Origin: an uncultured Bacteroidales bacterium
GTDB taxonomy: Bacteria > Bacteroidota > Bacteroidia > Bacteroidales > JAIPAH01
Direction: 5' to 3'
DNA length: 64,000 nucleotides
Assembly: GCA_964465045.1 (NCBI GenBank)
Contig: CAYXJS010000001.1
Coordinates: 54,924 to 118,923 of the forward strand
In this document: positions 1-64,000 of the stretch, piece after piece
Position numbering within the stretch: the stretch's first letter is position 1
Layout: each line of letters starts with the position of its first letter
Notes under the pieces: model-generated
Database searches by the model: none
The model's input: only the letters and a program-made list of their open reading frames with translations
What the model was told of the DNA's origin: nothing
Program-made: the position numbers and the translations under genes

Positions 1-2382
1 GCTGCCATCGGTCAGAAAACACAGGTCGATTTTATTGAAGACATTAATGAAAATGCAGATGCAGGAGCGCTGGAACTAAACCGATGGGGCGATATCGATG
101 CCAACCCGGACACGCTGCAAACCGGTATCCCGGATGTTTTTGCTGCAGGCGACGGTGTTACCGGACCAGCTACTATTATAGAAGCCATAGCGCAGGCTAA
201 ACTAGCCTCGCACAGCGCTAACCAGTTTGTTAATGGCATAAAGGATATACAACCCCCGAAAAAAGAATTTTTCAGCAAAAAGGAAAATTTCCGCGAACAA
301 AAGCCTGAGGACTATAAAGGCCATTTTGCAGAGCAAAAACGGGAGGAGATGCCCACGTTGCCTCCAGGTTCAAGAGTAAACTTTAAAGAAGTGGAGCTGG
401 GATACAACGATGAGAATGTAGCCAGGCATGAAGCACAAAGATGTCTGGAGTGCGGATGCGATGCACTGTATGAATGTGATCTGAAAAAATATTCTACAGA
501 ATATGAAGCAGAACAAACTTCTTATGCCGGCGATTACAATGAATTTAAAGTTGATTTCAGGCATCCCTTTATAGAAATCGACAGCAACAAATGCATATTA
601 TGCTCACGCTGCATCAGGATGTGCAAAGAAGTAGTCGGGGCAAACGCACTGGGATTAATCAACCGGGGCTTTAACACATATGTGGCGCCCACTTTGGGAG
701 ATGCCCTGCAAGACACTTCCTGCGAATCGTGTGGCATGTGCATAGAGGCGTGTCCTACAGGAGCAATAACGGAAAATGTGGCTTTCAAACCCGGACCGGT
801 AAAAACGGAAGTCATAAAAACACCGGATTATTTTGGATCAGAGGGATTCTTCTTTGGACTGAAAGAGCGAAATAAGTTTTGGTATGGCGCTCAGGCTATT
901 GATGATGATGCAAACGTTCAAAAGCTTATTAGCCCGCAAGCCAAATTTGGATATACTTTGCTAAATAATGCCAAACGGATTACCAAGCCAATGAAGAAAA
1001 CGGATAAAGGCTGGGAAACCATCTCTTTTGAGGATGCTTATGAACTTATTCACCAAAAAATTAAAGAAGTTAAACCGGATGAAAATGCCTTTTTTGCAGG
1101 AGCACGCCTAACCAATGAGGAGCTCTATCTGGTTCAAAAACTGGCTCGCGGGGCAGCCAAAACCAACAACATCAACAGTTTCCACTACCTAAACCGTGGA
1201 GACGGATATTTTAATATCAGCCACATGAATGTGCCTTTTGAGGAATTAAAAAAAGCCCAAAAGATAGTGGTTATGGGTACCGACCTGGCCGAAGACCATC
1301 CTGTTACAGGTTATCTCATTAACCAGGCTCGCAACAATGGCACTGAAGTAGTTTATGTAACCAATCGTGAGAAGGGCAACGTGTATAAAAAAGCAGATAA
1401 GGTTATACCGGTCAACTCCATTCATTCATACGTAAGGGCAGTCAATCATTACCTTGTATCCAACCACATGGAAAACGGCCTTTTCATAAAAGACCATATA
1501 AAACATTTCGGGGAATTCCGTCAGCAGTTGCTTTCGCTTGATTTTGATGAGCTTTATGCTCACGCCAAACCTTGCTGTATGGACCACTTTGTTGAGTTTG
1601 CAAAATCAATTAATGAAACAGAAAAGACTGTATTTGTTTTCTCCGAGAAACAGCTTTCTTCCAATGCGGCCATTGAAATCCGAAACATGACCATAATTAC
1701 GGGGAAGCTCGGGAAAACCGCTTCCGGTATGCTTGCATTGAAAGAAAAGAACAATGCACAAGGCCTGGCAGACATGGGTATCAACAGCGATTACGGCGTG
1801 GGGGGCTTGCCTCTGAAAGAAGCCTTAATCAATAAAATGAAAAAGGTATGGAATATTTCCGATATTCCTGACAATCATACTGATATAAATACATTGCTGC
1901 AAAAGCAAACGCTGAAGAACCTGTTTATTTTTGGTGAAGATCCCGTAGGCTGCGCTAAAGACAAGACTGCTATAGAAAAATTAATCCCAAAGAATGCATT
2001 TATGGTTATTCAGGATTATTTTATGACTGAAACAGCCGAAAAGGCCGATTTAATTCTGCCTGCGGCCTGGCCGGTAGAATCTTCAGGAAGCTTCACGAAT
2101 ACGCAGAAGCATATTCAGATGTTTGAAAAACAAACGGAATCGCCATTAACACATGACAATGCCGAGCAGTTGATTCATTTGCTGAAAAAGTTCGGGATGA
2201 ATGGCATTAGCAACAGCGAGGAAGCGCTTAATGAAGCCTTTAGCCTGATTGCAGGTTATGAAAATGAACCGCTGAAAACAATACTCACAGACCAGGACAA
2301 TTCAACAAACTTGTTTAATTATGGATGCGACACAGTGAATAAACGTGTTGAAGAAGCCTTTATACAGAAAGGTGTAAAGTAA
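1..2382 (+). CDS. Multidomain oxidoreductase, 5'-truncated at the window edge: GltD-like FAD/NAD(P) domain tail, Fe-S motifs, and a degenerate molybdopterin-oxidoreductase (NuoG/FdhA-like) domain
   Basis: Frame 1 is open from base 1 and continuous with tracked ORF 349..2382. The upstream part reads ...GIPDVFAAGDGVTGPATIIEAIAQAKLAS. Cys motifs CLECGC, CILCSRCIRMC and CESCGMCIEACPTGA are present. MopB-like stretches include FFAGARLTNEELYLVQKLAR and ADLILPAAWPVESSGSFTN. Confidence 0.75.
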   Translation, partial: AAIGQKTQVDFIEDINENADAGALELNRWGDIDANPDTLQTGIPDVFAAGDGVTGPATIIEAIAQAKLASHSANQFVNGIKDIQPPKKEFFSKKENFREQKPEDYKGHFAEQKREEMPTLPPGSRVNFKEVELGYNDENVARHEAQRCLECGCDALYECDLKKYSTEYEAEQTSYAGDYNEFKVDFRHPFIEIDSNKCILCSRCIRMCKEVVGANALGLINRGFNTYVAPTLGDALQDTSCESCGMCIEACPTGAITENVAFKPGPVKTEVIKTPDYFGSEGFFFGLKERNKFWYGAQAIDDDANVQKLISPQAKFGYTLLNNAKRITKPMKKTDKGWETISFEDAYELIHQKIKEVKPDENAFFAGARLTNEELYLVQKLARGAAKTNNINSFHYLNRGDGYFNISHMNVPFEELKKAQKIVVMGTDLAEDHPVTGYLINQARNNGTEVVYVTNREKGNVYKKADKVIPVNSIHSYVRAVNHYLVSNHMENGLFIKDHIKHFGEFRQQLLSLDFDELYAHAKPCCMDHFVEFAKSINETEKTVFVFSEKQLSSNAAIEIRNMTIITGKLGKTASGMLALKEKNNAQGLADMGINSDYGVGGLPLKEALINKMKKVWNISDIPDNHTDINTLLQKQTLKNLFIFGEDPVGCAKDKTAIEKLIPKNAFMVIQDYFMTETAEKADLILPAAWPVESSGSFTNTQKHIQMFEKQTESPLTHDNAEQLIHLLKKFGMNGISNSEEALNEAFSLIAGYENEPLKTILTDQDNSTNLFNYGCDTVNKRVEEAFIQKGVK

Positions 2383-2404
2383 ATTTTAAAAACCATGAGA
2401 ACTT

Positions 2405-2444
2405 GCCCGCCATGCAATTATTTATTGCTTGGCGGGTTCTTTTT
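2405..2444 (+). terminator. Possible intrinsic terminator of the oxidoreductase gene
   Basis: GCCCGCC (2405-2411) pairs with GGCGGGT (2431-2437), followed by TCTTTTT. The loop is long (19 nt) and the element overlaps the 3' end of the convergent CDS. Confidence 0.3.
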
Positions 2445-3803
2445 GAGATAACTCTTTATTTCACCAAGCGCCGAGCTTTTTGTCAGGATGATTTTATCCT
2501 TATCCAGCAGAAAATACGAAGGCGTTCCGTAAACGCGGTAATCATCAACTACAGGAGATTCCCACCCTTGTAATGTAGAGAGATGAACTGCAGTGACATC
2601 TTGCGCTGCAGCTTTCCAGGCTTCTTCCTCATTGTCTAGCGATACAGCCACAACTTCAACGGAATCACTAAACTGACGATTAAAAGCTTCTAAATCCGGC
2701 AACATATCCATACAATGCGGACACCAACTTGCCCAAAAAACAAGCAAAACATATTTATTTTCAATATCATCCAACGAAACCAAGTTGCCTTCCCGGTTTG
2801 GCATACTCAGAGACGGGGCCTTCTTTCCCAAAGCGACATCATTAATACCCGAAAGTTTTTCCTGCATTGCTTCTCTTCGCTCTTCATTGATACAATCAAG
2901 CTCTGCTTTTGTCCGTTCAGCGATATGTTGCACTAAGGTTTCAAAACCAAAGCGCTGGAATCCCTCCAGTAAAAAGTTCACAGAAAAATCAAATACTTCC
3001 GGATTATCCTTAGTATGTTTCAGAATTGTATCCACAGCAACCATAAAAGCCTTTTCCTGCTGCTTTTGATTAAAATGCTTTTCGCGATAGAACCCCAGGT
3101 ACTCCAACAACTGATCAGGAAAAAACCGGCTACGCAATATGGATGATTTACTATAATCCTTATTCCTGAAGAACCGGGCTTTTCTTATTTGCCGGTAAGC
3201 GTCCAGGGTGGTAAGGGTATCAATCTCTACTGCTTTTTCATTCTGCATAAGCAAACGCATAAAACCAGAAGCATTCTCGAGTAAATTGTTTACCGTATCA
3301 TTGTGCTCAGCAGCAAGATTCATGTATTTGCTTAAAGCTTGTTGATAGAATGGGTCCTCCGGAGGGTATCCGGCTAAAAAATCCTCTAAGGCTTTTTGTT
3401 TATAGCGGATATAAGACTTTGCTAACATATAGCGGTGATAATTCCGGGTAGAACTGGATTGGTGAACTTCCAGATTCTCACGGATCCCTTCATAATCCGT
3501 AGTAATGCGAATGTCTTCTCCGTTATAAACCAATTCCAGGTGTTTTTCACCGCCGGGCTCTGCAACCCGGTAAACGCCGTGAGGCGTACCTAAAGGAATC
3601 TGGTAAACCCAAGTTTTTCCCTCAAAAGTATCAATTGTATCAATTACATGATAATCATCTCCATACAAAGAAACCCAGAACCATTCGGTTTGAGGATATT
3701 TATCTACCTCCAGATATATTGTATGGTGATCCTGAGCCTGCAAAAAAGTGGCACTTGTCAATGCTAAAAAAAAGGCTAAAACGGAACTGCGGTTAACGCT
3801 CAT
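2418..3803 (-). CDS. TlpA/AhpC-TSA family thiol:disulfide oxidoreductase with a long N-terminal helical domain, secreted
   Basis: Signal peptide MSVNRSSVLAFFLALTSATFLQAQ. C-terminal thioredoxin fold with a WASWCPHC active-site motif. Confidence 0.8.
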   Translation of the reverse strand: MSVNRSSVLAFFLALTSATFLQAQDHHTIYLEVDKYPQTEWFWVSLYGDDYHVIDTIDTFEGKTWVYQIPLGTPHGVYRVAEPGGEKHLELVYNGEDIRITTDYEGIRENLEVHQSSSTRNYHRYMLAKSYIRYKQKALEDFLAGYPPEDPFYQQALSKYMNLAAEHNDTVNNLLENASGFMRLLMQNEKAVEIDTLTTLDAYRQIRKARFFRNKDYSKSSILRSRFFPDQLLEYLGFYREKHFNQKQQEKAFMVAVDTILKHTKDNPEVFDFSVNFLLEGFQRFGFETLVQHIAERTKAELDCINEERREAMQEKLSGINDVALGKKAPSLSMPNREGNLVSLDDIENKYVLLVFWASWCPHCMDMLPDLEAFNRQFSDSVEVVAVSLDNEEEAWKAAAQDVTAVHLSTLQGWESPVVDDYRVYGTPSYFLLDKDKIILTKSSALGEIKSYLKKNPPSNK

Positions 3804-3822
3804 ATATTTCTTTTACCGGAAA

Positions 3823-5367
3823 TCAATTTTTTACGCAACGCACAGAAATGGCACGATCTTTATCGCTATAATTAAAGAAAACCCCGTCAAGCTCATCATC
3901 AAAATGTATCAGTAAGGCCTCGTCTTCGTCAAGTTGAGTTGAGCTCCAGTAATATCCTTTTAAATCAAGCCCCTCATAATTTTCAGAAGTATTTCTGGTT
4001 CCTGCCAGCAATGCATCAAAACCAGAATTTCCGCCTTCTTTCAGTCGTTTACCAGCAGCAAAGTTGCCTCCAAAATAATCCACAAGATAATGCCATTCAT
4101 TTTCTGAGGGGACATGCCAACCTTCCGGACATATTCCACCCACTTCCTCGTTCTGCGTATATTGCATCATCTCATCCCACTGATACAATCCGCCATATTC
4201 ATCACAATTATTTTCATTATCCTGGTAGCAGAACTTCTCGGTGGTGTTATTATCCTCAGCCTGGCCACCTGTTATCACCTCACCATAATCCAGGTTTTCA
4301 GCCATCCAGCATTGCACCCCTACCTGTATTGCCTCATAAGTTTTATCATTTCTTTGATCTGTGAACGATGAAGGACAATCCGGGTCTTGGGAGCCTGTAG
4401 TAAATTCCCATAATTCTCCTTCAGCAGATTCTCCGTCAGGATCAAAGGCAATTATTTTCCAGTAATATGTAGTATTAGCTGATAAGGTTTCTGGTGTGTA
4501 CTGTGTGTCGGTATAATTTGCTTCAACAAGCGTTGGATTTTCAGAAGTTCCAAAATAAATTTCATATTCCAGTTCATCACCGTTCGGGTCGCTTGCGCGC
4601 CACTCCAGAAATGGGTTTAGGGACCTGTTTTCACTCAAAGGCTCGGGATAAGGCGCTGTAGGTTTGTTGGGAGGCTTATTGGTTTCCTCATCCGATTCCT
4701 GCGTAGTGAATTGCCAAAGAAGGCTGCTTTCCTCATCATCATCCTCGTTATGGGCTTCTACACGCCAGTAGTAAGTTGTGTTTTTATCCAGGCTGTCAGA
4801 AGGAGTATAGGAAGTTTCTTCCAGGTCTTCAGCGACAATTCCGGGATTTTCGGATGTTCCCAGGTAGACATCAAACAACCAGTCCTGGTTTTCATCTTCA
4901 ACCGACCATCGTAAACGAGGTACCAATGAAACATCGTCGCTATCATCGGGCGGGAAACTCAAACTAACCGTTTCATCACCGTTGTCTCCACCACCTGACC
5001 CGGTCTGTACTTCAATAGATTGGGTAGTATGTTCCACGCTCGTATAGCCCTGATTATTTCTTACCTTTAAAACCACTTCATAGATATTGGATGATTCAAA
5101 CTGATGAATGATTGTGCTGTTATCCGTAACTTCATCCCACTCACCGTCATTATCAAAGTCCCAGTAATAATCCGTTATATAACAATTATCACATGAGCCG
5201 GGATAACTCTCCTCGGCATCAAACGTAACAGGCTCTTCTGTGTCGGCAGGATCAGGATTAAAGGTAAAAGAAGCTTCGGGCGGTTCAACCTCTTCTGTAC
5301 AGCTAACCGCAACAAAAATCAGGCATAATCCTGATAAAAAAAGCCCAAGGGTTCGAATGTTTTTCAT
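3823..5367 (-). CDS. FISUMP-domain lipoprotein with an N-terminal PKD-like domain and two tandem ~76-aa Fn3-like repeats
   Basis: Lipobox at MKNIRTLGLFLSGLCLIFVAVSC. A -7 box at 5392..5399 favours ATG 5367 over the tracked 5448. The C-terminus (CWMAENLDYG...GGLYQWDE...CPEGWHVPS) is typical of the Fibrobacter succinogenes major paralogous domain. Confidence 0.75.
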   Translation of the reverse strand: MKNIRTLGLFLSGLCLIFVAVSCTEEVEPPEASFTFNPDPADTEEPVTFDAEESYPGSCDNCYITDYYWDFDNDGEWDEVTDNSTIIHQFESSNIYEVVLKVRNNQGYTSVEHTTQSIEVQTGSGGGDNGDETVSLSFPPDDSDDVSLVPRLRWSVEDENQDWLFDVYLGTSENPGIVAEDLEETSYTPSDSLDKNTTYYWRVEAHNEDDDEESSLLWQFTTQESDEETNKPPNKPTAPYPEPLSENRSLNPFLEWRASDPNGDELEYEIYFGTSENPTLVEANYTDTQYTPETLSANTTYYWKIIAFDPDGESAEGELWEFTTGSQDPDCPSSFTDQRNDKTYEAIQVGVQCWMAENLDYGEVITGGQAEDNNTTEKFCYQDNENNCDEYGGLYQWDEMMQYTQNEEVGGICPEGWHVPSENEWHYLVDYFGGNFAAGKRLKEGGNSGFDALLAGTRNTSENYEGLDLKGYYWSSTQLDEDEALLIHFDDELDGVFFNYSDKDRAISVRCVKN

Positions 5368-5391
5368 TACATATGATTTTGGCATTATCCA

Positions 5392-5399
5392 CAAAAATA
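5392..5399 (-). promoter_or_regulatory. Bacteroidota-type -7 promoter box (TATTTTTG on the minus strand)
   Basis: Exact match to TAnnTTTG, 24 nt upstream of ATG 5367. Confidence 0.45.
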
Positions 5400-5653
5400 C
5401 AACGGAATAAAATCTTGTCAAAGTAAGGATGCTATTTCTTTTCAACATAGATTTTAACTCAAGCGCTTAACTGAGGCAAATAAAGAAGAAAAAACCATCG
5501 TACCACAATCGGTTGCATTTAATCTAAAATCGTTATAAATTACGCGTATGTAGCTATTTAGAAAGGATACGACCTCAATATTTCTTAATTTCGCTGTGTA
5601 AAACACAGAAATATAAACGGCTTAAGAATAAGCCTTTCTAAATAATAAGTTCT

Positions 5654-8600
5654 ATGAAAAAACAGAAAAAATTCATCACATGCGACGGGAACTATGCTGC
5701 AGCGCATGTAGCATATATGTTCAGTGAAGTAGCGGCGATATATCCGATTACGCCTTCTTCTAACATGGCAGAATATGTAGATGAGTGGGCAGCCAGCGGA
5801 CGTACAAATATTTTCGGTGAGCCCGTAGAAGTATCAGAGCTCCAGTCTGAAGGCGGAGCCTCAGGCGCTGTACACGGAGCCCTTCAGGGTGGCGCACTCA
5901 CAAGCACATTTACAGCCTCACAAGGCTTGCTTTTAATGATTCCTAACATGTATAAGATATCCGGCGAACTACTGCCAGGCGTGTTCCATGTAAGTGCACG
6001 TAGCATAGCCGCGCAGGCACTTTCCATTTTTGGAGACCACTCCGACGTAATGAGTACGCGGATGACCGGTTTTGCTATGCTGGCCAGCAGCAGTATCCAG
6101 GAGATTATGGATATCGCTGGCATTGCACACTTGACGGCCATCAAAACACGCATTCCTTTCCTTCACTTCTTTGACGGTTTCAGAACCTCTCACGAAATTC
6201 AGAAAGTAGAATATTTTGATAAAGAAGATCTTGAGCCTTTACTCGATAAAGAAGCTTTACAAAAATTCCGTGATAACGCCCTCAACCCGGAGCACCCGGT
6301 TACAAGAGGAACAGCACAGAACCCGGATATCTATTTCCAAACCCGGGAGGTTGCTAACAATTTCTATGAAAGAGTTCCGGATGCTGTAGAAGACTACATG
6401 CAGGAGATCTCAAAGCTTTGCGGTCGTGAGTATCACCCATTCAACTATTATGGCCATAAAGAAGCTGAAGAAGTCATCATTGCTATGGGCTCTGGTGCAG
6501 ATACCGTAAAAGAAGTGGTAGACGCTAAAGTGAAAAACGGCGAAAAAGTGGGTATGATAAACGTACACCTGTACCGTCCTTTTTCTGAAAAGTATTTCTT
6601 CAAAGCCATGCCGGAAAGCGTTAAGCGGATTGCAGTGCTTGACAGAACCAAAGAACCCGGCTCAGTGGGAGAACCACTTTACCAGGATGTAAAAACCGTG
6701 TATTATGATAAGAAAAACCAGCCATTGATTATTGGAGGCCGCTATGGTCTGTCTTCAAAAGATACCACACCGGCCCAAATCGTTGCTGTTTTTGACAACC
6801 TCCGTCAGAAAGAACCTAAAAACAACTTTACCATTGGTATCAACGACGACGTTACATACTTGTCACTTCCAATCGGAAAAGAAATCTCAGTAGTTCCGGA
6901 GGGAACTTTTGAAGGTAAATTCTGGGGAATCGGTTCTGACGGAACAGTAGGAGCTAATAAAAACTCCATCAAAATTATCGGAGAAAACACAGATAAATTT
7001 GCTCAGGCTTATTTCTCCTATGATTCCAAAAAATCAGGTGGTGTAACTATTTCTCACCTCCGTTTTGGTAACCATCCGATAAAATCGCCTTACCTGGTTA
7101 ACAGCCCGGACTTTGTGGCCTGTCACGTACCCGCTTATCTTGGTCAGTATGACATGCTTAAAGGGCTCAAAAAAGGCGGTACATTCCTGCTCAACAGCAT
7201 TTGGGATGAAAAAGAAACGCTCAATCATCTGCCAAATTCCATGAAAAAATTCATGGCAGACAACGACATCCAGTTTTACATTATCAATGCTACAAAGATT
7301 GCTGAGGAAATTGGTCTTGGAAACCGCACTAACACCATTATGCAATCAGCTTTCTTTAAGCTGGCAAAAGTAATTCCGGAAGAACAAGCCATCGATGAGA
7401 TGAAAAAAGCCATCAAGAAAACTTTCGGCATGAAAGGTGAGGAGATCGTAAACATGAACTTTGCGGCTGTTGACAAAGGCGCGGAAAATGTACATCACAT
7501 CAAGGTAGACCCTGCCTGGAAACAGCTCGATCCGAAAGATAATACCATAGATGCTGATGTGCCCGATTTCATCAAGAATGTAGTACAGCCGATGAACGCT
7601 CAAAAAGGAGATGACCTTCCTGTAAGTGCATTCCTGAACCGCGAAGACGGAACATTCCCGGCCGGAACAACTGAATATGAAAAACGCGGTATTGCAGTTA
7701 ATATTCCGGAATGGCAAGAAGACCAATGCATCCAGTGTAACCAGTGTGCGTATGTATGTCCTCACGCTGCCATTCGTCCATGGCTAATCAATGAAGAAGA
7801 AAAGAAAAACATGCCGGAAGGCACTGTAACCATCCCTGCCAAAGGCAAAAATTTTGCCGGTCTGGATTACAGAATTCAGGTTGCTGCGCTCGACTGCACA
7901 GGTTGTGGTGTTTGTGTGGATGTTTGTCCAACCAAGGAAAAAGCACTGGTGATGAAGCCACTTGACGATCAGCAAGACCAAATTGAAAAGTGGGATTACT
8001 TTGCCAACCATGTTTCATACAAAGACAACCTGGTGCCGAAAGACCGCACCGTGAAAAACTCGCAGTTTGCACAGCCTTTGTTTGAGTTCTCCGGCGCTTG
8101 TGCCGGTTGCGGTGAAACACCATACGTTAAAGCCATCACACAATTGTTTGGTGAGCGTATGATGATAGCAAACGCTACAGGATGTTCCTCTATTTACGGA
8201 GGTTCCGCTCCTTCTACGCCATATTGCGAGCATAAAGAAAGCGGACACGGCCCTGCATGGGCAAACTCGCTGTTTGAAGACAACGCAGAATATGGTTATG
8301 GTATGGCTTTGGCTGTTAACAATCAGCGCCGTCGCATTGCCAACATCATGCGCGAGGCATCTAAGAACGGCATCTCTGAAGAAACTAAAGCCGCTTTTGA
8401 TGAGTGGATTGAGAATATGGATGACGCCAATGGCTCCGTAGAGGCAACCTCAAAAGTTATCAAGGCTATACAGGGAAGCAAGGAACCATACGCTAAAACA
8501 ATCCTGGACCTGAAACAATACCTCATCAAAAAATCCAACTGGATTATTGGTGGCGACGGATGGGCCTATGATATCGGTTATGGCGGATTAGACCATGTGT

Positions 8601-9202
8601 TGGCTTCTGGTGAAGATGTTAATGTATTGGTGCTGGATACAGAAGTGTATTCCAACACCGGCGGTCAATCCTCCAAGGCCACTCCGGCAGGAGCCGTAGC
8701 CAAGTTTGCCGCTTCCGGTAAGAAAATCCGTAAAAAAGACCTTGGCGTTATGGCCATGAGTTACGGATATGTATACGTTGCCCAGGTAGCTATGGGTGCA
8801 AGCCAGTCGCAGTTTTTCAAAGCCATGAAAGAAGCGGAAGCTTACCCCGGACCATCAGTTATTATTGCTTATTCTCCATGTATTGCCCACGGCATCCGTG
8901 CTGGCATGGGCATGTCTCAGGAAGAACAAGACAAAGCAGTTAAAGCAGGCTACTGGCATAATTATCGCTACAACCCGCTTGAAGAAGCTGAAGGAAAGAA
9001 TCCGTTCACGCTTGATTCTAAAGAGCCGGACTGGTCTCAATTCCAGAACTTCCTGAATGGTGAAGTGCGCTATACAGCCCTCAAGAAAGGTTTCCCGGAA
9101 GAAGCCCGCAAGCTGTTTGCTGAAGCAGAAGCCAATGCAAAATGGCGTTATGAAAGCTATAAGCGCATGGCCGGGATGGACTATTCCAAAAAAGAAGAAT
9201 AA
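5654..9202 (+). CDS. nifJ: Pyruvate:ferredoxin (flavodoxin) oxidoreductase
   Basis: 1182 aa, single-chain PFOR architecture. Two ferredoxin motifs (CIQCNQCAYVCPHAA, CTGCGVCVDVCP) and a TPP-binding region GGDGWAYDIGYGGLDH. Confidence 0.95.
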   Translation: MKKQKKFITCDGNYAAAHVAYMFSEVAAIYPITPSSNMAEYVDEWAASGRTNIFGEPVEVSELQSEGGASGAVHGALQGGALTSTFTASQGLLLMIPNMYKISGELLPGVFHVSARSIAAQALSIFGDHSDVMSTRMTGFAMLASSSIQEIMDIAGIAHLTAIKTRIPFLHFFDGFRTSHEIQKVEYFDKEDLEPLLDKEALQKFRDNALNPEHPVTRGTAQNPDIYFQTREVANNFYERVPDAVEDYMQEISKLCGREYHPFNYYGHKEAEEVIIAMGSGADTVKEVVDAKVKNGEKVGMINVHLYRPFSEKYFFKAMPESVKRIAVLDRTKEPGSVGEPLYQDVKTVYYDKKNQPLIIGGRYGLSSKDTTPAQIVAVFDNLRQKEPKNNFTIGINDDVTYLSLPIGKEISVVPEGTFEGKFWGIGSDGTVGANKNSIKIIGENTDKFAQAYFSYDSKKSGGVTISHLRFGNHPIKSPYLVNSPDFVACHVPAYLGQYDMLKGLKKGGTFLLNSIWDEKETLNHLPNSMKKFMADNDIQFYIINATKIAEEIGLGNRTNTIMQSAFFKLAKVIPEEQAIDEMKKAIKKTFGMKGEEIVNMNFAAVDKGAENVHHIKVDPAWKQLDPKDNTIDADVPDFIKNVVQPMNAQKGDDLPVSAFLNREDGTFPAGTTEYEKRGIAVNIPEWQEDQCIQCNQCAYVCPHAAIRPWLINEEEKKNMPEGTVTIPAKGKNFAGLDYRIQVAALDCTGCGVCVDVCPTKEKALVMKPLDDQQDQIEKWDYFANHVSYKDNLVPKDRTVKNSQFAQPLFEFSGACAGCGETPYVKAITQLFGERMMIANATGCSSIYGGSAPSTPYCEHKESGHGPAWANSLFEDNAEYGYGMALAVNNQRRRIANIMREASKNGISEETKAAFDEWIENMDDANGSVEATSKVIKAIQGSKEPYAKTILDLKQYLIKKSNWIIGGDGWAYDIGYGGLDHVLASGEDVNVLVLDTEVYSNTGGQSSKATPAGAVAKFAASGKKIRKKDLGVMAMSYGYVYVAQVAMGASQSQFFKAMKEAEAYPGPSVIIAYSPCIAHGIRAGMGMSQEEQDKAVKAGYWHNYRYNPLEEAEGKNPFTLDSKEPDWSQFQNFLNGEVRYTALKKGFPEEARKLFAEAEANAKWRYESYKRMAGMDYSKKEE

Positions 9203-9228
9203 AGTAAATTCTTTGATATTTCATGAAA

Positions 9229-9259
9229 GAAAGGTACCCATAAGGTGCCTTTCTTTTTT
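9229..9259 (+). terminator. Intrinsic terminator after PFOR
   Basis: GAAAGGTACC / GGTGCCTTTC 10-bp stem (one G-U pair), CATAA loop, T6 run. Confidence 0.7.
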
Positions 9260-9306
9260 ATTTGATATCAACATAATGTTCATTAGAATTGTTGTAAAAA
9301 GAAAAA

Positions 9307-9549
9307 ATGGCAGATAAGGCTATCGAAAGAAAATTTCACCAGGTATTTGATGATGTCTGTGCTTATGTGGACGAACAGAGACGCAGCACCGATTTCACGC
9401 TAACGGATTTAAAAAATATGCTCGAAACAGAGTACGTCAATGAAGGCAATGGATGGATAGGTCGCGGAGAAGTGCAGGACGCCGTTCACTCTGCAACGAT
9501 TGCTGCTTATCAGCAAAAAATTGCAGAATGGGAAAAAGAGCAGGACTAA
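9307..9549 (+). CDS. Hypothetical small acidic protein (80 aa)
   Basis: The ORF has a plausible non-repetitive composition and no family was recognised. It lies in an otherwise empty gap. Confidence 0.45.
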   Translation: MADKAIERKFHQVFDDVCAYVDEQRRSTDFTLTDLKNMLETEYVNEGNGWIGRGEVQDAVHSATIAAYQQKIAEWEKEQD

Positions 9550-9607
9550 CAGGCTTAATAAGCCGGAATTATTTTATATTTATCCTCTTAAAACAGCTTA
9601 TTTTATT

Positions 9608-10414
9608 ATGAAAAATTTCATTTTAGCTCTCCTTACAGTTGCTTTGCTTTCAGGTTGCAATGAAGGCAGTCCTGAAAAACAGCCAAAAGATAATAATATA
9701 GAGTCTCATGAGGCACTTCAGTCTACACTTTACCATCAAACTGCCGCAGAAATGCGTGCGCTTTCTTATCAGGCTTTCAACCTGGCACGCTATCGGCTTG
9801 ACCAATCGCTCAGAAAGGCCGGATTATCAAAGCAGCAAGCTGTTGTTGTAGATATTGACGAAACCGTATTGGATAACAGCCCGCACCAGGCCAGGCTTAT
9901 TATGGAAAACAAAAGATACCCTGAATATTGGGCTGCGTGGTGCAATAAAGCAGAAGCGAATCCCTTGCCGGGAGCAGTAGAGTTTTTGAATTATGCGCAT
10001 GAAAAAGGTGTAGAAGTCTTTTATGTTTCTAACCGTCATGACTCCCTCAGAAAGCCTACGCTTAAAAACTTGCGGCATCTTGATTTTCCCTCAGCGGATG
10101 ACGATCATATTTTCCTGAAAACAACAACATCAGGAAAAAAGGAAAGGCGTGATAAAATCAGTGAAAACCACGAGATTGTTTTGCTTATAGGTGATAACCT
10201 GGCCGACTTTTCAGAAGTATTTGAGGGAGGAACTATTTTAGAGCGTTTCGAAAATGCGGATAAATACAAGGACGCATTCGGAAGCCGTTTTATCGTATTA
10301 CCTAATGCTATGTATGGCGATTGGGAAGGAGCTGCGATTAATTACAGCTACGGAGCTTCAAAGGATGCGCTGCTTAAAAAGAAAATGGATAAGCTGGAGC
10401 CGTTTGGCGATTAA
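9608..10414 (+). CDS. 5'-nucleotidase / class C acid phosphatase, lipoprotein e(P4) family (HAD superfamily)
   Basis: Lipobox MKNFILALLTVALLSGC at ATG 9608. DDDD motifs VVVDIDETVLDNSP and GDNLADF. Confidence 0.85.
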   Translation: MKNFILALLTVALLSGCNEGSPEKQPKDNNIESHEALQSTLYHQTAAEMRALSYQAFNLARYRLDQSLRKAGLSKQQAVVVDIDETVLDNSPHQARLIMENKRYPEYWAAWCNKAEANPLPGAVEFLNYAHEKGVEVFYVSNRHDSLRKPTLKNLRHLDFPSADDDHIFLKTTTSGKKERRDKISENHEIVLLIGDNLADFSEVFEGGTILERFENADKYKDAFGSRFIVLPNAMYGDWEGAAINYSYGASKDALLKKKMDKLEPFGD

Positions 10415-10492
10415 TTGTTTACAAGTACCTAAGTAACGGATCGGTTTCAGATTTTATTAGCTTATCAGTTAATCCTTCGTATTTATTGACAA

Positions 10493-10540
10493 AAAATCAC
10501 AAATAACAAACTACAAAACACAAATAATAAACAATATCAA
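10493..10540. repeat. Left arm of the imperfect inverted repeat bracketing the four-helix-bundle gene
   Basis: AAAATCACAAATAACAAACTACAAAACACAAATAATAAACAATATCAA. Its reverse complement aligns with 10929..10970, sharing blocks TTGATATT, TTATTTGTGTTTTG and ATTTGTGATTTT. Confidence 0.8.
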
Positions 10541-10560
10541 AATTTCAAACACGAAACAAA

Positions 10561-10920
10561 CTACTTTGATTTTTCAATAATTGCAGAGAAAATTTTCTTT
10601 AATTGAACAGCCTCTTCCTGCAATTCTATGCCTTCTTTGTCATAATCTTGCTGATTTGTTTCATAAATTAACCGAAGAAAATATGCGCTCTCTTTTGCTT
10701 CTTTTCTGCATATTTTAACTCTCACCATAAAATCTTTTTTACTTAGTGCTTCATTTGCTTCAATATAATTAGCCCCAACTGAACCAGACGCTCTGATTAC
10801 TTGTTTCCCATCTTCAATGTCTGCCATTGATTTAGGTAGTTTTTTGACATATAATCTCACACGTTTTGCAAACTGAAAAGTCCTTTCTTCTAAATCATAT
10901 ATAGGTTTTGAGTTTGTCAT
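10561..10920 (-). CDS. Four-helix-bundle protein (23S rRNA intervening-sequence protein family, TIGR02436/PF05635-like)
   Basis: 119 aa. DLEERTFQFAKRV...IRASGSVGANYIEANEALSKKDF...ICRKEAKESAYFLRL matches the family signature. Confidence 0.85.
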   Translation of the reverse strand: MTNSKPIYDLEERTFQFAKRVRLYVKKLPKSMADIEDGKQVIRASGSVGANYIEANEALSKKDFMVRVKICRKEAKESAYFLRLIYETNQQDYDKEGIELQEEAVQLKKIFSAIIEKSK

Positions 10921-10928
10921 TTCGCTAA

Positions 10929-10970
10929 TTGATATTTATTTGTTATTTGTGTTTTGAGATTTGTGATTTT
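10929..10970. repeat. Right arm of the imperfect inverted repeat bracketing the four-helix-bundle gene
   Basis: TTGATATTTATTTGTTATTTGTGTTTTGAGATTTGTGATTTT, the complement partner of 10493..10540. Confidence 0.8.
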
Positions 10971-11030
10971 ATTAATTGATTGTGGCTTTTCCACATTGGG
11001 GTATTTGCTATATCTTAAGTAATATCAATT

Positions 11031-11378
11031 TTAATTCTGGTTTTTCTGAAAATCTTCATCTGCAGAAAGTAAAGGCAAATCCAGGTATAGAGCAGTAGAA
11101 GCTATAATTGCATCTGGAAGCTTGATGCTATATCTTTGCATAAGTTCTTTCACCAAATTCTTTATTGGCGGTGTGATTTCTGAAATAAAGCAATTCTCTA
11201 ACAATATGTTTATCTCATTGATTTCCTCTTTGGAAAGTCCTTGCTTTCCAAACAACTCAAGTTCTGAAATTACCGATAACCAAACTTGCTTCTGATCCAG
11301 AAATTCAGCTATATCTCCATTTCCATCTAATAAATAGATTATTGGATTCGTATCTGTTAAAATACTAATCCCATTCAT
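11031..11378 (-). CDS. vapC: PIN-domain toxin (VapC-like ribonuclease)
   Basis: 115 aa. Acidic PIN residues sit in LTDTN, SELEL, LPDAII and SADEDF. Confidence 0.85.
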   Translation of the reverse strand: MNGISILTDTNPIIYLLDGNGDIAEFLDQKQVWLSVISELELFGKQGLSKEEINEINILLENCFISEITPPIKNLVKELMQRYSIKLPDAIIASTALYLDLPLLSADEDFQKNQN

Positions 11379-11520
11379 CCCTTAATCTTTTTTGATAGGT
11401 AAGAGCATCTTCTTTCCACTTTACTTTCCCTAAATGTCTTTTTGCGTTAAATTTCTTGGTGTTTTTCAACTTTCGCAAAGCTTTATTCAATCTCTCCTTA
11501 TTCATTCCTTTTTTAACCAT
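11365..11520 (-). CDS. Putative antitoxin (51 aa, or 54 aa from ATG 11529); below the size cutoff of the ORF track
   Basis: My translation is MVKKGMNKERLNKALRKLKNTKKFNAKRHLGKVKWKEDALTYQKRLRDEWD*. The stop lies 14 nt inside the PIN gene (ATGAATGGGATTAG overlap). A -7 box lies at 11549..11556. Confidence 0.5.
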   Translation of the reverse strand: MVKKGMNKERLNKALRKLKNTKKFNAKRHLGKVKWKEDALTYQKRLRDEWD

Positions 11521-11548
11521 AATAACCATAGAACGAATTATTTTCTTT

Positions 11549-11556
11549 CAAATATA
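11549..11556 (-). promoter_or_regulatory. -7 promoter box (TATATTTG on the minus strand) for the antitoxin-PIN pair
   Basis: Exact TAnnTTTG match, 19 nt upstream of ATG 11529. Confidence 0.4.
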
Positions 11557-11730
11557 ATTCTTTTTAAAACTAAATCATATCCAAAACCAAATAATTGTAA
11601 TAAACCATTCAACAGAAGTACTCTTGATATTGAATATCTCTGCGTTATGCTCTTTAACTTCCAAAATGCTAGTAAGTTTGATCTATATCAGAAGGATTAA
11701 TGCTTTTTTGAAATCGCTTTTTTTTGAAGC

Positions 11731-12024
11731 TTATTTTTCTTCAACAAGAAAGACATCTTCGTTTTCTTTCTTCATTTTGTATTTTTCCCGGGCATGTTTT
11801 TCCAGGCTGTCCATATTAGAATTCAATGTTCTGATAAGCATGCTGTCTGATTGTATTTCCTTCTGATAGAAAGTCTTCTGTTGTTCCAGCTCCTCTATTT
11901 TGTTTTTCAGCAAAACCTGCCTGGAAATGTTGAAATCATCCAAAAACAATATCCACACAGCAAACAACAATACCAAAAACAATATAACGCGCTTTCGCGT
12001 AACGGCTTTTTTTAACATCATCAC
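11731..12024 (-). CDS. FtsB/DivIC-type septum formation initiator family protein
   Basis: Single N-terminal TM (VILFLVLLFAVWILFL) followed by a coiled coil. The GTG/ATG start cluster overlaps the stop of the upstream HD gene. Confidence 0.7.
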   Translation of the reverse strand: MMMLKKAVTRKRVILFLVLLFAVWILFLDDFNISRQVLLKNKIEELEQQKTFYQKEIQSDSMLIRTLNSNMDSLEKHAREKYKMKKENEDVFLVEEK

Positions 12025-12599
12025 AATCCTAAATCATCACTAATCTTTTTCATGCCTTCCATCGCTATCAAAATAAACGCTTGTAAAGATAATCCTATTT
12101 TTTCACATTCCATGATGTTATCGCGATTAACAGAAGCCGCAAATCCTTTCTGTTTCATGCGTTTTGCAACGGATTTGGGTTTAACCGAAGCCAGCTTTTT
12201 ATCGGGATAAACCAGGGTAGTGGCTGTAATCATTCCCGTGATAGTTTCCGCGGCTGCCAGCGCATGATCAAGCTCAGTTTTTCTTTTCCGGTCTTCGGCC
12301 ATATCATTATGGCGGATTATAGCCTGGAGCATATCGTCATCTGCGTTTTTCTCACTCAAAATCCGGGTAGTAACCAAACCATGTTGCTGCGGGTCCTCTT
12401 CCGTTTCTTCTGCATCCAAATCATGCAGCAAGCCGGTCATGGCCCACTTGTGCACATCCTTACCCAGATTCTCTGCCAACTCCCTCATCACAGCTTCAGA
12501 AGCAAGGCAGTGTTTACGCATGTTTTCTCCTTTAACATGCTCAAATAAAAGCTCAAGCGCTTTTTCTCTTGATGGTATCATGCCGAAAATATTTTTCAT
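12021..12599 (-). CDS. HD/HDIG-domain phosphohydrolase
   Basis: The HD motif LLHDLD is present together with RHN further on. 192 aa. ATGA overlap with ppx. Confidence 0.8.
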   Translation of the reverse strand: MKNIFGMIPSREKALELLFEHVKGENMRKHCLASEAVMRELAENLGKDVHKWAMTGLLHDLDAEETEEDPQQHGLVTTRILSEKNADDDMLQAIIRHNDMAEDRKRKTELDHALAAAETITGMITATTLVYPDKKLASVKPKSVAKRMKQKGFAASVNRDNIMECEKIGLSLQAFILIAMEGMKKISDDLGL

Positions 12600-13504
12600 G
12601 CGAAATTACACATTTCACTATTTTTTTCCACAGAAAGAAACAAGTCTGTTATCAACCCATCGGCTACGCCAATTTTAGGAGCTTCGGTGAATCCTGCCTT
12701 TATTTGCTGCATGATTCCCCTGAAAATACGGGCTGCCGGAACAATCACATCAGCGCGGTCTTCACGCAGATGATACCTCCACATTCGCTCGCCTACAGTC
12801 ATTGTTTCCATTTGCTGAATGGCCAGGTCCAGTTCTTCGTATAAAATGATACGGTTTTTGAAGTCTCCGTAAAGCTTTACCAGTTTATTAATATTACCTC
12901 CTGAGCCTACCAGGTGTATATTACCATAATAGTCCTTAAATTGTTGCAACCATGTTTTCATCCTTTTTTGTACTTCATCATAAAAATTTCCGTTTGCCAT
13001 GCGCAGGGTGCCAACTGGAAAAGACTCTTCAGCAACCAGGGTTGAACCGCACAGAACCGAAATTTCAGTACTGCCTCCTCCCACATCCACAAACATGGTA
13101 TAATCAAAACCCTGACGAGGTTGAATCTTACCTGTATTGCGAATAAGCCTTGCTTCTTCCAGGCCGTCAATCAGTTTCATTTCTATACCTGTAAGTTTTC
13201 TGACCTTCTGCAGCAGCGCAATGCCGTTTTCTGCCTCACGCATGGCGGCTGTAGCGCATACGGCATATGCTTCCGGTTTATAAATATGAAGTAAATGTTT
13301 ATACGCTTGCATGGTATCCAAAAACATATCACTGCGTTCCCGGCTGATCTTACCACTCTGATAAACATCCTTACCAAGCCTCAAAGGCACCCTGATTAGA
13401 TTTTGCTTTTGCTGAATAACATGTTCATTATTCCGGGATACATTTGAGATCAGCAATCTTGCGGCATTAGAGCCAACATCAATAGCAGCCAACAAACGGC
13501 TCAT
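12596..13504 (-). CDS. ppx: Exopolyphosphatase (Ppx/GppA family, short form)
   Basis: N-terminal AAIDVGSNAARLLI and VDVGGGSTE actin-like ATPase motifs. ATGA overlap with ppk1. Confidence 0.85.
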   Translation of the reverse strand: MSRLLAAIDVGSNAARLLISNVSRNNEHVIQQKQNLIRVPLRLGKDVYQSGKISRERSDMFLDTMQAYKHLLHIYKPEAYAVCATAAMREAENGIALLQKVRKLTGIEMKLIDGLEEARLIRNTGKIQPRQGFDYTMFVDVGGGSTEISVLCGSTLVAEESFPVGTLRMANGNFYDEVQKRMKTWLQQFKDYYGNIHLVGSGGNINKLVKLYGDFKNRIILYEELDLAIQQMETMTVGERMWRYHLREDRADVIVPAARIFRGIMQQIKAGFTEAPKIGVADGLITDLFLSVEKNSEMCNFA

Positions 13505-15594
13505 ATATCCTCCTTTTGCACGCGTTTTTCTTTTTTATAGTGTGTCTTTCTCAAATAATTATATATCTCAACCTGCGAGCGAACAGACTTCTCATCAGAT
13601 ATTTTACGATACTGGTTCGGATTATCCCTGGAAATGACCCGGGCTTTCTGATTATCCTGCATCTGTATCTGCAACATGGTATAAAGCTCTTTTTGAATAT
13701 CTTTATCAAGCACCGGACAGGTTGTTTCAATGCGGTTATCAAAGTTCCGGGGCATCCAGTCAGCCGAAGTAATATAGTAAAGCGGATGGTTGTTATTAGA
13801 AAACACCAGCACCCGAGAGTGCTCCAAAAACCGGTCTACAATACTAAATGCAACAATGTTCTCGCTAAGCCCTTTTATACCGGGAATGGCAACGCAAATG
13901 CTGCGCACAATAAGTGTAAGTTTTACACCGGCCTGGCTGGCTTCGTAGAGTTTTTTTGTAATTGTTTGATCTGTAATGTTATTCAGTTTGATAATAGCCC
14001 AAGCATCCTTTCCTTGCCGGGCATTCTCTATCTCGCTGTCAAGCAATCCCATAAAGAAGTTCCGCTGATTAAACGGCGATATCACAAGATGATTGAGTTC
14101 CGGCTGAGTATAACGTTCTTCAAAGAGCTGAAAAATCCGGTCTACATCTTCAGTTATGCTTTGATCAGATGTAAAAAGCGAATCATCAGCATACAATTTA
14201 GCCGTAGATTCATTAAAATTACCGGTGCTGATATTGGCATAACTCATGTAACCTTCTTCTTCGCGGCGTTTTACCAGAATCAATTTGCTGTGTACCTTAT
14301 AACCCGGAATAGCCTGTATGACCTTTACTCCTTCATCTTTAAACTTTCCTGTAAGCTGGATATTGGCTTCTTCATCGAAGCGTGCCTGCAGCTCCATAAA
14401 CACCGTAACGGCTTTTCCGCTGCGGGCTGCATTAATAAGCGCATTCACCACATTAGAGTATTTCGCTGTGCGATAAAAAGTCATTTTTATGGCTGTAACT
14501 TTCGGATCAATAGATACTTCGCGAAGCCAGTCAATGATATGCTGAAACGATTGATAAGGATAATGAAGGCAAATATCCTTGTTTTTTATTTTTTGAATAA
14601 TGCTCTGATTAATGGGCAAATCAGGATGAAACATCGGCGCCATCTTATCAAAGTACAGGTGCGGCTTATCAAACTTCGGGAAATCCATAAAATCCTTAAA
14701 ATTATGATAACGCCCTCCGGCCCTGATATCATCATCATTTTTCAACTTCAGTTTCTTACGTAACTTATCTAATAATTTTTGAGGCATGGTTTCATCATAA
14801 ACAAAACGTACCGGATTTCCGCGCTTTCGTTTCTTGATACTTTCGGCCATAGCCTCTATAAAAGTTTTGGACACATCATAATCCACATCCAGTTCTGCAT
14901 CCCGTGTAAATTTGACGGTATAGGCATTAAAGGTGTCGTATCCAAAAACCCCGAAAACATCATCCAAACAATAGCGGATAATATCATCCAGCAAAATGAT
15001 AAATTGCTGACCCATTTGTGATTTCAGAGTATAAAAACGAGAATGAACCTTAGAAGGCACTTTTGCCAGTGCATAATCTACCTTGTCAGGTTCATCAGAG
15101 CTCCGGCACTCTATAGCCAGGTAGATAGAGCGGTCTTTAAGCGTGCTGATATTTTCCAGGGAGTTAAGCATCATTGGGAAAAGATAAGGCCTTACCTTAT
15201 CACGAAAATATTTTCGTACTTCATGCCCTTGCTCATCAGATAACTGCGTTTCATTAAGTAAAACAATGTTTTCGCGATAAAGCTCCACCACCAATTTACG
15301 ATATGCCCATGTAAAGGTTTTTTCCTGTTCTTTAACAATAGTACTTATTCTGTCCAGCACATCCTGAACAGCTTGTTCATTGCCCCCCTCGATTTCGCGC
15401 AGTTTTTTCAGCCGCTTCAATGTTGCAATTCGGACCCTGAAAAACTCATCGCGGTTATTGGAAAATATACCCATAAATTTCACCCTCTCCAACAAAGGAT
15501 TGGATTCGTCGATCGCTTCCTGCAGAACCCTCTCGTTAAAATGGAGCCAACTGATCTCGCGATTAACCAGTTTTTGATTATCTAATTCAATCAT
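13501..15594 (-). CDS. ppk1: Polyphosphate kinase 1
   Basis: 697 aa. NREISWLHFNERVLQEA N-terminus and two PLD-like HxK regions (e.g. KVHSKLILV). Confidence 0.95.
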   Translation of the reverse strand: MIELDNQKLVNREISWLHFNERVLQEAIDESNPLLERVKFMGIFSNNRDEFFRVRIATLKRLKKLREIEGGNEQAVQDVLDRISTIVKEQEKTFTWAYRKLVVELYRENIVLLNETQLSDEQGHEVRKYFRDKVRPYLFPMMLNSLENISTLKDRSIYLAIECRSSDEPDKVDYALAKVPSKVHSRFYTLKSQMGQQFIILLDDIIRYCLDDVFGVFGYDTFNAYTVKFTRDAELDVDYDVSKTFIEAMAESIKKRKRGNPVRFVYDETMPQKLLDKLRKKLKLKNDDDIRAGGRYHNFKDFMDFPKFDKPHLYFDKMAPMFHPDLPINQSIIQKIKNKDICLHYPYQSFQHIIDWLREVSIDPKVTAIKMTFYRTAKYSNVVNALINAARSGKAVTVFMELQARFDEEANIQLTGKFKDEGVKVIQAIPGYKVHSKLILVKRREEEGYMSYANISTGNFNESTAKLYADDSLFTSDQSITEDVDRIFQLFEERYTQPELNHLVISPFNQRNFFMGLLDSEIENARQGKDAWAIIKLNNITDQTITKKLYEASQAGVKLTLIVRSICVAIPGIKGLSENIVAFSIVDRFLEHSRVLVFSNNNHPLYYITSADWMPRNFDNRIETTCPVLDKDIQKELYTMLQIQMQDNQKARVISRDNPNQYRKISDEKSVRSQVEIYNYLRKTHYKKEKRVQKEDI

Positions 15595-15612
15595 GCACTT
15601 CCTTTATATTTC

Positions 15613-16116
15613 TTATTTTTTCCTTTTTAGCATCCGCGGCATAATAAAAAACCGCAAGCTGCTTTTAAGAGAAGAAATTTCTTCCCAGCGCTCTATGTCA
15701 AAATCAATACAAACCACGCCTGAAGTAGGAATGTTATCAATCTTTGGAATAATAAAATGATTTGCAAAGCTCGTTAACGTAGGATTATGACCAACTATCA
15801 TAAGCGAATCCACACCCGTTGGCAAATCAAAAAATAAATTTTGTAAACGTTCCGCATCCGCTAAATAAAGCAAACTATCGCGCTGGATTTCTGCTTCTTC
15901 ATGCTTAAGGGCTTTGCCCACAATTTTGGCTGTTTCATAAGCCCTCACCGCCGGACTGGAGATAATATAATCCACAACTGTTTTATGTTGAAGCAAGTAA
16001 TCTATCACACGCTTCGTTCGCTTTTTCCCTTTTTCCAGTAAAGGCCGCTGATCATCAGGCAGCTCAGGATAATCCCACGACGACTTGGCATGTCTTACTA
16101 TATACAATGTTTTCAT
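15613..16116 (-). CDS. sixA: Histidine phosphatase family protein (SixA-like)
   Basis: LYIVRHAKS catalytic RHG-type motif, and GHNP later on. 167 aa. Confidence 0.8.
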   Translation of the reverse strand: MKTLYIVRHAKSSWDYPELPDDQRPLLEKGKKRTKRVIDYLLQHKTVVDYIISSPAVRAYETAKIVGKALKHEEAEIQRDSLLYLADAERLQNLFFDLPTGVDSLMIVGHNPTLTSFANHFIIPKIDNIPTSGVVCIDFDIERWEEISSLKSSLRFFIMPRMLKRKK

Positions 16117-16492
16117 AGGCTATAATTATAGATGTGAAACTCCATTGGCATAAAAATAAGTAAAAATTCTACATAAATCACTGAAAACACATTCATCAGG
16201 CTCTTCAGATTCATAAATACACAGGTTTAACAATATTTACAGGCGAATGTTAAGTTTTCGTAATAAACTCAATATTTTTATTTTGGCCTAAAATTGGCTT
16301 GGTATATTTTTGAGAGTTAAGCTCTAATTTGAAAGAAGGGATATTTTTTGATAACAATAATTAAACCACAAACTGATGCAACAATTTCTTAATAAATTTC
16401 GTCTAATATGTGTTACTTTTGGCTGTTTTCAGGATATATAAGTGAGAGAGTTTATAATTCGGGATTATTAATCATTTATTTAAAGAGTTGAA

Positions 16493-18826
16493 TTGCGAAA
16501 ATTACACTTTCATATTTCGATTGTTGCAATAATATTTGCCATGCTGATGTGGCCTGTATGCTCATTACGTGCCGACAGCGATACAACAAGCCTGGAGAAA
16601 TACGTCAAAGCCATAAACGAATTAGGACAGGACAAGGATGCTGTAAGGTATATACATGAAGGCCTTCGCCAGGCACAAGCTGAAGAAAAATACAATTATC
16701 AGCTTTTTTTTACTTTAAAGATGGCTGAATACTATCACCGTTCAGAGATAAACGATGAAGCTATGAGCTACTATCTTCAGGCTTTAGGGCTAGCCGGTAT
16801 GGTGCAAGACACCATGTTGCATGCCAAAGCATTAAACGGTTTAACAGAATTGTATCTGGAAAACGGCATGCTTTCTAAGGCTTCCAATTTTAATCTCAAG
16901 GCAATCAATATGCTTTCCGACTCCATTAATCCGGTACTAAGAGGCAAAAGTTATGAAATCAAAGCAAAACTGCTTTATAAAAAGAAACAATGGCACAATG
17001 CAATTGAAACGGCTGAAAAGGCCATCTCATTATACCGTTCTTCAGGCAATGAGGAGGACTTAATCCGGCAATGGCTGCTGATAGCGCGTATTTATTCAGA
17101 AAACGACTTACATGCACAGTCGGTAAAATTCCTTAACAAAGCATTGAAACGGCTAAACAAGGTAGAAACAGATGAGGTCGCTATTACGATCTATCAGGAA
17201 ATGGCCTCACTTCACGAAGAAAACGGGCAAGCCGACAGCGCCCTGTATTATTGGAATAAGGGACTATCACTGGCAAAATCCTCCGGAAAATTAAAACTGG
17301 AGGCTCAACTGCTTTCAGGGAAAGCCCAGACACTTGAAAGAATAGATCGTAAAGACCAGGCACTGAAAGCCTACAAACGGCATCATCAATTACAAGATAA
17401 ACTTGACCAGTTAAACGCCCGCGAAAACCTGCAACGTCTTGAAGTAGAATATCGCACCAACAGAGAAAAAGAAAAAAACCGCAAGCTAAGGCAAGAACTG
17501 ACAGAAAAAGAAAACACCCGGAATCTGCTCATTTTAATCACCATAATCTTATCACTTGCGCTAATATCACTTTTGGTCTACCGCAGATATCGCAAGCAAC
17601 GCCGCGCTACAGCTACCCTCGAATCTTTTAACAATGAATTGGAGCGGCGTGTAGCACAAAAAACGCGCGAATTGGCTTTGGAGATGAAAGAGCGTGAAAA
17701 AAAATCAGCAGAGGCAGACGAAGCACGAAAAAAAGCCGAAGAGTCTGACCGTCTGAAAACCGAGTTCCTTCGCAATATTTCTCATGAAGTCAGAACCCCA
17801 ATGAATCGGATTATTGGCTATAGCGACCTACTTGTTGAAACAAGCCAGACAAAAGAAGAAATAAACTATGCCTCTATCATCAAAAAAGACAGTGAGCGAC
17901 TGCTGAAAATCATTACAGATATTGTAGAGCTATCCCGGCTTGCTTCTGAAGATTTACAACCCAACATGGAATCTTTGAAGTTATCACAACTTGTAGATAA
18001 TGCGAAACGCATATTTATGAGCGAAACACCGGAAGATATGACCTTTCACACCGAAATTCCGGATGAACTGAAAAACATGGAAATTGTAACTGATCCGGAA
18101 AGATTGCTCAATATCTTAGAGCATCTTGTAAACAATGCTTTTAAGTTTGCGTGTCCCGGCAATGTTGTGCTCTCCATTCAGAAAACCCCAAACACAATTG
18201 ATTTCAAGGTTAAGGACAATGGGCCCGGCATTGATCCGGAAAAACTAAGCATCATCTTTGATTATTTCAGGCAGGCCGATGGTTCCAGCACCCGTCCGGC
18301 AGGCGGTCTGGGAGCGGGACTAACAATAGCAAAGCATCTCACCGAAATCTTAGGTGGAACCCTGCATATAGAATCGGAACCCGGAAAAGGAGCTACCGCT
18401 ATCGTTAGCTTTCCCTTAAAAACCATTCTGAAACATGACTCCTCAAATCCTAAAAACACCCACGAAACGCTGTGGAAAGGAAAAAAGGTTTTGATTTTTG
18501 ATGAATCCAATTCCAACGTTAAATTCATCAAAGCGATGCTCAAAAAAACGGGGCTGGAAATTATGCATATAAGAAATGCAACCAAGATGAAACAAGCCTT
18601 ACAGAATGGAAGCGAGGCAAACTTTGTTATTATTAACTATCCTGAACCAAAAGTTGCTGAAGAATTAATCTCACATATTAAAACGTTCAATTATACTTTG
18701 CCTGTAATCCTGATGACTTCAACAGGAACATTTAACCCTGCCCAAACCAAAGCGGATGAAGTCCTGACATTGCCGGTATCTTATAATGTACTGCTGGATA
18801 GCATCAGGAAATTGCTCGAAGAATAA
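16493..18826 (+). CDS. TPR-repeat sensor histidine kinase with a C-terminal degenerate receiver-like domain
   Basis: Signal/TM region, TPR repeats, coiled coil, TM (LLILITIILSLALISLLVY), H-box FLRNISHEVRTPMN, HATPase G-boxes DNGPGI and GLGAGLTIAK, then a REC-like tail. Confidence 0.85.
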   Translation: MRKLHFHISIVAIIFAMLMWPVCSLRADSDTTSLEKYVKAINELGQDKDAVRYIHEGLRQAQAEEKYNYQLFFTLKMAEYYHRSEINDEAMSYYLQALGLAGMVQDTMLHAKALNGLTELYLENGMLSKASNFNLKAINMLSDSINPVLRGKSYEIKAKLLYKKKQWHNAIETAEKAISLYRSSGNEEDLIRQWLLIARIYSENDLHAQSVKFLNKALKRLNKVETDEVAITIYQEMASLHEENGQADSALYYWNKGLSLAKSSGKLKLEAQLLSGKAQTLERIDRKDQALKAYKRHHQLQDKLDQLNARENLQRLEVEYRTNREKEKNRKLRQELTEKENTRNLLILITIILSLALISLLVYRRYRKQRRATATLESFNNELERRVAQKTRELALEMKEREKKSAEADEARKKAEESDRLKTEFLRNISHEVRTPMNRIIGYSDLLVETSQTKEEINYASIIKKDSERLLKIITDIVELSRLASEDLQPNMESLKLSQLVDNAKRIFMSETPEDMTFHTEIPDELKNMEIVTDPERLLNILEHLVNNAFKFACPGNVVLSIQKTPNTIDFKVKDNGPGIDPEKLSIIFDYFRQADGSSTRPAGGLGAGLTIAKHLTEILGGTLHIESEPGKGATAIVSFPLKTILKHDSSNPKNTHETLWKGKKVLIFDESNSNVKFIKAMLKKTGLEIMHIRNATKMKQALQNGSEANFVIINYPEPKVAEELISHIKTFNYTLPVILMTSTGTFNPAQTKADEVLTLPVSYNVLLDSIRKLLEE

Positions 18827-18850
18827 TAAACGCGTTTTAGAATAACACGC

Positions 18851-18858
18851 TATCTTTG
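18851..18858 (+). promoter_or_regulatory. -7 promoter box TATCTTTG
   Basis: Exact TAnnTTTG match, only 4 nt upstream of the pyrE ATG (18863). Confidence 0.45.
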
Positions 18859-18862
18859 TAAT

Positions 18863-19510
18863 ATGATTTACAGTAAAGCAATTGCAAAACAAACAGCATC
18901 CTATCTGCTTCAGATTAAAGCTGTAGAGCTGAATAATTCACAGCCTTTTCAATGGGCTTCCGGATGGAATGCCCCGATTTATTGCGATAACAGAAAAACG
19001 TTATCATATCCCGAAATCAGGACCCGCATTCGCATTCATTTTGAAGAAATCATCAATCAACAATATCCACAAGCAGAGGTGATTGCTGGCGTAGCAACCG
19101 GGGGAATAGCTATAGGCGCATTAGTGGCGCAGGCGCTTAACAAACCGTTTGTGTATGTAAGAAATGCACCGAAAGGACATGGTTTGCAAAACAGAATAGA
19201 AGGCCTTTTGGAACCCGGCCAAAAAACGGTGATTATAGAAGACCTCGTTTCTACAGGCAAAAGCAGCCTCAATGCGGTTGATGCTTTAGAAAGCAGCAAC
19301 GCCAATGTGGTTGGTATGGTTTCTGTATTTGATTATGGATTTCAGATGGCTATGGACAATTTTGCAGAAAAAAATTGTGAACTGCTCTCGCTTTCGGATT
19401 ATGAACACCTTCTGGAAGTGGCATTAGAGCAAGGTTACATCCTCAAATCCGATATAGAAGTTTTAAGTCAATGGAGACTGGCTCCAGAAAAGTGGGGATC
19501 AACTCAATAA
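18863..19510 (+). CDS. pyrE: Orotate phosphoribosyltransferase
   Basis: 215 aa. PRPP-binding loop VIIEDLVSTGKS. Confidence 0.9.
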   Translation: MIYSKAIAKQTASYLLQIKAVELNNSQPFQWASGWNAPIYCDNRKTLSYPEIRTRIRIHFEEIINQQYPQAEVIAGVATGGIAIGALVAQALNKPFVYVRNAPKGHGLQNRIEGLLEPGQKTVIIEDLVSTGKSSLNAVDALESSNANVVGMVSVFDYGFQMAMDNFAEKNCELLSLSDYEHLLEVALEQGYILKSDIEVLSQWRLAPEKWGSTQ

Positions 19511-20241
19511 TAATAAACCACTTCTTTTAAATCACATTCATAGGTTTGGCCGGCATCGTCTTTCAAAATCAACAACCCGAAATCGGTTATGCCCTGAATA
19601 CTGGCATACATAATTTTCCCCCTGATTTTATATTTATGGCGCGCTTTATACTGAAATAAGCTGTCTAAAAAATCATTCCTGAGTTGTTTCGGCTCCTGCA
19701 AATTATGCGGAGACAATTGCCTGTCTAAACCGGATTTTAAGATCTCTAAACCGGATTCAAGATCATAATGCTTCCCCGTTACCATCTTTAAGGAAATGGG
19801 CTTTGGGATCCATTCCGGAAACGTCTGTAAATTCATATTTAATCCAATACCTATCGAAGACAAAACTATAGTCTCCCCCATCAAATGATGTTGAATAAGA
19901 ATTCCTGCAATTTTCCTTCTTCGCACCAGAATATCATTGGGCCATTTTATGAAAACCTGTTCACCGGTTTCATTCGCAATGAAATCTTTTAGAGTCACTG
20001 CTACTGCCATGCTGATAATATATTGGTGACCTGCACGAATATTTCCGGGAGAAAGCAGATAGCTAAAATTCAGGCTTTCGTCTGGGCTGCTGTACCATTT
20101 GTTATCTGACAATCCGCGACCAGCCCTTTGCTTTCGGGCTGCCACTACCGACCCGCTTTTCAGGTCTGCGAGATTGGCGTTGAGGTAGTCCTGTGTTGAT
20201 TCTAATGAATCAAACCAAGTAATATCATTGCGTGGCTTCAT
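19504..20241 (-). CDS. birA: Biotin--[acetyl-CoA-carboxylase] ligase, with no N-terminal HTH (group I)
   Basis: AARKQRAGRGLSDNKW (GRGRxxxxW-type loop) and KWPNDIL. 245 aa. Confidence 0.85.
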   Translation of the reverse strand: MKPRNDITWFDSLESTQDYLNANLADLKSGSVVAARKQRAGRGLSDNKWYSSPDESLNFSYLLSPGNIRAGHQYIISMAVAVTLKDFIANETGEQVFIKWPNDILVRRRKIAGILIQHHLMGETIVLSSIGIGLNMNLQTFPEWIPKPISLKMVTGKHYDLESGLEILKSGLDRQLSPHNLQEPKQLRNDFLDSLFQYKARHKYKIRGKIMYASIQGITDFGLLILKDDAGQTYECDLKEVVYYY

Positions 20242-20257
20242 ACTGCGCTTTTGATGT

Positions 20258-20265
20258 CAAAAATA
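20258..20265 (-). promoter_or_regulatory. -7 promoter box (TATTTTTG on the minus strand) for the biotin ligase
   Basis: Exact TAnnTTTG match, 16 nt upstream of ATG 20241. Confidence 0.4.
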
Positions 20266-20599
20266 AAACATCCTGGAAATTGAGAGAAAGCACATTCTCC
20301 ATCATAAAACAAACTTATGTAAATGACTGAAATGAGTATTTAAAACACAACAAGAAAAAAATGCTATCAAAATTAAACTGCCAAATTGGCAAACATATCA
20401 TCTGCCTGGAAATATTATTTTATCCCTATAAATCCTTATTAAAAATAGACTCTGTGAATTTAACCATATTCCCAACAACATTAATAAAAGCTTTGAACAA
20501 ATAACCTTCACGAAAAGTTTGTTGGGTACGAATTGAAGTGGCAACGCAGGGTTTCAATTCAGTGATTTAGTTTCTTAAAAAAAGTATGATAATTTTAAC

Positions 20600-20607
20600 T
20601 AATTTTG
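20600..20607 (+). promoter_or_regulatory. -7 promoter box TAATTTTG for rsfS-ftsH
   Basis: Exact match. It overlaps the tracked TTG start at 20605, which argues for ATG 20632 as the true start. Confidence 0.45.
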
Positions 20608-20631
20608 CATGCTTATTGTTATTCACTTAAT

Positions 20632-21006
20632 ATGACGTTAACACACAGTAAAACACATAGTAAAGCATCTGTTGAGAAAGCAAAAGAACTATTGCTTGAC
20701 AAAAAAGCCAAAAATGTGGCGGTAATTGATTTACAAAACCTGGAAAACCGGGTTTGCGACTATTTTATCGTAACCCATGGAACATCAGACAGGCATGTAC
20801 AGGGCCTGGCCGAGAATCTTGTGGATGGGATGAAAGAAAAAGAGCATCTATTGCCCTGGCATATAGAAGGAATGCAAAACAAGGAGTGGATTTTAGTCGA
20901 TTATGCAGACATTGTCGTTCATATCTTCCAACAAGAGATTAGAAGTTTTTATAATCTGGAAGAATTATGGGCTGATGCAAAGATTACTTATTATGAAAGC
21001 GAATAA
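20632..21006 (+). CDS. rsfS: Ribosome silencing factor RsfS
   Basis: CDYFIVTHGTSDRHVQGLAENL...WILVDYADIVVHIF are family hallmarks. Confidence 0.85.
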   Translation: MTLTHSKTHSKASVEKAKELLLDKKAKNVAVIDLQNLENRVCDYFIVTHGTSDRHVQGLAENLVDGMKEKEHLLPWHIEGMQNKEWILVDYADIVVHIFQQEIRSFYNLEELWADAKITYYESE

Positions 21007-21032
21007 CTAAATACTGATAAGATAATAACCGA

Positions 21033-23240
21033 ATGGCAGAAAAGAACGAAGATAATAACAAACAAAATAATCGCCAGGAACAGGGAAATAATAAAAACAA
21101 AAATAATAAACCCAAATTCAATTTTTATTGGATTTACGGGCTGATTATACTCATTTTCCTTGGCTTTAACCTCTTTAATTGGGAAGGCACAACTAAAGAA
21201 ACCAACTGGGGTGAATTAAAAAGCATGCTAATAAATGAAGAAGTACAGAAGATTGTGCTTATAAATAAAGAGTTTGCTGAGATTTACATTAAAGAAGATG
21301 CTTTGAACCAGAACAAGCATGAGGATGTCAGGTCTAATAATTTTTCTCAGGAAACACCCCACTACGTTTACACTATCGGTTCTGTTGATAAGTTCTATGA
21401 GAATGTAGAAGAGGCGCAAAAGAACGTAGAAAATCCGGTATACATCAACAATGAAAAGCGAAGAAACTGGGGTGGGGAAATCCTGAGCTGGATATTTCCA
21501 TTATTGCTTTTAGTCGGAATCTGGTTCTTTTTCATGCGCATGATGACCCGTGGTGGCGCCGGTGGAGGCGGTCAGATATTCAACATCGGTAAATCAAAAG
21601 CCCAGCTTTTTGACAAGGAAAATTCTGTAAATGTTAACTTCAATGATGTAGCCGGCCTCGAAGAAGCCAAGGTAGAAGTTATGGAAATCGTAGATTTCCT
21701 GAAAAAGCCGGAAAAATATACCAACCTTGGCGGAAAAATTCCTAAAGGAGCACTGCTTGTAGGCCCCCCGGGAACAGGAAAAACTTTACTGGCTCGCGCT
21801 GTGGCCGGAGAGGCTGCTGTTCCTTTCTTCTCACTCTCAGGCTCTGATTTTGTGGAGATGTTTGTAGGAGTTGGCGCCTCGCGGGTTCGTGACCTGTTTA
21901 AATCCGCCAAAGAAAAAGCGCCTTGCATCATCTTCATTGATGAGATTGATGCTATTGGCCGCTCAAGAGGTAAAAATGCCATGACGGGCGGAAATGATGA
22001 AAGAGAAAACACCCTTAACCAGTTGCTCAGTGAAATGGACGGTTTTGCTGCCAACACCGGTGTCATTATCCTGGCTGCCACAAACCGGGCTGATGTATTG
22101 GATAAAGCCCTGCTGAGAGCCGGACGCTTTGACCGGCAAATTCATGTTGAACTGCCCGACCTGAAGGAACGCCAGCAGATTTTCAATGTACATACCCGCC
22201 CGCTCAAAATTTCAGATGAGCTGGATGCAGAATTTCTTGCAAAGCAAACCCCCGGCTTCTCCGGTGCGGATATTGCCAATGCAAGCAATGAGGCGGCGTT
22301 GATTGCTGCACGTAAAAACAATAAAACCATTACGAAGGCTGACTTTATGGATGCCATTGACCGAATCATTGGAGGCCTGGAGAAAAAGAACAAAATCATT
22401 TCAGTCGAAGAGAAAAAGACGATTGCTTATCACGAATCCGGGCATGCCGCCGTAAGCTGGCTTCTGAAACACGCTTCACCACTGGTGAAAGTGACCATTG
22501 TTCCGAGGGGAAAATCATTAGGGGCAGCATGGTATTTACCGGAAGAAAGGCAGATAACAACCTACGACCAAATGCTCGATGAGATGTCGGCCCTACTAGG
22601 AGGAAGAGCATCAGAGCAAATCAACTTCGGTGTAATATCTACCGGAGCGCTTAATGACCTGGAGCGCGTCACCAAGCAAGCATATGCTATGGTAGCATAT
22701 TTTGGCCTGAACGACAAACTGGGCAATATCAGTTACTATGACTCTACCGGACAGCAGGAGTATTCCTTCCATAAACCTTACAGCGAAAAAACAGCCGAAG
22801 ATATTGATTCAGAGGTGCACAAGTTGATTGAGCACGCTTATCAAAGAGCTGTTAAGATTTTGAAAGACAATAAGGATAAAGTGGACAGGCTGGCCAAACA
22901 ACTCCTTGAACGTGAGGTAATATTTACGGATGACCTGGAAGAAATTTTCGGTAAAAGGAAAGGCGAACATACTGAGAAAGTCATCCCGCGCCTTAAGAAT
23001 ATTAAGGAAGAAGAAGAACAAAAGCAACAGGAAGAGAAGCAAAGTGATGCAACGAATTCTGTTACAGAAGCAGAAAACATTGAACAGAGCGATGCACCTG
23101 AAGATCATAAAAACCAAACCACAGGAAATAAATCATCCGGTAAAAAGACTTCAGAAGCTTCTTCCAAACAAGATTCAAATAAGAAGAAAAAGCAAAATTC
23201 CGGAGATGATGAAAAGGAATCCGGTAAACATCCATCATAA
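21033..23240 (+). CDS. ftsH: ATP-dependent zinc metalloprotease FtsH, with low-complexity N- and C-terminal extensions
   Basis: Walker A GPPGTGKT, Walker [12 protein letters not shown] region, HESGH zinc site. N/K/Q-rich head and K/E/Q/S-rich tail. Confidence 0.95.
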
Positions 23241-23251
23241 ACCCACTGTTT

Positions 23252-23458
23252 ATGCAAGACAACTGGAGCAAAGTGTTTGAGTCGGGACAGCAATTTCAGG
23301 TGGAAATCATTAAGGGCATGCTTAAAGAGCACGATATAGAAGCCGTAAGCCTGAATAAGCAAGATTCTGCTTATCATATCGGAGCTGTTGAACTTTATGT
23401 TCCGGTTGAAGATGCCTTTAGGGCCAAGCAAATCATTGAAAAAAGCCAGCGTGAATAA
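23252..23458 (+). CDS. DUF2007-like small protein (putative signal-transducing protein fold)
   Basis: 68 aa. WSKVFESGQQFQVEIIKGMLKEHDIEAV...VELYVPVEDAFRAKQII pattern. The stop overlaps the cdsA GTG start. Confidence 0.6.
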   Translation: MQDNWSKVFESGQQFQVEIIKGMLKEHDIEAVSLNKQDSAYHIGAVELYVPVEDAFRAKQIIEKSQRE

Positions 23459-24266
23459 TTTTGTTCTACGACTCATAACAGGGATAGTGTATGTTGCCAC
23501 AACTCTGGCTGCTATAATCCTGCATCCGCATACAGCCGCTGTGCTTTTCGGCATCGGTGCCTTTCTGAGCCAGCGCGAGTTTCTCCAAACTTTCAATGGA
23601 AAATCCAAACCACATATGGTTTTATCCATCACATCGGGCATGGTAATTTATGCTTTAATCGCATTGCATGCCCTTTCCATGGTAGAATCGCAATGGCTGG
23701 GGTTTCTGTTTCTTCCGCTGGTAGCCATATTTTTATCTGAACTTTACCGCAAGCAAGAAAATCCCTTTCTGAATATCGGAACAACCATTATTTCTTTTGT
23801 TTATGTTGTGGCTCCGTTTTCTTTGTTGAACTATATCTATCAATATGGAGAGAGCCTTTTACAACAAGCGCATTTGCTTATCCTGGCCTTTTTTGTGTTA
23901 ATTTGGATTAATGACTCACTGGCCTATGTAACGGGTTTGCTTGCCGGGCGACATAAATTGTTTCCGAGAATATCTCCCAAAAAAACCTGGGAAGGATTTT
24001 TTGGCGGATTCATTTTTAGTTTGGCCGCCGGATATGGCTTTTTTACCCTATTCAAGGGCATGTCATTAGAAGCATGGTTGGGATATGCTGCCACTGTTGC
24101 TATATTTGCTACTTTTGGCGACTTAGTGGAATCTATGTTGAAACGTGATTTTGATGTAAAAGACTCAGGAAGCATACTTCCCGGACACGGAGGGATGCTC
24201 GACCGGTTTGACGGAGTTTTGCTGGCATCGCCAACTGCCTTTTTATTTCTTAATTTTATAATTTGA
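23451..24266 (+). CDS. cdsA: Phosphatidate cytidylyltransferase
   Basis: Multi-TM protein. C-terminal signature SMLKRDFDVKDSGSILPGHGGMLDRFD. GTG 23451 is chosen to avoid overlap with the preceding gene. Confidence 0.85.
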   Translation: MNNFVLRLITGIVYVATTLAAIILHPHTAAVLFGIGAFLSQREFLQTFNGKSKPHMVLSITSGMVIYALIALHALSMVESQWLGFLFLPLVAIFLSELYRKQENPFLNIGTTIISFVYVVAPFSLLNYIYQYGESLLQQAHLLILAFFVLIWINDSLAYVTGLLAGRHKLFPRISPKKTWEGFFGGFIFSLAAGYGFFTLFKGMSLEAWLGYAATVAIFATFGDLVESMLKRDFDVKDSGSILPGHGGMLDRFDGVLLASPTAFLFLNFII

Positions 24267-24275
24267 AAGTAATCT

Positions 24276-24932
24276 ATGAAAATACACCCGGCGGGTTACC
24301 ATATAATTACAAGATTTTTACTCTTTCTGTTGTTAATCAACGGGATGGTATGGCTGTTGCCGGGAAGTATTCATGCTTTCAGCATGACAGTATCCGGGGT
24401 TAGCATGTTACTTTTAATTGGCGTGCTCATGTTTTTCAGAAGACCTGAAAGACCTCTAATAAGCTTATCTGACAACACTATTCTTTGTCCTGCTGACGGA
24501 ACTATTGTAGTTATTGAAGAAGTTATGGAGCCTGAATATTTCAAGGATATGCGGCTCCAGGTATCTATATTTATGTCTATTACCAACGTACATATCAATT
24601 GGTATCCAATTAACGGCATTATCCGTTACGTAAAATATCATGCAGGAAAATATCTCGTAGCCTGGCATCCAAAATCATCCGATTTAAATGAGCGTAACAG
24701 TATCGTGATAGCAAACCACAAGCATGAAATCATGGTCAGGCAGGTTGCCGGTTTTGTAGCCCGGAAAATTTACAGCACAGCAAAAATTGACCAAAAAGCA
24801 GAACAAGGTCATGAAATCGGTATGATTAAATTTGGTTCCCGGGTAGACCTTTACTTACCTTTAGGCACCGAGATTAACGTATCCCTTGATGAAAAAGTCC
24901 GAGGAGGTAAAACTATCATTGGCAAACTATAA
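24276..24932 (+). CDS. psd: Phosphatidylserine decarboxylase proenzyme (short type)
   Basis: 218 aa. N-terminal TMs and an FGSRVD self-cleavage (G-S) site near the C-terminus. Confidence 0.85.
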   Translation: MKIHPAGYHIITRFLLFLLLINGMVWLLPGSIHAFSMTVSGVSMLLLIGVLMFFRRPERPLISLSDNTILCPADGTIVVIEEVMEPEYFKDMRLQVSIFMSITNVHINWYPINGIIRYVKYHAGKYLVAWHPKSSDLNERNSIVIANHKHEIMVRQVAGFVARKIYSTAKIDQKAEQGHEIGMIKFGSRVDLYLPLGTEINVSLDEKVRGGKTIIGKL

Positions 24933-24991
24933 AACCACAGACATTAAAAGCTAAAACAACGGTTTTGCTTTGCACATTCCACCATAAATCC

Positions 24992-24999
24992 TATTTTTG
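24992..24999 (+). promoter_or_regulatory. -7 promoter box TATTTTTG for the AbgT transporter
   Basis: Exact TAnnTTTG match, 24 nt upstream of ATG 25024. Confidence 0.45.
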
Positions 25000-25023
25000 A
25001 CAGCTTGAACAAATGCAAGATTT

Positions 25024-26532
25024 ATGAAGAAAAACCCGATAGACTTTTTCCTTAACGGCGTTGAGCGTGTAGGAAATGCACTTCCACATCCGGCCACATT
25101 ATTTGGCATCTTTGCTTTAATCGTATTGGTTTTATCGGCCGTTTTCTCAGCTATTGGTATAACGGCTGAACATCCGGTTACCGGCGAAACCTATGAAGTT
25201 ATCAACCTGTTATCCCGGCAAGGTGTGCATATGATCCTGGAGAATATGGTGACCAACTTTACGGATTTTGCACCGCTGGGCATTGTTATCGTTGCCATGC
25301 TGGGTATCGGGTTGGCTGAGAACAGTGGCCTGATTGCCGTAGTCATCCGCAGCCTGGTTTTGTATTCTCCTGAGCGATTGCTCACTTTTATCATCGTACT
25401 GGCCGGTGTTCTTTCTAACCTTGCATCCAGTGTAGGATATGTTTTGCTGGTTCCCCTTGCAGGAACGATTTTTATGGCTATAGGTCGCCATCCTATTGCA
25501 GGTATGGCCGCCGGATTTGCCGGGGTTTCAGGTGGATTCTCAGCTAATTTGGTTCTGGGAACAATAGACCCGCTTTTGGCAGGGCTTTCGCAGGAAGCTG
25601 CCAGGCTGGTAGAACCGGGATATACAGTTAACCCCACGGCAAACTACTATTTCATGGTTGTTTCTACTTTTCTTATTGCATTTTTAGGTACCTGGATTAC
25701 TGAAAAAATCGTAGTGCCTCGCTTAGGAAAATACGATAAAACAGACCAAAAAGAAGAAGAAATTGAGCGCCTGAACAGCAATGAAAAACGAGGCATCAAA
25801 AAATCCCTAATTGTCCTGGGTGTATTTGTGGCGCTCCTTTTAATCGGGCTTCTGCCAGAAAACGGAATGTTAAGAGGAGAAGGAGGAGATTTTCTAAAAT
25901 CTCCCGTGTTGAGTGGTGTAGTAGCTATATTATTTCTGGTAGCCGGCATGATGGGTTTGATATATGGTGTTTCTATAGGAAAATATAAAAACGACAGCGA
26001 GGTGATGAAAGGCATGTCAGAATCCATGAAATCGCTGTCAAGCTACTTGGTTTTGGTATTTTTTGCAGCCCAGTTTGTAGAATATTTTAACTGGAGCAAT
26101 TTAGGAATTATTCTGGCCATTGATGGCGCTAAACTCATTCAAAGCCTTAACCTCGGCCTAATCCCGCTGGTAATCTTGTTTATTATTTTTGCCGGGCTTA
26201 TCAACTTGTTTATGGGGAGCGCTTCGGCCAAATGGGCATTGATGGCTCCTATTTTCATACCTATGTTTATGTTTTTAGGGTATACACCCGAGCTTACACA
26301 GGTGGTCTACAGAATTGGAGACAGCGTCACAAACATCATTTCGCCTATGATGAGTTTCTTTGCGTTGATCATTGTGTATTTCCAGAAATACGACAAGAAT
26401 GCCGGAATCGGTACGTTGGTAGCCACCATGCTCCCATATTCCATTGCTTTCTTTATAGGATGGGTCATTTTACTGATAATATGGCTGCTGATCGAACTTC
26501 CGCTGGGCCCAGGAGCAGGAGTACACCTGTAA
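25024..26532 (+). CDS. AbgT family (p-aminobenzoyl-glutamate/antimetabolite) transporter
   Basis: 502 aa polytopic membrane protein. The N-terminus FLNGVERVGNALPHPATLF is typical of AbgT. Confidence 0.85.
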   Translation: MKKNPIDFFLNGVERVGNALPHPATLFGIFALIVLVLSAVFSAIGITAEHPVTGETYEVINLLSRQGVHMILENMVTNFTDFAPLGIVIVAMLGIGLAENSGLIAVVIRSLVLYSPERLLTFIIVLAGVLSNLASSVGYVLLVPLAGTIFMAIGRHPIAGMAAGFAGVSGGFSANLVLGTIDPLLAGLSQEAARLVEPGYTVNPTANYYFMVVSTFLIAFLGTWITEKIVVPRLGKYDKTDQKEEEIERLNSNEKRGIKKSLIVLGVFVALLLIGLLPENGMLRGEGGDFLKSPVLSGVVAILFLVAGMMGLIYGVSIGKYKNDSEVMKGMSESMKSLSSYLVLVFFAAQFVEYFNWSNLGIILAIDGAKLIQSLNLGLIPLVILFIIFAGLINLFMGSASAKWALMAPIFIPMFMFLGYTPELTQVVYRIGDSVTNIISPMMSFFALIIVYFQKYDKNAGIGTLVATMLPYSIAFFIGWVILLIIWLLIELPLGPGAGVHL

Positions 26533-26740
26533 TTCTGAAGCAAGCAAATACCGTTCTCTCATGATGCGAGGCTGGTCTGAAAGGGCTCTGTTTTTTCGAT
26601 TGAAATGACGTAATATGACTTTTATCAGAATGTCATGAGAAGTACATTCCTATAATTATATTGTTGATAATCTGATAAATAACTTAGAAACTTACAAACT
26701 TTCTCAACTGAACTCTTGTATTTCAATTCCTTCAACAAAT

Positions 26741-27856
26741 TCAGGCTTCAGCCTCACCCCATTTCAACGGTCGTTTTTTGTCGCCGGCCAGATAAAGGGT
26801 TTGTGTGGGGAATGCAAAGTCGATACCTTCCTCATTAAAACGATGCAGGATTTCATGATTAACCCACTCTGTAAACTGCATATAAGCCCAATAGTCAGGC
26901 GGATGATACCAGTAGATAAACATGATGTTGAGCGAATCGCTATTCAGCTCGCTGAAATATACCTTAGGCGGCAAGTCTTCTTTCATGCCTTCATGATTAT
27001 CCAGAATTTCTTTCATGATTTCTACGGCCCGTTTTAATTTTTCAGGAGAAGTATCGTAAGTAACCGTAACATTTCCCACTCTGCGAATAAAAGGGCGTTT
27101 CCCAATGTTTTGAATTGTCCGGTTGGCCAATTCACCGTTGGGAATAGACACAAGATGACCAGCCAGCGTACGAATCTGTGTGCTTCGCATTCCTACTGAT
27201 TCTACCATGCCATCATGACCGTCTATTACAACACGTTCGCCAATATCAAAAGGCTTGTCGCCGGCAATTATGAAAGAACCGAAAAAATGCTTGATGGTGT
27301 CCTGAGCAGCCAGTGCAACAGCTAATCCGCCAATACCTAAACCTGCAATAACAGACGTTAATGGCTTGTCGCTGAAAAGCTGAAATATCTGAACAAATAC
27401 CAGCACAAGGATTATACCTCTCAGCGTTTTCCGGATGGCCGGTGTAAACATTTTACTAACCGAGCTTTCATTCTTCTGCATTAACTCTTCAAACCATACA
27501 CCTGGCGCGTCCATCAGATAATAACCTAATCTTCCGATAGCTAAAATCATCAACACAGAAGAAACAGTGTTTACGATGCCTTCATATCTTCCTGGATAAT
27601 TAAGCATTACGGAAAGAATCATCAGTCCGGATGCAATCAAAATAAACGTAATGGATTTAGAAACCGCATTAAACAAAGCTGCTGCAACTTTTTTTTCTGA
27701 ACGCAAAACACGGTTAGCGTTGCGCTTTAAAATCATTTTTATCAGTCTGCCCAAACCCCATAACAAGATTAAAATTATAGCAATTAAAAGCCCCTGCATA
27801 AATAAATTACCCTGCGTTATTTCTTTTGAAAATTGTTCAAGTGATTCCATAATCAA
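26741..27856 (-). CDS. Mechanosensitive ion channel family protein (MscS-like)
   Basis: N-terminal TMs, then the conserved beta-domain FDIGERVVIDGHDGMVESVGMRSTQIRT. Confidence 0.85.
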   Translation of the reverse strand: MIMESLEQFSKEITQGNLFMQGLLIAIILILLWGLGRLIKMILKRNANRVLRSEKKVAAALFNAVSKSITFILIASGLMILSVMLNYPGRYEGIVNTVSSVLMILAIGRLGYYLMDAPGVWFEELMQKNESSVSKMFTPAIRKTLRGIILVLVFVQIFQLFSDKPLTSVIAGLGIGGLAVALAAQDTIKHFFGSFIIAGDKPFDIGERVVIDGHDGMVESVGMRSTQIRTLAGHLVSIPNGELANRTIQNIGKRPFIRRVGNVTVTYDTSPEKLKRAVEIMKEILDNHEGMKEDLPPKVYFSELNSDSLNIMFIYWYHPPDYWAYMQFTEWVNHEILHRFNEEGIDFAFPTQTLYLAGDKKRPLKWGEAEA

Positions 27857-27950
27857 TAAATTTTATCTTTCTGTTGCGATTTGTTTAACATTTAAACTTT
27901 GCTAAAAAAAAATTGTTATCAGTTTACGTTAGTTTATCAAACAAAATGCA

Positions 27951-30338
27951 ATGAAACTTCGATCGTCTATTATTTTAATCTTTCTAAGCGCCACATTAGC
28001 AAGCTTTGCACAGAGCGGCAAAATCAAAGGTCGTGTTACTGATGCCAGTAACAATGAACCTCTTCCTTTTTCAAATTTAGTAATTTATGGCACACAAACC
28101 GGATCTACGAGTGACATGGATGGAAATTTCACGTTTACAGGCGTTGAGCCCGGATTTGTGAAACTCAAGGTCAGCTCGGTAGGCTATAAATCCAAAGTTA
28201 CGGAAGAAATCAGGGTAAACAATAACAAAACCACTTACATCGATATTCAGTTAGAAAAAACCTCGATTGATTTGGACGAAGTTACCGTAAGAGCATCTTC
28301 TTTTAAGCGTAGTGAAGAAAGTCCGACTTCGTTAAGAACCTTAGGTATTGGTGAAATAGAAAAAACCCCGGGAGCTAACCGCGATATTTCGAGGGTAATC
28401 CAATCTTTACCCGGTGTTTCATCCTCAGTAGCTTTTCGCAATGATGTTATTGTGCGTGGAGGTGGTCCAAATGAAAATTCTTTTTTTCTTGATGGCGTGG
28501 AGATACCCACCCTTAACCACTTTAGCACCCAGGGCGCTTCAGGCGGACCTGTAGGTATTGTAAATGCAGACTTTATCAGGGAAGTAGACTTTTACTCAGG
28601 CGCTTTTCCAGCTTCCAAAGGAAAATCATTAAGTTCGGTTCTGGATTTCAAAATGAAAGAGGGAAACCAGGAATCCATGAACATCAAAGGGACAGTTGGA
28701 GCCTCTGACCTGGCGCTTACTTTCGACGGCCCACTGAGCGAAAACACCACACTGATTGCTTCAGCACGACGATCTTACCTGCAGTTTCTTTTTGATATAA
28801 TCGGATTACCATTCCTGCCCACCTACAATGATTTTCAATTTAAATCCCGCACCAAAATTGATAATAAAAACGAACTGATTTTTTTAGGAATTGGCGCCAT
28901 TGACCAGTTTGAGTTAAATACAGAACTGGAAGACCCCACTGACGACCAGCGATATCTTATAAACAACCTGCCTATCAATGAGCAATGGAGCTATACAGTT
29001 GGCGGCGTTTACAAACATTTTAGGGATAATGGATTTGACCAGCTTGTAATAAGCCGCAATACACTAAATAACAGCGCTTATAAATATCAAAACAACGATG
29101 ACAGCTCTGAAGACAACTTGCTTTTTGACCTGGAATCCGTGGAAGCGGAAAACAAAATTCGTTTTGAACACAAAGGCCGCTTTGATGGATTTAAATACAC
29201 ATACGGAGCCGGCTTCGAAAATGCGTTGTATACTTTATCACTTTATAACGAATCGCTCATCAACAACGAAATTGTGGTTTTCAATAACAATAATGAACTC
29301 TCACTAAACGCCTGGTCTGCTTTCGGTCAAATAAGCAAGGGCTTTTTTGGTGAACGGCTTACACTCTCCCTGGGTCTGCGTGCCGATGCCAACGACTATT
29401 CCGATGATATGAACAACATGCTGGAGCAATTCTCTCCCCGTTTTTCTGCTTCTTACGGCCTTAATGAAAAAGTATTTCTGAATTTCAACACCGGCATCTA
29501 CTATCAAAAGCCGGCTTACACAACACTGGGATATCGCGATCAAAACAATGTACTCATCAATAAAGAAAACAACATCACATTCATTCGCTCCGACCACCTG
29601 GTTGGTGGCCTCGAATGGCGACCCAATGAAAATGCAAAAATAACCGGGGAGCTTTTTTACAAAACGTACAACGATTACCCGTTTTCCGTTCAGGACAGCG
29701 TGGCTCTGAGCAGCAAAGGCGCCGATTTTGGCGTGTTTGGAGATGAAGAAGTAACCTCCACGGGCGCTGGCAGAGCTTATGGTTTTGAGTTTTACACGCG
29801 TTTGCCTTCCATTCGCGATTACAACATCATTTTGTCTTATACCCTCGTGCGAAGCGAGTTTCAGGATGCAAACAAAGAATATATCCCGACGGCATGGGAC
29901 AACAAACATATCCTTAACCTCACAGCGCGCAGGTCTTTTAAAAACAACTGGGATGCCGGGCTAAAATGGCGCTACGTTGGAGGTTCGCCATACACGCCAT
30001 ATGATGTGGAAAAATCAGAGCAACGCCAATTCTGGGACTTGCAAAACGAACCCTATCTGAATTATGACAGGTTTAATCAGCGTCGCTTAAGCGGATTTCA
30101 TCAACTTGATATTCGTATAGACAAAACCTATTATTTTGACAAATGGACGCTCGGTTTGTATCTTGATGTACAGAATTTATATAATTTCTCAGCTGAAAGT
30201 CAGGACATCCTGACTAACCTTGATGAAGAAGGTAATCCAAACATTGATCCGGACAACCCGGATGAGTATGACTTAAGACGTATTAACGATGAGAGTGGCA
30301 CTGTTTTGCCATCCGTAGGAATTACAGTAGAATTTTAA
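27951..30338 (+). CDS. TonB-dependent receptor-like outer-membrane protein with an N-terminal CarboxypepD_reg domain
   Basis: Signal peptide. GKIKGRVTDASNNEPLPFSNLVIYGT...DGNFTF, plug region, C-terminal beta-barrel ending in ...VGITVEF. Confidence 0.8.
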   Translation: MKLRSSIILIFLSATLASFAQSGKIKGRVTDASNNEPLPFSNLVIYGTQTGSTSDMDGNFTFTGVEPGFVKLKVSSVGYKSKVTEEIRVNNNKTTYIDIQLEKTSIDLDEVTVRASSFKRSEESPTSLRTLGIGEIEKTPGANRDISRVIQSLPGVSSSVAFRNDVIVRGGGPNENSFFLDGVEIPTLNHFSTQGASGGPVGIVNADFIREVDFYSGAFPASKGKSLSSVLDFKMKEGNQESMNIKGTVGASDLALTFDGPLSENTTLIASARRSYLQFLFDIIGLPFLPTYNDFQFKSRTKIDNKNELIFLGIGAIDQFELNTELEDPTDDQRYLINNLPINEQWSYTVGGVYKHFRDNGFDQLVISRNTLNNSAYKYQNNDDSSEDNLLFDLESVEAENKIRFEHKGRFDGFKYTYGAGFENALYTLSLYNESLINNEIVVFNNNNELSLNAWSAFGQISKGFFGERLTLSLGLRADANDYSDDMNNMLEQFSPRFSASYGLNEKVFLNFNTGIYYQKPAYTTLGYRDQNNVLINKENNITFIRSDHLVGGLEWRPNENAKITGELFYKTYNDYPFSVQDSVALSSKGADFGVFGDEEVTSTGAGRAYGFEFYTRLPSIRDYNIILSYTLVRSEFQDANKEYIPTAWDNKHILNLTARRSFKNNWDAGLKWRYVGGSPYTPYDVEKSEQRQFWDLQNEPYLNYDRFNQRRLSGFHQLDIRIDKTYYFDKWTLGLYLDVQNLYNFSAESQDILTNLDEEGNPNIDPDNPDEYDLRRINDESGTVLPSVGITVEF

Positions 30339-30348
30339 TTACACGGTT

Positions 30349-31059
30349 ATGAAAATAATTTTTTTTAGCGCGCTAATTATTTTTGGGTTAAATACGCTGC
30401 AGGCTCAACCCAAACAAATTGAAACCAAAAAGAATGCTGAAGGGATTCCTGTAAAAGTTATGTTTGAAAAAGGAGATACCCACAACCATCCCTTGCTTGT
30501 TATCTGGCTGCAAGATGAAGACGGGAAATATATCGAAACCTTGTATGCCGCAAGGTCTATAGCCACTAGCAAATATAAATTTGGCAAAGCGGAAAAAGGA
30601 GTTTGGCAACCGGGTATGCATCGACGTCCCGCAGCATTGCCATACTGGGCGCATAATCGCGGAAAAATGGCTCCCGACAGCTTGTTTATTCCCCATCCGG
30701 AAGAGCCGATGCCTGATGCCATTACTGGTCCTACGCCAAAAAACAATTTTACACTGAAATCGGTAATACCCAAAAACATTGAAACACCTTTTTTCGTGCT
30801 TTTGGAAATCAATCAGCCCTGGGACTGGAATGAATACTGGACCAATGCCCGGTTTCCGGATGATAAGGAATACAAAACCTCAGCCCAGCCGGCTGTGGTT
30901 TACAGAGCAAAGGTTACATCTATTGACCAGCCCGAAACCCAGATGAAGCTGGTGGGCAGAAGCCATCACTCCGGAAAAGACGGAAAACTTTATAAAGATA
31001 CCGAAACGCTATCCACCGCTAAAAATATTGTAAAATCGGTTAAAGTATCCTTGCCATGA
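30349..31059 (+). CDS. Secreted DUF2271-like protein
   Basis: Signal peptide. HPLLVIWLQDEDGKYIETLY...PYWAH...PDAITGPTP resembles the DUF2271 pattern as I recall it. ATGA overlap with the photolyase start. Confidence 0.5.
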   Translation: MKIIFFSALIIFGLNTLQAQPKQIETKKNAEGIPVKVMFEKGDTHNHPLLVIWLQDEDGKYIETLYAARSIATSKYKFGKAEKGVWQPGMHRRPAALPYWAHNRGKMAPDSLFIPHPEEPMPDAITGPTPKNNFTLKSVIPKNIETPFFVLLEINQPWDWNEYWTNARFPDDKEYKTSAQPAVVYRAKVTSIDQPETQMKLVGRSHHSGKDGKLYKDTETLSTAKNIVKSVKVSLP

Positions 31060-32372
31060 GCAAGTCGCCGTTAACTGTTTTCTGGTTTCGCCGTGATTTA
31101 AGGATAGAGGACAACGCGGGTTTGTATTATGCTCTGAAAGAAAACCATAATGTAATCCCACTTTTCATTTTCGATACGGATATAATCGACAAACTACCTT
31201 CTAAACAAGATCCTCGCGTAGAGTTTATACATCAGGAAATCGCCTCTATTAAGCATCAATTGGAAAAAATTGAGAGCTCCCTGTGGGTCAAGCATGGAAA
31301 ACCGCTGGAAATATTCCAGGATATTATTGGCAACCATACTATAAAAGCCGTTTATGCCAATCATGATTATGAGCCCTACTCGCTTAACCGTGATGAACAA
31401 ATAAACAAGCTCCTGACAGCGAATCATATTTCTTTTAAAACGTTTAAAGACCAGGTTATTTTTGAAAAATCAGAAGTGACTAAAAAAGACGGAAAACCCT
31501 ATACTGTTTTTACACCTTTTTCACGTGCCTGGATGAAAGCATTCGATCAGATTCAAATACCCGAATATGATACCGGCGAATTGAAAAAAAGCTTTCTTCA
31601 AACAAAACCCTTACCGGAAATCTCTTTAGCTGATATGGGTTTTACTCAAACAGAAATATCCTTTCCACAAAAAGCTATTGACAGCGATATTTTAGAAAAT
31701 TATCACAACCGACGAGATTATCCCGCAAAAAACAGCACTTCCCGTTTGGGAATGCATCTGAGATTTGGAACCATCAGCATCAGGAAGTTGGCGCAAAAAG
31801 CAGCAAAAGCCAGCCAAACTTACCTTAATGAATTGATTTGGCGTGAATTTTATATGATGATTCTATGGAATTTCCCGCATGTTGTAGATCATGCTTTTAA
31901 GCCGGCTTATGATTTCATTGAATGGCGGAATGATGAATCAGAGTTTCGGGCCTGGTGCAAAGGGAAAACGGGATATCCGATCGTAGACGCCGGAATGCGT
32001 GAATTAAACACAACAGGATTCATGCATAACCGCGTTAGAATGATAGCAGCCAGTTTCTTAACCAAGCATTTGCTTGTTGACTGGCGATGGGGAGAGCAAT
32101 ATTTTGGAAATAAACTCCTGGATTATGAGCTTTCATCTAATAATGGCGGATGGCAATGGGCTGCCGGGAGTGGATGTGATGCAACGCCCTATTTCAGAGT
32201 ATTTAATCCGGAGCTGCAAATCAAAAAATTTGATGTAAACTTAAAATACATCCGCTCGTGGATTCCTGAATTTGAAGATTTTGGGTATCCAAAACCGTTA
32301 GTAGAACATAAATATGCCAGGCAGAGAGCATTAGACACTTACAAAAAAGCGCTCGACAAAACAAAAAAATAA
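31056..32372 (+). CDS. phr: Deoxyribodipyrimidine photolyase / cryptochrome family protein
   Basis: VFWFRRDLRIEDNAGL N-terminus. FAD-binding C-terminus TGYPIVDAGMREL...GFMHNRVRMIAASFL...NNGGWQW. Confidence 0.9.
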   Translation: MSKSPLTVFWFRRDLRIEDNAGLYYALKENHNVIPLFIFDTDIIDKLPSKQDPRVEFIHQEIASIKHQLEKIESSLWVKHGKPLEIFQDIIGNHTIKAVYANHDYEPYSLNRDEQINKLLTANHISFKTFKDQVIFEKSEVTKKDGKPYTVFTPFSRAWMKAFDQIQIPEYDTGELKKSFLQTKPLPEISLADMGFTQTEISFPQKAIDSDILENYHNRRDYPAKNSTSRLGMHLRFGTISIRKLAQKAAKASQTYLNELIWREFYMMILWNFPHVVDHAFKPAYDFIEWRNDESEFRAWCKGKTGYPIVDAGMRELNTTGFMHNRVRMIAASFLTKHLLVDWRWGEQYFGNKLLDYELSSNNGGWQWAAGSGCDATPYFRVFNPELQIKKFDVNLKYIRSWIPEFEDFGYPKPLVEHKYARQRALDTYKKALDKTKK

Positions 32373-32377
32373 ATCAT

Positions 32378-32827
32378 ATGAAAAAAGGCGATAAATTACC
32401 TGCTTTCAGGCTACCTGACCAGAACGGCAATACAATTGATATTAGTGATTTCACCGGTAAACAGCCATTGGTTTTATATTTTTATCCTAAAGACGAAACA
32501 CCGGGCTGCACAAAAGAGGCATGCACTTTCCGTGACGCGATTACGGATTTTGAGCAGCTCAACGCAAAGATCATAGGAATCAGCGCTGATTCTGTAAAAT
32601 CACATAAAGCTTTTGCTGAAAAACATAACCTGAATTTCACTTTACTCAGCGATGAAATCAAGCAAGTGAGAAAACTATTGAAAGTACCCTCTGATGTTTT
32701 TGGTTTGCTTGATGGCAGAGTAACTTATGTTGTAAATAAAAATGGAGTGGTTCAGCATATTTTCAAATCACAACTCAACACTACAAGGCATGTGGAAGAA
32801 GCCAAAAAAGCCCTTGAAAACTTGTAG
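32378..32827 (+). CDS. bcp: Peroxiredoxin, Bcp type
   Basis: FYPKDETPGCTKEAC active site. 149 aa. Confidence 0.9.
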   Translation: MKKGDKLPAFRLPDQNGNTIDISDFTGKQPLVLYFYPKDETPGCTKEACTFRDAITDFEQLNAKIIGISADSVKSHKAFAEKHNLNFTLLSDEIKQVRKLLKVPSDVFGLLDGRVTYVVNKNGVVQHIFKSQLNTTRHVEEAKKALENL

Positions 32828-32949
32828 CCCAGGCTCTATGGCATTTCGCGTTTGAACTTTGTTTTTCGTTTTCATTGAATATAATCAAATCCTGCCGGCA
32901 ATTATGATTTTTATTGCAAGTGTGCAATTGCTTAATGAAAAAACTTTAC

Positions 32950-32957
32950 TATTTTTG
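32950..32957 (+). promoter_or_regulatory. -7 promoter box TATTTTTG for rpsF-rpsR-rplI
   Basis: Exact TAnnTTTG match, 51 nt upstream of the rpsF ATG. Confidence 0.45.
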
Positions 32958-33008
32958 CAGTCCGATTTTTAGGAAATAAATTAAAATAGTAAACTTAAAA
33001 TCAGTTAA

Positions 33009-33377
33009 ATGACAAATCAGTACGAAACCGTTTTCATTATAACTCCCGTTTTATCTGACGCGCAGATGAAGGAGACGGTTCAAAAATTTAAAGATCTGCT
33101 TACAGAGCGCGGAGCAGAGATGGTTCATGAAGAACATTGGGGATTAAAAAAACTGGCATATCCAATCCAGAAAAAATCAACCGGTTTTTATCACTTAATA
33201 GAATATCGGGCTGAAGGTAAGTTGATTGACGAATTGGAAATTGAAATTAAACGCGATGAACGCGTGATGCGTTTTCTTACCGTAAAACTCGACAAGCATG
33301 CGATAGCGTACAATGAAAAGAAACGCCGCAAAGCCAGCGAGAAAAAAGAGGAAAAACAGGAAAATAAAGAAGCTTAA
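33009..33377 (+). CDS. rpsF: 30S ribosomal protein S6
   Basis: [15 protein letters not shown]...[11 protein letters not shown]. Confidence 0.95.
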
Positions 33378-33394
33378 TCGTAAAACATAGAATT

Positions 33395-33664
33395 ATGGCT
33401 AACAATCAATCGGAAATAAAATATTTAACCCCAATCAATGTTGAAACCAAAAAGAAAAAATACTGCCGTTTCAAAAAAGCGGGCATCAAATACATTGATT
33501 ATAAGGACGCAGATTTCCTCATGAAATTTGTTAATGAACAGGGAAAAATTCTTCCCCGCCGTATTACCGGTACTTCAACTAAGTATCAGCGAAAAGTTTC
33601 ACAAGCTATAAAACGCGCACGGCACCTTGCTTTATTACCATACAAAACAGACTTATTAAAATAG
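33395..33664 (+). CDS. rpsR: 30S ribosomal protein S18
   Basis: [16 protein letters not shown]...[32 protein letters not shown]. Confidence 0.95.
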
Positions 33665-33674
33665 GGAGGCAATT

Positions 33675-34124
33675 ATGGAAGTAATTCTTAAAAAAGATAT
33701 TCAGAATTTAGGGTATGCAAATGATCTGGTAGATGTAAAACCCGGATATGCACGTAATTATTTGATCCCGAAAGGAATGGCTATTTTTGCCACTCCAGGA
33801 AGCAAAAAGTCACTCGAAGAAACCATACGCCAGAAGGCCTATAAAGAGGAAAAGCTTCGTAATGACGCTCAGACTAAAGCAGACGCTATTGAAGGCACAA
33901 AAGTAACTATCGGTGCCAAAGCCGGTACTTCAGGAAAAATATTTGGTTCGGTGAACGCCGTACAAATTGCTGAAGCGCTTAAAAACCAACATAATTACGA
34001 AGTTGACCGTAAAATGGTAGTTGTGGATGGTGATTCCATCAAAGAACTGGGTGAATACGAAGCTAAAATCAAGTTTTATAAAGACATTCAGGCAACTGTC
34101 CAGTTTGAAGTGGTCGCTGAATAA
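33675..34124 (+). CDS. rplI: 50S ribosomal protein L9
   Basis: MEVILKKDIQNLGYANDLVDVKPGYARNYLIPKG. Confidence 0.95.
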   Translation: MEVILKKDIQNLGYANDLVDVKPGYARNYLIPKGMAIFATPGSKKSLEETIRQKAYKEEKLRNDAQTKADAIEGTKVTIGAKAGTSGKIFGSVNAVQIAEALKNQHNYEVDRKMVVVDGDSIKELGEYEAKIKFYKDIQATVQFEVVAE

Positions 34125-34150
34125 GATTAATTTGACAGGTTATTTATGTG

Positions 34151-34178
34151 AAGGCTGCCCATAAGGGTGGCCTTTTTT
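34151..34178 (+). terminator. Intrinsic terminator after rplI
   Basis: AAGGCTGCCC / GGGTGGCCTT 10-bp stem (two G-U pairs), ATAA loop, T-run. Confidence 0.7.
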
Positions 34179-34212
34179 ATTGTTTGTATTACAAAAATGC
34201 ATCGATTCTTGC

Positions 34213-34220
34213 TAACTTTG
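34213..34220 (+). promoter_or_regulatory. -7 promoter box TAACTTTG
   Basis: Exact TAnnTTTG match, only 4 nt upstream of ATG 34225. Confidence 0.45.
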
Positions 34221-34224
34221 CTTT

Positions 34225-34986
34225 ATGAGGCAACCGTTATCTAAAAATGAATTAAAGCACTTACGCTCACTGCACCGGAAAAAGTACAGGTACAAGTACC
34301 GATTATTTTTGGCAGAGGGATTAAAAATTGTATCTGAAGTACTTGAGAGCCAATACCATGTTCAGCAACTTATAGCTACTAAAGAATATGAAAACCATTT
34401 TTACAGTCATGATGCAGTTCCCTGCAGCTTAGCCAGCCCGGTGCAAATGAATGCATTATCACAACTAACCACACCTCCGGGTATTATGGCGGTAGTTTCT
34501 ATTCCTGAACTTCCTTTTCAAAAAAGCAAACTGGGAAAAACAACCCTGGTTTTAGATAATTTAACCGACCCCGGAAACCTGGGAACCATCATCAGAACAG
34601 CCGATTGGTTTGGCATCCAAAACATCATATGTTCGCCCGGTACAGTAGACTTATACAACTCCAAAACCATACAAGCCACCATGGGATCATTTACGCGTGT
34701 CAATATGTATCAGCTTCCGCTCGATCAGGTTCTGCAGGAACTCAAAAACCAGTTTTTAGTTTTGGCTCTTGACATGCACGGCACTCCAATACATCAAATT
34801 GAATCCAATAAACCAAAGTTGATAATTACCGGAAACGAGTCAGCCGGGATTTCTCAGGAATTAAAACATTTGATAGATAAATATATCAGCATACCTTCAC
34901 ATTACAGGAATCAAAATAACGGGCCGGAATCCCTGAATGCTTCGATAGCCACAGCAATAGCTTGTTATATACTAGCTGAATATTGA
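34225..34986 (+). CDS. TrmH/SpoU-family RNA 2'-O-methyltransferase
   Basis: LVLDNLTDPGNLGTIIRTADWFG, GNESAGIS and SLNASIATAI SPOUT motifs. Confidence 0.85.
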   Translation: MRQPLSKNELKHLRSLHRKKYRYKYRLFLAEGLKIVSEVLESQYHVQQLIATKEYENHFYSHDAVPCSLASPVQMNALSQLTTPPGIMAVVSIPELPFQKSKLGKTTLVLDNLTDPGNLGTIIRTADWFGIQNIICSPGTVDLYNSKTIQATMGSFTRVNMYQLPLDQVLQELKNQFLVLALDMHGTPIHQIESNKPKLIITGNESAGISQELKHLIDKYISIPSHYRNQNNGPESLNASIATAIACYILAEY

Positions 34987-35058
34987 TTTACGCAAACGTT
35001 TGAATAAAAAAATAAACATTTATTTTAAAAGTCTATTGACCATGTGTTTGTTTGTTGC

Positions 35059-35066
35059 TATCTTTG
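35059..35066 (+). promoter_or_regulatory. -7 promoter box TATCTTTG for ORF 35088
   Basis: Exact TAnnTTTG match, 21 nt upstream of the ATG. Confidence 0.45.
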
Positions 35067-35087
35067 TAATTGTAAATTACCAAAAAA

Positions 35088-36575
35088 ATGCATGTCGTGG
35101 CAAAACAAAATAAACCGATCAATTACCATATTGAAGAGCTAAAGGAGATTAACAACCTTTCTGAACGGACAAAAAAAGTCTGTATAAACAGCTCATTAGA
35201 CAACCTGTACAAAATCTTAGGATACCATTTCAGAAATCGTTCATTCAGGCAAGTTCGCAATTGCGGTGAGAAAACCAACAACGAACTCCAAACCATGTCT
35301 GACTATTATATCCGTCAATATAATATTAATCCGGATGAACTGGAACAGGATGAAGATAATTATCTGTTTGACAAACTCAAATTCTACTGCTATACCCGTT
35401 ATGGAATCTCAAGCGAAACAGCGGAGCCATACCGGCAATATTTTTTGATGAGGCGGTTTCCGGTATTTAGATTTATCGGTGAAATACTAAAAAGTGAACT
35501 CTCGGATCGCGAATACTTCATTTTTAAGCACAATTTTAATTTCTTTAAAGAAGAGCAAAAGATGACCCTGCAGGCCATCGGAGATATCTACGATATCACC
35601 CGCGAAAGGGTTCGGCAAATTGCTCTTTATATCCCGGGGAAACTGAGCGAAATCCTGAGTATTTTTAACGAAGAACTTTATTTTGCCAACCATTACTACG
35701 ATTATAAAGTTGATTCCAACAAAAACTATATTGTAATGGACGAGATGCATGCCAGCAAACTCAACCGTTATGAATATCTGGAATTTACCCCAAAGTTCTA
35801 CGCCTTTGCCTTTGCGGAACTCTATAAAGATTTCATTGCGCTGTTTTTAGAAGACAATACGCCGCACAACATTTATTTCCTCATCAACAAAAAACACTAC
35901 CACCGATTCAATTACATTGGATTTTACAACGAAATATACGGATTGGTGAACGACCGTGTTGAGGAAGACTATAGCATAGATTATCATCGCTTAATAAAAG
36001 CTCATATCAATGATGATAATGAAAGTACCTTTAAACTCGCCAAACCCTATTGCGATAAACTGGTTTTAAAGGAATTTGGATTATATAAGGATAAAAACAA
36101 CCAACTTTATATTCGTCGGAATACGATGAAAAAGATATCAGAATATATCATAGAAGTTCTGGAAACGCATAAAACCCCCATGACTCTGGAAGAAATTTGC
36201 GCCGCACTCCAGACTATGGATATCAAAGTTCCTCAAAACATTGAATCGCTTCGTTCGTCTATTTTAAGCATTGATGAAGTTACTGCTATCGGCAAAACCA
36301 GTACTTACGCCCTGAAAAAATGGGACAACGTAAAAACAGGCACAATCAAGCAGTTGGTTTACAGCTACCTGAAACAATATGACGACCCGGTGCATATCTC
36401 ATATATTTCTGATTATGTAAACCAATACCGGCAAACCAACAATAAAAATATCCTCTCGAACCTGAAACTCGATAAAACCGACAGCTTTATGTTTTTTAGG
36501 AAAGGCTATGTGGGACTAACCGAAAAAGATTATGCCAAAACATCTAAAATTTTTCCTAAACTAAAACCTTTGTAG
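35088..36575 (+). CDS. Hypothetical DNA-binding protein: RpoA-CTD-like HhH, sigma-70 region-4-like HTH, and two C-terminal winged-helix (HARE-HTH-like) modules
   Basis: LSERTKKVCINSSLDNLYKILGY...VRNCGEKTNNELQ, MTLQAIGDIYDITRERVRQIA, and C-terminal ...PMTLEEICAAL...IGKTSTYALKKW. Domain calls are made by eye only. Confidence 0.6.
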   Translation: MHVVAKQNKPINYHIEELKEINNLSERTKKVCINSSLDNLYKILGYHFRNRSFRQVRNCGEKTNNELQTMSDYYIRQYNINPDELEQDEDNYLFDKLKFYCYTRYGISSETAEPYRQYFLMRRFPVFRFIGEILKSELSDREYFIFKHNFNFFKEEQKMTLQAIGDIYDITRERVRQIALYIPGKLSEILSIFNEELYFANHYYDYKVDSNKNYIVMDEMHASKLNRYEYLEFTPKFYAFAFAELYKDFIALFLEDNTPHNIYFLINKKHYHRFNYIGFYNEIYGLVNDRVEEDYSIDYHRLIKAHINDDNESTFKLAKPYCDKLVLKEFGLYKDKNNQLYIRRNTMKKISEYIIEVLETHKTPMTLEEICAALQTMDIKVPQNIESLRSSILSIDEVTAIGKTSTYALKKWDNVKTGTIKQLVYSYLKQYDDPVHISYISDYVNQYRQTNNKNILSNLKLDKTDSFMFFRKGYVGLTEKDYAKTSKIFPKLKPL

Positions 36576-36696
36576 ATTTGCACTTTCTGCAAAGCCATTA
36601 ATATAAAGCGAAATTGTTAAAGAATATTTTGCTGAAAACAATGCTTTGGTTCTGCTGTTTATGGACTAACAAATTATTTAAGAAAGGAGAAAAAGT

Positions 36697-36894
36697 ATGC
36701 TTCAGTTAATTTTGATTTCTGTAGTGATTGTAGCGCTTCTGTTTGCAGGTATTGGACTGAAAATGCTCTTTAACAAAGAGTATGAAGCCAAGAAAACATG
36801 CAGCAGCAATATTATCACCAAAGAGGGAGAACAGCTTAGTTGCGGATGTGGCGGTGGTACATGCGCCACTGATGCAGATGCAGTAAAAGAATAA
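36697..36894 (+). CDS. Small single-TM Cys-rich membrane protein (candidate NqrM-like maturation factor, or the FeoB-associated Cys-rich family)
   Basis: 65 aa. GGAG Shine-Dalgarno-like motif 8 nt upstream. TM LILISVVIVALLFAGIGL followed by four Cys (KKTC...SCGCGGGTC). Its own terminator follows. Confidence 0.5.
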   Translation: MLQLILISVVIVALLFAGIGLKMLFNKEYEAKKTCSSNIITKEGEQLSCGCGGGTCATDADAVKE

Positions 36895-36919
36895 ATAATC
36901 TTATACGCCTTTGAATTCA

Positions 36920-36948
36920 CCCGGTTCAGTTTTTGAGCCGGGTTTTTT
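36920..36948 (+). terminator. Intrinsic terminator between the convergent small ORF and apbE
   Basis: CCCGGTTCA / TGAGCCGGG 9-bp stem (one G-U pair), GTTTT loop, T6 run. Confidence 0.65.
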
Positions 36949-36952
36949 AATA

Positions 36953-37957
36953 TTAGTCCTCTGTATCCATAAACCGCCTCATGCCGCCTGTTGCATAAGT
37001 TCGCATTTTGCCGTTTTCGTTCGAGTAGATAAAATATCCATCTAAATCCGCCTGGTTTTTAAGGAATTCCCTGGCATCCTGAAGACTCATCACCATAAAA
37101 GCTGTAGCGTAGGCATCGGCCAGCATAGCATTAGGCGCCAGAACGGAAACGCTCAAAAGTGTATGATCAACCGGATAACCTGTTTGCGGATCAATCGTGT
37201 GTGAGTATCTAACGCCATCACGCTCGTAATACTTGCGATAGGTGCCTGAAGTAGCAAGGGCACGATTTTTCAAAGACACTACCGCTTTCACCGTGCGCGG
37301 ACTGTTACTGTTCTCAGCAGGTTTTTCTATACCCACTTTCCATAAACCTCTTCCGGGCTTCTTGCCTTTGGCAAGCACTTCGCCCCCCACATCCACCAAA
37401 TAATTCTCAATCCCTTCTCTTTCTAAAAATTTTCCTATCAAATCAACAGAATACCCTTGTGCTATAGAGTTGAAATCTACTTTAACTTCCGGCAAGGCTT
37501 TCATTAGCGTTTTACCGTCGAGCCATACTTTGTTGTAACCAATGTATTGTAAAAGACTGTCTACTTTAGGTTCTTCGAGCTTTTCAGGATCTTCATAGCC
37601 AAACCCCCAGGCATTTACCAGCGGCATCACCGTAACGTCAAAAGCGCCTTCTGTTTGTTGGGATATAGAAGCAGCGGCCCTGAAAATATCCCGGAAAATC
37701 GCATCCGTTTCCCGGCTTTCATTGTTGTTGATTTTTGATATAACCGAGTTGGGTTTATACACCGATGCCGTCATATCAAAAGCAGTCAAAAGCGAATCTA
37801 TTTGCGGTTTGAAGTCTCTTCCTTTCTTATCAAAATAAGTAACCGCATAATAAGTACCCTGTGCTTTTCCGCTAACCTTAACAGGTTCTCGTGTCCAGGA
37901 GTTGTCGCAGGCAGAGAAAACCACCACTATCACAACCGGCCAAATCCATTTTATCAT
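36953..37957 (-). CDS. apbE: FAD:protein FMN transferase (ApbE)
   Basis: Lipobox VVVFSAC. FDVTVMPLVNAWGFG and SGTYRKY...YSHTIDPQTGYP motifs. ATG 37957 is chosen because the tracked TTG start overlaps the -7 box. Confidence 0.9.
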   Translation of the reverse strand: MIKWIWPVVIVVVFSACDNSWTREPVKVSGKAQGTYYAVTYFDKKGRDFKPQIDSLLTAFDMTASVYKPNSVISKINNNESRETDAIFRDIFRAAASISQQTEGAFDVTVMPLVNAWGFGYEDPEKLEEPKVDSLLQYIGYNKVWLDGKTLMKALPEVKVDFNSIAQGYSVDLIGKFLEREGIENYLVDVGGEVLAKGKKPGRGLWKVGIEKPAENSNSPRTVKAVVSLKNRALATSGTYRKYYERDGVRYSHTIDPQTGYPVDHTLLSVSVLAPNAMLADAYATAFMVMSLQDAREFLKNQADLDGYFIYSNENGKMRTYATGGMRRFMDTED

Positions 37958-37978
37958 ATCCTTGTTTCCTGTTTGTAG

Positions 37979-37986
37979 CAAAGGTA
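37979..37986 (-). promoter_or_regulatory. -7 promoter box (TACCTTTG on the minus strand) for apbE
   Basis: Exact TAnnTTTG match, 21 nt upstream of ATG 37957. Confidence 0.4.
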
Positions 37987-38055
37987 AAATAAAAACCAGG
38001 AAGCAAAACGAATTCCGCTACCTGGTTTACTCAATAATATTTTAAAGAATAAAAA

Positions 38056-39312
38056 CTATCCTCCAAAATCGTCGAATGCTATGTTTTCCGGTGGCACACC
38101 GTAATCATCAAGCATTTTCAATACGGCCTGGTTCATCATTGGCGGGCCGCAGATGTAATATTCAATCTCTTCGGGTTCTTCATGTTTTTTCAGATAGTTA
38201 TCCATAATCACATTATGTATGAACCCTACATCACCATTCCAATTATCTTCAGGCAGTGGTTCCGACAATGCAATATTAAAATCAAAGTTGTCAAACTTTT
38301 CTTCAATTTCCTGGAATTCATCAATATAGAACAACTCCCTCAGAGAACGGCCACCATACCAGAAAGTAACTTTTCTATCGGTTTCCACGGTTTTAAACAA
38401 ATGGAACAAATGCGAACGCATAGGGGCCATACCTGCACCACCGCCAATAAACATCATTTCGCGGTCAGTATCTTTCAGGAAAAACTCACCGTAAGGCCCT
38501 GAAATATCTACTTTATCCCCGGGTTTCAGTGAGAAGATATAAGAAGAGGCAATTCCCGGGTTTACATTCATAAATCCGCCCTTTTTTCTGTCAAATGGGG
38601 GCGTAGCAATCCGTACGTTAAGTTTAATAACCTGATCCTCGGCTGGATAACTCGCCATAGAGTACGCTCTGAAAATGGGTTCTGAGTTTTTCATCTTCAA
38701 ATCCCACATATTAAACTTATCCCAGTCGCCGCGGTATTCTTTTTCCACTTCAATATCCTTAAAATCCACTTCGCAAGGAGGTACATCAATCTGTATATAA
38801 CCTCCGGACTTAAAGTCGAGTCTTTCCCCTTCGGGCAGTTTCACCACAAATTCTTTAATAAAGGTGGCCACATTTTCATTGCTAACCACTTCGCAAGTCC
38901 ATTTCTTGATACCAAACACTTCCGGCGGAACAGAAATTTTCATGTCTTCACGTACTTTCACCTGGCAGCCCAGCCTCCAGTTTTGCTGCTGCTCCTTACG
39001 TGTGAAAAAACCCTTCTCAGTCGGCAGGATGCTTCCACCGCCTTCATGCACTTGTGCCACACACATGCCGCATGTTCCGCCACCTCCACAGGCAGATGGT
39101 AAAAGAATGCCATTATTAGACAGCGTGCTAAGTAAGGTATTACCTGGCTGAGTTTCAATTTCTTTTTCGTCGTTAACCGTAATGGTTACCTCCCCCTGAG
39201 GGGTAAGTTTTTTACGGGCATATAACAACACACCCACCAAAAGAAGTATTATCAACAGGAATGCTAATATACTGGCGACAACAATTCCTGCTAAACCTGT
39301 TAGTATAATCAT
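38056..39312 (-). CDS. nqrF: Na+-translocating NADH:quinone reductase subunit F
   Basis: N-terminal TM, 2Fe-2S ferredoxin motif [10 protein letters not shown], and an FAD/NADH FNR-like domain (RAYSMAS). Confidence 0.95.
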
Positions 39313-39329
39313 TTGCTTATTTTTTTATT

Positions 39330-39947
39330 TTATAACTCAATACCCATAAAACTCATAAATGCGATACCCATCAACCCCGTGATGATAAATGTAATCCCAA
39401 GTCCGCGAAGCGGGGCAGGAACATTGGAGTATCTGATTTTTTCACGTATTGCTGCAATACCTACAATGGCGAGAAACCATCCTACACCGGAGCCCAGTCC
39501 GAATGAAGTAGCTTCGGCGAGATTGGCATATTCGCGTTCTTGCATAAACAAGCTCCCTCCTAAGATAGAGCAGTTTACTGCTATCAATGGAAGAAAGATC
39601 CCTAAGGAGGCATACAAAGCAGGACTGAATTTCTCAATCACCATCTCTACTAACTGTACCATTGAGGCAATAACCGCAATAAACAGGATAAACGATAAAA
39701 AGTTGAGGTTTACGTCTGCTAATTGCGGCGATATCCATGAAAGCGCTCCCGGCTGCAGAATGAATTGATTAATCAGGTAATTTACCGGAACGGTTATGCC
39801 GAGCACGAAAATAACCGCCGCTCCGAGACCAACAGATGTTTCCACGGTTTTGGATACGGCCAGATAAGAACACATACCCAAAAAGTAAGCGAAAATCATG
39901 TTGTCCACGAAAATCGATTTGATAAATATGCTAAATAACTCTTGCAT
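39330..39947 (-). CDS. nqrE: Na+-NQR subunit E
   Basis: 205 aa polytopic protein. Rnf/Nqr D/E-type sequence and gene order. Confidence 0.9.
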   Translation of the reverse strand: MQELFSIFIKSIFVDNMIFAYFLGMCSYLAVSKTVETSVGLGAAVIFVLGITVPVNYLINQFILQPGALSWISPQLADVNLNFLSFILFIAVIASMVQLVEMVIEKFSPALYASLGIFLPLIAVNCSILGGSLFMQEREYANLAEATSFGLGSGVGWFLAIVGIAAIREKIRYSNVPAPLRGLGITFIITGLMGIAFMSFMGIEL

Positions 39948-39974
39948 TGTTTTCTATTTTAGACGATTAACGAT

Positions 39975-40631
39975 TTAATTCTCTTCAATGAGTTCTCTGT
40001 CTTTATAACGCTGTATCCATATAATAGCGCCTACGATGATCAAAGCCATCGGTGGCAAAATGGCAAAACCGTTATTGACATATCCCATCTCATAAAAGGA
40101 CTGAGGCACAACCTGGAATCCGTATAGCGTTCCTGAGCCCAACAATTCTCTGAAAAACCCTACAACTACCAATATCCAGCCATATCCCAGCGCATTTCCA
40201 ATGCCGTCGAGCAAAGAAGGCCATGGTTTATTGTTCATAGCGAACGCCTCAAAGCGCCCCATAATAATACAGTTGGTGATAATCAGCCCTACAAACACTG
40301 AAAGCTGTTTGCTGACATCATAAGCAAACGCTTTCAGAACCTGGTCTACCAAAATCACCAAAGAAGCAATTATTGTGAGCATCACAATAATACGTATCCT
40401 TGGCGGGATAGTATTTCTGAGCAAAGAAATTACCAGGTTGCCAACAGCCATAACCGCGATAACAGAGATAGACATGACCACTGAAGGTTCTAGCTTTGCT
40501 GTTACAGCCAGGGCTGAGCATATTCCCAAGACCTGCACGGTAATTGGATTCTCTCTGCCCAAGGGAGTTGTTAATAGTTTTCTGTTTTTCGCCGAAAACA
40601 GAGGTTCTTTATTTTTCGTTTTTGCAGCCAT
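39975..40631 (-). CDS. nqrD: Na+-NQR subunit D
   Basis: 218 aa polytopic protein. NPITVQVLGICSALAVT motif. Confidence 0.9.
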   Translation of the reverse strand: MAAKTKNKEPLFSAKNRKLLTTPLGRENPITVQVLGICSALAVTAKLEPSVVMSISVIAVMAVGNLVISLLRNTIPPRIRIIVMLTIIASLVILVDQVLKAFAYDVSKQLSVFVGLIITNCIIMGRFEAFAMNNKPWPSLLDGIGNALGYGWILVVVGFFRELLGSGTLYGFQVVPQSFYEMGYVNNGFAILPPMALIIVGAIIWIQRYKDRELIEEN

Positions 40632-40634
40632 AAT

Positions 40635-41384
40635 TTATATTATATGTTTTTTTACAAAAGGTTCATACAAAGACAAAACATCCTCAAGCATATCCGAAAC
40701 ACCATTACTTGTAATCGTGCCGCCTGAAATGGCATCTACTCCATGTTTTGGATCAATATTGCTGTTTTCCACTCCACCTTTCACTACTTCTATAGATGTA
40801 AACTCATAATCTTCCGTAAATATGGTTTTTCCTTTAAACTGATTTTGAAATGGCGGCAAGGATATTTCTGCACCTAATCCGGGTGTTTCACTCTTGTGAG
40901 CGAAGGTGGTACCTTTTACGGTTCTGAAGTCACTTTCTAAAGCAATATTCCCCCAAACAGGACCCCAAAGTCCTTTCCCTCTTAACGGAACAATGTAGGA
41001 AGTGTCTTCATTGTTTATAAACACATAAATCGGCAAGTGCACTTCATCTTCTTTGCCCGCCTTGATTTTGTCAAGTTCTGCTTTAATGTCTACTTCAAAA
41101 GCTCTGAACTCTCCGGTTTTAAACTCACTATCTGCATATTTGCTAATAATTTCTCCATCCACGTTAATCACCCATTCTTCCTGGATATACTCCTTGTAGG
41201 CTTCCGGCACTTCTTGTTTGGACTCCGGTTGGATATCAGCAGAAGCCAATATTCCTTTCATCTTTTCAACTTCTTCGTTGAAATCCTGTCGCGGCTGAAG
41301 CAATGTAGCTGCTGATGACAGTAAAATTGCCACGACAGTAACCATAATGGCCGCGTATGTAAATATGTATTTGTTTGAAAACAT
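40635..41384 (-). CDS. nqrC: Na+-NQR subunit C (FMN-binding)
   Basis: 249 aa. N-terminal TM and a flavinylation-type motif GVDAISGGTITSNGV. Confidence 0.9.
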   Translation of the reverse strand: MFSNKYIFTYAAIMVTVVAILLSSAATLLQPRQDFNEEVEKMKGILASADIQPESKQEVPEAYKEYIQEEWVINVDGEIISKYADSEFKTGEFRAFEVDIKAELDKIKAGKEDEVHLPIYVFINNEDTSYIVPLRGKGLWGPVWGNIALESDFRTVKGTTFAHKSETPGLGAEISLPPFQNQFKGKTIFTEDYEFTSIEVVKGGVENSNIDPKHGVDAISGGTITSNGVSDMLEDVLSLYEPFVKKHII

Positions 41385-41408
41385 GTTATTTCCTTTTTTA
41401 ATGATTAA

Positions 41409-42554
41409 TTATGCAGTAACGGCCTTCATCCGTTTCAATCTGCGCTTGATGTTTCCCTGTACCACATAATGGTCGATCAACGGTGCAAACACATTCATCA
41501 ATAAAATTGCCAGCATCATACCCTCAGGATATGCCGGGTTGAACACACGGATGAGCACAGCTACAACCCCAATCAAAAAGCCATAGATGTATTTTCCACG
41601 GGTGGTCTGTGAGGCAGAAACCGGATCTGTAGCCATGTATACAGTACCAAACGCAAATCCTCCCATCACAAGATGATAGTAAGCAGGCAACTGCATATAT
41701 TCGTTAGCGCCCCAGAGGTTAAAAACCAAGCCCATAAACAAGCCGCCAAGAATAACGCTTAGCATAATACGCCAGCTACCTACGCCAGTAATTATCAATA
41801 TAAGTGCACCAATTAAAATCGCAAACGCAGAAGTCTCTCCGATGGAACCGGGAATAAACCCGAAGAACATATCCATGATATCCGGCATGCTGCTGGTTTC
41901 TCCGGAGGTAGCCAGCGCCATTGGAGTAGCTCCTGAATAGGCGTCAGCTTTTTCAGCGATCCAGACTTTATCTCCGGACATGTAGGCCGGATAGGCAAAA
42001 AACAAGAAAGCCCTGGCCGTTAAAGCCGGGTTAAGAATGTTCATTCCGGTACCTCCAAACACTTCTTTCCCAAAAATAACCGCAAATGCTGTTGCTACAG
42101 CTACCATCCACAAAGGCACATCTGGCGGCATAACCAATGGAATCAACATCCCAGAAACCAAAAAACCTTCATTGACTTCATGGCCACGAATCTGGGCAAA
42201 ATAAAACTCAATGGCCAAACCTGTAACATAACTTACAACAATAATTGGCAAGGCTTTACCTAACCCAAAAAGGACATTATCCCAGAATAAGGCATCCACG
42301 CCAACCGATTTGTAGTGCTGGAAACCTATATTCCAAATACCGAAAAGCAATGCCGGAATCATCGCCACCACAACCATAATCATGGTACGTTTCATATCAA
42401 TGGCATCACGGATGTGACTTCCCTTTTTTGTTACCCGGTTGGGCACAAAAAGAAAAGTCTCAAAAGCATCAAAGGTGGAATGCAGCTTTTCAAACTTTCC
42501 TCCTTTCTCAAAGTGAGGCTTAATACTATCAATCTGTTTTCTTAGTGCTTTCAT
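41409..42554 (-). CDS. nqrB: Na+-NQR subunit B
   Basis: 381 aa polytopic protein. The SGATPMA flavinylation-type region and position in the operon support the call. Confidence 0.9.
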   Translation of the reverse strand: MKALRKQIDSIKPHFEKGGKFEKLHSTFDAFETFLFVPNRVTKKGSHIRDAIDMKRTMIMVVVAMIPALLFGIWNIGFQHYKSVGVDALFWDNVLFGLGKALPIIVVSYVTGLAIEFYFAQIRGHEVNEGFLVSGMLIPLVMPPDVPLWMVAVATAFAVIFGKEVFGGTGMNILNPALTARAFLFFAYPAYMSGDKVWIAEKADAYSGATPMALATSGETSSMPDIMDMFFGFIPGSIGETSAFAILIGALILIITGVGSWRIMLSVILGGLFMGLVFNLWGANEYMQLPAYYHLVMGGFAFGTVYMATDPVSASQTTRGKYIYGFLIGVVAVLIRVFNPAYPEGMMLAILLMNVFAPLIDHYVVQGNIKRRLKRMKAVTA

Positions 42555-42575
42555 ATATTCTTTTACTTTCTAACA

Positions 42576-43931
42576 TTAACTCATTTCAGAACGCATCAGG
42601 TCGAGCCCCTTTCTTACAATATCCTGAACATCAATTTTTGATGTGCAAATCACTTCTGCCAGGGCAAAATCTTCTTCATCCACCTCATAAATCCCAAGAT
42701 TTTCCATCAGATCAATATCCTCAATCATGATGGCTTTCACCAGTTGCACCGGATAAATATCCATAGGAATAACGCGTTCATACTCTCCCGTCATTACATA
42801 AGCTCTCTCTCCCCCATGCATATTTGTATCTAACCTGTGTTTCTGAGAGGGCTTTAACCATTTTGACAGGAAGGTACGAGACACAGAAAACTTGTTTAAT
42901 CCGGGTTTTGCCCATCCAAAAAACTCATAATAATTTCCTTCCGGGATAACCGTCACCTGATCGTCATAGTAGCCAATGTATCCGTCTTTGCGGATTTTTT
43001 TTCCTGTAAGCACGTTTCCTGAAATATAGCGAAGCGTTTCATCAGTGGTATTGTTCTTAACCATCTCCTCAATAGAGGCGCCGATAATGGTTTTAAAATA
43101 TCCGGTTTTTTTCACTTCTGAACCGGTAAACGCCACAATCCGTTCCGGGTTATACTTACCTTCAAGAAATAACCTTCCGATGGTAAGCACTTGCTGCGGA
43201 TTAGCATACCAAACAACTTCTCCTTTATTAATGGGGTCAATGTGATGTATCTGAATTCCCACATTTCCGGCCGGATGAGGACCATCAAAATAATGCAGCT
43301 CTACCTTTTTCGAATTGGTAAACACTTCTGAAGCTTTGCTTTTCGCGCTGAGACTAAGATGCAGTTTTCCTTCTGTTAGTTTGGCTAACGCATCAAGTCC
43401 GGCCTGAAACTGCTTTCCTTTTCCGTGAATAATCAAATCCTGATCCGGAGCCAGTGGTGCGGAATTAAAACCGGAAATAAAAATCGCTTTCGGTTTAACC
43501 TCTGGATCAGCAACAATAGAATAAGGGCGTTGCCGTATTCCAGCCCATACCCCGCTATCAAGAAGTCTTTTTGTGATTTCTTCGGCTGAGAGGCTATTCG
43601 GATCGGCTGCGCCAAAATCGAGAGCCTCTGCCTTGTCATCAGACTCTATTTGAATCTCTTCCAGTATGCGCTTGGGCCCTCTTTTAATTCCAACAACTTT
43701 TCCGCTTACCGGCGAAGTGAAAGGAATGTTCTCACGATACTTGTCGTAGCATAACTGAGTACCCACCTTAACTTCGTCGCCTTCCTTTACAAGCAGCTTG
43801 GCATACCTCAAACCTACAAAGTCGGTTGGCTTCAGGGCAAACTTGCGTGTCCGCAAAGGAAGAATTACCTTATCCGCCTCTCCCTGCAGTTTGATATCTA
43901 ATCCCTGCTTTAGTTTTATTGTTTCCGACAT
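42576..43931 (-). CDS. nqrA: Na+-NQR subunit A
   Basis: 451 aa soluble subunit. IKLKQGLDIKLQGEA N-terminus. First gene of the operon. Confidence 0.9.
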   Translation of the reverse strand: MSETIKLKQGLDIKLQGEADKVILPLRTRKFALKPTDFVGLRYAKLLVKEGDEVKVGTQLCYDKYRENIPFTSPVSGKVVGIKRGPKRILEEIQIESDDKAEALDFGAADPNSLSAEEITKRLLDSGVWAGIRQRPYSIVADPEVKPKAIFISGFNSAPLAPDQDLIIHGKGKQFQAGLDALAKLTEGKLHLSLSAKSKASEVFTNSKKVELHYFDGPHPAGNVGIQIHHIDPINKGEVVWYANPQQVLTIGRLFLEGKYNPERIVAFTGSEVKKTGYFKTIIGASIEEMVKNNTTDETLRYISGNVLTGKKIRKDGYIGYYDDQVTVIPEGNYYEFFGWAKPGLNKFSVSRTFLSKWLKPSQKHRLDTNMHGGERAYVMTGEYERVIPMDIYPVQLVKAIMIEDIDLMENLGIYEVDEEDFALAEVICTSKIDVQDIVRKGLDLMRSEMS

Positions 43932-44434
43932 ATTTATTGATTATTAAATGTCTGTTTATTTTAAAAATTCAAAAACATAAATTTAAATATGATATAATTT
44001 AAATAGGTGCAATTTTATGACTATATTTTAAAAATAGCAAAAATTCCCTTGACTTTTTATTGACTTCATACCAGTTTATTGCATATGTTACTTAGACTGT
44101 TTAAAAATAACCGGATTTCATGCTATAATATCCTGTTTGTTAATGTTTTGATTTTATCCTTTCTTTAACCTGCATCAGGAAAAAATAATGTTTAATACGT
44201 TTCAAAACAAACTAAACAATCTTGTGATATGGCAAACAAGTACTGTTTTCTCAATAACAATAATAAAAACAGTTTGTTTGTTTTTCATGACATTGCTTAT
44301 AAACCGATTCGCAGCCCACCAGGATATTTTTTTGCCATTGTAAACAAAGGCCTGAAATCCCTATGGCTTATTTCCTATTCTTATCAACAAAATCACTTTG
44401 CAAGAACATTCCGGTTTTGCCAAAAGAATTTCGC

Positions 44435-44442
44435 TATTTTTG
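44435..44442 (+). promoter_or_regulatory. -7 promoter box TATTTTTG
   Basis: Exact TAnnTTTG match upstream of ORF 44541 (98-nt leader). Confidence 0.35.
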
Positions 44443-44540
44443 TGATAACAAAAAAATAAACAGGGTTGACCACATAGGTTTGCTCTGAAATGTTAAAATG
44501 CAGATATTGCATAAATCAAGTATTTTATAAAATCATAATT

Positions 44541-45830
44541 ATGAGGTTTTTTCTTTTTTTTCTGATATCAGCATTGTTTTTATCAGAAGGGTCCGCACAG
44601 CAGGAAGATTATTACACCGAAGAATATTTCCGTTACAGCACGCACATTTATGACACAAATATTCATAGTCTTCAGGTTCACCGCAGGGGAGCGCCCCTTT
44701 CCGAACCGGTAGCTAAGTTAAATCACCTTACAAAAGTCCTTGAATTGTCTTTTGATGATTTCCGCGACAAAACCCGCGATTATCGCTACACGTTTATCCA
44801 TTGCGATGCATACTGGAACCCCTCTGATATTATCGTGAGCGATTACTTGCAAGGTTTTGATGATGATTATATTGAAGAATATGAGTTTTCATACAATACC
44901 CGCCAACCCTTCATTCATTATAAATTACATTTTCCACAACGGGATATGCTCCCGGTTTTATCTGGAAATTACTTACTGAAGGTTTTTCCTGCCGGTTCGC
45001 CCGACAAGCCAATACTGACAGCACGATTCATGGTTTTGGATGAAAAAGTCAGCGTTCAGCCCAATATCCGGCAGGCCACTGCACCCACGAAAATGGAGGA
45101 ATGGCATGAGGTTGATTTTGTTATCAATACGCAGTCTTTTTATATGGCTAATCCATCCCGCAATATGAGCGTTGTTGTTCAACAAAACGGACGACACGAT
45201 AATAAAATTACAGGCATAAAACCTTCTGAAATTCAGGGTAACGAATACATCTTTGATTATGAAGACAAAAACCTGTTCCGGGCTGGAAATGAGTTTCGTC
45301 ATTTTGAAATCCAAAACCTCAAATATCAATCAGACCAGGTGAAACGTATTGATATTTTCGGAAATCAAAACCAGGTATATCTTTATCCGGATAAACGGAG
45401 AACATTCAGCTCTTACATTTTTAAGGATGATATTAACGGAAAAAGGCTCATAAAAACCACTGAATATGACAATACTGATACGGAGGCAGATTACGCCTAT
45501 GTTCATTTTGCGTTGCCAATGGAAAACCCGGTCATCAATGGCAGCATTCATATTCTAGGCGGATTGAATTACTGGGAGCTTAACAGCCGTTCTAAAATGA
45601 CTTACAACTACCAGACAAAAGCTTATGAAAACACTATGTATCTGAAGCAGGGATACTACAACTATTTATATGCCTATAAAGAAGATGGCCAACCAGAAGC
45701 GAATGTCCGCCTGATTGAAAACAGTTTTTACGAAACTGAAAACGAGTACACCTTTTATGTCTATTATAACCACCCCGGGACTTCTTATGATCAATTGGTT
45801 GGGAAAAAAACCGTATCAAGCGGAGAATGA
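44541..45830 (+). CDS. DUF5103-like protein (the family annotated as type IX secretion system plug protein)
   Basis: Signal peptide MRFFLFFLISALFLSEGSAQ. IHSLQVHRRG...LELSFDDF...YRYTFIHCDAYWNPS...YLQGF pattern, recalled from this family. No search was run. Confidence 0.6.
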   Translation: MRFFLFFLISALFLSEGSAQQEDYYTEEYFRYSTHIYDTNIHSLQVHRRGAPLSEPVAKLNHLTKVLELSFDDFRDKTRDYRYTFIHCDAYWNPSDIIVSDYLQGFDDDYIEEYEFSYNTRQPFIHYKLHFPQRDMLPVLSGNYLLKVFPAGSPDKPILTARFMVLDEKVSVQPNIRQATAPTKMEEWHEVDFVINTQSFYMANPSRNMSVVVQQNGRHDNKITGIKPSEIQGNEYIFDYEDKNLFRAGNEFRHFEIQNLKYQSDQVKRIDIFGNQNQVYLYPDKRRTFSSYIFKDDINGKRLIKTTEYDNTDTEADYAYVHFALPMENPVINGSIHILGGLNYWELNSRSKMTYNYQTKAYENTMYLKQGYYNYLYAYKEDGQPEANVRLIENSFYETENEYTFYVYYNHPGTSYDQLVGKKTVSSGE

Positions 45831-45894
45831 TTCCGCCAAAACGAATTGTCTACCAATTCTGTCATATTTGTGATGTAGCTCTTTTTGGCCGTGG

Positions 45895-46458
45895 CTAATT
45901 TTTAATCTTCGGATCAGTGCAAAACTTTTCCGGATGATAGGCATGCAGGTTCTGGTAATACGTTTTAAATTCTTCAAAATCTTCCTTCAGGTCGCCACTT
46001 GGATAAACCAGCTTTTTAACCCCGGCCTTTTTGTATTTATAATCCAGGTATCCTAATGCAACAGGCACTTGGGCTTCAATAGCAATGTAATAAAAGCCTT
46101 TTTTCCAGTATTTGGTATATTTCCGGGTTCCCTCAGGGGTTATCACCAAAACCAGTTTTTCAGCTTGGTTGAAGTGGTCGGCAAGCTGATGCACAAGATT
46201 ATTTCTTTTCCCTCTTTGTACAGGTATTCCACCCATCTTTTTCAACAACCCTCCAAAAGGAAAAGAAAAAGCTTCTTCTTTAATCAGGAATTTAACCGGC
46301 AAGCCAACTATATTGAACACCAATCTTCCGATAAAAAAATCGTAGTTAGTTGTGTGCGGTGCAACCAGCATTACAACCTTTCTGACATCAGAAGGCATAT
46401 TCACTTCTATTTTCCAACCCAGCATTTTAAGCATCAATCTGCTAAATAGTTTAATCAT
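45895..46458 (-). CDS. 1-acyl-sn-glycerol-3-phosphate acyltransferase family protein
   Basis: HX4D motif (APHTTNYD) and ITPEGTR block. 187 aa. Confidence 0.8.
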   Translation of the reverse strand: MIKLFSRLMLKMLGWKIEVNMPSDVRKVVMLVAPHTTNYDFFIGRLVFNIVGLPVKFLIKEEAFSFPFGGLLKKMGGIPVQRGKRNNLVHQLADHFNQAEKLVLVITPEGTRKYTKYWKKGFYYIAIEAQVPVALGYLDYKYKKAGVKKLVYPSGDLKEDFEEFKTYYQNLHAYHPEKFCTDPKIKN

Positions 46459-47339
46459 GATGCATTATTTGGCACATAATTTTCGGCACTTTGGCAAACT
46501 TTTGCAGCAGTTGCAATCCCTTTGGATATGGCCTGATGCCAGAAACCAAGTGATTTTTCATGCAACTGCTCTCGCAGTAGCTTTTCCTCTGTAAGCGCCC
46601 GAATAAACCCGGCATTAAAAGCATCGCCGGCTCCGGTGGTGTTTACCGGCTCAATTGTTTTCACCGGAATTTTAAGTTTCTCCCCCCGATGCATAAAAAC
46701 TACCGGTTGGTTCCCTCGTGTCATAACCATGAATTTTTCAGGAAATCTTTCGCAGACTTCTCCGGCATTCATCCCTAATGCTGCGGAATCTTCATCTGAG
46801 AATTTTACGATATCAGCCTGCGCTATTCGCTGCATGGCTTTATCATACGCCCCTTCAAACTGAAAAGCACATTTCTTTCGGATATTAGGATCATAAACCT
46901 GAATTGACTCCGCTTTTTGGGCAGATTCAATCCAGGCATCCACCTCCGCAGAAGTTTTAGGATGAATAGCGAAAGACGATCCATAAAGCAAAATATCTTC
47001 CTGTTTCAACGGGGACAGCAAAACCTGTTCAGCCGGTTTAGTTTCACCGTAAAAGGTATAAACCGGCTTTTTGGCTTCGTTAAGGAATGCAACAGCCAAA
47101 GAGGTTTGCTGAGACCTAGATGTTTGTATATAACCCGTGCCAACATGATTCTTCTTCAAGAATCGTAAAATCATGTCGCCCAGCGGGTCTTGACCCAACG
47201 TTGTTACCAGTTGCACATCAGCGCCTAAACGACCGAGAGAAACAGCTATGTTAAGCATAGAGCCGCCCGGAGCTCCACCAGTAAGGCGGTCATCCTCAAA
47301 AAAAATATCATAGTTGTTATTGCCAATGCAGTATACCAT
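46455..47339 (-). CDS. PfkB-family carbohydrate kinase (fructokinase-like)
   Basis: GGAPGGSMLNIAVSLGRLG N-terminus and TTGAGDAFNAG C-terminal motif. Confidence 0.85.
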   Translation of the reverse strand: MVYCIGNNNYDIFFEDDRLTGGAPGGSMLNIAVSLGRLGADVQLVTTLGQDPLGDMILRFLKKNHVGTGYIQTSRSQQTSLAVAFLNEAKKPVYTFYGETKPAEQVLLSPLKQEDILLYGSSFAIHPKTSAEVDAWIESAQKAESIQVYDPNIRKKCAFQFEGAYDKAMQRIAQADIVKFSDEDSAALGMNAGEVCERFPEKFMVMTRGNQPVVFMHRGEKLKIPVKTIEPVNTTGAGDAFNAGFIRALTEEKLLREQLHEKSLGFWHQAISKGIATAAKVCQSAENYVPNNAS

Positions 47340-47342
47340 GCT

Positions 47343-47951
47343 TTATATGTCGTAATCCAGGTCTAATTTGTCTTTAAGTAACTTCAATACCGGATTTTTT
47401 TTGGCAAGATATTCAAATTTATCCTTGTTTGTATACGGCCTGCTATCAATCATGCTTTTTTCTTTTGCAATTTTTACGGTTAAATCAACCACCTTGTTTT
47501 TGAGTCTCGTCCTCAGAGCGCCCAGGATATGTCTTTTATTGGAATTGATTTCCCCGTATTCCAGCTTATTGCTCACATAAAACGTAATGAAATGATTCTT
47601 TTCATCCAGCTCAAGCTTTCCGGATTTCATGGCGGCAAACAGCGATCCTGCCCCCCGTGTCATCGCCATCATTATCGCTTCCCATACTTCCTGAAGCTCT
47701 TCCAGGGTAAGCTCACGTGCATTTTTATAATCTTCATCCGTAAGCTGGTTCAACGGATGAATTCCATCCTCGGCTTCTTCATTTTTACCGGCGACATTTT
47801 GAAACGAATTTTTACCCAATTCATTTCCTGAAACCGGCTTTGATGTGGTTCTTACTGCTTTCCTGGTTTCTTTCTGGAATTGATCACTAATCGACTTTTG
47901 TGCGGGCGCTTTGGCTTTCTTTTCAAGAAACGGGGGCGCTATGATGCTGAC
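47343..47951 (-). CDS. dnaX: dnaX -1-frame continuation: tau-specific C-terminal 202 aa, with no independent ATG
   Basis: The frame is open from G47951 (VSIIAPPFLEKKAKAPAQKS...) into tracked ORF 47343..47819, which 'starts' at an internal TTG. It is reached from the dnaX 0 frame by a -1 shift at the A9 tract. Confidence 0.7.
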   Translation of the reverse strand, partial: VSIIAPPFLEKKAKAPAQKSISDQFQKETRKAVRTTSKPVSGNELGKNSFQNVAGKNEEAEDGIHPLNQLTDEDYKNARELTLEELQEVWEAIMMAMTRGAGSLFAAMKSGKLELDEKNHFITFYVSNKLEYGEINSNKRHILGALRTRLKNKVVDLTVKIAKEKSMIDSRPYTNKDKFEYLAKKNPVLKLLKDKLDLDYDI

Positions 47952-49069
47952 TTTTTTTTTAAATCACTACCTGTTTGGGATGTTATCGAACAGATTTGCA
48001 ACAGCGAAATCTCAGTATGCAGCCGTTTATTGTTGCTGCCTTTATAGTCGATATCAGCACGGCTCACAACATCAAGTGCTGTTGTGAGAAATGCCATATC
48101 GCAGTTTTTAGTTTGCTCACGATATCTTTCCCGGATGTTCTCTCCTACTTCAAGCAAATCTACGGTTCCGTCATCCTTGCTTACCAGCAAATTTCTCAGG
48201 TGGTCGCCAAGTCCGGTAATGAAATGATGGCTGTCAAATCCTGCATCAATAATTTCATTCAAAGTATTCAGTGCTGCGGAAGTATCATTTTTTAAAGCAC
48301 TATCTATTAACCGAAAATAATAATCGTAATCCAATACATTCAGATTATCAATCACATCCTGATAAGTAAATGTTTTTCCAGCAAAACTAACAATCTGGTC
48401 AAAAATAGAGAATGCATCGCGTAAAGCGCCATCGGCTTTTTGTGCGATGATTTGCAGCCCGTCTGTTTCTGCGTTTACATTTTCTCGTTCGCTTACGCTT
48501 TGAAGATGAGCTACAATATCTTTTACTTGTATTCTTTTGAAGTCAAAAATCTGGCAGCGAGACAGAATAGTAGGGATAATCTTGTGTTTCTCCGTAGTAG
48601 CCAGGATAAACTTTGCATATGAGGGAGGTTCTTCCAGGGTTTTGAGAAAGGCGTTAAAGGCCTGCTGAGACAACATATGCACCTCATCAATAATGTAGAC
48701 TTTATATTTTCCGTCTTGTGGCGGGATACGAACCTGGTCTACAAGGCTGCGGATATCATCTACAGAATTATTTGAAGCCGCATCTAATTCATGGATATTG
48801 AAAGAAGTATTCTCTTTAAAGCGCTTACAGGAATCGCATTCATTACACGCCTCTCCCTCTTCTGTGATAGCCTGGCAATTAATGGTCTGAGCCATTATCC
48901 TTGCACAGGTGGTTTTCCCCACACCACGCGGACCGCAAAACAAAAACGACTGTGCCAACTGATCGTTTTTGATGGCATTTTTTAGTGTAACAGTAATGGC
49001 TTCCTGCCCTACAACCTCTTTAAAACTTGTCGGCCGGTATTTCCGGGCCGAAACAACATAATTATCCAT
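47939..49069 (-). CDS. dnaX: DNA polymerase III subunit gamma/tau, 0-frame product (376 aa, domains I-III, gamma-like)
   Basis: RKYRPTSFKEVVGQE, Walker A GPRGVGKTT, Zn module CNECDSC, DEVHML, SRC motif LSRCQ. Confidence 0.9.
   Translation of the reverse strand: MDNYVVSARKYRPTSFKEVVGQEAITVTLKNAIKNDQLAQSFLFCGPRGVGKTTCARIMAQTINCQAITEEGEACNECDSCKRFKENTSFNIHELDAASNNSVDDIRSLVDQVRIPPQDGKYKVYIIDEVHMLSQQAFNAFLKTLEEPPSYAKFILATTEKHKIIPTILSRCQIFDFKRIQVKDIVAHLQSVSERENVNAETDGLQIIAQKADGALRDAFSIFDQIVSFAGKTFTYQDVIDNLNVLDYDYYFRLIDSALKNDTSAALNTLNEIIDAGFDSHHFITGLGDHLRNLLVSKDDGTVDLLEVGENIRERYREQTKNCDMAFLTTALDVVSRADIDYKGSNNKRLHTEISLLQICSITSQTGSDLKKKSAS
47951..47960 (-). other. Recoding or error-prone site: A9 tract containing an A_AAA_AAG heptamer in dnaX
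   Basis: The minus strand reads GAT TTA AAA AAA AAG TCA GCA TCA TAG. The heptamer is in the same phase as the E. coli dnaX slippery site, and the A9 length equals the T. thermophilus dnaX slippage tract. Confidence 0.6.
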
Positions 49070-49087
49070 ATCGCTGATATTTCATGT

Positions 49088-49095
49088 CAAAATTA
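49088..49095 (-). promoter_or_regulatory. -7 promoter box (TAATTTTG on the minus strand) for dnaX
   Basis: Exact TAnnTTTG match, 18 nt upstream of ATG 49069. Confidence 0.4.
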
Positions 49096-49136
49096 TAAAA
49101 ACTTTTGGAAGCAAAAACGCCATTGGAAAATCCATA

Positions 49137-51488
49137 TTAAAAGGGATATCCGATTCCGAAGTTCCATACCAAGTCTTTAACCTTCATATCAAAGACCGAC
49201 CTCCAGCGATTTCCCGGCTCCTTGTCGGGCATCCTGACAGGCATAGCGGCATCGATCCTGATTATAAAAAACTGTAAATCTACTCTGAACCCCAGACCGG
49301 CATCCAGCGCCATCTGATTCAAAAACCTATCAGCCGTAAAATGACCGTCAGGATAGCTGTTGCTTTCATCAAGCAGCCAAATATTTCCTGCATCCATAAA
49401 TAAGGCCCCATTAAGATAGCTGTATATTGGGAAACGATATTCTGTGCTGAATTCCAGCAAAATATCACCAATCCGATCATAACTGGCCTGCTCCAAATCG
49501 CTGTATCCACCCGGCCCCAGTGATCGCACCTCCCAACCGCGCAATCCGTTAGCTCCCCCCGCATAAAACCCTTTCTCAAACGGCAATGCATCAGAGTTAC
49601 CGTAGGGTAAACCAATGCCCATCATAGACCGGAATACAAGTGTATTTCCCTTGTCCAGATAATGGTAGTAACGAAAATCAAAATCGGTTCTCAAAAACTG
49701 TGCAAATCGGATGTTGAACAAAGTAGAATAGTTATCTTGCTGCTCACCCAGTCCGGTATTCCTGTTCAGGAAGTTCAACAGCAAACCGGATGTTTCAATA
49801 TTTGCACGTAAAAAGAAAAAATCCTGATTTTTGCTTACGTTCTGCGTATTCCATATAAACGAGTATTTCATGGAAGCAATCAGGTGGTCGGTATATTGTT
49901 CCTGATATTTCTGGTCCAATTGAGAAAGTCGTTCCTGGAATCCTGGTTCAGTAAAGATTTTTATCGCATTGAGATCTATTGGCGACAGGATATGCCTTTT
50001 TGCTTTCGATTGCCGCCATCGATAGCCCAAAGAAACGTTCGCCAGATAGCGTGTGTAGTCAGTTCGTCTTTGATAATTGTAACCTCCGCGTATGTTAGTT
50101 GTCGGATGATAATCCCTGGAAAAGAATTCCGGGGCTACCGGCAATAAAAATTTTGGCAGGTTCAGGTTAATATCTGCTCCGCCTTCAATGGTATTAAAAA
50201 ATAAGAAACCATCATCCCGGGCCGGTGATGTATTAGATTGGGCCTCCAGTGCACCACTAAGGCTCAAATCTAAGACCTCTCCTCCTCTAAAAATATTTTT
50301 GTTCTGGTAAACCAAGCGTGCTGCAATCCCGGGACGCCCGGCCATATTTGTACCCTCCGTTTCCGCACTTACAGAATGAATATCCATACGATTGATGCGG
50401 ATTTTGCAATCAAGAAATCCCAGGGTATCACTATCGCTTTTGCTATCATTTTCAGGAAAATCCATGCTAACAAACTGCGTAATGTTAAGCCCGGCGAGCC
50501 CATCATAGGTTTTCTGCACCTGCCTGAAATCATAATATCTGTTGTTCTTTAGTGATATCCGCCTGGCGTAGGTCTTCGGCTTCACACGTATCGGTTTATT
50601 ATGAACAAATTTCAGGGTTGTACTATCCGAGGCCTTTTTGTTTTTTCGATAATGTATCACCAACGTATCCGTCTCTGATTCATCAGAAAAGATCGTTTGA
50701 TCGGGATTGATAATGATATCATCAATTTTGAATCGTTTGTGTGGTCTGATCAAATCGGCTGTATCAGGACGTGAAGTAATTTTCCGGGGCAAAAGGTCCA
50801 TGTATAAATCTACTTGATTACTGCTCAGAGCGCTATCTACCCTGTAACGAACAAAGTCTTTGCTGAACCGGTAATATCCCTTTTCCCGGAGCCGTTGTGT
50901 TATCCTCCCCCGCTCCTTGTCAAGGATATCCACATCATAGACATCTTCCTCTTTAATCAACGCCTGAGCTGTATCTGCCAAAACAAATGGCCTCAATGTA
51001 GAATCTCTGAAAACGTATTCAATATTACGTATTCGATAAGGATTACCGGTTTTTACGTAATAGGTTACACGGGCTTTATCTCTATCATCCACTTGATGAT
51101 CAACGTTAGCATTAAAATACCCCTTTGAGAACAGCCACTCTTCCATTTGCGATGCCGAGGCAATAGCAAGCGATTTATCAAAATAAACCGGTGACTCAGC
51201 AAAATTTCGCATCATCCATTGGTTAACCTTGCCGGGATCCTCTTTATCAAGCTTCTCGTAAAGCCAGGGCTTAAACCAAAAGACCCCCAATATCCGGGAG
51301 TTGGATTCTTGCTGAATAAACCCCGACAGCGTGCTTTTATCAACTTTTTTGGCTCCCTCTACCTGCACCTCATTGTCCATTAAAAGCGGCCTTTCATTAA
51401 GCCGTTTAGAAGGCATACATCCACTCATAACCACAACAACAAATATTGCTGCAAATAAGAATAAGCGTGTAAAATGATACGTTTTCAT
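49137..51488 (-). CDS. Omp85-family outer-membrane protein with a lipoprotein signal (TamL-like BamA/TamA homolog)
   Basis: Lipobox VVVMSGC, POTRA-like region, C-terminal barrel ending in ...NFGIGYPF. Confidence 0.7.
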   Translation of the reverse strand: MKTYHFTRLFLFAAIFVVVVMSGCMPSKRLNERPLLMDNEVQVEGAKKVDKSTLSGFIQQESNSRILGVFWFKPWLYEKLDKEDPGKVNQWMMRNFAESPVYFDKSLAIASASQMEEWLFSKGYFNANVDHQVDDRDKARVTYYVKTGNPYRIRNIEYVFRDSTLRPFVLADTAQALIKEEDVYDVDILDKERGRITQRLREKGYYRFSKDFVRYRVDSALSSNQVDLYMDLLPRKITSRPDTADLIRPHKRFKIDDIIINPDQTIFSDESETDTLVIHYRKNKKASDSTTLKFVHNKPIRVKPKTYARRISLKNNRYYDFRQVQKTYDGLAGLNITQFVSMDFPENDSKSDSDTLGFLDCKIRINRMDIHSVSAETEGTNMAGRPGIAARLVYQNKNIFRGGEVLDLSLSGALEAQSNTSPARDDGFLFFNTIEGGADINLNLPKFLLPVAPEFFSRDYHPTTNIRGGYNYQRRTDYTRYLANVSLGYRWRQSKAKRHILSPIDLNAIKIFTEPGFQERLSQLDQKYQEQYTDHLIASMKYSFIWNTQNVSKNQDFFFLRANIETSGLLLNFLNRNTGLGEQQDNYSTLFNIRFAQFLRTDFDFRYYHYLDKGNTLVFRSMMGIGLPYGNSDALPFEKGFYAGGANGLRGWEVRSLGPGGYSDLEQASYDRIGDILLEFSTEYRFPIYSYLNGALFMDAGNIWLLDESNSYPDGHFTADRFLNQMALDAGLGFRVDLQFFIIRIDAAMPVRMPDKEPGNRWRSVFDMKVKDLVWNFGIGYPF

Positions 51489-51496
51489 GCTGAGTG

Positions 51497-51504
51497 CAAA
51501 AATA
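51497..51504 (-). promoter_or_regulatory. -7 promoter box (TATTTTTG on the minus strand) for the TamL-like gene
   Basis: Exact TAnnTTTG match, 8 nt upstream of ATG 51488. Confidence 0.4.
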
Positions 51505-51654
51505 GTTAATATTCCTCCTTTTAGGCTGTTTACTAATAAAATTTTAGAACCTTGATGAACAGCTGATCGTAAAACCCAACCTTAAACAACTTGCGATACC
51601 AAAAGAAAAATTCAATTTTTTTAAACCTCCTCTTGGAAGTAATTTTTTTTGCTG

Positions 51655-51662
51655 TATATTTG
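51655..51662 (+). promoter_or_regulatory. -7 promoter box TATATTTG for tRNA-Val
   Basis: Exact TAnnTTTG match, 73 nt upstream of the tRNA 5' end. Confidence 0.4.
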
Positions 51663-51735
51663 CAACCGCATTTGCAGGATGGCAGCGAAATAAAGCGTTA
51701 CAGTGTCATCAGGCGTTCTAAAAGATTTTTATCAC

Positions 51736-51810
51736 GGGTGATTAGCTCAGTTGGTTCAGAGCATCTGCCTTACAAGCAGAGGGTCGCTAGTTCGAATCTA
51801 GCATCACCCA
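51736..51810 (+). tRNA. tRNA-Val (anticodon TAC); CCA encoded at 51811..51813
   Basis: Hand-folded cloverleaf: acceptor GGGTGAT/ATCACCC, D arm GCTC/GAGC, anticodon arm TCTGC-CTTACAA-GCAGA (TAC at 51771..51773), T arm GCTAG-TTCGAAT-CTAGC. Confidence 0.9.
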
Positions 51811-51818
51811 CCATCAAT

Positions 51819-51843
51819 AGGCCGGAATGATTCCGGCCTTTTT
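51819..51843 (+). terminator. Intrinsic terminator after tRNA-Val
   Basis: AGGCCGGAA / TTCCGGCCT perfect 9-bp stem, TGA loop, T-run. Confidence 0.75.
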
Positions 51844-51951
51844 AATTTGCATCACCTGGTATTTTTACAATCTCTTTCAAAAAAATGCTGCTGCCGGTTT
51901 TATTATTCAGCATTTTTCAGGATATTTACTCCCAAATCAAATACCAATCAG

Positions 51952-54900
51952 ATGAAATCTTTAAAATTCCTGCCAATTTTAGTTCTGTCCTTCATTGTGA
52001 TAAATAGCTGTGAATTCAAAAAAGAAAAAACTGAAGCTCCTGACAGCGGTTTTTCAAATTATATCTCAGGATTTACTTCCGGTGTAATCTCCTCTGATTC
52101 TGAAATAAAGATCATTTTTAATAAAGATCTGAATAAAGACCAAAAAGAAAAAGCCGAAGACCTTTTCAAAATAAAGCCTGATGTGAAAGGAAATATTTCC
52201 TTTCCGGATGATTACACGCTTGTTTTCCGGCCCGCTGAACCTTTTCCTCATGATAAACGATTGAAAGTCAATTTCAGGTTGGGATCACTATTGGGAGTTC
52301 CGGACTCATATGAAACCTTTGCTTTTGAAGTACAGACAGCAAAGCAACAATACACTGTTGATATTGAAGGGATTGAAGCTTATGACATTTATCAGCTCAG
52401 TGCGCAAATGCTGAAAGGAAAAATTACCACCGCTGATTTTGTTCAAGCATCCGATTTAAGTGAATTTCTGATTGCTGAGCAAACCGACAGATCTTTGCCT
52501 GTAAGCTGGACTTCCACCGCTGACGGAAGAACACATTATTTTACGATAGATTCGGTGAAAAGGAAAAAAGCAAGCACCTCAGTAAAAATGGAATTCCAGG
52601 GAAAAGCCATTGATGCAGAAAAGAAGATCAGCAAAATCTATGATGTGCCACCCCTGGATTTATTTAAGGTCATGCAGGTATCAGTTATTCAGGAGCCAGA
52701 CCAGCACATTCTGGTCAAATTTTCGGACCCACTGAATACCGGTCAGGATTTGCGGGGGCTGGTCAGAATAGACAGTGACGAGCCGATGCGCTTTGCTGTT
52801 TCGGGAAATCAATTAAAAATCTTTCCGGAAAACAGGTTGCAGGAAGACTACCGTCTTCAAATCGATAGAGCATTGCAAAATACCATGGGATACACTTTGG
52901 ACGCCCGCTATCAGTCTACTGTTACATTTAAAACTCTTGCTCCGCAGGTAGCCTTTACGGGAAAGGGAAATATCCTGCCTTCTTCACAAAACCTGACGCT
53001 GCCTTTCAAGGCAGTAAGCCTGAAGGCTGTAAATGTGCGTATCATCAGGATTTTTGAAGACAATGTTTTTCAGTTTTTTCAGGTCAATTCCTATGATGGG
53101 GACAAGCAACTAAAACGCGTGGGCAGAATTGTCTATCAGGGAAATATGTCTCTTGACGATCAGGTTGCAACCAATTTAACCAAATGGAATACGTATCGCT
53201 TAGACCTTTCTGATTTTATTGAATCGGAACCCGGCGCCATTTACCAGGTGCAGCTCAATTTCAACCGCTCTCAGTCTTTGTACAATTGTCCCGAAGACAA
53301 TAAAACACATACGGAAAATGTGAGCGCTGGTCTTAGTCTTACCAAAGAAAATAAAAACGACACGAAATATTGGAGCTGGAATGGTTTTAATCATGTGGAT
53401 TATAATGAGCCTTACGACTGGAAAAATCGCGATAACCCATGCAGTAACTCCTATTATATGCACTATAACCGAGCTGTCTCCAAAAATGTACTGGCTTCTA
53501 ACTTTGGCATTATTGCAAAACAGGGGGAAACAGAAAACCTACAAGTCCATATCCGCGATATAAACACAACCGACCCTGTTCCTGGCGTTGATGTTCAGGT
53601 ATTTAATTTTCAGAAACGCCCGGTTGGAAAAGCCACAACCAATGGAAACGGAGAGGCTGTCATTCAACTTGACGGAAAAGGCTTTTTTGTATTGGCTAAA
53701 AAACAAAATGAGTTTGGTTATTTACGCATTGACGACGGCTCTTCGCTTTCTACCAGCATGTTTGATGTGGGTGGCGCTACGGCTGAAAAAGGGATAAAAG
53801 GTTTTTTGTATGGCGAAAGAAATGTATGGCGTCCCGGCGATTCGCTGTTTATAAGCCTGATGCTGGAAGATGCAAACCAGGTTCTGCCTTCTGAACTCCC
53901 CTTAACTTTTGAACTCACCGATCCCAGAGGACGGCTCGTTTCCCATAAAACAATAAAAACCGGAAATCAAAATTTATTTGTATTCCGTGACAAAACCGCT
54001 GAAGATGCGATGACCGGAAAATACACCTTACAGGCTGATTTGGGAGGAATCAGGTTCTCTGAGCCTATCCGGATTGAAACCATCAAACCCAACCGGCTTA
54101 AGATTGACCTGGATTTCGAAAAACCATTTATCAGGCATGACAATACAAAACCCGAAGGGACTCTTACAGTAAAATGGCTTCATGGAGCGCCCGCCTCAAA
54201 CATTAAAGCCGATGCAGAAATGAAACTGACACCCGCCAAAACGACTTTTAACACATACGAAAACTACACCTTTACCGATCCTACGAAAAAACTTCGTTCT
54301 GGTGAGGAAATAGTTTTTGACGGGAAGTTAAACCAGGAGGGGACAGCGAAAATAAGTCCCGATATAGCCACTGATAAGCAAGCCCCGGGGTTTTTATCTG
54401 CCCGCTTCAGTATTCGGGCTTTTGAGCAGTCAGGTGAATTCAGCCGTACTGTTTCGCAAATTAAATACTCTCCCTATAATCATTATGCAGGCTTGAAAGT
54501 ACCTGAAGGCGATGGGTGGAATGGCGCCCTGAGCTCAGTGAAAAAACACGACATCCCCATTGTTTCTCTCAGCGAAGATGGCAATAAAGCCGATCGGAAA
54601 ATCATGATTCTGGTATACAAAATCAACTGGGAATGGTGGTGGGAAAACCGTAATAATAATGATCTGTCAAAATTCGTTTCGAACCGTCATGGCGAATTAG
54701 TTGAAGCAACTACCATAAACACCGTTAACGGAGAGGGAAGCTACACACTGGATTTATCCGGGCGATATTGGGGACGGCTTTTAATCCGTATTACCGATAC
54801 CGAAAGCGGCCACAGTTCAGGTGAATTGGTAATGATGGACTATCCCGGATGGTGGGAGAACAAACAAGACCAGGCTCCCGGCGGAGCTGAAATGCTTACC

Positions 54901-57516
54901 TTCAGTCTTAACAAAGAACGTTTTAAAACCGGGGAAAAGGCCCAATTAAAAATCCCTTCCGCAAAAGAAAACCGGATTTTTGTTTCCATCGAGAACCACA
55001 ACAAGATACTGCATTCAGCCTGGATTGACAGCAAACATGAATTCACTGAATACGCATTTGATGTTACTCCGGAAATGGCTCCCAATGCATATGTTTTTGC
55101 TGCAATGATGCAGCCTCACAGCCAAACCGCCAACGACCGTCCCATAAGGATGTATGGGGTTGAGCCGCTATTTGTTGACAACCCTCAATCGCATCTGTAT
55201 CCTGACATTAACATGCCTTCTGAATTAGCGCCCGAGCAGGAAGTTGAGATTGTAGTTTCGGAAAAAGACGGCCGCCCTATGGAGTATACACTGGCCGTTA
55301 TAGATGAAGGCTTACTGGACATCACGGCCTTCCCAACACCTGATCCGTGGGCACATTTCAATGCCCGGAGAGCGCTTGGCGTGAAAACATGGGACCTGTA
55401 CAATGCCGTTTTAGGGGCTTTCACAGGTCGCTATAGCGGACTGTTAAAACCCGGTGGCGGAGTAGAAATTGACCCTGATGCCGGAAACCAGTCTGCTAAT
55501 CGCTTTAAGCCGGTTGTAGAATTTTTTGGCCCTTTCAAATTGGAACAAAACAAAAAACAAAAGCATAATTTCCGCATGCCAAATTATGTGGGCTCTGTCA
55601 GAACGATGGCCGTAGCCGCCCACAATGGAAAATACGGAAGCACCGAAACAACCACTCCCGTTAAAAAACCTTTAATGACTTTAGCTACAGCTCCACGCAC
55701 ACTAAAACCGGGAGATACTATGGATGTTCCGGTTACGGTAATCGCTATGGATAAATCAGTTAACGATGTTATTGTAGATATTAATGTTAATGAAGCCCTT
55801 ACTGTTTTGGGAGACCGCAAGCGAAAAATCACGATTCAATCGCCCGGTGAAGAGATAGTTACATTCAGGGTAAAAGCCAAAGAAAAGCCTGGAATGGGGA
55901 CTTTTGAAGTGACTGCATCTGATGAAAATGAAACATCCCGTGATAATGTAGAACTAAACATCTTACCTTCCAACCCGCCAGTGACCAGGGCTACGCAAAA
56001 AACGCTTGACCCGGGCAAGACCATTATGGTAGATTACGCTGCTTTTGGGTTAGAGGGCACCAATAGTATTATTCTGGAAGCTTCTGCACTTTTACCGCTT
56101 CACCTTGAAAAGCGGCTCGACTACCTTGTAAGCTACCCTCACGGTTGCCTGGAGCAGATTATTTCAGGTGCATTTCCGCAATTATACCTCAACAATCTTG
56201 TGGAACTTTCTGAGGCAACCCAAAAAAGCGTTCAAAATAACGTAAATGCCGCCATAAAAGCTGTTAGTAAATTTAAAAACGATAACGGCGGATTCAGCTC
56301 CTGGCCATCATCATCAAACCCCACTAATGAATGGGTTACCTCTTATGCAGGTCACTTTTTACTCGAAGCCGCTCAAAAAGGATATCATGATCCCGACAAC
56401 CTCATAAAAGAGTGGCTCTCATATCAACAAAGGGCGGCACGCAATTTTACTTTTGTAAAAGGTTCACAGAAAAACCTGATTCAGGCTTATCGGCTCTATA
56501 CCATGGCGCTGGGGGGCGAGGCCTCAGCAGGAGATATGAACCGGCTCAGGGAGCAGGAAAGCACGGACCCGAAAACCAACTGGAGGTTAGCCGCAGCTTA
56601 TGCCATCGACGGAAAGCTTAGCATAGCGGAAAAAATTACAGGCCGGCTAAGCACAAATCCGGAAACCGATCAAAAAGCCTATACCACATTTGGGTCAGAA
56701 TTGCGCGATATGGCCATGATTCTCGAAACTATGACTTTAACAAAAGAGCGTGAGCGAGGCACAAACCTGGTCAGGGAAATTTCAGAGAAATTGTCCCAAA
56801 ACCAGTGGTACAGCACACAATCAACGGCCTTTGCGCTTCTTTCAGTAGCCAAATTTGTTGAGGAAATGAACCTGAGTAAAACAATCAACCTGGCTTACAA
56901 GTTAAACCAGGCAACTACGGAAAAAGCCGTTACAGATGCCGCTGTATACGAAATTACACCGGCTGTTAATCATGATCCGGAAGGAACCATAAAACTTACC
57001 AATGAGGGTGAGGGAACGCTGTACGTTTCATTGTTCGAAAAAGGCATTCCCCTTGCCGGGGATAAACAAAAAATCAGAAATGATCTTTTTATGGATGTTT
57101 CATATTTTGATTTGGAAGGCAATCCGTTGAATATTAACAAAATAAACCAGGGAACCGATATAATCGTGGAGACTAAGATTACGCACCCCGGCATCAGGGG
57201 AAAATACAATGATTTGGCTTTAACACACATAATGCCATCAGGATGGGAGATTAGAAATCAGCGGTTGAATTCATGGAATGACGAATCCAAAGATATAGCT
57301 CAACCCGATTATCAGGATATTCGCGATGACCGGATTTATTCTTATTTCGATCTCAAACCAAATCAAACAAAAAAATTCCGTTTTCAAGTCAATGCTACTT
57401 ATACCGGAGAATACTACCTCCCCGGAATCAGTTGCAATGCTATGTATGACAATTCCATACAAGCCTATGAGCCCGGCAAGCAAATTGAAATTGTGAAACC
57501 CGGAAAGGAAGAGTAA
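51952..57516 (+). CDS. Alpha-2-macroglobulin family lipoprotein (thioester-containing, ECAM/YfhM type)
   Basis: Lipobox LSFIVINSC at ATG 51952. About 1850 aa. Thioester motif GCLEQ encoded at 56146..56157. Followed by pbpC. Confidence 0.9.
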   Translation: MKSLKFLPILVLSFIVINSCEFKKEKTEAPDSGFSNYISGFTSGVISSDSEIKIIFNKDLNKDQKEKAEDLFKIKPDVKGNISFPDDYTLVFRPAEPFPHDKRLKVNFRLGSLLGVPDSYETFAFEVQTAKQQYTVDIEGIEAYDIYQLSAQMLKGKITTADFVQASDLSEFLIAEQTDRSLPVSWTSTADGRTHYFTIDSVKRKKASTSVKMEFQGKAIDAEKKISKIYDVPPLDLFKVMQVSVIQEPDQHILVKFSDPLNTGQDLRGLVRIDSDEPMRFAVSGNQLKIFPENRLQEDYRLQIDRALQNTMGYTLDARYQSTVTFKTLAPQVAFTGKGNILPSSQNLTLPFKAVSLKAVNVRIIRIFEDNVFQFFQVNSYDGDKQLKRVGRIVYQGNMSLDDQVATNLTKWNTYRLDLSDFIESEPGAIYQVQLNFNRSQSLYNCPEDNKTHTENVSAGLSLTKENKNDTKYWSWNGFNHVDYNEPYDWKNRDNPCSNSYYMHYNRAVSKNVLASNFGIIAKQGETENLQVHIRDINTTDPVPGVDVQVFNFQKRPVGKATTNGNGEAVIQLDGKGFFVLAKKQNEFGYLRIDDGSSLSTSMFDVGGATAEKGIKGFLYGERNVWRPGDSLFISLMLEDANQVLPSELPLTFELTDPRGRLVSHKTIKTGNQNLFVFRDKTAEDAMTGKYTLQADLGGIRFSEPIRIETIKPNRLKIDLDFEKPFIRHDNTKPEGTLTVKWLHGAPASNIKADAEMKLTPAKTTFNTYENYTFTDPTKKLRSGEEIVFDGKLNQEGTAKISPDIATDKQAPGFLSARFSIRAFEQSGEFSRTVSQIKYSPYNHYAGLKVPEGDGWNGALSSVKKHDIPIVSLSEDGNKADRKIMILVYKINWEWWWENRNNNDLSKFVSNRHGELVEATTINTVNGEGSYTLDLSGRYWGRLLIRITDTESGHSSGELVMMDYPGWWENKQDQAPGGAEMLTFSLNKERFKTGEKAQLKIPSAKENRIFVSIENHNKILHSAWIDSKHEFTEYAFDVTPEMAPNAYVFAAMMQPHSQTANDRPIRMYGVEPLFVDNPQSHLYPDINMPSELAPEQEVEIVVSEKDGRPMEYTLAVIDEGLLDITAFPTPDPWAHFNARRALGVKTWDLYNAVLGAFTGRYSGLLKPGGGVEIDPDAGNQSANRFKPVVEFFGPFKLEQNKKQKHNFRMPNYVGSVRTMAVAAHNGKYGSTETTTPVKKPLMTLATAPRTLKPGDTMDVPVTVIAMDKSVNDVIVDINVNEALTVLGDRKRKITIQSPGEEIVTFRVKAKEKPGMGTFEVTASDENETSRDNVELNILPSNPPVTRATQKTLDPGKTIMVDYAAFGLEGTNSIILEASALLPLHLEKRLDYLVSYPHGCLEQIISGAFPQLYLNNLVELSEATQKSVQNNVNAAIKAVSKFKNDNGGFSSWPSSSNPTNEWVTSYAGHFLLEAAQKGYHDPDNLIKEWLSYQQRAARNFTFVKGSQKNLIQAYRLYTMALGGEASAGDMNRLREQESTDPKTNWRLAAAYAIDGKLSIAEKITGRLSTNPETDQKAYTTFGSELRDMAMILETMTLTKERERGTNLVREISEKLSQNQWYSTQSTAFALLSVAKFVEEMNLSKTINLAYKLNQATTEKAVTDAAVYEITPAVNHDPEGTIKLTNEGEGTLYVSLFEKGIPLAGDKQKIRNDLFMDVSYFDLEGNPLNINKINQGTDIIVETKITHPGIRGKYNDLALTHIMPSGWEIRNQRLNSWNDESKDIAQPDYQDIRDDRIYSYFDLKPNQTKKFRFQVNATYTGEYYLPGISCNAMYDNSIQAYEPGKQIEIVKPGKEE

Positions 57517-57537
57517 AAACTTATCCATCGGAATTGA

Positions 57538-59874
57538 ATGATAATGAAACGTATTCTTTGGGCTATTATAATTTCCGGATTAGCAGCCTGGTATCTCTTT
57601 GCATTGCCGGCACCGCTTTTTGATGCTCCTTCATCCACTGCGCTTGAAGACAAACAAGGCCGCCTGTTGAACGCACGCATAGCAAGCGATGGGCAATGGC
57701 GTTTTCCTGAGCAGGACTCTTTGCCTGAAAAATATGTGCAAGCTGTATTGACTTTTGAAGACAAACGCTTCTTTTCTCATCCGGGCATTGATCCGTTTGC
57801 GATTGCCCGGGCAATAAGGGAAAACATATCACAAAAGAAAATTGTCAGCGGCGCCAGTACGCTTACGATGCAGGTAATTCGGCTTTCCCGGGAAGGAAAA
57901 CCTCGCAATTATTTTCAAAAAATAACAGAAATGGCCCTGGCCCTGCGTGCTGAGCTGCGATACAGCAAATCCGAAATTCTCTCACTATATGCTTCGCATG
58001 CCCCTTTCGGGGGAAATATTGTAGGACTGGATGCTGCTGCATGGCGTTATTTCGGGGTTCCTCCCCATAAGCTGTCATGGGGTCAAACAGCAGCCCTGGC
58101 TGTTTTGCCTAATGCTCCCTCATTAATACGCCCCGGCAAAAACACAGAGGTCTATTTAAAAAGAAGGAACGCTTTGCTGCAAACCCTCAAAGAGCGTAAA
58201 ATCATAGACCCGGTTACTTATGAGCTGTCTTGTGACGAACCGCTACCTGGTGCACCCATACCGTTGCCCCAGGAAGCAAATCACCTGCTCAATAAAGCCA
58301 TCCGTGAGGGAAGAGAAGGACAGCGTATTAAAAGCACCCTTAGTTTACCGCTGCAAAGAAAAGTAAACCGCGAAATGCAGGCACACCTTAAACGTCTGGA
58401 GCCAAATCAAATCCACAACGCCGGAGCTATAATTCTGGAAGTAGAAACCGGTGAGGTGATGGCTTATGCAGGAAACACAAAACATCCTGATAATCTTCAC
58501 AATAACCAGGTAGATATGGTTTCTGCAGCACGCAGCAGCGGCTCTGTTTTAAAACCTTTTTTGTATACCGCAATGCTGCAGGAAGGAATGATTTTACCAA
58601 AAACACTGGTTGCTGACATCCCGGTAAATTTTGACGGGTACTCTCCGATGAATTTCAGCAACCGCTACGATGGCGCCGTGCATGCGGATGAAGTACTTTA
58701 CCGCTCCTTAAATGTTCCGATGGTTAGGATGCTGAAGCAATACGGCCTTTCACGATACCATAATTTGCTTCGGCAAATGGAATTCCAAACCATCAATAAG
58801 CCGGCTAGTCATTATGGTTTATCCCTTATTTTGGGCGGAGCTGAAACCAGGCTGGACGAGCTGGCAGGTCATTACGCTTCGCTGGCGAGGATTCTGAACC
58901 ATTTTAACGATAAGCAAAATTATTACTCAGATGCTATCCACAAGCCGGTGTATGTAAAAAACGCAAAACCTGCAACGCTTCAAAACACAACACCCTTGTT
59001 TAGAGCCTCTGCCATTTATGAAACGTTTCAGGCGCTTACTCAACTAAAGCGACCTGAACAGGAAATTGGGTGGAAACACTTTATCTCTTCGAGGAAATTA
59101 GCCTGGAAAACAGGCACTAGTTTTGGGTTTCGGGATGCATGGGCTATAGGAGTTACGCCTGAATATGTTGTAGCTGTATGGGCTGGTAACGCCGATGGCG
59201 AAGGGCGTCCCGGATTAACCGGGCTTTCGGCTGCAGCTCCGCTGATGAGGGAATTATTCCGCTTATTGCCGCCAACTAGTTGGTTTCATCGCCCCTGGAA
59301 AGAACAAATAGAGGCTATAGTGTGTCGTCAAAGCGGTCATCTTGCAGGCCCTCACTGCCGGCCTGCTGATACGGTTTTGATTCCCGAAAACGGCATCCGC
59401 AGCTCATCCTGCCCTTATCACCGTACTATCCACTTAAACAGCTCCCAAACATATCGTGTGGATGCCTCCTGCTACCCTGCCGGCAAAATCATACATAAGT
59501 TCTGGTTTTTGCTTCCTCCGGCAATGAGCTGGTACTATCGCCAATCAAATCCTTCTTATGCCGTCTTGCCTGAAATAAGTCCTCAATGCAAAGATAATAA
59601 CGCCGATAAGGTAATGGAAATCATTTATCCGGAACAAAAGTCCAAAATATTTATCCCCACAGAAATGAGCGGAGAAAGGGGAAAAGTAATTATGAAAGCA
59701 GCTCATCGCGATCCCAACTCCACCCTGTTTTGGTTTATTAACCAGAATTATGCCGGCCAAACCACAGGTGAACATCAGATAGCGGTGCATCCGGAACGCG
59801 GGAACCATGTATTGACTATTACCGACAAAACCGGAAACTCAATATCCAGAAGTTTCGAAATTGTTGGGAAGTAA
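57538..59874 (+). CDS. pbpC: Penicillin-binding protein 1C
   Basis: Glycosyltransferase motifs EDKRFFSHPGID and GASTLTMQ. Transpeptidase SxxK-type region (SGSVLKP). C-terminal PBP1C-specific domain. Paired with the A2M gene. Confidence 0.9.
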   Translation: MIMKRILWAIIISGLAAWYLFALPAPLFDAPSSTALEDKQGRLLNARIASDGQWRFPEQDSLPEKYVQAVLTFEDKRFFSHPGIDPFAIARAIRENISQKKIVSGASTLTMQVIRLSREGKPRNYFQKITEMALALRAELRYSKSEILSLYASHAPFGGNIVGLDAAAWRYFGVPPHKLSWGQTAALAVLPNAPSLIRPGKNTEVYLKRRNALLQTLKERKIIDPVTYELSCDEPLPGAPIPLPQEANHLLNKAIREGREGQRIKSTLSLPLQRKVNREMQAHLKRLEPNQIHNAGAIILEVETGEVMAYAGNTKHPDNLHNNQVDMVSAARSSGSVLKPFLYTAMLQEGMILPKTLVADIPVNFDGYSPMNFSNRYDGAVHADEVLYRSLNVPMVRMLKQYGLSRYHNLLRQMEFQTINKPASHYGLSLILGGAETRLDELAGHYASLARILNHFNDKQNYYSDAIHKPVYVKNAKPATLQNTTPLFRASAIYETFQALTQLKRPEQEIGWKHFISSRKLAWKTGTSFGFRDAWAIGVTPEYVVAVWAGNADGEGRPGLTGLSAAAPLMRELFRLLPPTSWFHRPWKEQIEAIVCRQSGHLAGPHCRPADTVLIPENGIRSSSCPYHRTIHLNSSQTYRVDASCYPAGKIIHKFWFLLPPAMSWYYRQSNPSYAVLPEISPQCKDNNADKVMEIIYPEQKSKIFIPTEMSGERGKVIMKAAHRDPNSTLFWFINQNYAGQTTGEHQIAVHPERGNHVLTITDKTGNSISRSFEIVGK

Positions 59875-59880
59875 TATCAG

Positions 59881-59930
59881 AAAAAGCCTGCAGCAAAACA
59901 ATGTGAATAAACAAGTTTTCGTGCAGGCTT
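59881..59930 (-). terminator. Long hairpin between convergent pbpC and hutU; the U-run is on the hutU (minus) side
   Basis: AAGCCTGCA (59884-59892) pairs with TGCAGGCTT (59922-59930). An inner AAAAC/GTTTT extension is present, and the minus-strand hairpin is followed by TTTTT. Confidence 0.5.
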
Positions 59931-59939
59931 CAGGCTGAT

Positions 59940-61952
59940 TTAAAATAAGTTATCAAGAATTTTTTTATCTACTATCTCAGGTAAAGTAACTTTCATCCGG
60001 GGTTCTTTCTGCATTGCTCTTTTAGCGGCGAAAACCGCTCCTTTGTTTCTTGCCCAGCTTCTTCGGCTTATGCCGTTGTTAACATCCCAGTGCAGCATCA
60101 TTTTGAGCCTACGGTCTGCATCTTCAGTGCCATCGAGCACCATACCGAATCCACCGTTAATAACTTCACCCCAGCCAACGCCACCGCCATTGTGTATTGA
60201 AACCCATGTAGCGCCGCGAAAAGCATCGCCAAGCACATTCTGGATGGCCATATCTGCTGTGAATTTGGAGCCGTCGTAAATGTTTGAGGTCTCCCGGAAC
60301 GGTGAATCCGTACCGGAAACATCATGGTGGTCCCTTCCCAGGATTACCGGAGCTGAGATTTCTCCACGTTCTACTGCGTTGTTAAACGCCTCGGCAATTT
60401 TCATCCGACCTTCCGCATCTGCATAAAGAATTCGTGCCTGCGATCCTACCACCAGATTATTTTGCTTAGCTTGTCTAATCCAGCGGATATTATCTTCCAT
60501 CTGCTGTGAGATTTCAGGCGGGGCATCTTCCGCCAAATCTTCCAACACTTCCGCAGCAATTTTATCTGTTTTATCAAGGTCAGCTTCTTCGTTAGAAGCA
60601 CAAACCCATCTGAAAGGTCCAAAGCCATAATCGAAACACATCGGACCCATGATATCCTGAACATAACTGGGATACCTGAAATCCTTTCCCTGATCATCCA
60701 TTATATCTGCACCTGCCCTGGAGGCTTCCAGCAGAAAAGCATTTCCGTAGTCAAAGAAGTACATGCCATCAGCTGTTAATTTATTGACCGCATCCACATG
60801 GCGTTTCAATGACTTGTGCACATATTCTTTAAATTGCGCCGGGGCTTCGGCCATCATTTTATTCGAGGATTCATAAGAGAGTCCGGCGGGGTAATATCCT
60901 CCTGCGTATGGATTGTGCAAAGAGGTTTGGTCTGAACCCAAATCCACTTTAATTCCACGCTCAGCCAAACGCTCCCATAAATCTACAATATTGCCTAAAT
61001 AAGCAATGGAATGGGGTTTCTTTTTTACTCTCCATGCTTCTGCCGAGTCAATTACAGCATCAACATCCTCAAGTATTTCATCTACCCAGCCTTGCTCATG
61101 GCGTTTGTACGCTGCTTTTGGATTTATTTCAGCGGTGATGCTAACCACACCGGCAATGTTGGCCGCTTTTGGCTGTGCACCGCTCATGCCTCCCAAACCG
61201 GCAGTAACAAAGAGTTTTCCTTCCAGCCCCTCACCATGAGTAGCCACCATCCTGCCTGCATTCAACACGGTAATGGTAGTTCCATGCACAATGCCTTGTG
61301 GACCGATGTACATGTATGATCCTGCCGTCATTTGCCCGTATTGCGATACGCCTAAAGCATTAAAGCGCTCCCAGTCATCAGGCCTGGAATAGTTCGGAAT
61401 AACCATACCATTTGTCACTACAACCCGCGGAGCATCCTTGTGCGACGGGAATAACCCCATAGGATGCCCTGAATACATCGCTAGTGTATGTTTATCGGTC
61501 ATTTCGGCAAGATATTTCATCGTAAGGCGGTATTGTGCCCAGTTCTGAAATACAGCGCCATTACCTCCATAAGTGATTAACTCATGCGGATGTTGTGCTA
61601 CAGCATTGTCCAGGTTATTGCTGATCATAAGCATAATAGCGGCTGCTTGCCTGGAGCGGTAAGGAAAATCATCAATATTTCTCGCTTTGATAGTATATTC
61701 AGGCCGGAACCGGTACATGTATATCCGTCCGAATGCTTTTAGTTCTTCAGCAAATTCTTTAGCCAAAACGGCATGGTGTTTCGCAGGAAAATAGCGAAGC
61801 GCATTTTCCACCGCAAGCCTCTTTTCCTCTGGGGTAAGTATCGCTTTACGTACCGGAGCATGATTAATATCCGGATCATAAACCGGCTTTTCAGGTAAAT
61901 CATCCGGAATTCCTTCCAGAATGGCTTTTTTGAATTTTTCTTTCTCAGTCAT
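59940..61952 (-). CDS. hutU: Urocanate hydratase
   Basis: 670 aa long-form urocanase. GLGGMSGAQP NAD-binding loop and the conserved C-terminal GGGVGWGE. Confidence 0.95.
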   Translation of the reverse strand: MTEKEKFKKAILEGIPDDLPEKPVYDPDINHAPVRKAILTPEEKRLAVENALRYFPAKHHAVLAKEFAEELKAFGRIYMYRFRPEYTIKARNIDDFPYRSRQAAAIMLMISNNLDNAVAQHPHELITYGGNGAVFQNWAQYRLTMKYLAEMTDKHTLAMYSGHPMGLFPSHKDAPRVVVTNGMVIPNYSRPDDWERFNALGVSQYGQMTAGSYMYIGPQGIVHGTTITVLNAGRMVATHGEGLEGKLFVTAGLGGMSGAQPKAANIAGVVSITAEINPKAAYKRHEQGWVDEILEDVDAVIDSAEAWRVKKKPHSIAYLGNIVDLWERLAERGIKVDLGSDQTSLHNPYAGGYYPAGLSYESSNKMMAEAPAQFKEYVHKSLKRHVDAVNKLTADGMYFFDYGNAFLLEASRAGADIMDDQGKDFRYPSYVQDIMGPMCFDYGFGPFRWVCASNEEADLDKTDKIAAEVLEDLAEDAPPEISQQMEDNIRWIRQAKQNNLVVGSQARILYADAEGRMKIAEAFNNAVERGEISAPVILGRDHHDVSGTDSPFRETSNIYDGSKFTADMAIQNVLGDAFRGATWVSIHNGGGVGWGEVINGGFGMVLDGTEDADRRLKMMLHWDVNNGISRRSWARNKGAVFAAKRAMQKEPRMKVTLPEIVDKKILDNLF

Positions 61953-61991
61953 ATGTAGATATTTTTATCATTATTGTCAACAATTATTATA

Positions 61992-61999
61992 CAAAAATA
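61992..61999 (-). promoter_or_regulatory. -7 promoter box (TATTTTTG on the minus strand) for hutU
   Basis: Exact TAnnTTTG match, 39 nt upstream of ATG 61952. Confidence 0.4.
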
Positions 62000-62092
62000 C
62001 ACTTTTAAGCAGAATCATCCCATTTAAAATGCCGGATTTAAAGGTAAATTTCAACAAAGCCGGGCTAATAACGTTTCTGAGAAAAAGGACAG

Positions 62093-62689
62093 ATGAAAAA
62101 ATTTTGGGAAGAACGGTTTGGTGACAGCGAATACATTTACGGAAGGGTGCCAAACTATTTTGTGAAAGAGCAAATTGAAATGATGAAGCCCGGCAAAGCG
62201 CTCTTTCCGGCTGAGGGAGAAGGTCGTAATGCGGTTTATGCAGCAAGTCTGAACTGGGAATGCGATTGTTATGATTTCAGTGAAGAAGCCCGTAAAAAAG
62301 CCTTAAAGCTTGCCAATGAAAACAACGTCAGAATACAATATCATGTTGCCGACCTTGAGCATGCTGATTTCCCTAAAAACTGCTACGACGCCCTGTTTAT
62401 GACTTTTTTGCATCTTGATCCGGAGATCCGTTATCAGATTCATCAAAAATTTGTCGATTCCCTGAAAAAAGGAGGTTTGTTAGTAGCTGAAGTTTTTGAT
62501 AAAAAACAGCTTCCCATAGGCAGCGGTGGCCCTAAAAATCCGGATATGCTCTATACACTGGAAATGCTAAGGGATGATTTTCATAACACGCATATTATCA
62601 CAAACAACTCTGGATTGCGGTATCTGGAAGAAGGCAAACATCACAACGGAAAAGCACATACCATACGTTTTGTTGCTCAAAAAATATAA
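62093..62689 (+). CDS. Class I SAM-dependent methyltransferase
   Basis: 198 aa. Motif I-like ALFPAEGEGRNAVY. Overall TehB/UbiE-like layout. Confidence 0.7.
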   Translation: MKKFWEERFGDSEYIYGRVPNYFVKEQIEMMKPGKALFPAEGEGRNAVYAASLNWECDCYDFSEEARKKALKLANENNVRIQYHVADLEHADFPKNCYDALFMTFLHLDPEIRYQIHQKFVDSLKKGGLLVAEVFDKKQLPIGSGGPKNPDMLYTLEMLRDDFHNTHIITNNSGLRYLEEGKHHNGKAHTIRFVAQKI

Positions 62690-62747
62690 AATGAACAAAA
62701 CCCTGTATGGTAGTGTATAAGTATCATCAAATCAAAATTATAATGTT

Positions 62748-63569
62748 ATGATAAAATTAACGGTACTTACTGTCAGCTTAATTGTTTCTTTTGCTTTTCA
62801 GGAAACTGCGCAACCTGAAAAAACATGGGAAACTGAAGGTTTAATAACCCCTGAATCTGTGCTGTATGATGGTGAAAACGATGTGTTTTATATAAGCAAT
62901 ATCAACGGAAAGCCTACGGATAAAGACGGTAACGGCTTTATCAGCAAACTCGATAAAGAAGGCAATATTCTAAATAAAAAATGGGTAAACGATCTCCATG
63001 CCCCCAAAGGTATGGTAAAGGCTCACGGCCATTTGTATGTGACCGATATAGATCGCATTGCAAAAATAGACCTTGATAAAGGCGAAATTGTAAAATATTA
63101 TGACGTAGAAACAGCGTCTTTCCTTAATGATATGGAAGTGATTGACGGCACCGTTTACATCAGCGACATGGCAGAAAATGTAATTTATAGCCTGAATAAC
63201 AATAAAGTACAGGTATTTAAAAATGAGGGACTGAAAAAACCCAATGGCATGCTGACATCAGGCAAATGGTTAATTAATGGCAATGAGAATTATATACTGA
63301 AAATCCATACAAAAACCCATGAATCTCAAAAAATTGAGACTGCTGTAGGCGGTATTGACGGGCTTAAGTTTTATGATTCTGACACTTACATCACCTCAGA
63401 CTGGACTGGAAACGTTCATAAAGTAAATGCTTCAGGTGAAGCAGAATTGCTTTTTTCAACAGCAGATGATGATATACAGGCTGCGGATTTTGAATACGTA
63501 CCCTCAAAAAAATTGCTGGTTGTGCCCACATTTTTTAACAATACTGTAGCTGCATACCAATTGCAATAA
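62748..63569 (+). CDS. Secreted hypothetical protein, probable beta-propeller (SMP-30/NHL-like repeats)
   Basis: Signal peptide. Repeated PEsv.yd...lYvsd-type strands (e.g. HLYVTDIDR, TVYISDMAE, TYITSDWTG). Confidence 0.45.
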   Translation: MIKLTVLTVSLIVSFAFQETAQPEKTWETEGLITPESVLYDGENDVFYISNINGKPTDKDGNGFISKLDKEGNILNKKWVNDLHAPKGMVKAHGHLYVTDIDRIAKIDLDKGEIVKYYDVETASFLNDMEVIDGTVYISDMAENVIYSLNNNKVQVFKNEGLKKPNGMLTSGKWLINGNENYILKIHTKTHESQKIETAVGGIDGLKFYDSDTYITSDWTGNVHKVNASGEAELLFSTADDDIQAADFEYVPSKKLLVVPTFFNNTVAAYQLQ

Positions 63570-63577
63570 TATCTTTG
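63570..63577 (+). promoter_or_regulatory. -7 promoter box TATCTTTG for the dipeptidase gene
   Basis: Exact TAnnTTTG match, 23 nt upstream of ATG 63601. Confidence 0.45.
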
Positions 63578-63600
63578 CATTGGACAAAATTCAAAAGCCA

Positions 63601-64000
63601 ATGCGATTTCAGATAATATTCTCATGGATTGTGCTCTTTTTTGCTATTAGCGGCCAATCCCAAGACAACTACGAAAACCTGATTCAAAAAGCGGAAGAGT
63701 ATCACCGCTCATTTGTAACTGTAGATTCTCATACCGATACGCCTTTATGGTTTTTAAGCGAAGACTATAACTTTGGTGAGCGTCATCACCCGGGTAAAAG
63801 CAGCAATAAAATTGATTTACCCCGTATGGAGGAAGGCGGCCTTGACGCTGTTTTCCTTGCAGCTTTTGTAGGGCAAGGAAAGCGCACACCGGAAGGCCAT
63901 CAAAAAGCATACCTGCGCGCCCACCGGATTATTGACTCTATTGAAACCGTCGCCGCAAGGCATTCTGAAAAAACAGAAATAGCCACAACCCCACAAGACG
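63601..64000 (+). CDS. Membrane dipeptidase (peptidase family M19), 3'-truncated at the window edge
   Basis: My translation is MRFQIIFSWIVLFFAISGQSQ...FVTVDSHTDTPLW...IDLPRMEEGGLDAVFLAAF, with the M19 N-terminal HxD metal-site pattern. Confidence 0.75.
   Translation, partial: MRFQIIFSWIVLFFAISGQSQDNYENLIQKAEEYHRSFVTVDSHTDTPLWFLSEDYNFGERHHPGKSSNKIDLPRMEEGGLDAVFLAAFVGQGKRTPEGHQKAYLRAHRIIDSIETVAARHSEKTEIATTPQD

Follow-up and report, generated by a model that had tools for sequence, protein, structure and literature searches.

A dnaX gene split at an A9 run and conserved in an uncultured Bacteroidota clade, in which tau very probably depends on recoding, likely through transcriptional slippage

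We propose that the dnaX gene in the stretch of DNA analyzed here (referred to as the window, 64 kb in full length) would be a single gene with a conserved recoding site, and that tau, the long DnaX product that is essential in E. coli, very probably needs recoding to be made from it. Transcriptional slippage on a run of nine A's is the likely main route to tau, and it is from sequence comparisons that we infer both this slippage during transcription and the gamma:tau product ratio. The split of the gene is real, conserved, and functionally meaningful.

Results

Two reading frames of one dnaX gene

The 0-frame dnaX ORF lies on the minus strand (49069..47939), encodes 376 amino acids, and has the 3' end ...GGT AGT GAT TTA AAA AAA AAG TCA GCA TCA TAG. 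Because the A9 run at 47960..47952 is followed by G47951, the heptamer A_AAA_AAG stands in the 0-frame register, and 202 sense codons and a stop (VSIIAPPFLEKKAKAPAQKS...LDLDYDI*) extend through the -1 frame from G47951 to position 47343. The fused 0-frame/-1-frame product was computed to be 575 amino acids long, while the mechanically called ORF in this region (47343..47819, 158 amino acids) begins at an internal TTG. A preliminary description of this DNA had given the same picture, namely a dnaX split at an A9 / A_AAA_AAG tract, a 376-residue protein ending at the TAG after domains I-III, an open -1 frame of 202 codons that runs into an ORF with an internal TTG, and a 575-residue fusion, and our coordinates and domain assignments agree with it throughout. 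The features of the locus are as follows.

47939..49069, minus strand: dnaX 0-frame ORF including its TAG, encoding the gamma-like 376-aa product with domains I-III (supported by PRK14971 and Pfam domains)
47952..47960, minus strand: A9 homopolymer (template strand T9), at which RNA polymerase is proposed to slip, in the register TT[A AAA AAA AA]G
47951..47957, minus strand: A_AAA_AAG heptamer in the 0-frame register, a possible -1 ribosomal shift site
47939..47941, minus strand: TAG in the 0 frame that ends the gamma-like product, three codons past the run
47923..47925, minus strand: TGA that shuts the +1 frame soon after the run
47343..47951, minus strand: -1-frame ORF of 202 codons plus stop, with the tau-specific linker and C-terminal region (supported by PRK14971)

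The domain content of the 376-residue product is restricted to domains I-III, represented by DNA_pol3_delta2 (22-180), DNAX_ATPase_lid (185-231), and DNA_pol3_gamma3 (242-365). The NCBIfam model for Bacteroidota dnaX, PRK14971 (614 positions), aligns with the 0-frame part over positions 1-371 at 699 bits, which exceeds the cut-off of 685 bits, and with the -1-frame part over positions 435-612 of 614 (E = 1.3e-17), and by these matches the two pieces fit a single dnaX gene. Long A/T runs are depleted in the 64-kb window, with two runs of at least nine observed versus ~13 expected from shuffles, the second, at 27904-27912, being located between two long ORFs. An Rfam search of the window returned nothing but its sole tRNA, a tRNA-Val, and there are no Lys-tRNA genes within the 64 kb.

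Conservation of the split among close relatives

A search with the fused protein yielded 24 clusters with 75-100% identity to the N-terminal part, all of which are 373-383 amino acids long and finish with (L/V)KKK and two or three further residues, and no close fused form of DnaX is present among the 5.8 billion proteins searched. A fused close relative would have headed the search list. The distant relatives are uninterrupted proteins of 560-600 amino acids that are colinear over 100% of the fused query, with identities of ~66-70% in the shared N-terminal part and 50-55% over the whole fused query. DNA from the clade was obtained by exact-protein look-ups for nine truncated clusters, including the window's own. 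The 17 loci recovered in this way come from MAGs at NCBI and from assemblies in ENA, JGI, and Logan, and many are situated on Illumina contigs built with MEGAHIT or SPAdes. No clade member was found in a metagenome scan with the C-terminal part, where identities were at most 52% except for two 30-residue fragments.

The run takes the form xxA AAA AAA AAG (A9G) or xxA AAA AAA AAA T (A10T) in 17/17 loci with its register unchanged. The A10T form is found in three of them (L126-L128), in which the heptamer is A_AAA_AAA and the AAG is lost. The codons ahead of the run vary (GAT TTA, GAC TTA, GAA GTA, GGG GTA, GAT CTA, and others), as do the identity (TAG, TAA, or TGA) and position of the 0-frame stop, which is located 2-3 codons past the run. 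The -1 frame is open for ~200 codons in 15 of the 17 loci, the contigs of L123 and L125 ending early, and the +1 frame, counted from where the run begins, shuts after 11 codons in most loci and after 15 or 21 in the rest. The preliminary description had asked whether an A tract with a near 0-frame stop is conserved in relatives, and this layout is indeed kept across the clade to ~75% amino-acid identity, with the window's own clade showing the -1 layout only.

The route from the split gene to tau

In the mechanism that we favor, transcripts with an unaltered A9 run would be read in the 0 frame as far as the stop three codons past the run, and the 376-residue gamma-like subunit would be the default product. 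RNA polymerase would slip on the nine-base rA:dT hybrid, and the fraction of transcripts with one additional A (A10) or with two fewer (A7) would have the 202-codon ORF in frame and give rise to the 575-residue tau, for which one extra A would produce the junction ...SDLKKKVSIIAPPF... Transcripts with one A less or two more would be read into the +1 frame and would again lead to a short gamma-like product because that frame shuts within ~10 codons, and these gamma variants would terminate in ...DLKKSQHHSAPVS. Ribosomes that shift by -1 on A_AAA_AAG, which is in register, would make the same tau and may contribute. The earlier proposal that the short product is the default and that tau at full length is confined to the -1 frame, opposite to E. 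coli and Thermus, is supported by the comparative evidence.

As a -1 ribosomal shift yields the same protein, the sequence alone does not separate the two routes. We nevertheless consider it unlikely that -1 programmed ribosomal frameshifting on A_AAA_AAG is the principal source of tau, with an outcome reversed relative to that in E. coli and with the run itself copied faithfully. The heptamer is in the correct register for such a shift in the window and in most of its relatives, and no heptamer known in E. coli is more prone to shifting than A_AAA_AAG. The exclusively -1 direction in the window's clade would also indicate ribosomal frameshifting by the rule of thumb that a single direction has this meaning (Antonov et al., 2013; PMC3711429), and reversed dnaX genes are regarded as probable ribosomal frameshifts in a review (Atkins et al., 2016; PMC5009743). 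However, the shift would have to take place without a conserved upstream SD-like element or downstream stem-loop. No conserved purine-rich SD-like element is present upstream of the run, where the sequences differ between relatives, and RNAalifold returned 0 consensus pairs among the relatives both for the 70 nt after the run and for the 40 nt before it. The downstream fold in the window itself (MFE -10.2 kcal/mol) is not significant (z = -1.0 vs shuffles) and includes only a weak TTTCTT/AAGAAA stem, in keeping with the preliminary description, which had seen no strong hairpin here and had taken this to favor transcriptional slippage, a reading that our results support. Shine-Dalgarno pairing is, in general, little used in Bacteroidota, and this also stands against the ribosomal shift.

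The conservation of the run itself is a further point against a ribosomal route, as at least nine A's are kept although six A's and a G suffice for the heptamer, and the three A10T loci carry A_AAA_AAA T instead. The third base of the Leu or Val codon that precedes the run (TTA, GTA, CTA) is A in 9/9 distinct sequences, compared with a background of 13-36% A-ending Leu/Val codons in the same genes, where synonymous sites are otherwise saturated (pS ~0.8). On this evidence the A's are retained as a run, beyond what the heptamer needs, and the overall pattern points to transcriptional slippage in preference to a ribosomal shift of the E. coli type.

Junction runs across the Bacteroidota

The distribution of such runs in the phylum was surveyed at 80 Bacteroidota species-representative dnaX loci, which were among the matches listed from a genome scan with the N-terminal protein; none of the matches listed came from the window's clade and all of them had identities of 67% or less. 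An A9-A13 run (mostly A10) is present at the junction in 64/80 species among the matches listed, and tau is encoded in the 0 frame in 48 of these 64, in the -1 frame in 13, and in the +1 frame in 3, again among the matches listed. In the frame-0 genes among the matches listed, both of the other frames appear to be shut within 3-17 codons, an arrangement also seen in Thermus. The base past the run is C in 27 cases, T in 19, and G in 18 among the matches listed, and this lack of a preference for G, together with the existence of +1 layouts, stands against the ribosomal shift. In a small group of Bacteroidales from gut or rumen, an in-frame TAG takes the place of the A run.

The +1 layout is well illustrated by a Paludibacteraceae-like clade, in which split genes of 368-373 amino acids are interleaved with intact ones in many independent assemblies. 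The intact genes have GAC-A9-TAT. The split ones encode tau in the +1 frame and have GAC-A10-T or G-A11-T instead, the former recurring in independent assemblies. As judged from these sequences, the +1 layout is real and one A in the run switches a gene between the intact and split states. The three +1 species among the matches listed are each represented by a single MAG, and recurrence was checked for the L043 group only. A -1 ribosomal shift cannot rescue a gene with the +1 layout, which counts in favor of the transcriptional route.

Mixed frames would be the signature expected if RNA polymerase makes transcripts of mixed A lengths and thereby samples all of the frames, and no description of a phylum-wide pattern with tau in any frame, or of the +1 layout, was found in the searched literature on split dnaX genes. 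The chances seem to us evenly balanced that the Bacteroidota as a phylum depend on slippage at an A9-A13 run for both DnaX products. If they do, the DNA-encoded frame of tau would be free to drift between 0, -1, and +1 through single-A changes, the default product in the window's clade would be gamma, and the gamma:tau ratio would be set by the frequency of slippage, which NTP pools or growth rate, for instance, could tune.

The downstream frame as the C-terminal region of tau

A very improbable alternative is that the gene is truly split or decaying, such that the cell has a gamma-only DnaX and the downstream frame is either a separate C-terminal protein, translated after reinitiation past the TAG or from a start within the frame, or a dead remnant. 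Gene callers do report the downstream piece of the relatives as a separate ORF of 106-188 amino acids assigned to PF28557/DUF8439 (precomputed tables), and in-frame TTG or GTG codons are present within it. In contrast to what a separate gene would show, amino-acid conservation (V/I-S-I/L-I-A-P-P-F-L...) begins at codon 1 of the -1 ORF, whereas the nine distinct sequences have their first potential start codon between codons 16 and 94, at a position that is not conserved but differs by lineage, and the first ATG is at codon 92-111 (codon 93 in the window). The dN/dS ratio of the -1 ORF is 0.10 for the window versus L118, the single usable pairwise value since synonymous sites are saturated against all of the other relatives. 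The -1 ORF is under purifying selection from the junction onward. It is neither a dead remnant nor an independently initiated gene, because it is conserved from codon 1 with a dN/dS of 0.10, and on these grounds, together with the variable start positions, we rejected both the pseudogene and the independently initiated downstream gene. The conserved A run and the tight spacing to the 0-frame stop also argue against a true split, as does a stop in the -1 frame that precedes the junction by 4-7 codons in the nine distinct sequences (by 28 in L133). With the -1 frame closed just upstream, the run is the only productive entry to it.

By sequence, the C-terminal region is not tied to tau domains IV/V, as a profile of this region gave no match in the PDB. 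An hmmscan of the -1 ORF against Pfam found no family, the copy of Pfam that was used being apparently without PF28557.

The preliminary description had left open that an ordinary in-frame tau gene with a true A10 looks split owing to a homopolymer error in sequencing or assembly. This notion has next to nothing to recommend it and is rejected for practical purposes. One additional A would indeed bring the two parts into frame, and the window apparently comes from a MAG, with its close relatives also named as MAGs in the sources. Every close relative, however, is split alike in many assemblies from independent samples and assemblers with differing flanking codons and 0-frame stops. The variant P0009 by itself was seen on 24 contigs, with index entries in 27 blocks of the collection, and the protein collection holds no close fused homologue.

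Discussion

Significance

The 376-residue "gamma/tau" gene and the separate DUF8439 ORF should be merged in annotation as one recoded gene, and part of Pfam DUF8439 would correspond to the C-terminal region of tau. The window thereby adds a further well-supported example of a replisome whose long subunit, tau, would be made only through non-standard decoding. The window's case by itself opens no new question. The arrangement was published in 2013. The comparison across the phylum provides a signature that separates transcriptional slippage from ribosomal frameshifting, namely a shared run with each of the three frames used for tau.

Comparison with known dnaX systems

Genes of this kind have been reported from within the same phylum, which by NCBI taxonomy includes Flavobacterium johnsoniae, F. 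psychrophilum, and Cytophaga hutchinsonii. All three species, together with Chlorobium species, are among the nine A10 genes in the "reversed" dnaX set of Antonov et al. (2013; PMC3711429), in which dnaX extends across two adjacent ORFs (17 genes, 12 genera, 12 with poly-A). The poly-A in this published two-ORF set (GeneTack cluster COF_239165634) consists of 7-10 A's. Drawing on the parallel with the A9 of Thermus thermophilus dnaX, Antonov et al. (2013; PMC3711429) suggested that these poly-A genes undergo transcriptional realignment. The reversed dnaX was repeated by Sharma et al. (2014; PMC4066793) and in the review of Atkins et al. (2016; PMC5009743), which mentions a candidate in Chlorobium phaeobacteroides with E. 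coli-like stimulators. No experimental test of a reversed-type dnaX was found in the literature searched. The window gene belongs to this known type because its layout matches that of Antonov et al. (2013), with two overlapping ORFs in a -1 relationship at the DNA level, a junction between domain III and the C-terminal region, poly-A at that junction, a 0-frame gamma stop directly after it, a tau that would be obtained by recoding, and a site that is conserved among relatives.

The A9 slippage in Thermus thermophilus dnaX was demonstrated experimentally (Larsen et al., 2000, as cited in PMC3711429 and PMC5009743). As far as that system is described in the citing papers, it shares with the window an A9 run at the gamma/tau junction, near stops in the frames that do not encode tau, and two products from one gene by way of mRNAs with a variable number of A's, the last of these being our proposal in the case of the window. 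The assignment of the products is the opposite, however, as the DNA-encoded frame in Thermus gives tau and the slipped frame gamma, whereas in the window the DNA-encoded frame gives gamma and the slipped frame would give tau.

Like E. coli dnaX, the window gene has A_AAA_AAG just past domain III and short and long products that would share an N-terminus. In E. coli the shift leads to the short product and is accompanied by an upstream SD-like element and a downstream stem-loop, whereas in the window a shift would give the long product, neither of these stimulators is present or conserved, and conservation covers the whole A run, which is longer than the heptamer. The arrangement of the window's dnaX has, therefore, been known since 2013, and what is new is its occurrence in an uncultured Bacteroidota clade that is absent from the 2013 set, with A9 followed by G rather than the A10 of the Bacteroidetes members in that set.

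The A Run at the dnaX Junction Across Bacteroidota

Among the matches listed, which are dnaX genes from 80 Bacteroidota species representatives (loci L002-L081), 64 have a run of A9 to A13 at the junction of domain III and the C-terminal region, at about codons 355-375 of each gene. The frame that holds the tau region after the run is not fixed, since it is frame 0 in 48 of these listed matches, the -1 frame in 13 and the +1 frame in 3, and in the frame-0 genes the -1 and +1 frames are both shut within 3-17 codons, as far as the table was read. The frequency of the run, the occurrence of tau in any of the three frames and the closure of the alternative frames together suggest that poly-A slippage at dnaX may span the phylum, extending beyond the split dnaX genes already reported in 2013 (PMC3711429).

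How little separates the two layouts can be seen in a Paludibacteraceae-like clade, in which an intact dnaX (591 aa; L138:2200-2300) has the junction GAC-A9-TAT, while in L043 and its relatives (L134-L137, 72-88% identical to L043) the junction is GAC-A10-T or G-A11-T and tau is encoded in the +1 frame. Several independent assemblies show this split form again, and on these junction sequences a difference of one A in the run is enough to switch the layout in this clade between intact and split. The base directly 5' of the run is variable across the phylum, whereas in the clade of the window it is an invariant T, present in 9 of 9 distinct sequences (window position 47961, minus strand, and the equivalent base in L118-L133) and supplied by the codons TTA, GTA, and CTA.

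The stand-alone downstream ORFs of split genes (window 47343-47819, minus strand, and equivalents in L001 and L118-L137) carry PF28557 (DUF8439) in nearly all loci in the precomputed Pfam tables, and the same tables place this family at the C-terminal end of uninterrupted dnaX proteins as well. At least part of PF28557, a family of unknown function, is the C-terminal region of tau, wrongly annotated as a gene of its own.

Gene Neighborhood and a Second Homopolymer Run

The dnaX neighborhood in the window reads as follows:

46455-51488, minus strand: Omp85/BamA-like gene, dnaX, PfkB-family kinase gene, acyltransferase gene, in that order
49137..51488, minus strand: Omp85/BamA-like gene
46455..47339, minus strand: PfkB-family kinase gene

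This order is kept in all clade loci long enough to reveal the neighbors. A/T runs of at least 9 are depleted in the window (2 observed vs about 13 expected from shuffles). The only one besides the dnaX run, at 27904-27912 (plus strand), lies between ORF 26741..27856 (minus strand) and ORF 27951..30338 (plus strand), about 40 nt upstream of the ATG of the latter.

dnaX Genes Without an A9 Run

Three Bacteroidales MAGs, probably of gut or rumen origin judging by their names, lack an A run at the gamma/tau junction and have an in-frame TAG there instead, in comparable sequence surroundings:

L028:2788-2790: CCA TAG ATT GC(A/T) AGG
L049:3599-3601: CCA TAG ATT GC(A/T) AGG
L051:3602-3604: ACA TAG ATT GCA AGG

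Past the TAG the tau C-terminal region stays in the same frame. Here UAG could be subject to programmed readthrough or could have been reassigned, which would be a third route to gamma and tau. In another Bacteroidales MAG (L039:3600-3700), the dnaX 0 frame stops after 383 codons (...CACGGGAGTGC TAA AAATCC...), with the C-terminal part of tau encoded in the +1 frame. An A run of at least 7 is absent, and the split could reflect either another kind of shift site or a mistake in the assembly. The dnaX junction of Pontibacter rugosus (L016) has an A7 run only (GATCAAAAAAAGCTAAGGTAG); frame 0 encodes tau, the -1 frame is shut after 3 codons, and the junction looks more like the arrangement of E. 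coli than the A10 type.
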